Under the pieces are notes generated by a model. It was given only the letters and a program-made list of their open reading frames with translations, searched no databases and was not told where the DNA came from. A DNA stretch of 63,995 nucleotides, the filler included, from Octopus bimaculoides (lineage: Eukaryota): NCBI RefSeq assembly GCF_001194135.2. It is 5 parts of 4 records of this genome, joined end to end, with 100 filler letters (N's around TTAATTAATTAA, not from the genome) between each part and the next. Parts side by side here need not be neighbours in the genome. Positions count along the whole stretch, not along the records: positions 43,424 to 55,347 come from NC_069004.1; 4 more parts are not named here. One strand, 5' to 3'. The translations under genes and the position numbers were made by a program. Positions 1 to 63,995 of the stretch are shown here, piece by piece. The stretch's first letter is position 1. The number at the start of each line of letters is the position of its first letter.

Positions 1-13495: not shown

Positions 13496-14719
13496 TGTGT
13501 GTGTGTGTTTGCACATATAGACATACACACATAAACACATACATACATATATTCATACATACAAACATACATATAAACATACATGCATTCATACATACAT
13601 ACATGCACACATACAAATGTACAGACAAACTCATATTGTATGGCTTACGACACACTTAATTTTTTTTCCATTTTTCGCATCGATGTTGCCATAACATTAG
13701 AAATTCAATATATTCTGTAAAATATATCGACCACTCTCGAGAGAAATACCTCGTAATTATTGTCTTTAAAATGAATGGTATGAAGCAATTGTGTGGATGT
13801 TGCTTATAATACGCAGCAGGAACGGTAAATAGATAAAATATTCTTGAATTCTTTTATTGTTTCAGAAACTGGACTTTGCCAATACTGGGATACTCCATTG
13901 AAGATCTCAGTTATTCAAATCGGCCCCACTAATTTATTTTTAAGATTGGTACCTTTTCTATCCTGTTTTTTTTGCCGAACTGATAACTTACAGAGACATA
14001 AACAAACCAAGATCGATTGTCAAGCAGTATGAGAACAAGCATAAAGATACACACACACATATATGCATATATACATACACGCACACACACACACACACAT
14101 GTATGCATATATGTGCACACACACACATATATGCATATATATGCACGCACACACACACACATAAACATGGTTAAAATATACAAAATATATAGGAAAAACA
14201 GAGACAGGTGAAAGAATAACAAATAGAATATATTAGTTTGACGCTTTCAAATAAAATGAAAGGAGTTTTTTGACGTTTCGAGCCTATGCACTTCTATACA
14301 AAAATGAGGAGAAAATACAGATGAAGAAAGAAAATATGCAGCGGAAAAACAAAAACTTGTTTGAATTAACGGTTCTACATATTGAAACGACCGGAACAAA
14401 GGAAATTGCTGGAGGCTTGTGTAGCAAGGAAGGCAATAGTGACTTGGCTAACGTGTGTGGGTGCAAGCTTGTGCATGTCAGGATAATGTGTCTATATGTG
14501 TGTGTATGGACGATAGCGTGTGGATGTGTATTCATGGGAGCTCGCGTGTACATGCGCGTATGTGTGTATGCAGACAAGTACATGCCTGTGCGTGAATCGA
14601 TGTGTGTATATGTATGTGAGCGAGTGTATGTCTCTGTTTTCAGTTGCTGTGAATATATGGCTGTGTTGGATAAAGTGTGTGTGTGTGTATGAATTTAATA
14701 TGTGTGTGGACATTAAAAC

Positions 14720-14921
14720 TGCGAGCTGGCAGAATCGTTTGCACACCGGCGTCTCTGAAAGACATTTCGTCCGCATTCACGTTCTGAGTTTCAATTCCGA
14801 GGCCAATTTTGCCTTTCAACCTTCTGGAGTCGATTAAATAAGAACGAGATGAGCACTGTAGTCGATGTAATCGATATAACAGCTCCCCTGAAATGGTTGT
14901 CCGCGTGCGAAAATTTGAAAT
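14720..14921 (+). mobile_element. tRNA-derived SINE (gagctggcagaa family), near full length
   Basis: gcgagctggcagaatcgtt (A-box-like), ctgagtttcaattcc (B-box-like), tttgcctttca core, aaaatttgaaa tail. Confidence 0.85.
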
Positions 14922-15613
14922 CAGTATGTGTGTGCGTATATTCTACACAGTATGTGCGTATGTGTTTGTGTGTGTGTTTGAATGTGTGTTTGTGATTGTG
15001 TACTAGTATATGAGCATGATGGTGTGTGTTGTAAGGGGAATGAGTAAATGGCTTAGAGAAGATGTGTAAGGATAGAGGAAAAAGGGCAGCGGAACGTGCG
15101 AATCGTTTGGTGTGTGTGTGAATATATGTGTGAGTGGGTTTAGATAGAGAGAGATAGAGGCTATGGCAATAAGAGACTGCGGAAAGGAGACAGAAGAATC
15201 CTTGCTCATGATAAAGGGAGAAGTCTGGGTGGACCTTATGCAAGGACTGTCTAGACACAAACAAATGCTGCAGAGAATGACCATTGAAGATGAGGCAGCG
15301 TGAGACCGTGGACTTACATTTAATGTCTCAATGTTCGACACACAGGCTAGCTAGTTGCCGGCCAGTATGACCAATGTACAATGAGAGGCGGAGAGAGAGA
15401 GGGGGACAGAGAGAGGCAGTCTTCTCAACCCTTTCCAAATATCAAATGCAGTATTTGTCATATGGCATTAAAGTAGGAAAACACTTATGGAATATGCTAC
15501 GCTGTAGAACTGAACTCAAGACCACTGGTTGCGAAGTGAACCTCTTTACCACACAGCTACGCATTCATTTGTTTGAAAAATATGTATAACATGATTTCGT
15601 GTAAGCAAATACA

Positions 15614-15860
15614 TTGGGTTGGTGCATAATTATTGCGGGTTTTTTCAAAAAATTTTATTCTACAAAAATAATAACATGTAACAAAAACATCTTTAAATGA
15701 TTATTCCAGAGCATATTCACCATCTACTTTAATTACTGCTTCCCATTTGCTTGAGAGACGGTCAAACTGTCAATTAAAGATGTTTTTGTTAAATATTGCT
15801 ATTGTTTTTGTTGAATAAAATTTGTCGAAAAAAAGCTGCAGTAATTATGCACCAACCCAA
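15614..15860. mobile_element. Mariner-type MITE / deletion derivative
   Basis: TIRs ttgggttggtgcataatta... and ...taattatgcaccaacccaa (19 identical terminal bp), resembling the Hsmar1-type TIR. TA on the right, CA on the left. Internal minus-strand remnant FDRLSSKWEAVI resembles a mariner C-terminus. Confidence 0.9.
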
Positions 15861-16104
15861 TATTAGACATTGTCATTTATTTTGAATTTCTATGTATAAG
15901 ACTAAAAATTAAGAATTTTACATTCCACTTCTTTGAGATCTTCGCTAACGTTGATACATTAAGACAATACTCCCTACTTCCTCTGAACAAGCACACAGAA
16001 ACACACACACGCACATACGCATTCACACACATACACACATACGCACACACAGATGCACACACATACACACACACATACAGAAACACATGCACGCGCCCGC
16101 GCAA

Positions 16105-16152
<48 letters not shown>

Positions 16153-16632
16153 TTATAAATATTCGCAGAACAAATGAAAATATTGATGTTTTAAAACATC
16201 ACTTAAAATTTCAAATATCTACAGCTGTTTCAGTAAGTATCGTGAAACCTTACACCTATGTAATTCTCAATACGTTTTCTATATTTTAGCTCAAGGCTAG
16301 CAGCTTTGGAGAGAAGAGCATTAGTCGATTACATCGATCGTAGTATTTCGGTACTATGAAAGTCAAGCTTGACCCCAACAGAATTTGGTAAATGTTAATA
16401 ACAACTAGTTATACAACACAATTTTCAATAATCAATAATAGTCGTTATATAACATAATTATTAATAATTAACTATCTTTACTATTACCATATAATATGAA
16501 TAATAAAAAAACTTGCAATTACATGAGAACCATCACATTTACTTTAGCTATAATTTTTGCTGTTTAATGCTATTTTAAAAATTGAGCTCTAAATTTGTGG
16601 ATATTTCTTTCGAGCATAAACACGTTTTAACT

Positions 16633-16663
<31 letters not shown>

Positions 16664-16770
16664 AACACACACACATACAGTCACACACACACGTGCGCGC
16701 GTATGTATGTCTATATTTATATATATGCATGAAACTATGCATGTGTGTAAACATTAGTACATAATATATA

Positions 16771-16821
<51 letters not shown>

Positions 16822-17511
16822 ATACATATGCATACATATACATCTTTGTATATATATATGTATATGTATATATGTATATGTGCATATTTATATATATATA
16901 TATATACACACATGCAAACACGCATATACACATACACACACACATACACATACATATGCATGCGTATATATGTACATTCATACGCATATACATACATGTA
17001 TACATTTATATATATATATATATATATATCTACACACATACATACATGCATACATACATACATACATACATACATACATGTGCGTGTGAGGTAATGTACG
17101 TGTGTGTGTGTGTTTGTATGTATGTGCATGTGAGTGCGCGTGTGCGTTTCATAATAATCTTAATGATTCTCCAGAAATGGACATTATCCTTATGCGCCAT
17201 GTTATACATTTATTTGTCTATAGATTTATTATGTTGCACACAATCTGCTTCCATGTTGCAACCATTAGGCTTGTTTGCGTTGTTGCTCTTTTGTTGTTAA
17301 CGCTGTTATTATTGCTGTTCATTTTATTGTTTAAAAAACATTCACAGTTGTTGCTGGTCGTGTTGTTGCCGCTACTAATGCGGCCGCGGTCGTTCCGATA
17401 GTCTTCACATTTCACGTGTTTTTCTGCAAAAATATTGGTCTTGTTGTTTTTGTATTCGTCGTCGTTGCAGTTGCTGTTGTTGTTGTGCTTCTTGATACCG
17501 TTGTAGTATTC

Positions 17512-17611
17512 NNNNNNNNNNNNNNNNNNNNNNNNNNNNNNNNNNNNNNNNNNNNTTAATTAATTAANNNNNNNNNNNNNNNNNNNNNNNNNNNNNNNNN
17601 NNNNNNNNNNN
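17512..17611. other. Artificial scaffold spacer (44 N + TTAATTAATTAA + 44 N)
   Basis: Identical 100-bp architecture four times in the window. The 12-mer has stops in all six frames. Confidence 0.95.
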
Positions 17612-17689
17612 TATACTTCAAGAAAGAAAGTAAGAAAATAGATATTTGAGAACTGTATATAAATGTGTTTGTATACAAGAATATATGAA

Positions 17690-17859
17690 TTTATCTTTTA
17701 TTTGTTTCAGTCACTAGAATATGGCTATGCAGAGGCACCATCCTGAAGAATTTCTTGATACTTATTCTATCGATCTCTTTTGCCAGACTGCTAAGTTATG
17801 TGAACTCCAACACTCATTGCTAAGCAGCTGAGTGGGGGTGGGTTAAACACAGTCACAAA

Positions 17860-17901
<42 letters not shown>

Positions 17902-18060
17902 ACAGGCTTCTTTCGGTTTCCATCTACCAAATCGATCCACAAGGCTTTGGTCACCTTGAGTCTATAGTAGAAGACACTTGCCCGAGGTGCCATGCAGTGG
18001 GACTGGACCCAGAACCATGTTGCTAGGAAGCAAATGTCTCACCACAAAGCCACGCTTGCA
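17690..18060 (-). mobile_element. CORE-type SINE, CpG-decayed
   Basis: Collinear with 23678-24092, including the internal (CA)n. Confidence 0.9.
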
Positions 18061-18592
18061 CCTATGTGCACCAGTGCATATAATAATCTGTATGCATGTG
18101 GGCATGAGTGCACATGAATATACATATTTGCGAGCATTCATATAAGTGTAAAAAGTTGTGAGTGGAACATGTGTGAACATGTATGTACATGTATCAATAT
18201 ACATGTACGAGAATACATCAGAAACTATACCTAAGTTTGCGTGCCTTCAAATATGAAAGAGAAAGAAAAAGAGAGAGAGAGAGAAAATGTGTGTGTGTGT
18301 GTGTGTTCTGCTATATACTCTAGTCTATTCTCTAGGAAGAATCAGTAAGATAATCTCTGTTGCATAATGCTAAACAGCTGCTAAATTGATCAAGCTAATC
18401 CATGCCATCATGGAAAGGTGAACACTATATCAATGATGAAGTAGATTAAAGCTTCAAGGTTACAAGCTGATCTCCCAGCATTTTATTAATAAAACTACAT
18501 AGCCAATCTTCTCTCTCTCTCTCTCTCTCTTTCCCTCATGCCAAACAACAGCATTTATATAGATATGATTAACCATGGGTGGGTTTCATTAG

Positions 18593-18870
18593 GGAGGCGC
18601 AATGACCCAGTGGTTAGGGCAGCGGACTCGCGGTTTCGATTCCCAGACGGGGCGTTGTGAGTGTTTATTGAGCGAAAACACTTAAAGCTCCACGAGGCTC
18701 CAGCAGGGGATGGTGGTGAACCCTGCTGTACTCTTCCACCACAACTTTCTCTCACTCTTACTTCCTGTTTCTGTTGTGCTGTATTTCTAAGGGGCCAGCC
18801 TTGTCACACTGTGTCACGCTGAATATCCCTGAGAACTACGTTAAGGGTACACGTGTGTGTGGAGTGCTCG
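18593..18870 (+). mobile_element. Young tRNA-derived SINE (gggaggcgcaatg...), possibly related to the octopus OR-type SINEs
   Basis: tRNA-like head gacccagtggttagggcagcggactcgcggtttcgattccc with A/B boxes, CpGs intact. Body shared with 30345-30510. Family name is from memory and unverified. Confidence 0.8.
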
Positions 18871-19932
18871 ACCACAGGGTTAGTGGTTGGAGTGTTGACC
18901 TCACACAACTAAGGCCGTGAGTTCAATTTGTGGACTATGCAGTGTGCTGTAATCTTGAACAAGGCACTTCATTTCAGTTCATTTTTAGTCTATTCAGTTG
19001 AAAATGAATACCAGCTAAGCATTGGTACTACCCTTTCTTCCTTCAGCTGTATGTATGCACGTATGGATGTCTGGATGTCTGTCTATCTGTATGTATGTAT
19101 GCACGTATGGATGTCTGTCTATCTGTATGTATGTATGCATGTATGTATGTATGTATAGGATAGGTTGTTAAAAATTCCACTTCCCAACCATATGCTTTGC
19201 ATTTTCAGGTTGTTCACAGCATGGCACTTTGGGTATAACGTTCTGCCCAAGATCAAGTGTGGCAAGGCCTAAAAGGGTGTCTATGTCTGCTCACAAACTA
19301 CATAAGCACCTGAAACAATTAGTGCAAATATGGTACTTACTACTATGCTTTCGCTAATGGCTGTCACTTGCATGTGATGACTATGCTAAATAAAAACACT
19401 GATGGCCAGCATGAATCTATTTTCTGGCTCCTGTAGTAAACTCAGACAGCATGTCATAAAAGAACTTAGAAGACAATGAAGTTTATCAAAAGTAGGTGAA
19501 CAACTGTTGTTGGTCTCATAAATATGGATAATGTATCCAAGAAGCTTCTCGTATTGATGGAAAACAATACAATCAGTGCAAAAAGAAAATGTCTGTCCTT
19601 ATGCATGTGAATTAAATGCTGGATATTTTTAATTTCACAAATAAAATATGGGAAGAAATCTGCCAGCTATAGATAAAATTCTATTGAAATTCAGTTAAGC
19701 ATCTTCAAGATTGGGACAATTAAGATTGTGAAGTCTATTCAAGTAATTGCCTCAACACTCACCATAACAACCAACTTATCCTCCCCCTCTCCTCTCTCTT
19801 TAGTGTCTCCTCAGATGGTTTCTACTGCTAGGCAAGTAATGCTCATTCAGAGCTATTGTAAAAACAGATCAAACCTCATTTATCAGACAAATTCATTTGG
19901 CATGGCTAATCGATTCAATTGTATTATTTCTA

Positions 19933-19975
<43 letters not shown>

Positions 19976-20559
19976 GATTTTGTTCATTCCCAATATCCTT
20001 TCTTAAATTGAATGGCTAAATAAAAACTTGATGTCTGTAGAACTAATAGCTCCACTTGTTTGGAAAGCAGACAGATCAATAAAACAAGTGCTAAACAAAT
20101 CTCTTCTTACTGTTAACACTGTCTTAACATTTATTTTATACCTGGAAAATATCTTGCTTCCTTGCTGTGAGTTGACAAACAACACAGGACTGGCTGCTAG
20201 TACCATATCTCTGGTACTGCTGCTGCAATTGTTGTTGAACATTAAACTTACTTTACTTGCATTATATCTACATGAAAGGAGACAACAAAAGGATATAGAT
20301 TATTGAATGCTCAGGTGATGTTGGTAAATTAGACATACGCTAAGCTATTGTCAGCAGAAACCTACCTCAGGTGCTAAAGATAAGTAATATCAGGGGTCAG
20401 ATTTTCATCTTTTATGACTGATATAGAATTTTTAACATAATATAGTTTTAAGAAAAAAATTATTAGAAAAATTGTTGCAATAAAAATTTAAAGTATAATA
20501 AAGCCAAATAAATGACTCAAACTAAGATTATAACATTCATTATACCAGTGTTTATGTTA

Positions 20560-21085
20560 ACATGCCAGTGCCACAATAAAATCACCCAGCACACACTGTA
20601 AAGGGGTCAGAATTGAGAAGGGCATCCAACTATAGAAACCAAACCAACTGATGCAGCTCTCCTGCTCGCCAACTCTGTTTGAAACAGATGAGAAAGCGGT
20701 GTTGCTGGAAACAGAGAAGATACAAAAACTAATAGCAGCGTTCCCGGAATTAATTAACCATACGAATATATATGCCCAGTGTGATTGGGAGAGAGGATCT
20801 ACTCGAACATATAATGGACGAATGATAAAAAGATAAGAGACTGATTATAAGAACACTAAAATGGGACTGCGAGCTTTGTGGGGCTCGTAAGCCATTTCAT
20901 CGTTTTCGTTATGAATATTCCAATACATATTCACCATTCGTTACATGTACCCCACGTTTTGTGTTGTCTGTCCTTGTAATGTCCATTCTATGTTGGGGCT
21001 TTATGCCTAAATAAAGAGATTAGCTCTGGTCAAACCGTCCAACCCATGCCAGCTTGGAAAACAGATTTTAAGGGATGATGTTGAA
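20560..21085 (-). mobile_element. RTE-type 3' tail repeat split by a ~345-bp insertion (20677-21022), probably the 3' end of another non-LTR element
   Basis: Left half ...gggcatccaactatagaaac...gctcgccaactctg; right half gctctggtcaaaccgtccaacccatgcc. ctctg occurs at both junctions. The insert ends aataaagagatta. Confidence 0.6.
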
Positions 21086-21159
21086 ACTCACTTATATTTC
21101 ATTAGATATATTTGTTAAGTTAGCATTTATTTTTAACTGTTTCAATAAAATGAGAAAGT

Positions 21160-21355
21160 TATTGATTTCAAATTTTGGCATAAGGCCAATAATTTCAGGG
21201 GAGATGGCAAGTCAGTTAGATCGACCCCAGTGTTCAGCTGGTACTTAGTTTATCAACCCTGAAAGGATAAAAGCAAAGTTGACTTCAGCAGAATTTGAAC
21301 TCAGAACGTACAGCATTTTGCCCAGCATGGTAACATTTCTGCCAGCTCACCACCT
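21160..21355 (-). mobile_element. tRNA-derived SINE (gagctggcagaa family)
   Basis: Collinear with 62903-63107. Confidence 0.9.
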
Positions 21356-21464
21356 TACATTACAGTGATGTTAGAAAGTGCTATTTAACTTACATGAAAA
21401 TTATTTTAAATGAAAATTCATAAATATATATTATTTTTTAATTTCCATGATATTTTGATATGAT

Positions 21465-22029
21465 GGAAGATGATGAGCAATCTGGAAGACCAGACACAAG
21501 TGTCACGCCTGGAAATGTGGTATTGTGCATCGAGAATTTGTCGCTCGGGGTCAACCCAGCAATTGAGAGTTCTACTGCAACGTTTTGGAGTGTCTGAGGG
21601 AAAACATTCAGTGAAGGTGACTGGATCTATGGAACATGAAGAATTGGATTCTTAACGAAAACAATGCACCCTGTCACTGAGCTATCCTCACTTGAGAGTT
21701 TCTCACTGAAAACAGCATGGTATCACTTCCACACCCACCCTATTCACCAGATTTAGCACTTGCAGACTTCCATCTCTTCCCCAAGATGAGAATGCAGCTC
21801 AAAGGCCACTGTTTTAACATCATTGTCCAGATCCAGAGCAAATCGCAGAAGGTCCTCAAGTTGCTTATGGAAAACGACTTCCAAACAAGATTCTAAAGGT
21901 GGCAGGAATACTGGAACTGGTATATTGCTGATGTTAAAACTTAGGTAATGTTAATGATGTTAAAACTTAGATAAACAAGTTATTTTTTAGTAAACATGAC
22001 TAATCCTAGAACTTTTTAATATCACCTCA
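21465..22029 (+). mobile_element. Internally deleted mariner (DD34D) transposon with transposase pseudogene
   Basis: EDDEQSGRPDTSVTPGNV is fused to VHREFV...WILNENNAPCH*...HPPYSPDLALADFHLFPKMRMQLKG, with several stops. Ends in gaactttttaatatcacctca + TA. Confidence 0.93.
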
Positions 22030-22819
22030 TATTGAGGCTAGCTCTAAAATACTGCAGTAGCTGATAGAATTGTTAGCAAGTCAGGCAAAGTACTTAGCAG
22101 CATTTTGTACATTTTACATTCTGAGTTCAAATTCCACCAAGGTCAAACTTTACTTTTCATCCTGTGGTTCTCACATGTAGCTCTGAATCATAAGCTAAAA
22201 TTTGGACTCAGAACATAAGGACTGATGACATACTGGTAGGCATTTTACCAGCAATGCAAGTGATTCTGCAGCTCACTGCCCTAAGCAACCCTGTTATTGA
22301 TAACTATGTTATTAATATAGAAAATGCTAAGTCCTGTGTCTGTTTTTCCTTTTGGTTTCCCAATCTCAGTTATGCAGAAGGAAAAAGAATGGCTACACTG
22401 AAAGAGGTGTAAAAAGGGAAAAGAAAATATCATAGATAGATGCTAAATACTTAAATAGGTATGATGCTGAGGTAGGGAAGGGAAAATAGCAGTAGCCACC
22501 CAAGAATCAAGTGAACCGTGAAAGAGGGATAGGAAAATGTGAAAGGAAATAAAGAGAGGGAGGGAAGAGTGAGATAACATAAGAAAGGGGAGGTGTAAAG
22601 AAGAACGATTTTTATTATAGAGAGATACTGATGGAGAGGAAAAAAGACAATTGATTCAATAGATAGATGTATAAAGAAATAATGAAGCATGGCAGTGAGT
22701 CATTGAGGATAATAGATAATGAATGGTGATCAAAGGAGTAAATGGGATAACAAATGAAGCACGAAAAGAAAAAAAGATGAAGGCGTGAAGCAAAGACATT
22801 AAGAATTACTCAAAGGAGG

Positions 22820-23160
22820 CACATGGCACTTTGGGCGAGTGCCTTTTACTATAGCCACAGATCAACTAAGAGCTTTGAGTGAATTTGGTAGACGGAAACT
22901 GAGAGAATCCCATCTTATATACATATGGGTGGGTGTGTGTGTCTTTGTATCTGTGCTTATCCCCCACCACTGCTTGACAACTGGTGTTGGTGTGTTTACA
23001 TCCCCATAACTTAGCAGTTCAGCAAAAGAGACCAATAGAATAAGTATCAGGCTTTAAAACAAAATTAAGTTCTAGAGTCAATTTGTTCAACTAAAATTCT
23101 TCAAGATAGTGCCCCAGTATGGCCGCAGTCTAATGACTGAAATGAGTAAAAAATAAAAGA
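22820..23160 (+). mobile_element. CORE-type SINE, 5' truncated
   Basis: ggcactttgggcgagtg...gaatttggtagacggaaactg...tgactgaaatgagtaaaa. Confidence 0.85.
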
Positions 23161-23241
23161 TATATATACACAGTATGTTCAGGATAAACTTGACAGTTTG
23201 GAAAGAAAAGGAAAAGAAAACAATAAAAATAAAAGTAATTT

Positions 23242-23637
23242 TAAAAAATCAACAGTTTCCGCCACAACCTCAAGACAACTCCAGAACTTGTCACATGCAT
23301 TCCTCAGGGTGTCCCTGGAAAGGTTTACAAATACCTCCTTAATCTTGGCCACCAGCTCAGTGTTGATGTTGCATGCAGTGCAGTTAGTGTCTTTCTCAAC
23401 TGTACCCCATTAGAGTAATCCGTGGCATTACAATCAGGGGAATAAAGAGGCTAGAAATTGGGGCTGGAAGTCATAGAAATTCTCTAACTACTTCTGACCC
23501 TTTTCAGAGATATGGCAAGGATCCAAATCCTGCTACCACACACATGACTTTCCAGCAACAACCCTCTCCAGCCAGGGTTTGGCTAATCTCCAGCAGCTCC
23601 ACATAGCTGTCTGAATTAGGCCCTGTTCAAAGATGTT
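23242..23637 (-). mobile_element. Tc1/mariner-superfamily transposase pseudogene fragment, maT/DD37D-like
   Basis: With frameshifts reads IFEQGL-NSDSYVELLE-PWLERVVAGKSCVW*QD--PCHISEKGQK*LENFYDF-PNF*PLYSPDCNATDY-VEKDTN...ELVAKIKEVFVNLSRDTLRNAC. The QQDSAPCH and WPPNSPDCNP equivalents are typical of DD37D. Confidence 0.85.
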
Positions 23638-23677
23638 AATATATATTAACTAAGGACACGAAATTGATGAGTTAATA

Positions 23678-23892
23678 TACTCTTTTACTCTTTTACTTGT
23701 TTCAGTCATTTGACTGTAGCCATGCTGGAGCACCGCCTTTAGTCGAGCAAATCGACCCCGGGACTTATTCTCTGGAAGCCTAGTACTTATTCTATCGGTA
23801 TCTTTTGCTGAACCGCTAGGTTATGAGGATGTAAACACACCACCATCGGTTGTCAAGCGATGTTGGGGGGACAAACACAGACACACAAACAT

Positions 23893-23935
<43 letters not shown>

Positions 23936-24092
23936 TACGACAGGCTTCTTTCAGTTTCCGCCTACCAAATTCACTCACAAGGCTTTGGTTGGCCCGAGAC
24001 TATAGTAAAATACACTTGCCCAAGGTGCCACACAGTGGGAATGAACCCAGAACCATGTGGTTGGTAAGCAAGCTACTTACCACACAACCACA
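23678..24092 (-). mobile_element. CORE-type SINE, full length and young
   Basis: Tail (tactcttt)n, body, internal (CA/TA)n, CORE-like cttgcccaaggtgcc, and tRNA-like head. Confidence 0.92.
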
Positions 24093-25958
24093 GTGAAGTA
24101 GTCATTATTATTAACTACACCCAGGAAATGGATAAGCTCTCTATGGAGTCTCTTACTATCACAATAAAGTATACATTCCACATAATTATGTACTTAGTCC
24201 TCTTCCCACATCTAAACAGAGTATATTCCATATAATGGTTATATATATTTAACTTTCTCATTAATATATTTCTAACCAAAATGTACCCCTTACGTGTTTC
24301 AATTAAATTCTAAAATAATCATGAATTTAGATGGGTTTCATAAAACAACTATTTTTTGGAATAAAATTTAACAAAAGGTTCTTAACTGATTCTATTGCAT
24401 AATTTTTGTCTCAAAGCAAATCTAATTACACATAAATTGTTTAACGTTTGCTTAAGCTTCAGCATAGAAATTGAGTTATTAGCTAATATTCAATTCAGTA
24501 TAAAGCAACATTTTAATATAGAATTGTGCAAATTACTGGATTACCTAACAGATGAAGTTAATGCAAATAAGACAGGTGTACCATAAAGGTAGAACAATGA
24601 AAACTAGGAAATGAAATACATGCCATCAACTAAATGAAATAAACTCACATGCATACATAAATACTAAGAAACATATATAATATTGATTCACAAAACAAAT
24701 TAATCAAAATTACAGGTGAATAAAAAATAAGTTTGAAAAAAATGTATAAATCATATGTATGTGTATATATATATATATATNNNNNNNNNNNNNNNNNNNN
24801 NNNNNNNNNNNNNNNNNNNNNNNNNNNNNNNNNNNNNNNNNNNNNNNNNNNNNNNNNNNNNNNNNNNNNNNNNNNNNNNNNNNNNNNNNNNNNNNNNNNN
24901 NNNNNNNNNNNNNNNNNNNNNNNNNNNNNNNNNNNNNNNNNNNNNNNNNNNNNNNNNNNNNNNNNNNNNNNNNNNNNNNNNNNNNNNNNNNNNNNNNNNN
25001 NNNNNNNNNNNNNNNNNNNNNNNNNNNNNNNNNNNNNNNNNNNNNNNNNNNNNNNNNNNNNNNNNNNNNNNNNNNNNNNNNNNNNNNNNNNNNNNNNNNN
25101 NNNNNNNNNNNNNNNNNNNNNNNNNNNNNNNNNNNNNNNNNNNNNNNNNNNNNNNNNNNNNNNNNNNNNNNNNNNNNNNNNNNNNNNNNNNNNNNNNNNN
25201 NNNNNNNNNNNNNNNNNNNNNNNNNNNNNNNNNNNNNNNNNNNNNNNNNNNNNNNNNNNNNNNNNNNNNNNNNNNNNNNNNNNNNNNNNNNNNNNNNNNN
25301 NNNNNNNNNNNNNNNNNNNNNNNNNNNNNNNNNNNNNNNNNNNNNNNNNNNNNNNNNNNNNNNNNNNNNNNNNNNNNNNNNNNNNNNNNNNNNNNNNNNN
25401 NNNNNNNNNNNNNNNNNNNNNNNNNNNNNNNNNNNNNNNNNNNNNNNNNNNNNNNNNNNNNNNNNNNNNNNNNNNNNNNNNNNNNNNNNNNNNNNNNNNN
25501 NNNNNNNNNNNNNNNNNNNNNNNNNNNNNNNNNNNNNNNNNNNNNNNNNNNNNNNNNNNNNNNNNNNNNNNNNNNNNNNNNNNNNNNNNNNNNNNNNNNN
25601 NNNNNNNNNATATTTTCCTAGATTTTTCTGTCTTTCAAAAATCGGTCAAATTCAAACTTGCTGCCTGGCAACATGAGACTAGTATCCAGTTTTTGTCCAC
25701 AGTGAAACATTTCAGAAAATCAAAGTGGAGAAAAAAAAAAACTCTCCAAAAATTTGCAGCACTCAGATTTCATGTAAAATAATATCAGACAATGTAACTC
25801 AACTGTTTACAGAGTGAAATCATGTCTTTTCCTGCAAATACTAATGAGATTTGCATTGAAATTCTCCTTTTAATGTGAATAGATCTTTTGGGCATTAACC
25901 AAAAAATTCTCAGGTATCTATGTGTAGGTTGGTAACAAAAGGGATAACATACATATAT

Positions 25959-26277
25959 CATTTTAGCATTTAAACCATATCTGGCCCAACCAGATCCAGC
26001 CTCTCGCATTTAACCTATAATGCCATTCTAAAAAATAAAGAATCACATCATTCAAATCTTGAAGCTCCATGATAATGCATGATTAGTTCATAACAATACG
26101 AGTTGATAAGCATTACATTTAACATTTAACAGGCACAGGAGTGGTTGTGTGGTAAGTTGCTTGCTTACCAACCGCATGGTTTCGGGTTCATTCCCACTGT
26201 CTGGCACCTTGGGCAGACCAAAGCCATGTGAGTGGATTTGGTAGACGGAAACTGGAAGAAGCCTGTCGTATATATAT

Positions 26278-26309
<32 letters not shown>

Positions 26310-26534
26310 TTGTGTGTCTGTGTTTGTCCCCCCAACATCGCTTGACAACCGATAGTGGTGTGTTTACGTCCCCGTAACTTAGCGGTTCGGCAAAAGAGAC
26401 CGGTAGAATAAGTACTAGGCTTACAAAGAATAAGTCCTGGGGTCGATTAGCTCGACTAAAAGGCGGTGCTCCAGCATGGCCACAGTCAAATGACTGAAAC
26501 AAGTAAAAGAGAGAGTAATTTAAATGCTAAAGGG
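25959..26534. mobile_element. TTAA/piggyBac-type MITE interrupted by a CORE-type SINE (26131-26516, plus strand)
   Basis: The MITE sequence of 27244-27464 stops at aagcattacattt and resumes agagtaatttaaatgctaaaggg after the SINE. Confidence 0.85.
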
Positions 26535-26558
26535 ATACACATACAATAAAAATGGAAG

Positions 26559-26868
26559 TGTAACATAACCAACAAGCTGACAGCCACATGTGACTTAACC
26601 AACAAGCTGGCAGCTACATGTGATGTAACTGACAAGATAGCAACTACATGTGATATGACTAACAAGACAGCAGCTACATGTGACATAACCAACGAATTAG
26701 CAGACATGCATTCAATAATTAAGAAGTTGACGGCAGTATGCAAATAAGCAAACATATCAGTGGTTATTTGTGAAATGATAAATTGGCCACCAAGTAGAAG
26801 CAACATGTGTATTAACCAATGAATTAGGGATTACATGTGAATTAAGCCAGAAATTGCCAGCTATAGCT
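26559..26868 (+). repeat. Diverged 30-bp tandem repeat, about 10 units, consensus tgtgacataaccaacaagctagcagctaca
   Basis: Five clear units from 26559 and more degenerate units downstream. The plus frame reads CNITNKLTAT CDLTNKLAAT CDVTDKIATT CDMTNKTAAT CDITNELA. Confidence 0.9.
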
Positions 26869-27243
26869 ATACAGAGATATCATAGTGCCCTAAAACCACT
26901 GTAGTTGTTTCTATTGTGCTGCTCCTCTTCATGCAGCAATTTGTGCTTCTTTCAAGAATGTGGAAGGGCAGATGACTTAAGGCCAATCTTGAAACACTGA
27001 GCCCTAGGAAGGAGATGATTAAAGACCAAAATATCTGGGACATTGCTATACTCATGAAGACCCATCTACCACAGCAGAATCGATACTGGTGCCACATAAA
27101 AAGCTTAACTTCTGTAGACGTTATTAATGTCTTTGAGAAAGACAAAAGTGTCACATTTTTCTCAAAGATATTCAGACTACCTTATAACACATTTGGTTTC
27201 TCCAGTTTTATATAGCTGCAAATGAAACATATTTACATATTAA

Positions 27244-27464
27244 CCTTTTAGTATTTAAACAGGCCATATCCAGCTCTAATATCTAACCTAGTTTATGTTC
27301 AAATGAGCCACATCTGGCCTCTCAGACCTATCCTATAATGTCATTTTAAAAATAAACAATCACATCATCAAAGTCTCAAAACCATGGAGATTATGCATGG
27401 TTAATTCAATACGATGTGAATAGATAAGCATTACATTTGACAGAGTAATCTGAATGCTAAAGGG
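27244..27464. mobile_element. TTAA/piggyBac-type MITE, complete
   Basis: TTAA at 27240-43 and 27465-68. Termini ccttttagtatt / aatgctaaaggg are inverted repeats. Confidence 0.9.
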
Positions 27465-30224
27465 TTAAACTGCTCAACAGGGAAGTTTCATGATAATGAT
27501 TTCATTATTCTGTTCACTACGATGAAACTTGTTTATAATTATCTTAAAACAAGCAAGCCAAAGTAGGAGAATCAGTGAATTTAGATTTGAAGTTTTTGTA
27601 ACTTAAAAGAGATGGAAAAAATTATGGTAACACATAAGATGAAGAATGGAATTTGTACATAAAAATCTGAAAACGTGGTTGAAAACATTAGTGACAATTG
27701 GAGTTAGGAAAGTCATCCAGCTGTAAAAAACATGTCAAAACAGACACAGAAGTCTGGTGCAGTCTTCTGCTTGGCCAGCTCCCGACAAACCGTCCAACCC
27801 ATGCCAGCATGGAAAGCAGACATTAAATTATGATGATAATGAGTTGAGTGGTTAAAAGTTTTATTTTTCAACCATGTTTTCTTGGTTTGATTTCACTTTA
27901 CAACACATTGGGCAAGAATCTTCCACACTAGCCTCCTCAAGTGAGCAGAATTCAGTCGATGGAGACTGTGCAGAAACTTCTTGTATAACCAGTGTTGCTT
28001 ATGTTTTCCCACCCACTACCCCATGGTTTATAACTTAGCAATCCAACAAATAGAAACTGAGGCAAGACTCAAATAAATACAGGGTTCAATATGATTGAGT
28101 AAAATTCCTTGAAGACAATGCTCCAGTGTGGCCACAGTTCAATATCTAAGACGAATGAGAGGGCAGAGAATGCCAAGTAAAGAAAGCCAACGGGAGAGAA
28201 TTCCAGGTTAACAACTCTTCAAGATATTATCAAAATGTAAAGTAGTCTTACAGAACTCACTAATAGAGTAAAGAGATGGAAATTCTTTGGGTTTCTGGTT
28301 TTGTTTTGCAATGTTTTTGAAATTTTACATGAACTGTTAAAATCTAGAATTTGAAGTGGAAATTTATATTCTTCAGTTCATCATTCATTGTTTTAACGTT
28401 TGCTTTTCTGTGCTTGCCTGACTCAAATGAGACTTTGTTGAGGCAGAATTTTCTACAGCCAGATGCCTTGTCTGATGTCAGAAAACTGAGGTAATACTCC
28501 TTCAGTCAATCAAACAAAAAGAAGCTTGAACATGCTTTCAAGGTGGGCTGCAAAACAAACAGCACCGTTTGTATAAACAGTGAGACTTTTTGTTTACAAT
28601 CAGCTGAATAATTCATGAGTTTATATTTGTAGCATTCGAATGACTGAAACATAGATTTACAAAATTGTCTGTTTGCTTTTGTCAACAACCATCTAACATT
28701 AGACAGGCTGTTATCAAATGACATCATCATTTGGAATAATCAACAGGTGAGCCATGTCATTCATCAGACAAAACACGCCTACATCATCAACTTTTCTAAT
28801 CAACTAGTCCACCTATTTTGTAAACAAGTATGCCTACAGCATCACATTTCAGAACAATCAGCTGATACAACAGCTATTCATCCACCCTGATACACTGGCA
28901 TCATCATCTTTCATACAATCAGCTAGTGTGCCTAATTCTTCAATAGACATGTTTACATTATCACTATTCAGCCCAATTAGTGACTTTTACTGATGCTATA
29001 TTAATAAGAGTCATTCTTAAAAAGAATTATTGTAGGGGAACTTAACAGAAATTGTTAGTAATTATTCTCAAGTATGCAGCCTAGCCAGAGTGGCAAAACT
29101 GATCAACACAGCCTAAAGATACAGTACCCAGTCATAGTACTGTTGTACACAGTTTTTCTAGCAGTAACTGTGGAAGTATTACAACAGATATTGTTAGTAA
29201 CCACACAGTAGACCAACTATAAAATGTTAAATTCAGACACAGCTTTTACTAACAAGCCAGACACTACCATATAGGTCAATAATCATGCTTCCGACTATCA
29301 GAGTTGTGGCCAAACCCACAGAAGAACCAAGCTGCCTTTTACCAATAGCTAAGACAGATAGCTCTTTCCTAACCCAAAGTTTCTGTCAATGGTAAAGAGC
29401 TGTTTTTCCAGAACTGTTTTACTAAACATACATACATGTTCTTTTAGTTTCTTTGTTGACTCACCGCCAAGTACATACAAATGTGTGTGTGTGTGTGTAG
29501 AGTATAAAATTCATCAACAAAACTCATAGAACAATATTTCCTACCACTTTTCTGTATGTATTATATTTGTATATCATTTTCTTTACACTACAGTCAAAAG
29601 CCTTGTAGCATATAATATCATGCCTGTCACTAGGGAGAGGGTACACTGAACAGCACAGTCCCCTCACTATTCAATGGTGCACCCTCAGATTTACAGCGAT
29701 ATACTTATTTTGAAACTCCTTTAGCATTATTACAAATTAGTGGCCCACTTGGTATCATGCAGCGCTTGTGTGACAGCCGCCCACTCAAAAAAAGACGTGC
29801 TCAACCAACAGCACCACACACTTTGCGGCTCTACGATCGTTTCATTTTCTGTCTTCCTTTCTTCCTCTTGAATATTTCCTACTAACACCAAGATCTGTAC
29901 CTGTGGTCGGCTTCACCTGGGCTCACACTGGTGGCTTCCATGCATGCCATGGTGCCCTCTTACTCGACCAGGCATCAGAAAGTCACCTCGCCAATGATCA
30001 CTCAACCTGTCACCTGGCTAGTCTGACATCGGTCACTTGCTCCAATGCCATCCATTTTTGGGGGCTGGTCAATTCAGCAGGTAAGTTGTCACACACTCCA
30101 CTTTAGCATTATTACAAATTAGTGCCCACCCAGAATGTTCTGAAGCACCCCTGGGCACCAAAGTTTGGTGACACATATCATGTGTACTATTTATAATAGT
30201 CTGTTATAGTTTGTCACATCTATT

Positions 30225-30510
30225 CAGCTCACAATTGTAAAGTTGTGAGTTCAGTTCCCAGCGATGCATTGTGCTCCTTGAGCAAGACACTTTACTTCAT
30301 GTTGCTCCAGTCCACTCAGCAGGCAAAAATTGTGCTGTATCTATATTTCAAAGGGCCAGCCTTGTCACACTGAATCTTCCTGAGAATTATGTTATGGGTA
30401 CACATGTTTGTTGCATGCTCATCCACATGCATGTGAATTTCACAAGCAGGTTGTTTCATTGGTCAGATCAGCTGGAACCCTCATTGTCATAACCAATGGA
30501 GTGCCAGTGA
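30225..30510 (+). mobile_element. tRNA-derived SINE, CpG-decayed
   Basis: gtgagttcagttcc, ttgagcaagacactttacttcatgttgctccag, and aagggccagccttgtcacac shared with 18790. Confidence 0.75.
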
Positions 30511-31584
30511 GTTAGACAATGCTAATGTTACCCTGCAGTTTTGTTTATCACGGACAGAATTCATAATTCTTCACTATATTCATCTCAGTATATTTGGATT
30601 TATTGCTCATCAGCAATAAATACTGAATACATTTGAATTTTGGTAGGCACAGGTAGGGCTGTAGGTTCAGACGTAGCTGTGCGATCTTGGGTTCAGTTCC
30701 ACCACGTGGCACCTTGGGAAAAGGTCTTCTATTATAGCCCTGGGCCAACCAAAGCTTTGAGTGGATCTGGTTGTCAAAGTCAAAAAAGTCAATCATATAT
30801 ATGTGTGTGTACACTCCTGTCTAGTCATCATGCGATGGTTACAAATCCACATCATCTTCATTGAAGTGATGTTCTTCATTTTCAGTCTCCCATGGGGAAA
30901 TTTAACCATGCTAGGAAATAGATGAAAGTTGGCCACAGAAAGAATATCGGGCAGTAAAAAAACTGCCTCTGGTCAATGCAAGCATGAAAATGTGAACGTT
31001 AAATAAAGACATGTTCTTACCTTTCTCTCACAAACACGTATTGTTTTTAAATAAAACTGGTTCATAATGAACTTTTAGCTAATTCAAACATGTCATTAGT
31101 ACATAACATACAATTTCATTTGCTCTAATTCTAGCAGCAAATTCGAATGAATACTAAATTGAATTTTTAAAATGTATGGATTATATTGCATAATGATAAC
31201 ATTTAATATTGTTTCTATGGGGCAGAATGTTCAGAAGCATTTTGTGCATCTTTACGTTCTGAGTTCAAATGCTGCCGAGACCATCTTTTATCCTTTCAGG
31301 GTCTATAATATAAGTACCAGTTGAGCACTGGGGGTAATTTAATCAATTTAAACCCCGGCAAAAAAAAAAAAAAAAATGCTGGATGTGTGCCAAAATTTGA
31401 AATCAATATTGTTTCTAGGAATTCTGAATTTTAATGGGGATGTGGGAAAGTACAAACACTACAGTTATTCTAGTTGATTAGCTATATTTGGACAATTAAA
31501 ATTTGGCAATTTTAATTGACAATAACAGTTTAGCATTTCATAGAGTGAGTCAACAATTTGTACTTTATTTTTCTCATTTATTCT

Positions 31585-32430
31585 AATACAGGTTTCAAAG
31601 TTTGGCAGAAGACCAGTAATTTCAAGGAAGGGGACAAGTCAATTACACCAACCCCAATGAACAACTGGTATTTATTTTATCAACTCTGATAATTTTAGTA
31701 CAGAGTGTAAAGATGCCATTGTGCTAACAATTCTTCAAGCTCATTTCCTTCTCATCTATTCCAATATAAAGCTTTAAATTTTGGCACAAGACTAGTAATT
31801 CCAGTGGAAGGGGTAAGTCGATTACATTGACCGTCGTGCTCAACTGGTACTTATTTTATGAATCCCAAGAGGATGAAAGGCAAAGTCGACCCCGGCGGAA
31901 TTTGAACACAGAAATTTAGAATAGATGGAATGCCACTAAGCATTTTGCCAGGCATGCTAACAATTCTGCCAGCTCACCGCCTTCTCTATTCTAATATTGG
32001 TTTCAAATTTTGACACAAGGCCAGCAATTCTGGTGGAGAGAGTAAGTTGGATACATCAACCCCAGTGCTCAATTGGAATTAATTTTATCAACCCCGAAAG
32101 GATGAAAGGCAAAGTCAACCTCAGCGGAATTGGAACTCAGAACATAAAGACGGACAAGCATTTTGCCAGGCATACTAACAATTCTGCCAGCTCACCGCCT
32201 TATCTATTCTAATATTGGTTTCAAATTTTGGCACAAGGCCAGCAATTTCAGGAGAATGGGTAAGTCAATTTACATCGACCCCACTTCTCAACTGGCACTT
32301 ATTTTATTGACCTCCACAAAGGGACAAAAGACAAAACCAACCCCCAGTAGAATTTAATCTCAGAAAGACAGGATAGACAACATACCACTAAGCATTTTGC
32401 CCAGCATGATAACAACTCTGGCAGTTTACT
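31585..32430 (-). mobile_element. Four head-to-tail SINE copies (gagctggcagaa family) sharing the same linker
   Basis: Units start near 31585, 31765, 31995 and 32214. Each is followed by ccttctc(atc)tattc(c/t)aa(t/c)at. Confidence 0.88.
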
Positions 32431-32819
32431 ACCTTCTCATCTATTCCAACATTAACAAAGATCTCTTACACAATACGTTCTTAAACCGTTTCTTTCTCTT
32501 CTTTTCTTGCAGCACTTACTGTATTAATTATTCTTATCCAGTTTAGTCTTAGTCATTAGAGCCAGTAACCTCTCACAAATTCTCTATCATACCCCATGGT
32601 TTACAACAGACAAGATCTGGTCTGTGATGATATCTGCTGCCATTTAAATGTCCATCAGTGTTGGAACCTCTATATTCAAAGGTCATCTCCATTTCCATCT
32701 ATAACAGACTCAGTTTGTTATACATGGAAAGTTGCTTTTTTATCTCAAATTTGTTGTTTGAAAAACTTTTAATGAAACACAGACCTTTAGTTTAAAGCTG
32801 TTATATTGTTTAATCATCA

Positions 32820-33100
32820 TCATCATTAACATTTAACGTCTGTTTTCTATGCTGGTATGAGTTGGACAGCTTGACAGGAACTGGCAAGGCCAGGCGATGC
32901 ACCAGGTTCCATATTCTGTTTTGGATTGGTTTCTATGGTGGAATATCGTTCCTAACACCAACCACTTTACAGAGTGTACTGGGTTCTTTTTGTGTGACAT
33001 TATCACCAGTGCTTTTTATGTGGTACCCACCAGCACCAGCGCTTTTTTCATGGCACCAGCACACCAATGCTTTTTATGTGGCATCTTGGCTTCCAAATTT
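32820..33100. mobile_element. RTE-type 3' tail repeat; other copies at 27700-27840, 28380-28480, 35760-36200, 37285-37400 and 41390-41460
   Basis: (cat)n + ttaacgtc.g.tttc.atgctgg.atg.gttggac... shared between copies. Clade assignment is from recalled RTE tail consensus. Confidence 0.7.
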
Positions 33101-33233
33101 CAATATATATATATATATATAGAATAGGAAGAGTTTAGGCCACTAGTGATCTAATTGATAAGCTACTAAGATTCAACTTCACAACAGGGGCTGGAGTTGG
33201 GTATCCATAGCCTACTTTCGAGTCAGCAGGTAT

Positions 33234-33471
33234 AAATTAAAGGAAGAGGGGAAACAAAATCAAGGCAGGACAAGCTTATCAGTTCATTTAAATTATTTTA
33301 ATGGTGAATGAAAGTGAGCAAAAGTGAATAATAGTCTTACAGCTGTTTCTAAGGTATCGCAACACAGAAACAGCTGTAAGACACTATTATTTACTTCGAT
33401 TCACCATTAAAATAATTTAAATGAACTGATAAGCTTGTCCTGCCTTGATTTAGTTTCCCTCTTCCTTTAAT

Positions 33472-33473
<2 letters not shown>
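33234..33473. repeat. 240-bp near-perfect fold-back (inverted repeat)
   Basis: 33234-33309 is the reverse complement of 33399-33473 with one mismatch and one indel. An inner stem 33322-33350 / 33366-33396 surrounds a 15-nt loop. Confidence 0.95.
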
Positions 33474-33504
<31 letters not shown>

Positions 33505-33509
<5 letters not shown>

Positions 33510-33865
33510 TTTACCTTTTACTTGTATCAGTCATGCAGCCATGCTGGTGCACTGCCCTGAATTTTACGCTGCATGAAATGACCCAATACTTATGTCTTAA
33601 GCCTGGTCTCTTTTGCAAAACAACCAAGTTACAGGGATGCAAATGGTGGTTGGGGGGGAGGGGGACAAACAGACGCAAAGGCACTCACACACACACACAC
33701 ATATATACGATGGGCTTCTTTCAGTTTCCATCTACCAAATCCACTCACAGGGCTTTGATTAGCACAAGGCGATAGTAGAAAACACTTGCCCAAGGTTGTT
33801 ATGCAGTGGGACTGAATCTTGAACCATGTGACTGGGAAGCAAGCTTTTTACCACACAGCCACATC
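33505..33865 (-). mobile_element. CORE-type SINE, CpG-decayed
   Basis: Collinear with 23678-24092. Confidence 0.85.
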
Positions 33866-34785
33866 TAAATATATAATTTAATTACATGGACAGTCTTATC
33901 ATTTAATTACTGGGTGGGGGGGGTCTGTACTATAGCAATCAGACGTAGGCAGTAAAATAGCAAATGTTGACAAGGTATACCAGGTACTGCCACTGCCCAA
34001 GATTATTGTTAATTGAAATGTGATAAATCACAAGTAGATAATAAAATATTCCTGAGTTAATATCAACTACTTCATGGGTGGTGATCATAAGATTTGGAAA
34101 TTAAGAACAGAAATCATAATTACTGGAACAACTGTGGAAACTAATGACTGTAAAGAAAATTGATGAAAATATTGAATATGTTAATGGAGTAAAACTAATA
34201 TGAAATGAGTNNNNNNNNNNNNNNNNNNNNNNNNNNNNNNNNNNNNNNNNNNNNNNNNNNNNNNNNNNNNNNNNNNNNNNNNNNNNNNNNNNNNNNNNNN
34301 NNNNNNNNNNNNNNNNNNNNNNNNNNNNNNNNNNNNNNNNNNNNNNNNNNNNNNNNNNNNNNNNNNNNNNNNNNNNNNNNNNNNNNNNNNNNNNNNNNNN
34401 NNNNAATTGATGAAAATATTGAATATGTTAATGGAGTAAAACTAATATGAAATGAGTGAGACACCAATTGGAAACAGGTATATAGCATTCATACTTAATG
34501 TCATTAAGTCTACTGTAGTGGAACTGACAGAAAATAGACAATTGCAACATCTATTCTATGGCTACTATGAAAGAGAGAGAGAGAGAGGGGGAGATGGTAA
34601 TGACAAATACAATTTGACGTATGGTGGTCCAGGACAATAAGTGGAAGACAAAAGATTGATGTGACAGAAGTAATAATCACAATTTTGTTTCACATCTTTT
34701 CATGTCAAGAGAGAGTATCTTTAAGAAATTAAAACTGTTGCTAGAATTGTTCAAAGATAGTGATTGGAACTAAAACTTAAGGAGG

Positions 34786-34829
<44 letters not shown>

Positions 34830-35016
34830 TACAGGGACAGAGAGAAATGAATGGGCTATTGATTGAAACTTCAACAGTTTTCAGATGTTTAACCCATTGG
34901 TTCTCAACTGGGGTCCATATGTTGGAATTTTGTTATTGAAATTTATGTGCAATATTTTCTACAATACACAAAATATTTAAACATTCCTAATAATATTATT
35001 TAACCATTAAAAAAAA

Positions 35017-35430
35017 AAGGGTAAAGTCCCCCTTCGGTCATGAACAACCATGGGATTGCACCTAGAATGTTAATCTCCAAAGAACAAATCCAAGCAAGGT
35101 TGTTTATGGAAGCCCAGCAGTCGCTCATGCATACCAGCCCCCACCCCCCACCTATATGCCACCAATGTTATCCAAGGGAAAGGCAAAGGCTGATACAGCT
35201 TGGCACCAGTGATGGCACAACTTTATGTAGTTCTCAGGGAGATTCAGTATGGCAGAGAATGTGAAGAGGCTGGCCTTTTGAATTACATGCGCAACTCATT
35301 TATGCTAGCTGAGCAGACGGGGGCAATATGAAATAAAGTGTCTTGCCTGAGCACACAACTCACCACCAGGAATTGAACTCACAACTTAGGATTGTGAGCT
35401 GAATACCCTTAACCACTAAGTCACATGCCC
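35017..35430 (-). mobile_element. tRNA-derived SINE, near full length
   Basis: The reverse complement starts with a tRNA-like head (catgtgacttagtggttaag...gtgagttcaattcc) followed by the gacacttt core. Confidence 0.85.
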
Positions 35431-36957
35431 TCATCTGTATGTCAATAGAAATACAGTAACAAAAGGGTAAATATTTGTAATTTAAGTGAAAATAGTTACA
35501 GGTTGATGTGTTGTTAGCAGAGTGATGAATGTTTTGTCAATACAGGTAGATTTCAATATTGTTTGAGACTAAGTTGTTAAGCTGGCAGAAACGTTAGCAT
35601 GCCAGGTGAAATGCTTAGCTATATTTCGTCTGTCTTTACATTCTGAGTTCAAATTCTGCCGAGCTCGACTTTGCCTTTCATCCCTAAGGGTCATATGGAC
35701 TCTGGTTGAGAACCACTGATCAAATGTACTGCCAAGTTCCCTTGTTAGTAGAATCATCTTCATTGTTTAACATCCTCCTTCCATGCTGGCATGGGTTGGA
35801 TAGATTCACAGGAGCCGGCCAGGCAGAAGCCTTAATCATGCTTCTTTATCCGTTTGGGCAGGCTTTTTACAGCTGGATGTCCTTCCTAATACCAACCACT
35901 CTGCAGAGTGGACTGAGTGCTTTTTACATGGCACCAGCACAAGTGAGGTCAGTTTTGGCATGGTTTTTACAGCTAGATGCCCTTCCAAATGCCAACCAGT
36001 AGTTTACAGTGTGGACTAGATGCTTTTTAAGTGGCACCAGCACTGGCAGAGTCACCAAGTAACTGTGCAAGACAATGAATTTTGAGAGGAGGAAGGAATA
36101 TTGGAGGGGGTGATTTTGTGTCAGATGATGAAAGGTTACAGTGTGACAGAGAGACAGAAGCAGATGTCTTGCTGTAGAGGAAGTACATGGTTACCCAGCC
36201 AGAAAGAGACAGACAGATAGACAGAGTTAATAAGTGGGGCAGAAAGAGGTGTACTGTTGTAAAGGCAATACATGGTTACCTCGCTGGAGGGAAGAGGTAT
36301 ATTTGTAACAATGTTTTTACTTCCATTTATATAGTTTCCATATCAGTGTCTACCCAGATTCTCATTTCCAAACCATAAAAATCTTAAGCTCCACAATCTG
36401 GAGAAGAGAATGGTTTTAAATATTCTGAAAAGTTCAAACTTGATACAACAAAGGGAATTCTCAAATCTATACAAACACTGTTGGAATTATATTGCAAACT
36501 GTATTTTATTAAATGAAATACTATTTTAAGAGAATTATTAGTTATTATTTGACAGAAAATGGTTTCCCTTACTTCTCGATAATAAAAGACAACAATCATA
36601 TAATATTTTTTTAAATTTTATATTCTCAGTAATAATAATAATAACAATGCAATAATGAAACAAGTGTTATGATGAAAATATATAAACACAATAACGGCAT
36701 GAAAGCAATTTTATCTTCCTTTTTCACAATGCTAAGCATCATCATTTCATATTCCATGCTGGTATGGGTTGGACGAAATGATCAGAATTTTTTTTTTTTT
36801 TTTAATTTACTTTTACACACTTCCTTTCAATATAGATGATTTAACAGATATTAGCTTTATCTGCTTCGGACAATTGCTTTGGGATTAACTTGTTAACGGA
36901 TTAACTTACAGCTCATCAAGTCATGTAGTCTCTCTATAGTAGGCTGTTTATAATTAG

Positions 36958-36961
36958 TGCC

Positions 36962-36994
<33 letters not shown>

Positions 36995-37280
36995 GCCACC
37001 ACCACAACTACTACTACTACTGCCACCACCACCACCACTACGACTACTACTACCGTCATCAATACAACTACTACTACTGCCACCACCACTACGACTACTA
37101 CTACGACTACCATCATCAATACAACTACTACTGCCACCACCACAACTACTACTACCACCACCACCACCACCACCACGACTACCACCACCACCACTACGAC
37201 TACTACTACCACCACCACCACTACGACTACTACTACCACCGTCATCAATACAACTACCACCACCACCACCACCACCATCA
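36958..37280. repeat. Compound (CAC/TAC)n trinucleotide array with a thrice-repeated acc(g/a)tcatcaatacaactac sub-unit
   Basis: Direct reading. Confidence 0.95.
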
Positions 37281-38398
37281 AGCCATAGAAACCATTGCCA
37301 AATCAGGATGGAGGCTGGTGCAGTGTTCTCGTTTACCGGCATGTCAAACCATCCAACCCATGCCAGCATAGAAGGTGGACATTAAATGATGATGATGATA
37401 TGTATATGTGTGTGTGCATGTGTGTGTGTATGTGTGTGTGTATGTGTGTGTGTACGCATGTTTATGTGTATATACACATATATGTATATGTGTGTGTGTA
37501 TATATATATATATATACACATATGTATATGTGTGTGTGTGTGTATACACATATGTGCGTGTGTATATACACATGTATGTGTAAGTAAATACACATATATG
37601 TATGTGTTATGTTTATGTATGTATATACACATGTTTATGTGTGTGTGTATGTGTATACATATATGCATGTGTGTGCGCATGCACGTGTTTGTGCATGAGG
37701 TTCACCTCAGAATAATGAGCTTTTAAATGGTTACTTGATCTGTTATAAATAACAGTCAACTATTTATCCTACTATAGGTCTGATGAAGATATACCTGTGG
37801 CTAAACAACACAAACTAGACAAAAGTAACAGCGTTATTCAGTAGCTGTGCATGCAGCACACCTGTTGTGCAGACAATGCTTTGATTTCCTGTCTAATCTA
37901 CTCAAAACTCTATAACATCCATAAAGCATTGATTAATATTACCCTTACCCCAGTGGTTCGTTTTGAACCTGTTTTTTTGATCTACACACCAAAAGCCCCC
38001 ACCACCACTACCGTCACCACCACATGCTGCCATCCAATACATTTTATCTAGCCACAAACAATGTTTTGTGGTCTAATGATCATATCACATCTGCATGAAT
38101 TTTTTTGTACTTTAATTATCAGGTTTAGAAGTTCTGGCCACAGATTTATAATATATTTATTTACTATATAGAACACCAAGAGATTTAACACACACACATA
38201 CATACACACACGCATGAATTATTTCCCAAACTGAAAACTATCAATATGAAAAACTTAACTCCAAGTTTTTCTGTTAATCAAACTTGACAATAGGAAGAAA
38301 CTATCTCACAACGTCTGGTATCTTAGCCAGGAGGAGATTGTTCTCCCATCGACTTGTTTGCAGTCACTGAATAGTAAAGGGCTTAAAGAATATATTAA

Positions 38399-38610
38399 CC
38401 CTTTAGCATTCAGATTACTCTGTCAAATGTAATGCTTATTTATTCATATTGTTTTGAATTAATCATGCAGAATTGCATGGCTTCAAGATTTTGATCAAGC
38501 AACTGTTTATTTTTAGAATGACATTATAGGGTAAGTATGAGAGGCCAGATCTGGTCAGTATGAATATAAAACAGAATATTTGGCCATGATATGACTGGTT
38601 TAAACGCTAA
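38399..38610. mobile_element. TTAA/piggyBac-type MITE, inverted relative to 27244 with its right terminus lost; a further fragment lies at 41280-41385
   Basis: TTAA + ccctttagcattcagattactctgtcaaatgtaatgc, the reverse complement of the 27464 end. Confidence 0.88.
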
Positions 38611-38791
38611 GCTTGTTTGTTGAGATTTGAAACAGTGCTACATAGGTGTAGAAGTTGTTGCTATGATAGTGTTGAATCAACAGCATAGTTGAGATAGACA
38701 CAGTGCTATGAGACAGGAGCTGCGTTGCATGACAGGGGGCAGCATCGTGAGATGGAGGCAGAGTGTTGTGAGAGAGGGGCAGCAAGTTCTT

Positions 38792-39129
38792 CTCACTCAT
38801 GAGTTTCTTGCCAAAAACAACATGGTATAACTTCTGCACTATTTACCAGATTTGGCACTTGCAGACTTCCATCTCTTCCCCATGATAAAAATGCAGCTCA
38901 AAGGTCACCATTTTAACACTGTTGTTGAGATCAAGAGTGAATCACAGAAGGTCCTCATCTCACTTATGGCAAACAACTTCCAGGATGAATTCCAAAAGCA
39001 GTAGGACTGCAGGGACCAGTGTATTGCTGCGCAAGGTGACTATTTCAAAAGAGATGATGTTAAAACTCAGGTAAATAATTCTATTGTATTAAAAATAACT
39101 AGTCCAGGAACTTTTTGATAACCACCTCA
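38792..39129 (+). mobile_element. Mariner (DD34D) transposase 3' fragment, same family as 21465-22029
   Basis: LTHEFLAKNNMV*...PDLALADFHLFPMIKMQLKGHHFNTVVEIKSESQKVL...AAQGDYFK. Ends gtccaggaactttttgataccacctca + TA. Confidence 0.92.
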
Positions 39130-40231
39130 TATTCAAAGAAATTTAAATTCTACAAGTCAAACTAATTTAGATCAAAACATGCCAAGAATTTCACAGAGTT
39201 AAACATTTTCTTTTAATGTAAGAATATTAGCTTTGTCAAAGAAATATTATTGTTTTCTGTGTTGCTAGATACAGTATCATGACAAGTTATTTTGATAACC
39301 CATGATGATTAAGACAACTTAAGTATAAACATATTGCCAATAATTATCCAGATTTTGCCAACAGAGATAAGGCTTTTAACTCAGCCTGAATTGCTGATTT
39401 GATTTCACTGCCAACATCCAATTTTCTATGCAGCACAGTTCTAGGTTATAAAATCTGATACGATATTCTTATATTTATATATCGCTTCTTTATATTATAA
39501 AGAAGGAAGTGACATGTTTGGCTATTGGCTCCAGAATCAGGATTAATAGACAGAAATTGATATCACTGTAATAGCTGGACAGATAATGTTAAACTTATGC
39601 TACAATAGTAATATTAAATGACTTACCAGCTTTAAACATTATAATCCCTCTTAAATCTCATCACACTGTTTTCTGTCATTGTTAGTTAGAATGCTAGAGA
39701 ATAGGAAACTACATTTCAAACGTATTTGCTAAGCCATGTCCAGTATATTTACTGAGCGGCTTCAATTTAGAAGCGTAACTGATTGAATTGAAACACTGCA
39801 TGGGAAAGTAGTCAAAATAATAATAAGAAACTAAATAAATGCCACTGTAAAATCTTGGTGAGAATATAAAGTAAGACATTCTAAATTCAGCAGATGGAAG
39901 TTGGTAAATATACGTATACTGTTGCTTGAGAAGTCTGCTGAAAGAGAGTTTCCTGGTTAAACTATTCAGGAAATAAGAAAGACAAGACAAACAGTTGGAA
40001 GAAATTTACCATGAAATAATAATGATGGTTTATCTCAGAATTCTTCAAAATAGATACCATGCTTTGAAACATCAAAATCATTGCACTGAGTAAATTGGTT
40101 TTATTGGAAGGTCATGAAATATAATAACATGAGATTCTCAATACATAAGCATGTGGTTATTCATAAAGGCAGTTACACAAGTAAATACAGTAAATATATA
40201 TGTGTGTATGTGTACACATACATATAAAAAC

Positions 40232-40269
<38 letters not shown>

Positions 40270-42928
40270 GTTTCGTGTNNNNNNNNNNAAATATTAATAA
40301 CTCTATATATATATATACACACACAAACATACACACACAGACATGTATGCATACAGATGCATACATAAACACATATGTATATATGCATGCATACACAGAC
40401 ATACATATGCATGGGAGGGGGTGGCTTTTGAGTTTATTTATGTGTATTTATGTTTCAGAACAATAAATGAATGAGGTAAACAAGACAGAGGACATTTTAG
40501 ACATAATAACCATGAAATCCTATAGACAATGCAAAAATTTATGCTTTAAAACTTATTGTATTTTTAGATAATACCAAGTGAAAATAAATTATCATCAAGA
40601 CAAAACATACCACAAAACAAAGTTTTCGTTAACATTTGATATATTCAAAAGAAGGATGTCCAAATTCTATAAATATTGCATCATTTCAAAAGTTGTGTGT
40701 AGGTGGAAGATATTCTTTTTAAAAATATAAATATTAGAAGGACTGATTTTGTTTCAAATCTAAAGATTAGAGCTTTATTCACTGCATTTTAACTAACCAA
40801 CAAAAAAATGAAGGTATTTGGTTAACTTGGCATAAATTCGTTAATAAGTTAATAAGAATCTCTTTCTACATCACATCATAAAACAAGAGAACTGACTGAG
40901 AAATAAGTACAAAAGCAATTGGAGAAAAGAAAACACAAATGCAAATTACACATACAAAACAGTGTTGTTTTTGCTTGAGGCATTGCAATATGTATGTGTA
41001 TACGAAATAAATGTTTGAAAAACCTGTGAGCAATATGGATGAGCAATTAATCAAAATATGTACTTATGTTAATACAAAGAGAAAATATATTATCTTATGT
41101 AGGTTATTTCATGATCCTATAATATTTCGGGAAAAATTCTCCTTTTCAAATAGAGAAAATAATCAAAGAGCCCGGAGAAGTGCGCTATTATGATTAAGTC
41201 AATCTAATGTGTTTTGACCAAGGCATTGTTTGAACTATAACTATGTAAATATATTAATGGCTGAGTTTCAGGGGCACATACACTGTCAAATGGAATGCTT
41301 ATTCATTCTCATGATTTCGAATTAATCATGAATTGTCTTGTAGCTTTGAGATTTCAATGATGTGATTGTATATTTTTAGAATGTCTTGTCTTTTCAGGTG
41401 CCAGTGCCACTTAAAAAGCACCTGTGTCAATGCTGTGTTAAACGATGATGATGATGATGATGCTGATGACATTGTTGGGGAGGTAGAGGCTAGATGTGGC
41501 TGGCTTGGACATAAAACAACTATTTGAGCAGGGTAAGGCTGGGTTAAATAATAAAGATAATAAAGGGCTAAACCATGGAGCCCATATGCTGGATCCCTCA
41601 TGTCACTCAACTGTGTCTCATTTCTTTAATTGCAAACTTAACAGTATGGCTAATTCTTATTTCCTAGAAATACATTTCTATAAAATCTTCCTGCCAGCAT
41701 ACCTGTTTCCTTACTTATTTATACCACTCTCATAAAAAGGCCCTGGCCCTTGCCCAGAGAAAAAAAAACCCCACTTGTAGATAAATTATGTTACTGAAGA
41801 CAAACCTCAAGGTTCTTACAGAAACCTACAGTTCATTTCCTGGGGACATAGCATCTACAACTAAAAGGAGGATGATCAATATTTAATGATGAAATATAAT
41901 GAAATATTAAATACTCTCTAACAAAAGTTTCCTTTTCCATTGATAGAAGCAATGAAATATCTGTCCGTTAATCTAAATAGATATTTCAGTTAATGCTGAA
42001 AGTTCCAATTCTCTGAAGATTACATGAAAAATATTTCAAAAGTACAGAATAAGATGTGAAGATTTTTATGAGTAGGGAGGTTTAAAAGGAAGACAAATAT
42101 CTTTCACTTTGGAACAACTGAAATCTTCATACGCCATAATTATTTCAGCGATTACCTCCATCCCACTTTGGGGTAGTTTTTGCATGTTTGCACGGATTAG
42201 ATGACTGTTTGACAACCATTCATTTTACATCAAATGTTCATTACTATAGCCACAGAGTCAATAACAAAGCACCAGTTATTGGACCAAAAACATTTTAAAG
42301 GCTCAAAGAAAACCAGTAAAATAGCATTTGATCTTTATTCTTTTTATACTTGTTAATTTTCAGAATAAAACACACACACACACACACACACGCACACACA
42401 CAACCATAGAATACTTTTATCTCCATGTCATGCAAGTTAACATTTAACAGTGTTTACACAGCTTTGGAAGTTTGGGGAAAAAAAGTAATCCTTTTAGCAA
42501 TGACTTTATACGTGGATGTGGAAAGAAAAGAAATATAAACAATATTTGAATTGGGACAAGAATAAAATAAAGGACTTTTCATGCTAAACATTTCTCATTT
42601 TATATTCGGTATGAGAATAGATTAGCTGGATCCAATGCTTCAGCTCATGTTCAAAAGCAATGATTTGTAACTGTATTCAAATTTGACATATAAAATAATT
42701 AAAAGGTGAAACTTTCAGAACAAAATTTCCTCATAGGTTTGAAAGACTTATAAGAGTTTTTTTAATTTTCCTCTATGGAATGCACGCATCTGAAAGCATA
42801 CAAGTATATGTATATATGAAACAGAGTCAAATAACAAATGCTTCGCTATTTTTATAACCAAAATTATCCATCAATGGGTGACTGGCTCAACTGTTATCAG
42901 TAAACAGTATTACAGGCTTGGTAATGTA

Positions 42929-42970
42929 CAAGGTGGTATCAAAAGGTTCCTGGACAAGTTATTTTTAATA
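42929..42970 (-). mobile_element. Isolated terminus of the same mariner family
   Basis: TA + caaggtggtatcaaaaggttcctggacaagttatttttaata is the reverse complement of 39088-39129. Confidence 0.8.
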
Positions 42971-42974
42971 AAAA

Positions 42975-43010
42975 ACTAGCAGTATAACCCGACCTTGTCC
43001 GGGTGTGACT
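42975..43010 (+). mobile_element. Possible non-autonomous Helitron/Helentron terminus
   Basis: actagc...acccgaccttgtccgggt resembles the ACTAGC plus short GC hairpin termini of non-autonomous rolling-circle elements (recalled pattern, not aligned). Confidence 0.4.
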
Positions 43011-43323
43011 TATTACGCCATCTACGATAAGTCTTGCTAGGTGAAAATCAACTAAAAAAGAAAGCCTTACAACGAAAAAACCCTTATGATGTAAATATGT
43101 TCATAATTCAAAAGACGATGAAATTAATAGGGAAAGTCTGAAGGCTGTTTTGCGTAACATTATTAAGCGTACGTAAATTTCATCCGTCTAATTGGCTATA
43201 GAAATGTTTGTGCAAAACAACTTTTTGCGTTGCCCTGATTATACATAGCAGGGTAATCCCTTTTCGCAGGAGCTAGGACGGCAATTTGTGATGAAGCAAT
43301 TGCTGGTGATCTGTTGCTGCACA

Positions 43324-43423
43324 NNNNNNNNNNNNNNNNNNNNNNNNNNNNNNNNNNNNNNNNNNNNTTAATTAATTAANNNNNNNNNNNNNNNNNNNNN
43401 NNNNNNNNNNNNNNNNNNNNNNN
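43324..43423. other. Artificial scaffold spacer (44 N + TTAATTAATTAA + 44 N)
   Basis: Linker at 43368-43379. Confidence 0.95.
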
Positions 43424-43455
<32 letters not shown>

Positions 43456-44032
43456 ATATATAAATATATATGTGTGTATATATATATAAATATATATGTG
43501 TGTATATATATATAAATATATATGTGTGTATATATATATAAATATATGTGTGTATATATATATAAATATATGTGTGTATATATATATATAAATATATATA
43601 TGTGTGTATATATGTATATATATTATATAAATATGTATATATATGTATGCGTTTATATATATGTATATGTATATATACACACACATACAAACGCTTATAT
43701 ATTTATGCATGTACGTATGTATAATGATGCAGTTAGGCCTAATTTGTTTTCGCTTCCCTCTACTTAGCAATACGGTTCGTTATATTATTTTAAACTTCTT
43801 GTCAACACCGCATTATCAATTTCCGCTCTCTCGGTCGACCACGTTAAATCTGGGTGTGTATGTGTGTACACAAATAAAAACTCCCAGTAATATTAACATA
43901 TATTTTTTCAAGCTGTTTCAAATATTTCCCTATTATCTCAATTTATTTCATATTTCCTTATAATATTAACCAGTTTGCTTTTCTGATTTGCTACCATTCA
44001 TATTTAGAGTAAAACAATGATACGTACATGCA

Positions 44033-44077
<45 letters not shown>

Positions 44078-44078
44078 A

Positions 44079-44531
44079 GACTCGTGGTAAAGGTGTGTGT
44101 AGATGAACAGTGAATGATCTTGTCCTGCGGTTCAAGGGTTCGAGTCAGATCCGGGTGTAGGTAAGATTCTTGATTATTTATTTCTTTCATCAAAGACGTT
44201 TTAAAAAAGAAACTCCTTGACAATAGTTATATGTAGATAGGGATCGAAACCTCTACCTTCATAGAAGCTTAGTAATTAAATTACCAGCCCTCTTACCATC
44301 AAACCAACAATTGAAAAGTAGTTTAAAAATGAGATATTTAGATCTATTTATTTTTGATCAGACACTTTTATCGATTTAAGTAGCTCATGTTTGAGTGAAA
44401 GTGATAGACTCGCGGTAAAGGCGTTTGTAGATGAACAGTGTGAGATCGTGAACGATTTTGTCCTACGGTTCCAGGGTTCGAGATAGATCGGTGTGTAGGT
44501 AAGATTTTTTAATTTTTTTCTTCATCAAAGA
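44079..44531 (+). repeat. Two diverged copies (44079-44196, 44407-44531) of a ~120-bp unit with tRNA-like A/B-box motifs
   Basis: gactcg(t/c)ggtaaagg...gtagatgaacagtg...gggttcgag...gtgtaggtaagatt...ttcatcaaaga in both copies. Confidence 0.8.
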
Positions 44532-44631
44532 NNNNNNNNNNNNNNNNNNNNNNNNNNNNNNNNNNNNNNNNNNNNNNNNNNNNNNNNNNNNNNNNNNNNN
44601 NNNNNNNNNNNNNNNNNNNNNNNNNNNNNNN

Positions 44632-47600
44632 TTCTTTTGTTATTTCCTGCCTACGTAATACGTTCGTTCGTTCGTTCTTTCATACGTACGTTCATTCCTT
44701 CGTTCTTACGTTTTGACGTACGTACGTTGGTATTTGCGTTCTTTCGTTATTTCCTGCCTACGTAATACGTTCGTTCTTTCATTCTTTCCTGCCTACGTAA
44801 TACGTTTGTTCGTTCCTTCTTTCCTTCGTACGTTCGTTCCTTCGTACGTACGTTCGTTCGTACGTACGTTCGTACGTACGTTCGTTCGTTTTTACGTACG
44901 TTCTTTCGTTATTTCCTGCCTATGTAATACGTTCGTTCGTTCTTTCCTTCATACGTTCGTTCTTTCGCACGTACTTTCGTTTTTACGTACGTACGTTCGT
45001 TCTTACTTACGTTCTTTCTTCATTTCCTGCCAACGTAATACGCTCTTTCGTTCGGTGTTTCCTACTTCCGTTTGTTCATTCGTACGTACGTTCGTTCCTT
45101 CGTACGTACGTTTGTTTTTACGTACGTAGTTCGTACTTACGTCCTTTCGATATTTCCTGCCTACTTAATTTGTTCGTTCGTTCTTTCTTTCGTACGTTCG
45201 TTCCTTCGTACGTACGTTCGTTCTTTCTTACTTACGTTCTTTCGTTATTTCCTGCCTACGTAATACGTTCGTTCGTTCTTTCCTTCGTACGTTCGTTCCT
45301 TCTTACGTACGTTCTTTCGTACCTACGTTCGTTCGTTTTTACGTACGTTCTTTCGTTATTTCCTGCCTATGTAATACGTTCGAACGTTCGTTCTTTTCTT
45401 CGTACGTTTTTACGTACGTACGTTCGTTCTTACGTTCTTTCGTTATTTCCTGCCTACGTAATATTTCGTTCATTCGTTGTTTCCTTCGTACGTACGTTCG
45501 TTCGTGTTTACGTACGTTCTTTCGTTATTTCCTGCCTACGTAATACGTTCGTTCGTTCGTTCTTTCCTTCGTACGTTCGTTCCTTCTTACGTACGTTCGT
45601 TCGTTCGTTTTTACGTACGTTCCTTCGTTATTTCCTGCCTACGTACTACAATCGATCGTCCGTTCTTTCCTTCGTATGTACGTTCGTTTTTACGTACGTT
45701 CGTTCTTAAGTTTTTCGTTATTTCCTGCCTACGTAATACATTCGTTCGTTCGTTCTTTCCTTCGTACGTTCGTTCCTTCTTACGTACGTACCTTCGTTCG
45801 TTTTTACGTACGTTCTTTTCTGCCTACGTAATACGTTCGTTCGTTCTGCCTACGTAATACGTTCTGCCTACGTAATACGTTCGTTCGTTCTTTCCTTCCT
45901 ACGTTCGTTCATTCGTACGTACGTTCGTTCTTTCGTTATTTCCTGCCTACGTAATATGCACGTTCGTTTGTTCTTTCCTTCGTACGTACGTTCGTTCGTT
46001 TTTACATACGTTCTTTCGTCATTTCCTGCCTACGTAATACGTTCGTTCGTTCGTTCTTTCATCCGTACGTTCATTCCTTCGTTCTTACGTTTTGACGTAC
46101 GTACGTTGGTATTTGCGTTCTTTCGTTATTTCCTGCCTACGTAATACGTTCGTTCGTTCGTTGTCTCCTTCGTCCGTTCGTTCCCTCGTACGTACGTTCG
46201 TTCGTTTTTACGTACGTACGTTCGTTCGTTTTTACGTACGTACGTTCTTACTTACGTTCTTTCGTCATTTCCTGCCTACGTAATACGTTGGTTCGTTCAT
46301 TCTTTCCTGCCTACGTAATCCGTTTGTTCGTTCCTTCTTTCCTTCGTACGTTCGTTCCTTCGTACGTACGTTCGTTCGTACGTACGTTCGTACGTACGTT
46401 CGTTCGTACGTACGTTCGTTCGTACGTTCGTTCGTTTTTACGTACGTTCTTTCGTTATTTCCTGCCTATGTAATACGTTCGTTCGTTCTTTCCTTCGTAC
46501 GTTCGTTCCTTCGCACGTACGTTCATTCCTTTATACGTACGTTAGTTTTAACGTACGTACGTTCGTTCTTACTTACGTTCTATCTTCATTTCCTGCCTAC
46601 GTAAAACTCTCTTTCGTTCGTTCTTTCCTACGTCCGTTTGTTCATTCGTACGTACGTTCGTTCCTTCGTACGTACGTTCGTTCCTTCGTACGTACGTTTG
46701 TTTTTACGTACGTAGTTCGTACTTACGTCCTTTCGTTATTTCCTGCCTACGTAAAATGTTCGTTTGTTCTTTCTTTCGTAGTTCGTTCCTTCGTACGTAC
46801 GTTTGTTCGTACATACGTACGTTCGTTTTTACGTACGTACGTCGTTCGTTCTTACTGACGTTCTTTCGTTATTTCCTGCCTACGAAATACGTTCGTTCGT
46901 TCTTTCCTTTGTACGTTCGTTCCTTCTTACGTACGTTCGTTCGTTTTTACGTACGTTCTTTCGTTATTTCNNNNNNNNNNCCTGCCTACGTAATACGTTT
47001 GTTCGTTCGTTCTTTCCTTCGTACGTACGTTCGTTCGTTTTTACGTACGTTCTTTCGTTATTTCCTGCCTACGTAATACGTTTGTTCGTTCGTTCTTTCC
47101 TTCGTACGTACAATCGTTCGTTTTTACGTACGTTCTTTCGTTATTTTCTGCCTACGTGATACGTTTGTTCGTTCGTTCTTTCCTTCCTACGTTCGATCGT
47201 TCGTTTTTACGTACGTTCTTTCGTTATTTCCTGCCTACATAATACGTTCATTCGTTCTTTCTTTCGTACGTACGTTCGTTCGTTATTTCCTGCCTACGTA
47301 ATACGTTTGTTCGTTCGTTCTTTCCTTCGTACGTTCCTTCCTACTTCCGTACGTTTGTTCCTTCTTCTGTACGTTCATTCGTACCTACGTTCGTTTTTAC
47401 GTACGTTCTTTCGATATTTCCTGCCTTTGTAATACGTTCGATCGTTCGTTCTTTCCTTCGTACGTTCGTTCTTTCGTTATTTCCTGCCGACGTAATATGC
47501 ACGTTCCTTCGTTCTTTCCTTCGTACGTACGTTCGTTCGTTTTTACATACGTTCTTTCGTTATTTCCTGCCTACATAATACGTTCGTTCGTTCTTTCATT

Positions 47601-50600
47601 CGTACGTTCATTCCTTTGTTCTTACGTTTTGACGTACGTACGTTGGTATCTGCGTTCTCTCTTTATTTCCTGCCTACGTAATACGTTCGCTCGTTCGTTG
47701 TTTCCTTCGTCCGTTCGTTCCCTCGTACGTACGTTCGTTCGTTGTTACGTACGTACGTTCGTTCGTACGTACGTTCTTACTTACGTTCTTTCGTTATTTC
47801 CTGCCAAAGTAATACGTTCGTTCGTTTATTCTTTCCTGCCTACGTAATACGTTTGTTCGTTCCTTCTTTCCTTCGTACGTTCGTTTCTTCGTACGTTCGT
47901 TCGTTCGTACGTACGTTCGTTCGTTTTTACGTACGTTCTTTCGTTTTTTCCTGCCTACGTAATACTTTCGTTCGACCTTTCCTTCGTACGTTCGTACCTT
48001 TGTTTTTACGTACGTACGTTCGTTCTTTCTTCATTTCCTGTCTGCGTAATACGCTCTTTCGTTCGTTCTTTCCTACGTCCGTTTGTTCATTCGTACGTCC
48101 GTTCGTTCCTTCGTACGTACGTTTGTTTTTACGTACGTAGTTCGTACTTACGTCCTTTCGCTATTTCCTGCCTACGTAATATGTTCGTTCGTTCTATCTT
48201 TCGTACGTTCGTTCCTTCGTACGTACGTTCTTTTCGTACATACGTTCGTTCGTACGTACGTTCGTTCGTTTTTACGTACGTACGTTCGTTCTTACTTACG
48301 TTCTTTCGTTATTTCCTGCCTACGTAATACGTTCGTTCGTTCGTTCGTTCTTTCATTCGTACTTTCGTTCCTTCTTACGTACGTTCGTTCGTACCTACGT
48401 TCGTTCCTTTTTACGTATGTTCTTTCCTTATTTCCTGCCTATGTAATACGTTCGATCGTTCGTNNNNNNNNNNNNNNNNNNNNNNNNNNNNNNNNNNNNN
48501 NNNNNNNNNNNNNNNNNNNNNNNNNNNNNNNNNNNNNNNNNNNNNNNNNNNNNNNNNNNNNNNNNNNNNNNNNNNNNNNNNNNNNNNNNNNNNNNNNNNN
48601 NNNNNNNNNNNNNNNNNNNNNNNNNNNNNNNNNNNNNNNNNNNNNNNNNNNNNNNNNNNNNNNNNNNNNNNNNNNNNNNNNNNNNNNNNNNNNNNNNNNN
48701 NNNNNNNNNNNNNNNNNNNNNNNNNCGTTCTTTCATTCGTACGTTCATTCCTTCGTTCGTAAGTTTTGACGTACGTACGTTGGTATTTGCGTTCTTTCGC
48801 TATTTCCTGCCTACGTAATACGTTCGTTCATTCGTTGTTTCCTTCGTCCGTTCGTTCCCCCGTACGTACGTTCGTTCGTTTTTACGTACGTACGTTCGTA
48901 CGTAAGTTATTACTTACGTACTTTCGTTATTTCCTGCCTACGTAATACGTTCGTTCGTTTATTCTTTCCTGCCTACGTAATACGTTTGTTCGTTCCTTCT
49001 TTCCTTCGTACGTTCGTTTCTTCGTACGTACGTTCGTTCGTACGTACGTCCGTTCTTATTTACGTTCTTTCGTTATTTCCTGCCTACGTAATACGTTCGT
49101 TCGTTCGTTATTTCCTTCGTACGTTCGTTCCTTCTTACGTACGTTCGTTCGTACCTACGTTCGTTCCATTTTACGTATGTTCTTTCGTTATTTCCTGCCT
49201 ATGTAATACGTTCGATCGTTCGTTCTTTCCTTCGTACGTACGTTCCTTTTTACTTACGTACGTTCGTTCTTACGTTCTTTCGTTATTTCCTGACTACGTA
49301 ATACGTTCGTTCGTTCATTCTTTCCTTCGTACGTTCGTTCCTTCTTACGTACGTTCTTTCGTACCTACGTTCGTTCGTTCGTTCATTCCTTCCAACGTTC
49401 GTTCCTTCGTACTTTCGTTTGTTCGTACGTACGTTCGTTCTTTCGTTATTTCTTGCCTACGTAATACGTTCGTTCGTTCGTTCTTTCATTCGTTGTTTCC
49501 TTCGTCCGTTCGTTCCCCCGTACGTACGTTCGTTCGTTTTTACGTACGTACGTTCGTTCGTACGTAAGTTATTACTTACGTTCTTTCGTTATTTCCTGCC
49601 TACGTAATACGTTCGTTCGTTCCTTCTTTCCTTCGTACGTTCGTTCCTTCATACGTACGTTTGTTTTTACGTACGTAGGTCGTAATTACGTCCTTTCCTT
49701 ATTTCCTGCCTTCGTAATATGTTCGTTCGTTCTATCTTTCGTACGTTCGTTCCTTCGTACGTAGTTCGTTCTTACGTACGTTCGTTCTTACTTACGTTCT
49801 TTCGTTATTTCCTGCCTACGTAATACGTTCGTTCCTTCTTACGTACGTTCGTTCGTACCTACGTTCGTTCGTTTTTACGTACGTTCTTTCGTTATTTCTT
49901 GCCTACGTAATACGTTCGATCGNNNNNNNNNNTCGTTATTTCCTGCCTACGTAATACGTTCGTTCCTTCTTACGTACGTTCGTTCGTTTTTACGTACGTT
50001 CTTTCGTTATTTCTTGCCTACGTAATACGTTCGATCGTTCGGTCTTTCCTTCGTACGTACGTACGTTCATTCGTACTTTCATTTGTTTTCACGTACGTAC
50101 GTTCGTTCTTTCTTTATTTCCTGCCTACGTAATACGTTCGTTCGTTCTTTCCTTCGTGCGTTCGTTCCTTCGTACGTACGTTCGTTCTTACTTACGTTAT
50201 TTCGTTATTTCCTGCCTACGTAATACGTTCGTTCGTTCCTTTGTACGTTCGTTCCTTCTTCCGTACGTTCGTTCGTTGTTACGTACGTTCTTTCGTTATT
50301 TTCTGCCTACGTGATACGTTTATTCGTTCGTTCTTTCCTTCCTACGTTCGTTCGTTCGTTTTTACGTACGTTCTTTCGTTATTTCCTGCCTACGTAATAC
50401 GTTTGTTCGTTCATTCTTTCCTTCGTTCGTTTTTACGTACGTTCTTTCGTTATTTTCTGCCTACGTGATACGTTTGTTCGTTCGTTGTTTCCTTTCTACG
50501 TTCGTTCGTTTTTACGTACGTTCTTTCGTTATTTCCTGCCTACGTAATACGTTTGTTCGTCCTTTCCTTCGTACGTACGTTCGTTCGTTTTTACGTACGT

Positions 50601-53600
50601 TCTTTCGTTATTTCCTGCCTACGTAATACGTTTGTTCGTTCGTTCTTTTCTTCGTACGTACGTTCGATCGTTTTTACGTACGTTCTTTCGTTATTTCCTG
50701 CCTACGTAATACGTTTGTTCGTTCGTTCTTTCCTTCCTACGTTCGTTCGTTCGTTCTTTCCTTCCTACGTTCGTTCGTACGTTCGTTCGTTTTTACGTAC
50801 GTAAGTTCGTTCGTAACTACGTCCGTTCGTATGTACGTTCTTACTTACGTTCTTTCATTATTTCCTGCCTACGTAATACGTTCGTTCGTTCCTTCTTTCC
50901 TTCGTACGTTCGTTCGTTTTTACGTACGTTCTTTCGTTATTTCCTGCCTTTGTAATACGTTCGATCGTTCGTTCTTTCATTCGTACGTACGTTCGTTCGT
51001 AATGTTCATTCGTTTTTACGTACGTACGTTCGTTCTTACTTACGTTCTTTCGTAATTTCCTGCCTACGTAATATGTTCGTTCGTTCTTTCCTTCGTACGT
51101 ACGTTCGTTCGTTCTTTCGTTTTTACGTACATTCTTTCGTTATTTCCTGCCTACGTAATACGTTCGATCGTTCGTCCTTTCCTTCGTACGTTCGTTCGTT
51201 CGTACGTTCATTCGTCTTTACGTACGTACGTTCGTTCTTACTTACGTTCTTTCTTATTTCCTGCCCACGTAGTACGTTCGTTCGTTCGTTCTTTCCTTCG
51301 TATGTTCGTACGTACGTTCGTTCCTTCGAAGGTACGTTTGTTTTTAAGTACGTACGTTCGTACTTACGTCCTTTCGTTAATTCCTGCCTACGTAATATGT
51401 TCGTTCGTTGTTTCCTTCGTACATTCGTTCCTTCGTACGTACGTTCGTTCTTTCGTACGTTCGTTCGTTTTTGCGTACGTTCGTTCGTTCTTACTTACGT
51501 TCTTTCGTTATTTCCTGCCTACGTAATATGTTCGTTCGTTCGTTCATTCCTTCGTACGTACGTTCGTTCGTTTTTACGTACGCTCTTTCGTTATTTCCTG
51601 CCTACGTAATACGTTCGTTCGTTCTTTCCTTTGTACGTTCGTTCATTCTTACGTACGTTCGTTGTTTCGTACGTTCTTTCGTTATTTCCTGCCTACGTAA
51701 TACGATCGATCGTTCTTTCCTTCATACGTACGTTCGTTCTTACGTTCTATCGTTATTTGCTGCCTACATAATACGTTCGTTCGTTTTTACGTACGTTCTT
51801 TCGTTATTTTCTGGCTACGTAATACGTTCGTTCGTTCTTTCCTTCCTACGTTCGTTTCTTCGTACGTACGTTTTTTCGTACGTACGTTCGTTCGTCTTTA
51901 CGTATGTACGTTCGTTCTTTCCTGCCTACGTAATACGTTCGTGCGTTGGTTTTTTCCTTCGTCCGTTCGTACCCTCGTACGTACGTTCGTTCGTTTTTAC
52001 GTACGTAAGTTCGTTCGTACCTACGTCCGTTCGTACGTACGTTCTTACTTACGATCTTTCGTTATTTCCTGCCTACGTAAGTTCGTTCGTTCCTTCTTTC
52101 CTTCGTACGTTCGTTCGTTCCTATGTACGTTCGTTCGTTATTTCCTGTCTACCTAATACGTTCGTTTGTTCTTTCCTTCGTACGTTCGTTCATACTTACG
52201 TTCTTTCTTTATTTCCTGCCTACGTAATACGCTCCTTCGTTCATTCTTTCCTACGTCCGTTTGTTCATTCGTACGTACGTTCATTCCCTCGTACGTACGT
52301 TTGTTTTTACGTACGTAGTTCGTACTTACGTCCATTCCTTATTTCCTGCCTACGTAATATGTTCGTTCGTTCTTTCCTTCGTACGTACGTTCGTTCCTTC
52401 GTACGTACGTTCGTTCGTACGTTCGTTCGTTCGTTCTTACTTACGTTCTTTCGTTATTTCCTGCCTACGTAATATGTTCGTTCGTTCGTGTTTACGTACG
52501 ATCTTTCGTTATTTCCTACCTACGTAAAACGTCGTTCGTTCGTTCTTTCGTTCGTACGTTCGTTCCTTCTTACGTACGTTCGTTCGTACCTACGTTCGTT
52601 CGTTTTTACGTATGTTCTTTCGTTATTTCCTGCCTATGTAATACGTTCGATCATTCATTCTTTCCGTCGTACGTACGTTCGTTCTTTCCTTCGTACGTTC
52701 GTTCCTTATTACGTACGTTCGTTCGTACGTTCGTTCGTTTTTACCTACGTTTTACGTTCGTTCGTTCTTTCCTTTCCACGTTCGTTCCTTCATACCTTCG
52801 TTTGTTCGTTCCTTCGTACGTACGTTTTTTCGTACGTACGTTCGTTCGTTTTTACGTACGTACGTTCGTTCTTTCCTGCCTACGTAATACGTTCGTTCGT
52901 TGGTTTTTTTCCTTCGTCCGTTCGTTCCTCCTTACGTAAGTTCGTTCGTACCTATGTTCGTTCGTTTTTACGTACGTTCTTTCGTTTTTTCCTGCCTTTG
53001 TAATACGTTCGATCGTTTGTTCTTTCCTTCGTACGTACGTTTGTTCGTTCGTTTTTACGTACGCACGTTTGTTTTTACTTACGTTCTTTCATTATTTCCT
53101 GCCTACGTAATACGTCCGTTCGTTCGTTCTTTCCTTCGTACGCTCGTTCCTTCGTACGTACGTTCGTTTTTACGTACGTACGTTCGTACTTACGTTCTTT
53201 CGTCATTTCCTGCCTACGTAATATGTTCGTTTGTTCTTTCCTTCGTTCGTACGTTCGTTCGTCTTTATGTACGTTCTTTCGTTATTTTCTGCCTACGTAT
53301 TACGTTCGTTCGTTCGTTCTTTCCTTCGTACGTTCGTTTGTTCATACGTACGTACGTTCGTTTTTACGTACGTACGTTCGTTATTTCCTGCCTACGTAAT
53401 ACGTTCGTTCGTTTCTTCTTTCCTTGGTACGTTCGTTCCTTCGTACGTACGTTCGATCGTACCTACGTTCGTTCGTACGTTCGTTCGTTGTTTCGTACGT
53501 TCTTTCGTTATTTCCTGCATACGAAATACGTTCGATCGTTCGTTCTTTCCTTCGTACGTACGTTCGTTCGTAAGTTCATTCGTTTTTAGGTACGTACGTT

Positions 53601-54723
53601 CGTTTGTTCTTCCATTCGTACGTTCGTTCCTTCGTACGTTCGTTCCTTCGTACGTACGTTCATTCGTACCTACGTTCGTTCGTTTTTACGTATGTACCTT
53701 CGTTCTTACTTACGTTCTTTCGTTATTTCCTGCCTACGTAATACGTTCGTTCGTTCTTTCCTTCTTACGTACGTTCGTTCGTTTTTACGTACGTTCTATC
53801 GTTACTTTTTGCCTACGTAATACGTTCGTTCGTTTGTTCTTTCCTTCGTACGTTCGTTCCTTCGTACGTACGTTCGTTCCTTCGTACGTACGTTCCTTCG
53901 TTTTTACGTACGTACGTTCGTTCTTACTTACGTTCTTTCGTCATTTCCTGCCTACGTAATACGTTCGTTCTTACTTACGTTCTTTCGTCATTTCTTGCCT
54001 ACGTAATACGTTCGTTCCTTCGTATGTACGTTCGTTCGTACGTTCGTTCGTTTTTACGTACGTACGTTTGTTCTTACGTACGCTCTTTCCTTATTTCCTG
54101 CCTTCGTAATACGTTCGTTCGTTCTTTCGTTATTTCCTGCCCACGTAATACGTTCGTTCTTTCCATCGTACGTCCGTTCATTTGTGCGTACGTTCGTTCG
54201 TACGTTCGCTCGTTCGTACGTCCGTCCATTTGTGCGTACGTTCGTTCGTACGTTCGTTCGGTCCTTCCTTCGTTCCTTCCTACGTACGTTCGTTCGTTCG
54301 GTCGTAAGTTCGTACGTACGTTAATTCGTTTGTTTGTTTGTTCGTACTTATGTTCGTTCATTCTTTCGTTTGTTCGTTTGTACGTTATTTCCTACCTACG
54401 TACGTACGCACATTCCTTCGTTCGTTCGTTTGTTCCTTCGTTCGTACGCATTTACGTACGTATGTTCGATTGTACATTCGTTTGTTCAATCGTTCTTTCG
54501 TTCGTACGTTCGGTTGTTCGATCGTACGTATGTTCCTTCGATCGTTCGTTGGTTCGTTTGTCCATTCGTACGTACGTACGTTCGTTTGGTCGTTCCTACG
54601 TACGTATGTACGTATGTTCGTTCGTTCCTTTGTTCGTACAAACGTACGTACGCACGTATTTTCGTTCGTTGGCACGAACGTAACTACGTACGTACGTTCG
54701 TTCGTTCTTTTGAAAGAACGAAC
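44632..54723. repeat. ~10 kb CpG-rich complex satellite: conserved motif ttctttcgttatttcctgcctacgtaatacg separated by variable TTCG/TACG/TTCC spacers
   Basis: About 12 motif copies in the first 1.1 kb, so roughly 100 in total (estimate). The plus strand is strongly T/C-rich. Three internal gaps. Confidence 0.97.
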
Positions 54724-55300
54724 AAACTTCATACAAATGTAGAGCAAGAGGTAAAAACAGAGGTGTGGTAGAGACCAGAAGAAAAACAACAGCAAAAATA
54801 AGATAGAAATAAAAATAAAAAATAGAATGAAAATCAAAATCAAAATTATAATAATGGTACAGCAGGAAAAAAAAACAATAATAATAATAATAAAGAATAC
54901 ATAAATTAAAAATGAAGGTATAGCATGTGGGACATACAAAAATATAAAAAAGATATATGTCAAGGCACACAAAGAGCCTACAAATATTATAAATAGGTAG
55001 CTATAGACACTTCAATGCACATATATATATGTGTGGGTTCGTGTGCACAGCCTTACTCGGATGTCCCCTTACTCCCATGTGTGCATATACAAGTTTTTAT
55101 AAGCAAACATTCCACCACATACGTTGTTTGTGGCATCAGCGCTATTAGACGTATCTAGAAAGCTGTAAGTGTTTTTTAGAAAGGAAGTTTTGTTGAGTGT
55201 GTGTGTGCCATTTCTATATATATTGGAAGGTTCTATGTAGAAGTTCATTTTATAAAGTTATTAATGTTCTAGTAGCAATAACATATACATACATACATAT

Positions 55301-55347
<47 letters not shown>

Positions 55348-55447
55348 NNNNNNNNNNNNNNNNNNNNNNNNNNNNNNNNNNNNNNNNNNNNTTAATTAAT
55401 TAANNNNNNNNNNNNNNNNNNNNNNNNNNNNNNNNNNNNNNNNNNNN
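55348..55447. other. Artificial scaffold spacer (44 N + TTAATTAATTAA + 44 N)
   Basis: Linker at 55392-55403. Confidence 0.95.
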
Positions 55448-55470
55448 ATATATATATATATATATATATA

Positions 55471-57052
55471 CAGGGGGTGGACAAAATAATGGAAACAATT
55501 TCAAATTTCAAACAAATTTACTTTAATTTGGGGTACGACCGCCTTTGTCAGTAATTACAGCTTGAATTCTACGAGGTATGGAATCGTACAGAGTTTGAAT
55601 TGTTTCCAAATGATTTTTTTTCCATTATTCAACTAAAACAGTTTCCATTTCTTGTAGTTATGATGGTGGACGATATGGACTCCTTACGTGTTTTTCTAAA
55701 ATGCTCCATAAATGTTCAATAATATTGAGATCTGGAGAGTGCGGTGGGCAGATGAGATATTCAACTTCACTAGAATGTTCATCGTACCATTCAGTAACAA
55801 CTTTAGGAAAAAATTGATCAGAGGATAAATTTGATCAGATAAAATGTTTAAATAGTCATGACTATTAATTCTGCCATGAAGGGAAAACATTGATCCCCCC
55901 CCCCTGATCATCACAGATCGTCCTCCATGTTTCACACTTGGAAGAATGCAGTTTTGGTCCACTGCTTCCTTTGGCTGTCTGCACCCGTATACTCGGACGG
56001 TGGTCGCAAATACAATAAAGGATGACTCGTACGAGAAAATAATATTATTCCACTGCTCTAGGGACCAATTGACTCTTAATTCTGCTATAAAGGGAAACCA
56101 TTGCGCCGGCGGATTTCCAAGATATAGCCATTTACCCCCACCCCCAGTCATCACAGATCCTCATCTATTTTTAAAAGTTGGAAGAAGGCAGTTTGGGTGA
56201 AATGATTTTTTTTGGCAGTCTCTACAGGTATAACTAGGTCAGTAGTCGGAAATAAGGTAAAGTATGACTCGTCCAAAAAAATATATTCTTCCACCGCTCT
56301 AGGAACCAATTGTGTGGGTTTTTAATCCACACTAAACGCTTTGGCAGTAATTGCAGCTTGAAATCTACGAGGTATGGACTCGTACAAATTTTTGTCCATT
56401 CTTCAGGTAAAACAATTTCCAGTTCTTGTAGTGATGATGCTTGAGGATGTTGACGCCTTATTGTTTTTTTCTAAAATACATCATATATGATCTATAATAC
56501 TGACATCTGGGGACTGTGGTGGCCAGGTAAAATGTTCAACTTCACTAGAAAATTCATCGTGCCATATAGTGTGAATTGGTGCATTATCATCCTGAAAGAT
56601 TGCATTCTCTTCTGGAAACTGTTTTGCAACCATTGGATGAATTTACTCAGACAAAATGCTTAGTCTTCACTCTTAATTCTGCTATAAAGGGAATCCATTG
56701 CGCCGGCGGATTTCCAAGATATAGCCATTTACACCCCACCCCCAGTCATCACATGTCCTCATCTATTTTTAAAAGTTGGAAGAAGGCAGTTTGGGTGAAA
56801 TGATTTTTTTGGCAGTCTCTACAGGTATAACTAGGCCGGTGGTCGGAAATAAGGTAAAGTATGACTCGTCCAAGAAAATATATTCTTCCACTGCTCTAGG
56901 GACCAATTGTGTAGGTTTTTAATCCACACTAAACGCTTTGCAACGTTTGTTTTTGAAAGTAGTGGATTTCTGATTGCAGCCCTCCTGTGGAATCCGGCTT
57001 TGTGTAGGTCCCGGCGAACAGTTCTTGAGGAAACTGGATTCTCGAGGTGGTC
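55471..57052 (-). mobile_element. Rearranged Tc1 (DD34E) transposon remnants
   Basis: TA + cagggggtggacaaaataatggaaac terminus. Minus-strand pieces: VSSRTVRRDLHKAGFHRRAAIRNPLLSKTNVAKRL, NWSLEQWNNIIFSYESSF, LPSVKHGG, FQDDNAPIH (56571-97), SPDLNIIEHLW and LYDSIPRRIQAVITDKGGRTPN*, with stops and frameshifts. Confidence 0.93.
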
Positions 57053-58614
57053 ANNNNNNNNNNNNNNNNNNNNNNNNNNNNNNNNNNNNNNNNNNNNNNN
57101 NNNNNNNNNNNNNNNNNNNNNNNNNNNNNNNNNNNNNNNNNNNNNNNNNNNNNNNNNNNNNNNNNNNNNNNNNNNNNNNNNNNNNNNNNNNNNNNNNNNN
57201 NNNNNNNNNNNNNNNNNNNNNNNNNNNNNNNNNNNNNNNNNNNNNNNNNNNNNNNNNNNNNNNNNNNNNNNNNNNNNNNNNNNNNNNNNNNNNNNNNNNN
57301 NNNNNNNNNNNNNNNNNNNNNNNNNNNNNNNNNNNNNNNNNNNNNNNNNNNNNNNNNNNNNNNNNNNNNNNNNNNNNNNNNNNNNNNNNNNNNNNNNNNN
57401 NNNNNNNNNNNNNNNNNNNNNNNNNNNNNNNNNNNNNNNNNNNNNNNNNNNNNNNNNNNNNNNNNNNNNNNNNNNNNNNNNNNNNNNNNNNNNNNNNNNN
57501 NNNNNNNNNNNNNNNNNNNNNNNNNNNNNNNNNNNNNNNNNNNNNNNNNNNNNNNNNNNNNNNNNNNNNNNNNNNNNNNNNNNNNNNNNNNNNNNNNNNN
57601 NNNNNNNNNNNNNNNNNNNNNNNNNNNNNNNNNNNNNNNNNNNNNNNNNNNNNNNNNNNNNNNNNNNNNNNNNNNNNNNNNNNNNNNNNNNNNNNNNNNN
57701 NNNNNNNNNNNNNNNNNNNCATATGGATGTATATACATATATATGTATGTGTGTATATGTATATATGTATTTATAGATCTGTATGTTTGTGTCTTTGTAC
57801 ACCACACCTTTCGACCACCGATGACGGTTCTTTCACGTTCCAGAAACATAGCGGTTCGGCAAAGCAGAGTATCAAAATTACAAAGAAAATCCAAGGGTAG
57901 ATTTCTTCAACTCAAATGTGGTCATCCACCATACCCACAATCCACAATCAAAATGACTGAGACAATTAGTCATACATGCCTGGATGTCTTCCTTTTATTA
58001 ACCTTAGTGTTATATAATTGATTTATTGCATTTTCTATTTCTTTGAAGGCCAGACTGAATATATTATGGAAGACTGAATATATGAAGGCAAGAATGAACA
58101 TATGATAGAAACTTAGCTGTATTAATAATGAGTAAGGAAGTGGTGATACCGATAGTCTCCTGAGATAGTTTAAAGTTGGAAGGTTCTCGCATTCTGTAGG
58201 CGTTTGAATAAGTTGCTTTAAGCAAATTTGATAGAACTGTTCAATTAATTAAAGCGTTTTGGCGTATGTTAATATTTGTTGGATGAAAATAAATAAGAAG
58301 AGAAGCCGGAAACTTAAGGACTAGAGAGAAGGGTACACATACAAATAGAGACAGACAGAAAGAGAGAGAGTAGGGGAGAGAGAGTGAATGGAAGAGAGAG
58401 AAATTGGAAGAGTGCGTGAGGGACTGAGCCAGAGGGGAAGGTTATATGAATAGTAAACTGAAAGCTTTGTAGTTGGCCGAATTTGGTCACTTTTGTGCAA
58501 GCGTGAAAATTAACTGTCCAACAGAGTGTTTAGTTTAAATTATTGTATGTGAATTTGTATTCTTAATTAACTAACACGGTGTGCTGCCTCACTGATCTAT
58601 TAGAATAAATGATT

Positions 58615-59570
58615 TGTGGTATTTCTTCCGACTTTCTAGTCTGTGTTCTAATCATACCGAGGTCAGCTTTGCTTTACATCCCACGGGTGGACGATGAAAT
58701 AAAGTACCGGCCAAGTACTGGGGTTGATGAAAACGATTATCTCTTCGCTAGAAAATTGTTGGCCTCATGCAAAACATCAAAGAACATTGTTATTATTATT
58801 GAACAATGTCTACTATGTTTAAGACTGCAATAGCGAGTAAAAATAAATAAAATTGCTGATTATATTTCTCATAAGGAGAGAAATATTTACAATAATAACA
58901 ACACTAATTATTAAGGATATATCAAATGATATCAATAACGTTATTAATGGCATAAAGTGATATGGCGGCTGAAGAATTGCTAGTACGCCGTGCAAAATGC
59001 TTAGCAGCATTTCGTCCCTCTTTACAATCTGAGTTAGAATTCCACCGTGGTCGACGTTGCTTTTCATCCTTTCGAGGTCGATAAAGGATGTAATGGTTGA
59101 GGGCTTGGGTCCACTTTTCACCTCCCGCAAAGTTATTGTCCTTATGTCAAAACTTGTAAGCAATATTATAAAGTAATATCCATATTATATTAGTATGCCA
59201 GCAAAATGCTTAGCGGCATTTTGTCCGTTTTTACTTTCTGGGTTCAAATTCCGCCGTGATCGACTTTGATTTCATATTTTCGGGAGAGATGAAATAAGTA
59301 CTTACTCCTCCTCGAAATTGATGACCGTGTGCCAAAATTTGAAACCAATATTATTACCTAACACCCGGTAGACTTCTCAGCACGCCGAGCAAAATGCTTA
59401 GCAGCATTTCGCCGGTCGCTACGTTCTGAGTTCAAAATCCACCAAGGTCGACTTTGCTTTTCATCCATTCCAGATCGATAAAATAAATACCTGTGAAGCA
59501 CTGAAGTCGATGAATCTTCCGACTCCATCTCCCGTAATTTCAGGCCTTGTGACAAAGCTTCCAACAAATA
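58615..59570 (+). mobile_element. Four consecutive SINE copies (gagctggcagaa family) in the same orientation
   Basis: Units near 58615, 58963, 59190 and 59365. aaatgcttagc.gcattt is present in the last three and the cga..ttgc..t.catcc-like core in all. Confidence 0.8.
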
Positions 59571-59780
59571 TTCATCATAAGAATGCGGGGATTCAACGTG
59601 TTGAATAAAATGCTTTGCAAATTTAGATTCGACTCTCGAAATTCAGACATCAAATCAAAGCTAGGTGTCTCCTCAGGATCGATTATAATTGTACCAGCTA
59701 AGAACAGTTGTCCTTGTTCCATGTTTGTTTTTTTTTCTATAATATACTTCTTGCGACGTACGTACAGTTTTGGACTCCTG

Positions 59781-59820
<40 letters not shown>

Positions 59821-60137
59821 TACACACACACACACACACACACANNNNNNNNNNNNNNNNNNNNNNNNNNNNNNNNNNNNNNNNNNNNNNNNNNNNNNNN
59901 NNNNNNNNNNNNNNNNNNNNNNNNNNNNNNNNNNNNNNNNNNNNNNNNNNNNNNNNNNNNNNNNNNNNNNNNNNNNNNNNNNNNNNNNNNNNNNNNNNNN
60001 NNNNNNNNNNNNNNNNNNNNNNNNNNNNNNNNNNNNNNNNNNNNNNNNNNNNNNNNNNNNNNNNNNNNNNNNNNNNNNNNNNNNNNNNNNNNNNNNNNNN
60101 NNNNNNNNNNNNNNNNNNNNNNNNNNNNNNNNNNNNN

Positions 60138-60434
60138 TACTTGGTTCGACTACCATCCGTGTAGCACTTCTTATATTCATTCCCATGACTATCAATTCTA
60201 ATGTTCCTGCCGTAAGGCTTCACTTCCACACACACCAGTTTAATTCAATTTGTCCTTAGTTGAAAGACACCTCTTGTTTGTATTTGTAATTTTGTACCAG
60301 TTTTCCATATTTTTCGTCCTTGTTTTCGGATACGTTCGCTTGATTTCTTCCAAAGAATCTAGTGCCCTTAGCTTAGATTTTCTTGGGGCCGGCCAGATTG
60401 GAGTAGCCTCGATTTTAACCGGCCGAGAATGCAA
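60138..60434 (-). pseudogene. Decayed retroelement ORF fragment reaching the start of a putative RNase H domain
   Basis: IEATPIWPAPRKSKL... then, after a frameshift, NEYKKCYTDGSRTK. YTDGS is the first RNase H catalytic motif. The sequence runs into an N gap. Confidence 0.5.
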
Positions 60435-60635
60435 CGACGATCCGGGACTCGACTGACATAAAAAAGCTCCGAATGACCTGTCCTTGCTTTTTCCTGTCCT
60501 TTTATTGTATCGTCTAATTGTCTGGATGTTTTGTTGTCGATGTTACGTTCTTGTTCCATTTTTTTCTATATATACATATAGCGGCGTACGTGCACGTTTG
60601 GTCTCTTATATATCTATATCTATATCTATATATGA

Positions 60636-60678
60636 ATAATACATTTCTAAATCTCTCAGAGATTTAGAAATGTATTAT
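60636..60678. repeat. Perfect 43-bp palindrome (21-bp arms, 1-nt spacer)
   Basis: ataatacatttctaaatctct c agagatttagaaatgtattat. Confidence 0.95.
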
Positions 60679-62358
60679 CTCCCCCTTTGTCAACATAAGG
60701 ACACAGGATATGTGTCAAGGCTGACAGGAAGCGTTGCTTCCTAGGACCATATACCAGTAGTATTATTCTCTTTCATGGGACTCTCACATTTGGTTGACAA
60801 CATAACATCATTTTATAGTGTTACTACTCTATAAATCACTGAGAGATTTAGAAATGTGTTATTTCTATTTTCGAAATCAATAACTGTATTTCACTTGAAT
60901 TTTTATGTTTGCAGAGGCAGATACTCATCGACAGCTAGCAAGCCTTACTACTCCAGACTGATGACGAGTAATGACTCAGACACTAATCTCTGGATGCTGG
61001 CTTTGCTCGGTGGAGGTGCTTATATCCCACTTTGTAAACATAAGTAAACAGGAAATGTATCAAGACCGACAGGATGCGGTGCTTCCTAGAGTTAAATGGC
61101 AGTAGTGTTACTCTCTTTCATGGGACTGTCACATTAAGTTGACAACATACCACCACTATATATATATATATATATNNNNNNNNNNNNNNNNNNNNNNNNN
61201 NNNNNNNNNNNNNNNNNNNNNNNNNNNNNNNNNNNNNNNNNNNNNNNNNNNNNNNNNNNNNNNNNNNNNNNNNNNNNNNNNNNNNNNNNNNNNNNNNNNN
61301 NNNNNNNNNNNNNNNNNNNNNNNNNNNNNNNNNNNNNNNNNNNNNNNNNNNNNNNNNNNNNNNNNNNNNNNNNNNNNNNNNNNNNNNNNNNNNNNNNNNN
61401 NNNNNNNNNNNNNNNNNNNNNNNNNNNNNNNNNNNNNNNNNNNNNNNNNNNNNNNNNNNNNNNNNNNNNNNNNNNNNNNNNNNNNNNNNNNNNNNNNNNN
61501 NNNNNNNNNNNNNNNNNNNNNNNNNNNNNNNNNNNNNNNNNNNNNNNNNNNNNNNNNNNNNNNNNNNNNNNNNNNNNNNNNNNNNNNNNNNNNNNNNNNN
61601 NNNNNNNNNNNNNNNNNNNNNNNNNNNNNNNNNNNNNNNNNNNNNNNNNNNNNNNNNNNNNNNNNNNNNNNNNNNNNNNNNNNNNNNNNNNNNNNNNNNN
61701 NNNNNNNNNNNNNNNNNNNNNNNNNNNNNNNNNNNNNNNNNNNNNNNNNNNNNNNNNNNNNNNNNNNNNNNNNNNNNNNNNNNNNNNNNNNNNNNNNNNN
61801 NNNNNNNNNNNNNNNNNNNNNNNNNNNNNNNNNNNNNNNNNNNNNNNNNNNNNNNNNNNNNNNNNNNNNNNNNNNNNNNNNNNNNNNNNNNNNNNNNNNN
61901 NNNNNNNNNNNNNNNNNNNNNNNNNNNNNNNNNNNNNNNNNNNNNNNNNNNNNNNNNNNNNNNNNNNNNNNNNNNNNNNNNNNNNNNNNNNNNNNNNNNN
62001 NNNNNNNNNNNNNNNNNNNNNNNNNNNNNNNNNNNNNNNNNNNNNNNNNNNNNNNNNNNNNNNNNNNNNNNNNNNNNNNNNNNNNNNNNNNNNNNNNNNN
62101 NNNNNNNNNNNNNNNNNNNNNNNNNNNNNNNNNNNNNNNNNNNNNNNNNNNNNNTATTATATGTATTTATTTGCTCTAAGCTAATAATTAACTCGGACAA
62201 AATAAATTGGTTAATAGATACCAGGGTAGCAAAGATCACAAAATGACTGTGGTGTAACTCCTGTTTATGAGGTAGAAACTCCTTGATATTTTGGGTACTT
62301 GAATAAATATATACATTTAGTAAATGGAGTAAAACGCATATGTTAAATGGATTCTTTT

Positions 62359-62447
62359 ATTTCCAACATATGTTTCGAAGATTACAAATTACACCTTCCA
62401 TAGAAAAGGTGATGTTGATAAGGATGTAATTTTCTCTTCAGAGAAAT
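62359..62447 (-). ncRNA. Type I hammerhead ribozyme motif with a minimal palindromic stem III (Penelope-type)
   Basis: Minus strand reads auuucu-CUGAAGA-gaaaauuac...guaaucuuc-GAAA-C-auau-G-UU-ggaaau. Stem I is 6 bp (one G-U), stem II is 8/9 bp, stem III is ACAUAUGU, all core positions are present, and the predicted cleavage triplet is GUU. Confidence 0.75.
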
Positions 62448-62693
62448 GCATGGGCACCAGCTTAACCGGAAGACATTTTAACCGAATATGATAACTGTAG
62501 TTAGAGAAGATTGTTACGTAATTTATTTGAAAAAGCCGTTGGAGGTTGGAACGATACTAGACAGTGCGTTGGACAAGAAGGGAAGAACAGAAGGAAGAAA
62601 GGAAATTTAGAGCATAACATTGGGATATAATAAGATAATTTAGATCTGATAAAAATTGGAGAGGAATGTTTTATTTATAATGGAACCGTAAAT

Positions 62694-62793
62694 NNNNNNN
62701 NNNNNNNNNNNNNNNNNNNNNNNNNNNNNNNNNNNNNTTAATTAATTAANNNNNNNNNNNNNNNNNNNNNNNNNNNNNNNNNNNNNNNNNNNN
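62694..62793. other. Artificial scaffold spacer (44 N + TTAATTAATTAA + 44 N)
   Basis: Linker at 62738-62749. Confidence 0.95.
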
Positions 62794-62902
62794 GTGTGTG
62801 TGCGCATATATGTTAGAAGCAGCGCTAGTGTTCTAAACATTATCGACTACAAAGACTCAATGTATGTGACCTGCTTGTTCGCCGGCAGGCTCCAATTTTC
62901 TG

Positions 62903-63107
62903 CTCCAGGTACAAGGCTCGAAATTTTGGGGGAGGTGGCCAGTCGATTAGATTGACCCCATTACGCAACTGCTACTTAATTTATCGACCCCGAAAGGATG
63001 AAAGGCAAAGTCGACCTCGGCGGAATTTGAACTCAGAACGTAACGGCAGACGAAATACCGCTAAGCATTTCGCCCGTCATGCTAACGTTTCTGCCAGCTC
63101 GCCACCT
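62903..63107 (-). mobile_element. Young, near full-length tRNA-derived SINE (gagctggcagaa family)
   Basis: Reverse complement ggtggcgagctggcagaaacgttagc...ctgagttcaaattccgccgaggtcgactttgcctttcatcctttcggggtcgataaattaagtagcag, CpGs intact. Confidence 0.93.
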
Positions 63108-63709
63108 TAATATGATACATAGACTGAAACAAGAATTACGTATACTAAGCCATGAATATGAAAATAAAATATATACGAGCTCATAACATATGAAATTACA
63201 GAAACTGTAAAATTTTGATGCCATAATATTTGATAAACATTTGGCAGTCAGGTGCAAATATATGTAAATGGGATATTTTAAGTGCACAAATATCGAAATT
63301 ATAAAAGTTAATGCAGGTGAAACATTAATGCAGGTATATGTATGCATCTATAAAAAATTTGAATGAATTAGTTTTTCCAAAAGTTGAATCCAAAGGAGAT
63401 AATTATCCAAGGGTTGTGTCCCCTTGATGTCTTGCATATTTTTCTTTCCTTAACGAAATACTCGCGTGTTTTTATTGTGGCTTTTCATGTTTGAATCCAA
63501 AATGGAGACGGACATCGATGTTCCGTGCACTAAGCTTGATCATTGTTGAAGTATGGTATTCCTTAACATGAAACCAATGGTAGCTTTAATACACAAATAA
63601 GGAATTTTTATCCACCAATGCGGTGTTGAGCACTCATTCTCATTGTCCAATATTTATGCACATATAAATGTGTGTATGTGCGTCTGTCTGTCTGTCTGTG
63701 TTTGTCCCT

Positions 63710-63994
63710 TGCACTGGTTAATATTTTTTTCAATGATTTAGGTTGCATTTTGCTTTTGATAATTTTGTGTGAGCCTAAAATTTTCTTCATTGTTTTATCT
63801 CTTGTGGGGATGGGTAGATTTTGGATGATAATGTTGAAGGCTTCGTTGTTTCTAGGGTTATGTGTGGAGATGTATGGGAGTATTTTTAAGTCTGGTTTAG
63901 TATTTCGGTTGACTTCTCTTAATGTTCGTATATCTATTTCCTTAGCTCGTTTAATTCCATCATTTATTAATGATATTGGGTAATGTCTTTTGAT
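63710..63994 (-). mobile_element. Penelope-like element ORF fragment (RT thumb/linker region), continuing beyond the window
   Basis: 95 open codons: IKRHYPISLINDGIKRAKEIDIRTLR...LPYISTHNPRN...KSKMQPKSLKKILTSA. This fits the PLE pattern RxYP..I...A / PxVxTYNP / RQPKNLKxILT. Confidence 0.85.
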
Positions 63995-63995
63995 T

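What the first reader, a model, noticed from the sequence alone, without database searches (positions are those of the whole stretch)
44632..54723. ~10 kb CpG-dense satellite with a conserved motif and combinatorial tetramer spacers
Seen: a ~30-nt motif (ttctttcgttatttcctgcctacgtaatacg) recurs about every 90 bp. The intervening DNA is a variable string of TTCG/TACG/TTCC/TTTT tetramers. CpG occurs every few bases although much of the window is CpG-poor, and one strand is T/C-rich throughout. I do not recognise this satellite. Inference: a large structured array like this could be a centromeric, subtelomeric or other heterochromatic satellite, or a dense protein-binding platform. The invariant CTACGTAAT resembles the PAR-bZIP site TTACGTAA, and methyl-CpG or CXXC readers are also plausible. 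True length is unknown because the array starts at a 100-N gap.
Basis: partly seen in the sequence, partly recalled or inferred. Interest (0 to 1): 0.75.

Follow-up and report, generated by a model that had tools for sequence, protein, structure and literature searches.

The report
Uncatalogued CpG-rich tetramer-lattice satellite array
This is a real tandem-repeat (satellite) array of at least 10 kb, built on a 4-base CGTT/CGTA lattice with one non-lattice "anchor" per ~100-bp unit; ordinary slippage and unequal exchange explain its look, and nothing in the sequence shows a special function.

Summary
93 anchors (CCTGCCTACGTAAT, ≤2 mismatches), all on the + strand, lie between 44646 and 54136. 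A composition-matched null gives 0.06. CpG o/e is 3.27 (139 CpG/kb) and the + strand is 71% T+C.

- Median unit length is 103 nt (range 18–246), not ~90.
- CTACGTAAT is intact in only 60 of 93 anchors.
- The spacers are not combinatorial. Every unit is a collinear variant of one template, differing by tetramer-module gain or loss. 71 of 89 gap-free unit lengths are 4k+3, and 30 of 46 indels are multiples of 4.
- The anchor is no better conserved than the alignable spacer (7.9% vs 7.4% divergence). Its tokens sit within 0–1 substitution of lattice tokens.
- The left 4.6 kb holds 3–4 imperfect copies of a ~1.5 kb higher-order block. The last 565 bp is an anchorless, more decayed edge.
- There is no canonical PAR-bZIP site (RTTAYGTAAY: 0 matches).
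- The long ORFs are compositional artefacts.

Gap 3 is flanked by redundant sequence, probably unmerged contig ends. Gaps 1 and 2 may hide whole units.

No relative was found in any accessible collection or paper, and the host organism could not be identified.

Verdict: a new member of a known kind, namely a microsatellite-derived satellite DNA. Interest is low to moderate.

The parts
44632..54140 (+). Core of the satellite array: 93 anchors, about 92 units of 18–246 nt (median 103). Each unit is a 31-nt anchor region (TTCTTTCGTTATTTCCTGCCTACGTAATACG) plus an in-phase string of CGTT/CGTA/CTTT/CCTT tetramers.
44737..44767 (+). Example of one complete 31-nt anchor (14-mer core at 44753–44766). 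In lattice phase it reads CTTT CGTT ATTT CCTG CCTA CGTA ATA. The single 3-nt token ATA makes unit lengths 4k+3.
44646..46024 (+). Higher-order block copy 1 (units 0–15, 1379 bp).
   Evidence: unit identities to copy 2 along the register are 0.99, 0.94, 0.81, 0.81, 0.82 … 0.94 … 0.95, against a background mean of 0.62
46025..47565 (+). Higher-order block copy 2 (units 16–30, 1541 bp including gap 1).
47566..48463 (+). Higher-order block copy 3 (units 31–39), cut off by gap 2.
48726..49594 (+). Higher-order block copy 4, partial and rearranged (units 39-right to 46). To the right of this the block order breaks down into irregular segmental duplications.
54141..54705 (+). Degenerate, anchorless edge of the array. 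It has the same 4-nt CpG lattice (99% of CpG–CpG spacings are multiples of 4) but about twice the decay index: (TG+CA)/CG is 0.42 here and 0.23 in the core.
54696..54727 (.). 15-nt inverted repeat (GTTCGTTCGTTCTTT / AAAGAACGAACAAAC, 93% complementary, 2 nt apart) exactly at the right boundary of the array.
44532..44631 (.). 100-N scaffold gap. The left boundary of the array is not observed, so its true length is unknown.
46971..46980 (.). Gap 1 (10 N), inside an anchor (…ATTTC | N10 | CCTGCC…). Direct abutment would leave one extra C. By the higher-order register, the 'CGTT CGAT/CGAA CGTT…' unit type that follows this position in copies 1, 3 and 4 is absent exactly here, so one or more whole units may be missing.
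   Evidence: inference
48464..48725 (.). Gap 2 (262 N). The left side is the start of one unit type and the right side is the interior of another. By analogy with block copies 1 and 2, about 0.6–0.7 kb (7–8 units) could be missing. Continuity and phase are not resolvable.
   Evidence: inference
49802..50037 (.). Gap 3 (10 N at 49923–49932) with redundant flanks. 49802–49922 equals 49933–50037 at 105/105 aligned bases apart from one 16-nt indel. The match includes a 25-mer that occurs only at these two places. Most likely these are unmerged overlapping contig ends, or a very recent duplication, rather than missing sequence.

Best explanation
This is a non-coding satellite DNA array that grew out of a CpG-containing tetranucleotide microsatellite, (CGTT)n/(CGTA)n. 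A mutated patch of that lattice carries a 1-nt deletion, which produces the 3-nt token ATA.

A segment of about 80–110 nt containing one such patch was then amplified head-to-tail. Two ordinary processes have shaped the array since.
1. Replication slippage inside the tetramer runs adds or removes 4-nt modules. Hairpins formed by the self-complementary (CGTA)n blocks probably help this. The result is spacers of variable length that stay in phase.
2. Unequal exchange or segmental duplication copies single units and multi-unit blocks. This gives a partial ~1.5 kb higher-order repeat and a less homogenised, more decayed edge.

The anchor looks conserved only because it is not prone to slippage, not because it is under special constraint. 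High CpG density and strand asymmetry follow directly from the repeat unit.

Shown: the anatomy, phase rule, indel spectrum, collinearity, higher-order blocks, lack of coding signal, and equal divergence of anchor and spacer. Inferred: the evolutionary origin, the slippage and hairpin mechanism, and the absence of a sequence-specific function.
For: One orientation only, with 93 anchors against 0.06 expected, and no inverted self-similarity.

4-nt lattice: 91% of successive CpG spacings in the core are multiples of 4. TRF finds period-4 rows spanning the array.

Unit lengths are 4k+3 in 71 of 89 gap-free units (binomial p = 3e-27). 13 more are 4k+2, explained by shared 1-nt deletions. 30 of 46 indels between closest paralogues are multiples of 4.

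The token view shows one collinear template (anchor, then f2-4 t c Y1-2 f f c … u Y f t f a) with module copy-number changes.

Anchor tokens lie 0–1 substitution from lattice tokens. Anchor divergence is 7.95% and spacer divergence 7.41%. Columns flanking the detection 14-mer are conserved equally well.

Higher-order register identities are 0.8–0.99, against a background of 0.62. The edge is more decayed.

Single-stranded units fold into 7–11-bp (CGTA)n hairpins, with z from −1.4 to −4.9.

There is no coding signal. 92 of 122 + strand stop trinucleotides lie in anchors. The longest stop-free run is 358 codons, against 425 in an order-3 null. The only protein hits are generic (TTCN)n-microsatellite ORFs without anchor peptides.
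Against: Nothing in the sequence contradicts this reading, but 'no specific function' is a default and not a demonstrated negative.

CpG is strikingly well retained. CpG transitions are only about 1.5× other transitions per site, or about 2.7× in token counts. That could reflect protection or selection rather than youth and homogenisation.

The divergence comparison uses closest paralogues, and register shifts in the tetramer runs inflate it.

Genomic copy number, chromosomal location, chromatin state and host species are unknown. The order of units may be partly an assembly product, because there are four gaps, one of them with redundant flanks.
Confidence: 0.8

Rival explanations
1. It is a structural chromosomal satellite, either centromeric/pericentromeric or subtelomeric heterochromatin. 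Array size and homogenisation would be maintained because the locus recruits kinetochore or heterochromatin proteins.
For: The array is long, runs in one orientation, and has partial higher-order structure and a degenerate edge. That layout is typical of centromeric satellites, from established knowledge of alpha-satellite and other satDNAs. The array is also hard to assemble, with four gaps in 10 kb.
Against: Nothing specific supports it. Unit length varies widely (18–246 nt) rather than being fixed at nucleosome scale. No telomere repeats occur in the piece. The array ends in ordinary AT-rich, microsatellite- and SINE-bearing DNA within the piece. Copy number and location are unknown.
Confidence: 0.12
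2. It is a dense protein-binding platform. The anchor would be bound by a bZIP (PAR/NFIL3-type) factor, and/or the CpG lattice by CXXC or methyl-CpG readers, acting as a sink or nucleation site.
For: TACGTAAT contains a perfect GTAAT half-site and an ACGT core. CpG density is 139/kb, higher than typical CpG islands. There is no strong CpG-decay signature, which fits a hypomethylated state.
Against: The canonical site is absent (RTTAYGTAAY 0, TTACGTAA 1). 33 of 93 anchors carry mutations in CTACGTAAT. The anchor is no better conserved than the spacer. GC is 42%, which fails the usual CpG-island GC criterion.
Confidence: 0.08
3. The repeat family is real, but this particular arrangement (order, number of units, the ~1.5 kb periodicity) is partly an assembly mosaic of a collapsed or mis-joined repeat.
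For: There are three internal gaps plus one at the border. The flanks of gap 3 are 105/105 identical apart from a 16-nt indel, as expected from unmerged overlapping contig ends. Gap 1 falls exactly in an anchor, with a whole unit type missing by register. Blocks that are about 95% identical over 130–210 nt are difficult for short-read assemblers.
Against: Most units carry distinctive variants and lengths that would allow unique placement. The higher-order copies differ by many substitutions and 4-nt indels, so they are not identical. The lattice phase is maintained across thousands of bases.
Confidence: 0.3
4. It is the internal tandem-repeat region of a mobile element, such as a Helitron/Helentron-type or other repeat-carrying transposon, rather than a free-standing satellite.
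For: Such elements are known to seed satellites in molluscs (general knowledge). There is a short inverted repeat at the right boundary.
Against: No transposase or Rep-helicase ORF, or other TE hallmark, is present in the 1.1 kb and 0.6 kb flanks. The left boundary is hidden by the gap. The 10 kb length far exceeds typical TE-internal arrays.
Confidence: 0.05
5. It encodes a repetitive protein (the + strand ORFs reach 354 aa).
For: Many + strand ORFs of 50–354 aa are listed.
Against: (CGTT)n and (CGTA)n have no stop codon in any frame. 92 of 122 + strand stop trinucleotides lie in anchors, and the longest stop-free run is shorter than in a composition-matched null. Unit lengths show no mod-3 preference (38/30/21). 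The only homologues are microsatellite-derived low-complexity ORFs.
Confidence: 0.01

Closest known systems
Classical satellite DNA with higher-order repeats (e.g. primate alpha satellite)
   Same: A head-to-tail array in one orientation. Non-adjacent units in a multi-unit register are much more alike (0.8–0.99) than neighbouring units (about 0.62). The array edge is degenerate.
   Different: Unit length is highly variable (18–246 nt) instead of fixed. The higher-order block is imperfect and confined to the left half. There is no sequence similarity. No evidence places it at a centromere.
Compound/degenerate tetranucleotide microsatellite, (AACG)n/(ACGT)n class
   Same: A strict 4-nt lattice, slippage-type indels in multiples of 4, and TRF period-4 rows across the whole array.
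   Different: A ~100-nt super-period is imposed on the lattice by a non-lattice anchor, and the total length of at least 10 kb is far beyond ordinary microsatellites.
Minisatellites/VNTRs with internal variant repeats (e.g. human MS32, CEB1)
   Same: Units of tens to about 100 nt with interspersed variants, evolving by slippage and unequal exchange or conversion.
   Different: Those are usually 0.5–several kb long and G-rich on one strand. Here the strand is T/C-rich with a CpG every 4 nt, and the array is at least 10 kb.
CpG-rich macrosatellites (D4Z4, DXZ4)
   Same: Tandem arrays that are islands of high CpG density in CpG-poorer surroundings.
   Different: Those units are kilobases long, GC-rich, contain genes or CTCF sites, and are vertebrate-specific. 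Here the units are about 100 nt, GC is 42%, and no such features are present.
PAR-bZIP / NFIL3 recognition site RTTAYGTAAY
   Same: The anchor contains ACGTAAT, which is one perfect half-site plus the ACGT core.
   Different: The other half-site is CC instead of RT. No exact consensus match exists anywhere in the array.

Membership tests
Satellite DNA (tandem non-coding array) | Head-to-tail repeats in a single orientation | tested here: met
   93 anchors on the + strand and 0 on the − strand. No minus-strand self hits.
Satellite DNA (tandem non-coding array) | Long uninterrupted array (kilobases or more) | tested here: met
   At least 10.07 kb, from 44632 to 54705, with the left end cut by a 100-N gap.
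Satellite DNA (tandem non-coding array) | No protein-coding capacity | tested here: met
   The ORFs are compositional. The only homologues are low-complexity microsatellite ORFs. No Rfam family reaches its gathering score.
Satellite DNA (tandem non-coding array) | High genomic copy number or heterochromatic location | not testable with these tools
   No reads, no full assembly and no eukaryotic repeat library are available. The anchor has 0 exact hits in the metagenome, prokaryote and viral collections.
Higher-order-repeat (HOR) satellite | Units in a multi-unit register are more similar than adjacent units | tested here: met
   Register identities are mostly 0.8–0.99, against an all-pairs mean of 0.62 (95th percentile 0.86), for block copies 1–4. 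Blocks about 95% identical lie at offsets of 1379–1586 bp.
Higher-order-repeat (HOR) satellite | Regular HOR period across the whole array | tested here: not met
   Mean identity by unit offset shows no consistent peak in the right half. Best-partner offsets are scattered. Units 11–14 and 27–29 are not collinear.
Tetranucleotide microsatellite-derived repeat | Persistent 4-nt phase and indels in multiples of 4 | tested here: met
   91% (core) and 99% (tail) of CpG spacings are multiples of 4. 30 of 46 indels are multiples of 4. Unit length is 4k+3 in 71 of 89 units.
Centromeric satellite | Association with CENP-A/kinetochore, one major locus per chromosome | not testable with these tools
   Requires ChIP/CUT&Tag, FISH or a chromosome-scale assembly.
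Subtelomeric repeat | Adjacency to telomeric repeats | tested here: not met
   0 TTAGGG/CCCTAA dimers in the 11.9-kb piece. This is weak evidence, because the piece is short and the host's telomere motif is only assumed.
PAR-bZIP binding-site array | Match to RTTAYGTAAY (palindromic TTACGTAA core) | tested here: not met
   RTTAYGTAAY 0 matches. TTACGTAA 1 match, at 52932 and not in an anchor. The anchor matches 8 of 10 positions.
PAR-bZIP binding-site array | The motif is more constrained than the surrounding repeat | tested here: not met
   Anchor divergence is 7.95% and spacer divergence 7.41%. CTACGTAAT is intact in 60 of 93 anchors.
CpG island (Gardiner-Garden & Frommer criteria) | CpG o/e >0.6 and GC ≥50% over >200 bp | tested here: not met
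   The o/e of 3.27 meets the criterion, but GC is only 0.42.

The most novel reading that the evidence does not exclude
The array is a germline-hypomethylated 'CpG-lattice' satellite with a chromosomal role. One possibility is that it is the centromeric or pericentromeric repeat of an invertebrate, possibly a cephalopod, whose centromere DNA is undescribed. Another is that it is a large sink for CXXC or bZIP proteins. In either case the anchor and the retained CpGs would be maintained by function rather than by turnover alone.
Probability: 0.08. Interest if true: 0.6.

Novelty: new member of a known kind. Interest (0 to 1): 0.25.

Why it matters
As it stands, the array mainly matters for annotation. 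It should be masked as a satellite, and its ORFs (up to 354 aa) should not be called as genes. The local assembly around the gaps should not be trusted.

It is also a clean example of how a satellite can arise from a tetranucleotide microsatellite. A 'conserved motif plus variable spacers' pattern can come from different slippage propensities rather than from selection. The 4k+3 length rule shows this directly.

If the host proves to be a lineage whose centromeric or heterochromatic repeats are unknown, and if the family is abundant, it would be a ready-made FISH or ChIP probe. Its unusual density of retained CpGs would also make it a convenient reporter of germline methylation state.

Tried and rejected
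1. Exact scans for the 21-nt anchor core in metagenome contigs, genome contigs and viral contigs gave 0 hits each.

2. I used the 354-aa array ORF as a handle in the 5.8-billion-protein collection. It returned 39 weak hits, all generic SFVRSF/SFIHSF microsatellite ORFs with no anchor-encoded peptides, and no self hit. No related locus was recovered, so I did not spend further protein searches.

3. I tried to identify the host through the SINE-like flank element. A 30-specified-base pattern gave 0 hits in the metagenome and genome collections. Sequence-string searches of papers for the anchor and the SINE gave nothing relevant.

4. Literature searches for cephalopod or mollusc satellites, centromeres and (AACG)n arrays found nothing describing this repeat.

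5. Rfam at E≤1 gave only sub-threshold miRNA-family hits on the AT/GT microsatellites and the (CGTA)n tail, all far below gathering scores. ARAGORN found no tRNA.

6. Permissive blastn self-alignment was uninformative, because everything aligns at about 75% at any offset. I replaced it with stringent scoring.

7. I rejected a coding reading, the canonical PAR-bZIP site, the 'combinatorial' spacer grammar, and strong methyl-CpG decay.
Full report
SCOPE. Only 43424–55347 was analysed. The piece consists of a 1.1-kb left flank, a 100-N gap (44532–44631), the array (44632–54705, with a boundary palindrome reaching 54727) and a 0.6-kb right flank.

The 14-mer CCTGCCTACGTAAT (≤2 substitutions) occurs 93 times between 44646 and 54136. 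All copies are on the + strand and none on the − strand, and 50 copies are exact. Order-1 Markov shuffles of the array give 0.06 occurrences. Even an order-4 model, which already encodes most of the repeat, gives 41. TRF reports period-4 rows (787 and 1352 copies at 63–64% matches) together with many rows of period 79–169.

Read in the phase set by the anchor, the spacers are 36% CGTT, 15.5% CGTA, 8% CTTT and 6% CCTT, and eight tokens account for 78%. CG starts 55% of tokens in that phase and ≤4% in the other three.

CpG o/e is 3.27 (1359 CpGs, 139 per kb), against 1.1 and 0.36 in the flanks. The + strand is 46% T, 25% C, 17% G and 12% A.

Three corrections apply. The period is not ~90: median and mean are 103 nt, the mode is 83 and the range is 18–246. 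CTACGTAAT is intact in only 60 of 93 anchors. The ungapped conserved stretch is about 60 nt, not 30.

2. ANATOMY.

(a) Phase rule. 71 of 89 gap-free unit lengths are 4k+3 (binomial p = 3e-27). 13 are 4k+2, and the token view traces these to shared 1-nt deletions, for example the variant …CGTACGTA-GTTCGTACTTACGTCC… in units 4, 21, 36, 47 and 75. The '+3' comes from the anchor. In lattice phase the anchor reads CTTT CGTT ATTT CCTG CCTA CGTA ATA, which is six tetramers plus one 3-nt token. Each of those tetramers is 0–1 substitution away from a lattice token. Across the core, 91% of successive CpG–CpG distances are multiples of 4.

(b) The spacers are collinear, not combinatorial. Written as tokens, nearly every unit follows one template: anchor, (CGTT)2–4, CTTT, CCTT, (CGTA)1–2, CGTT CGTT CCTT …, CGTT TTTA, (CGTA)1–2, CGTT, [CTTA CTTA CGTT], CTTT CGTT ATTT, next anchor. 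Differences are gains or losses of modules such as CGTA-CGTA-CGTT-CGTT. Between closest paralogues, 30 of 46 indels are multiples of 4, with 23 of length 4 and 6 of length 8.

(c) The anchor is not specially conserved. Divergence between closest paralogues is 7.95% in the 31-nt anchor and 7.41% in the alignable spacer. Columns outside the detection 14-mer, which carry no ascertainment bias, are conserved as well as those inside it.

(d) Higher-order structure. Stringent self-alignment finds blocks of 130–210 nt that are about 95–99% identical, at offsets of 1379–1586 bp in the left half. Marker units recur in the same order: A-type at idx 0/16/31/39, the 35-nt short unit at 1/18/33/41, C-type at 17/32/40/46, and D-type at 4/21/36/47/75. 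Identities along the register are mostly 0.8–0.99, against an all-pairs mean of 0.62 and a 95th percentile of 0.86. That makes three to four imperfect copies of a ~1.4–1.55 kb block (44646, 46025, 47566, 48726). Further right the order dissolves into irregular duplications and runs of 79–83-nt units.

(e) Edge. 54141–54705 keeps the lattice (99% of CpG spacings are multiples of 4) but has no anchors, and its decay index (TG+CA)/CG is 0.42 against 0.23 in the core. This is what an unhomogenised satellite edge should look like. The array ends at a 15-nt inverted repeat, 54696–54710 / 54713–54727.

(f) No inverted copies of the repeat exist.

Gap 3 (49923–49932). The 121 nt to its left and the 105 nt to its right are identical at 105 of 105 aligned positions apart from one 16-nt indel. 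They include the 25-mer CTTGCCTACGTAATACGTTCGATCG, which occurs only at 49898 and 50013. Most likely two contig ends overlap and were not merged, perhaps because of a heterozygous 4×4-nt indel, so about 110 bp is duplicated artificially. A very recent real duplication cannot be excluded.

Gap 1 (46971–46980). It lies inside an anchor (…ATTTC|N|CCTGCC…), and direct abutment would leave one surplus C. In the higher-order register, the 'CGTT-CGAT/CGAA-CGTT' unit type that follows this position in copies 1, 3 and 4 is missing exactly here, so one or more units may be hidden (inference).

Gap 2 (262 N). It separates the first ~30 nt of one unit type from the interior of an A-type unit. By analogy with copies 1 and 2, about 0.6–0.7 kb could be missing. 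Neither continuity nor phase can be established.

The left border gap hides the true start of the array.

4. WHAT IT IS NOT.

It is not coding. (CGTT)n and (CGTA)n have no stop codons in any frame. 92 of the 122 + strand stop trinucleotides lie in anchors, and the longest stop-free run (358 codons) is shorter than in an order-3 null (425). Unit lengths show no mod-3 preference. The 354-aa ORF finds only generic microsatellite-derived low-complexity proteins without anchor peptides.

It is not a known RNA family. No Rfam match comes near a gathering score, and no tRNA was found.

It is not a canonical PAR-bZIP array. RTTAYGTAAY has 0 matches and TTACGTAA has 1, outside any anchor.

It is not adjacent to telomere repeats within the piece.

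5. MECHANISM (best explanation, confidence 0.8).
The array is a microsatellite-derived satellite. The tetramer runs are prone to slippage, and the anchor is the one patch that is not a run of like tetramers and therefore cannot slip. The array therefore shows a 'constant motif' separated by 'variable spacers' without any need for selection on the motif.

The self-complementary (CGTA)n blocks give single-stranded units 7–11-bp hairpins (z from −1.4 to −4.9). This is a plausible, inferred aid to slippage. Unequal exchange or segmental duplication explains the higher-order blocks, near-identical neighbours (units 24/25 at 98%), the small 18-nt anchor triplet at 45842–45882 and the decayed edge.

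CpG density and T/C bias are properties of the unit.

CpG transitions are only about 1.5× as frequent per site as other transitions, and transversions are raised equally at CpG sites. In token counts, TGTT+CATT = 90 against CGTC+CGCT = 33, a ratio of about 2.7×. This is far from the roughly tenfold excess known for heavily methylated vertebrate DNA (established knowledge). So the array is either unmethylated in the germ line or turns over quickly. The estimate is noisy, because register shifts mimic substitutions and counts are cells rather than events. However, the host is not established.

6. RIVALS.
A structural (centromeric or heterochromatic) role (0.12) and a protein-binding platform (0.08) are not excluded but have no specific support. 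An assembly mosaic affecting unit order and number is a real possibility (0.3) given the gaps, and it is compatible with the main reading. A TE-internal array is unlikely (0.05) and coding is very unlikely (0.01).

7. COMPARISON AND NOVELTY.
It works like classical satDNA and minisatellites: slippage plus unequal exchange, with partial higher-order structure. It differs in having a strict 4-nt CpG lattice, the 4k+3 length rule and very variable unit length.

No match was found in any accessible collection or paper. These collections hold little eukaryotic DNA, and Dfam, Repbase and nt could not be searched. The claim is therefore only 'not found here'. I rate it a new member of a known kind, with interest 0.25.

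8. HOST.
The host was not identifiable. The flanks are AT-rich (GC about 0.30) and carry compound (TA/TG)n, (TC)n and (ATAC)n microsatellites and two copies of a SINE-like element. This fits an invertebrate metazoan genome, but a cephalopod origin is unverified.

Noticed in passing
window 44078–44196 and 44404–44531: Two dispersed copies, in the same orientation, of a ~125-nt element. Identity is 78% over the alignment, with long invariant blocks (TGTAGATGAACA, AGGGTTCGAG, GTGTAGGTAAGATT, CTTCATCAAAGA). It has a B-box-like GGTTCGAGTC and a D-arm-like TAGACTCGCGGTAAAGGCG, so it is probably a tRNA-derived SINE. The second copy is cut by the 100-N gap. ARAGORN and Rfam do not call a tRNA. A 30-base core pattern had 0 hits in the metagenome and prokaryote collections and in papers.
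   Followed up: partly
window 43424–43677: Compound microsatellite (TATATATATATAAATATATGTGTG)n with period 24–26 and about 10 copies. It is the source of the sub-threshold mir-297/mir-466/mir-3149 Rfam hits, which are low-complexity artefacts.
   Followed up: partly
window 44035–44073: Perfect (TC)19.5 microsatellite immediately upstream of the first SINE-like copy.
   Followed up: no
window 54696–54727 (and 54661–54690): Short strand-switch patches at the very end of the array: GTTCGTTCGTTCTTT / AAAGAACGAACAAAC, and CGTTCGTTGGCACGAACG. They could mark a fold-back or template-switch event at the array boundary.
   Followed up: partly
window 54724–54900 and 55285–55345: The right flank switches to a purine/A-rich low-complexity stretch with only 5 CpGs in 624 bp (o/e 0.36). 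It ends in (ATAC)n/(CA)n/(TA)n microsatellites at the edge of the piece.
   Followed up: no
window 45842–45882: Perfect 18-nt tandem triplet (CGTTCTGCCTACGTAATA ×2.3). It duplicates only the anchor core and uses the TCTGCC variant. This is a local micro-duplication with CGTT microhomology at the junctions.
   Followed up: no
protein collection, P0001–P0008: Public eukaryote-like gene predictions, some on contigs up to 1.5 Mb, carry C-terminal or internal SFVRSF/SFIHSF/SFLPSF tracts. These look like translated (TTCN)n microsatellites, so they are probably mis-annotated repeats. One JGI entry is even named as an ABC transporter.
   Followed up: no
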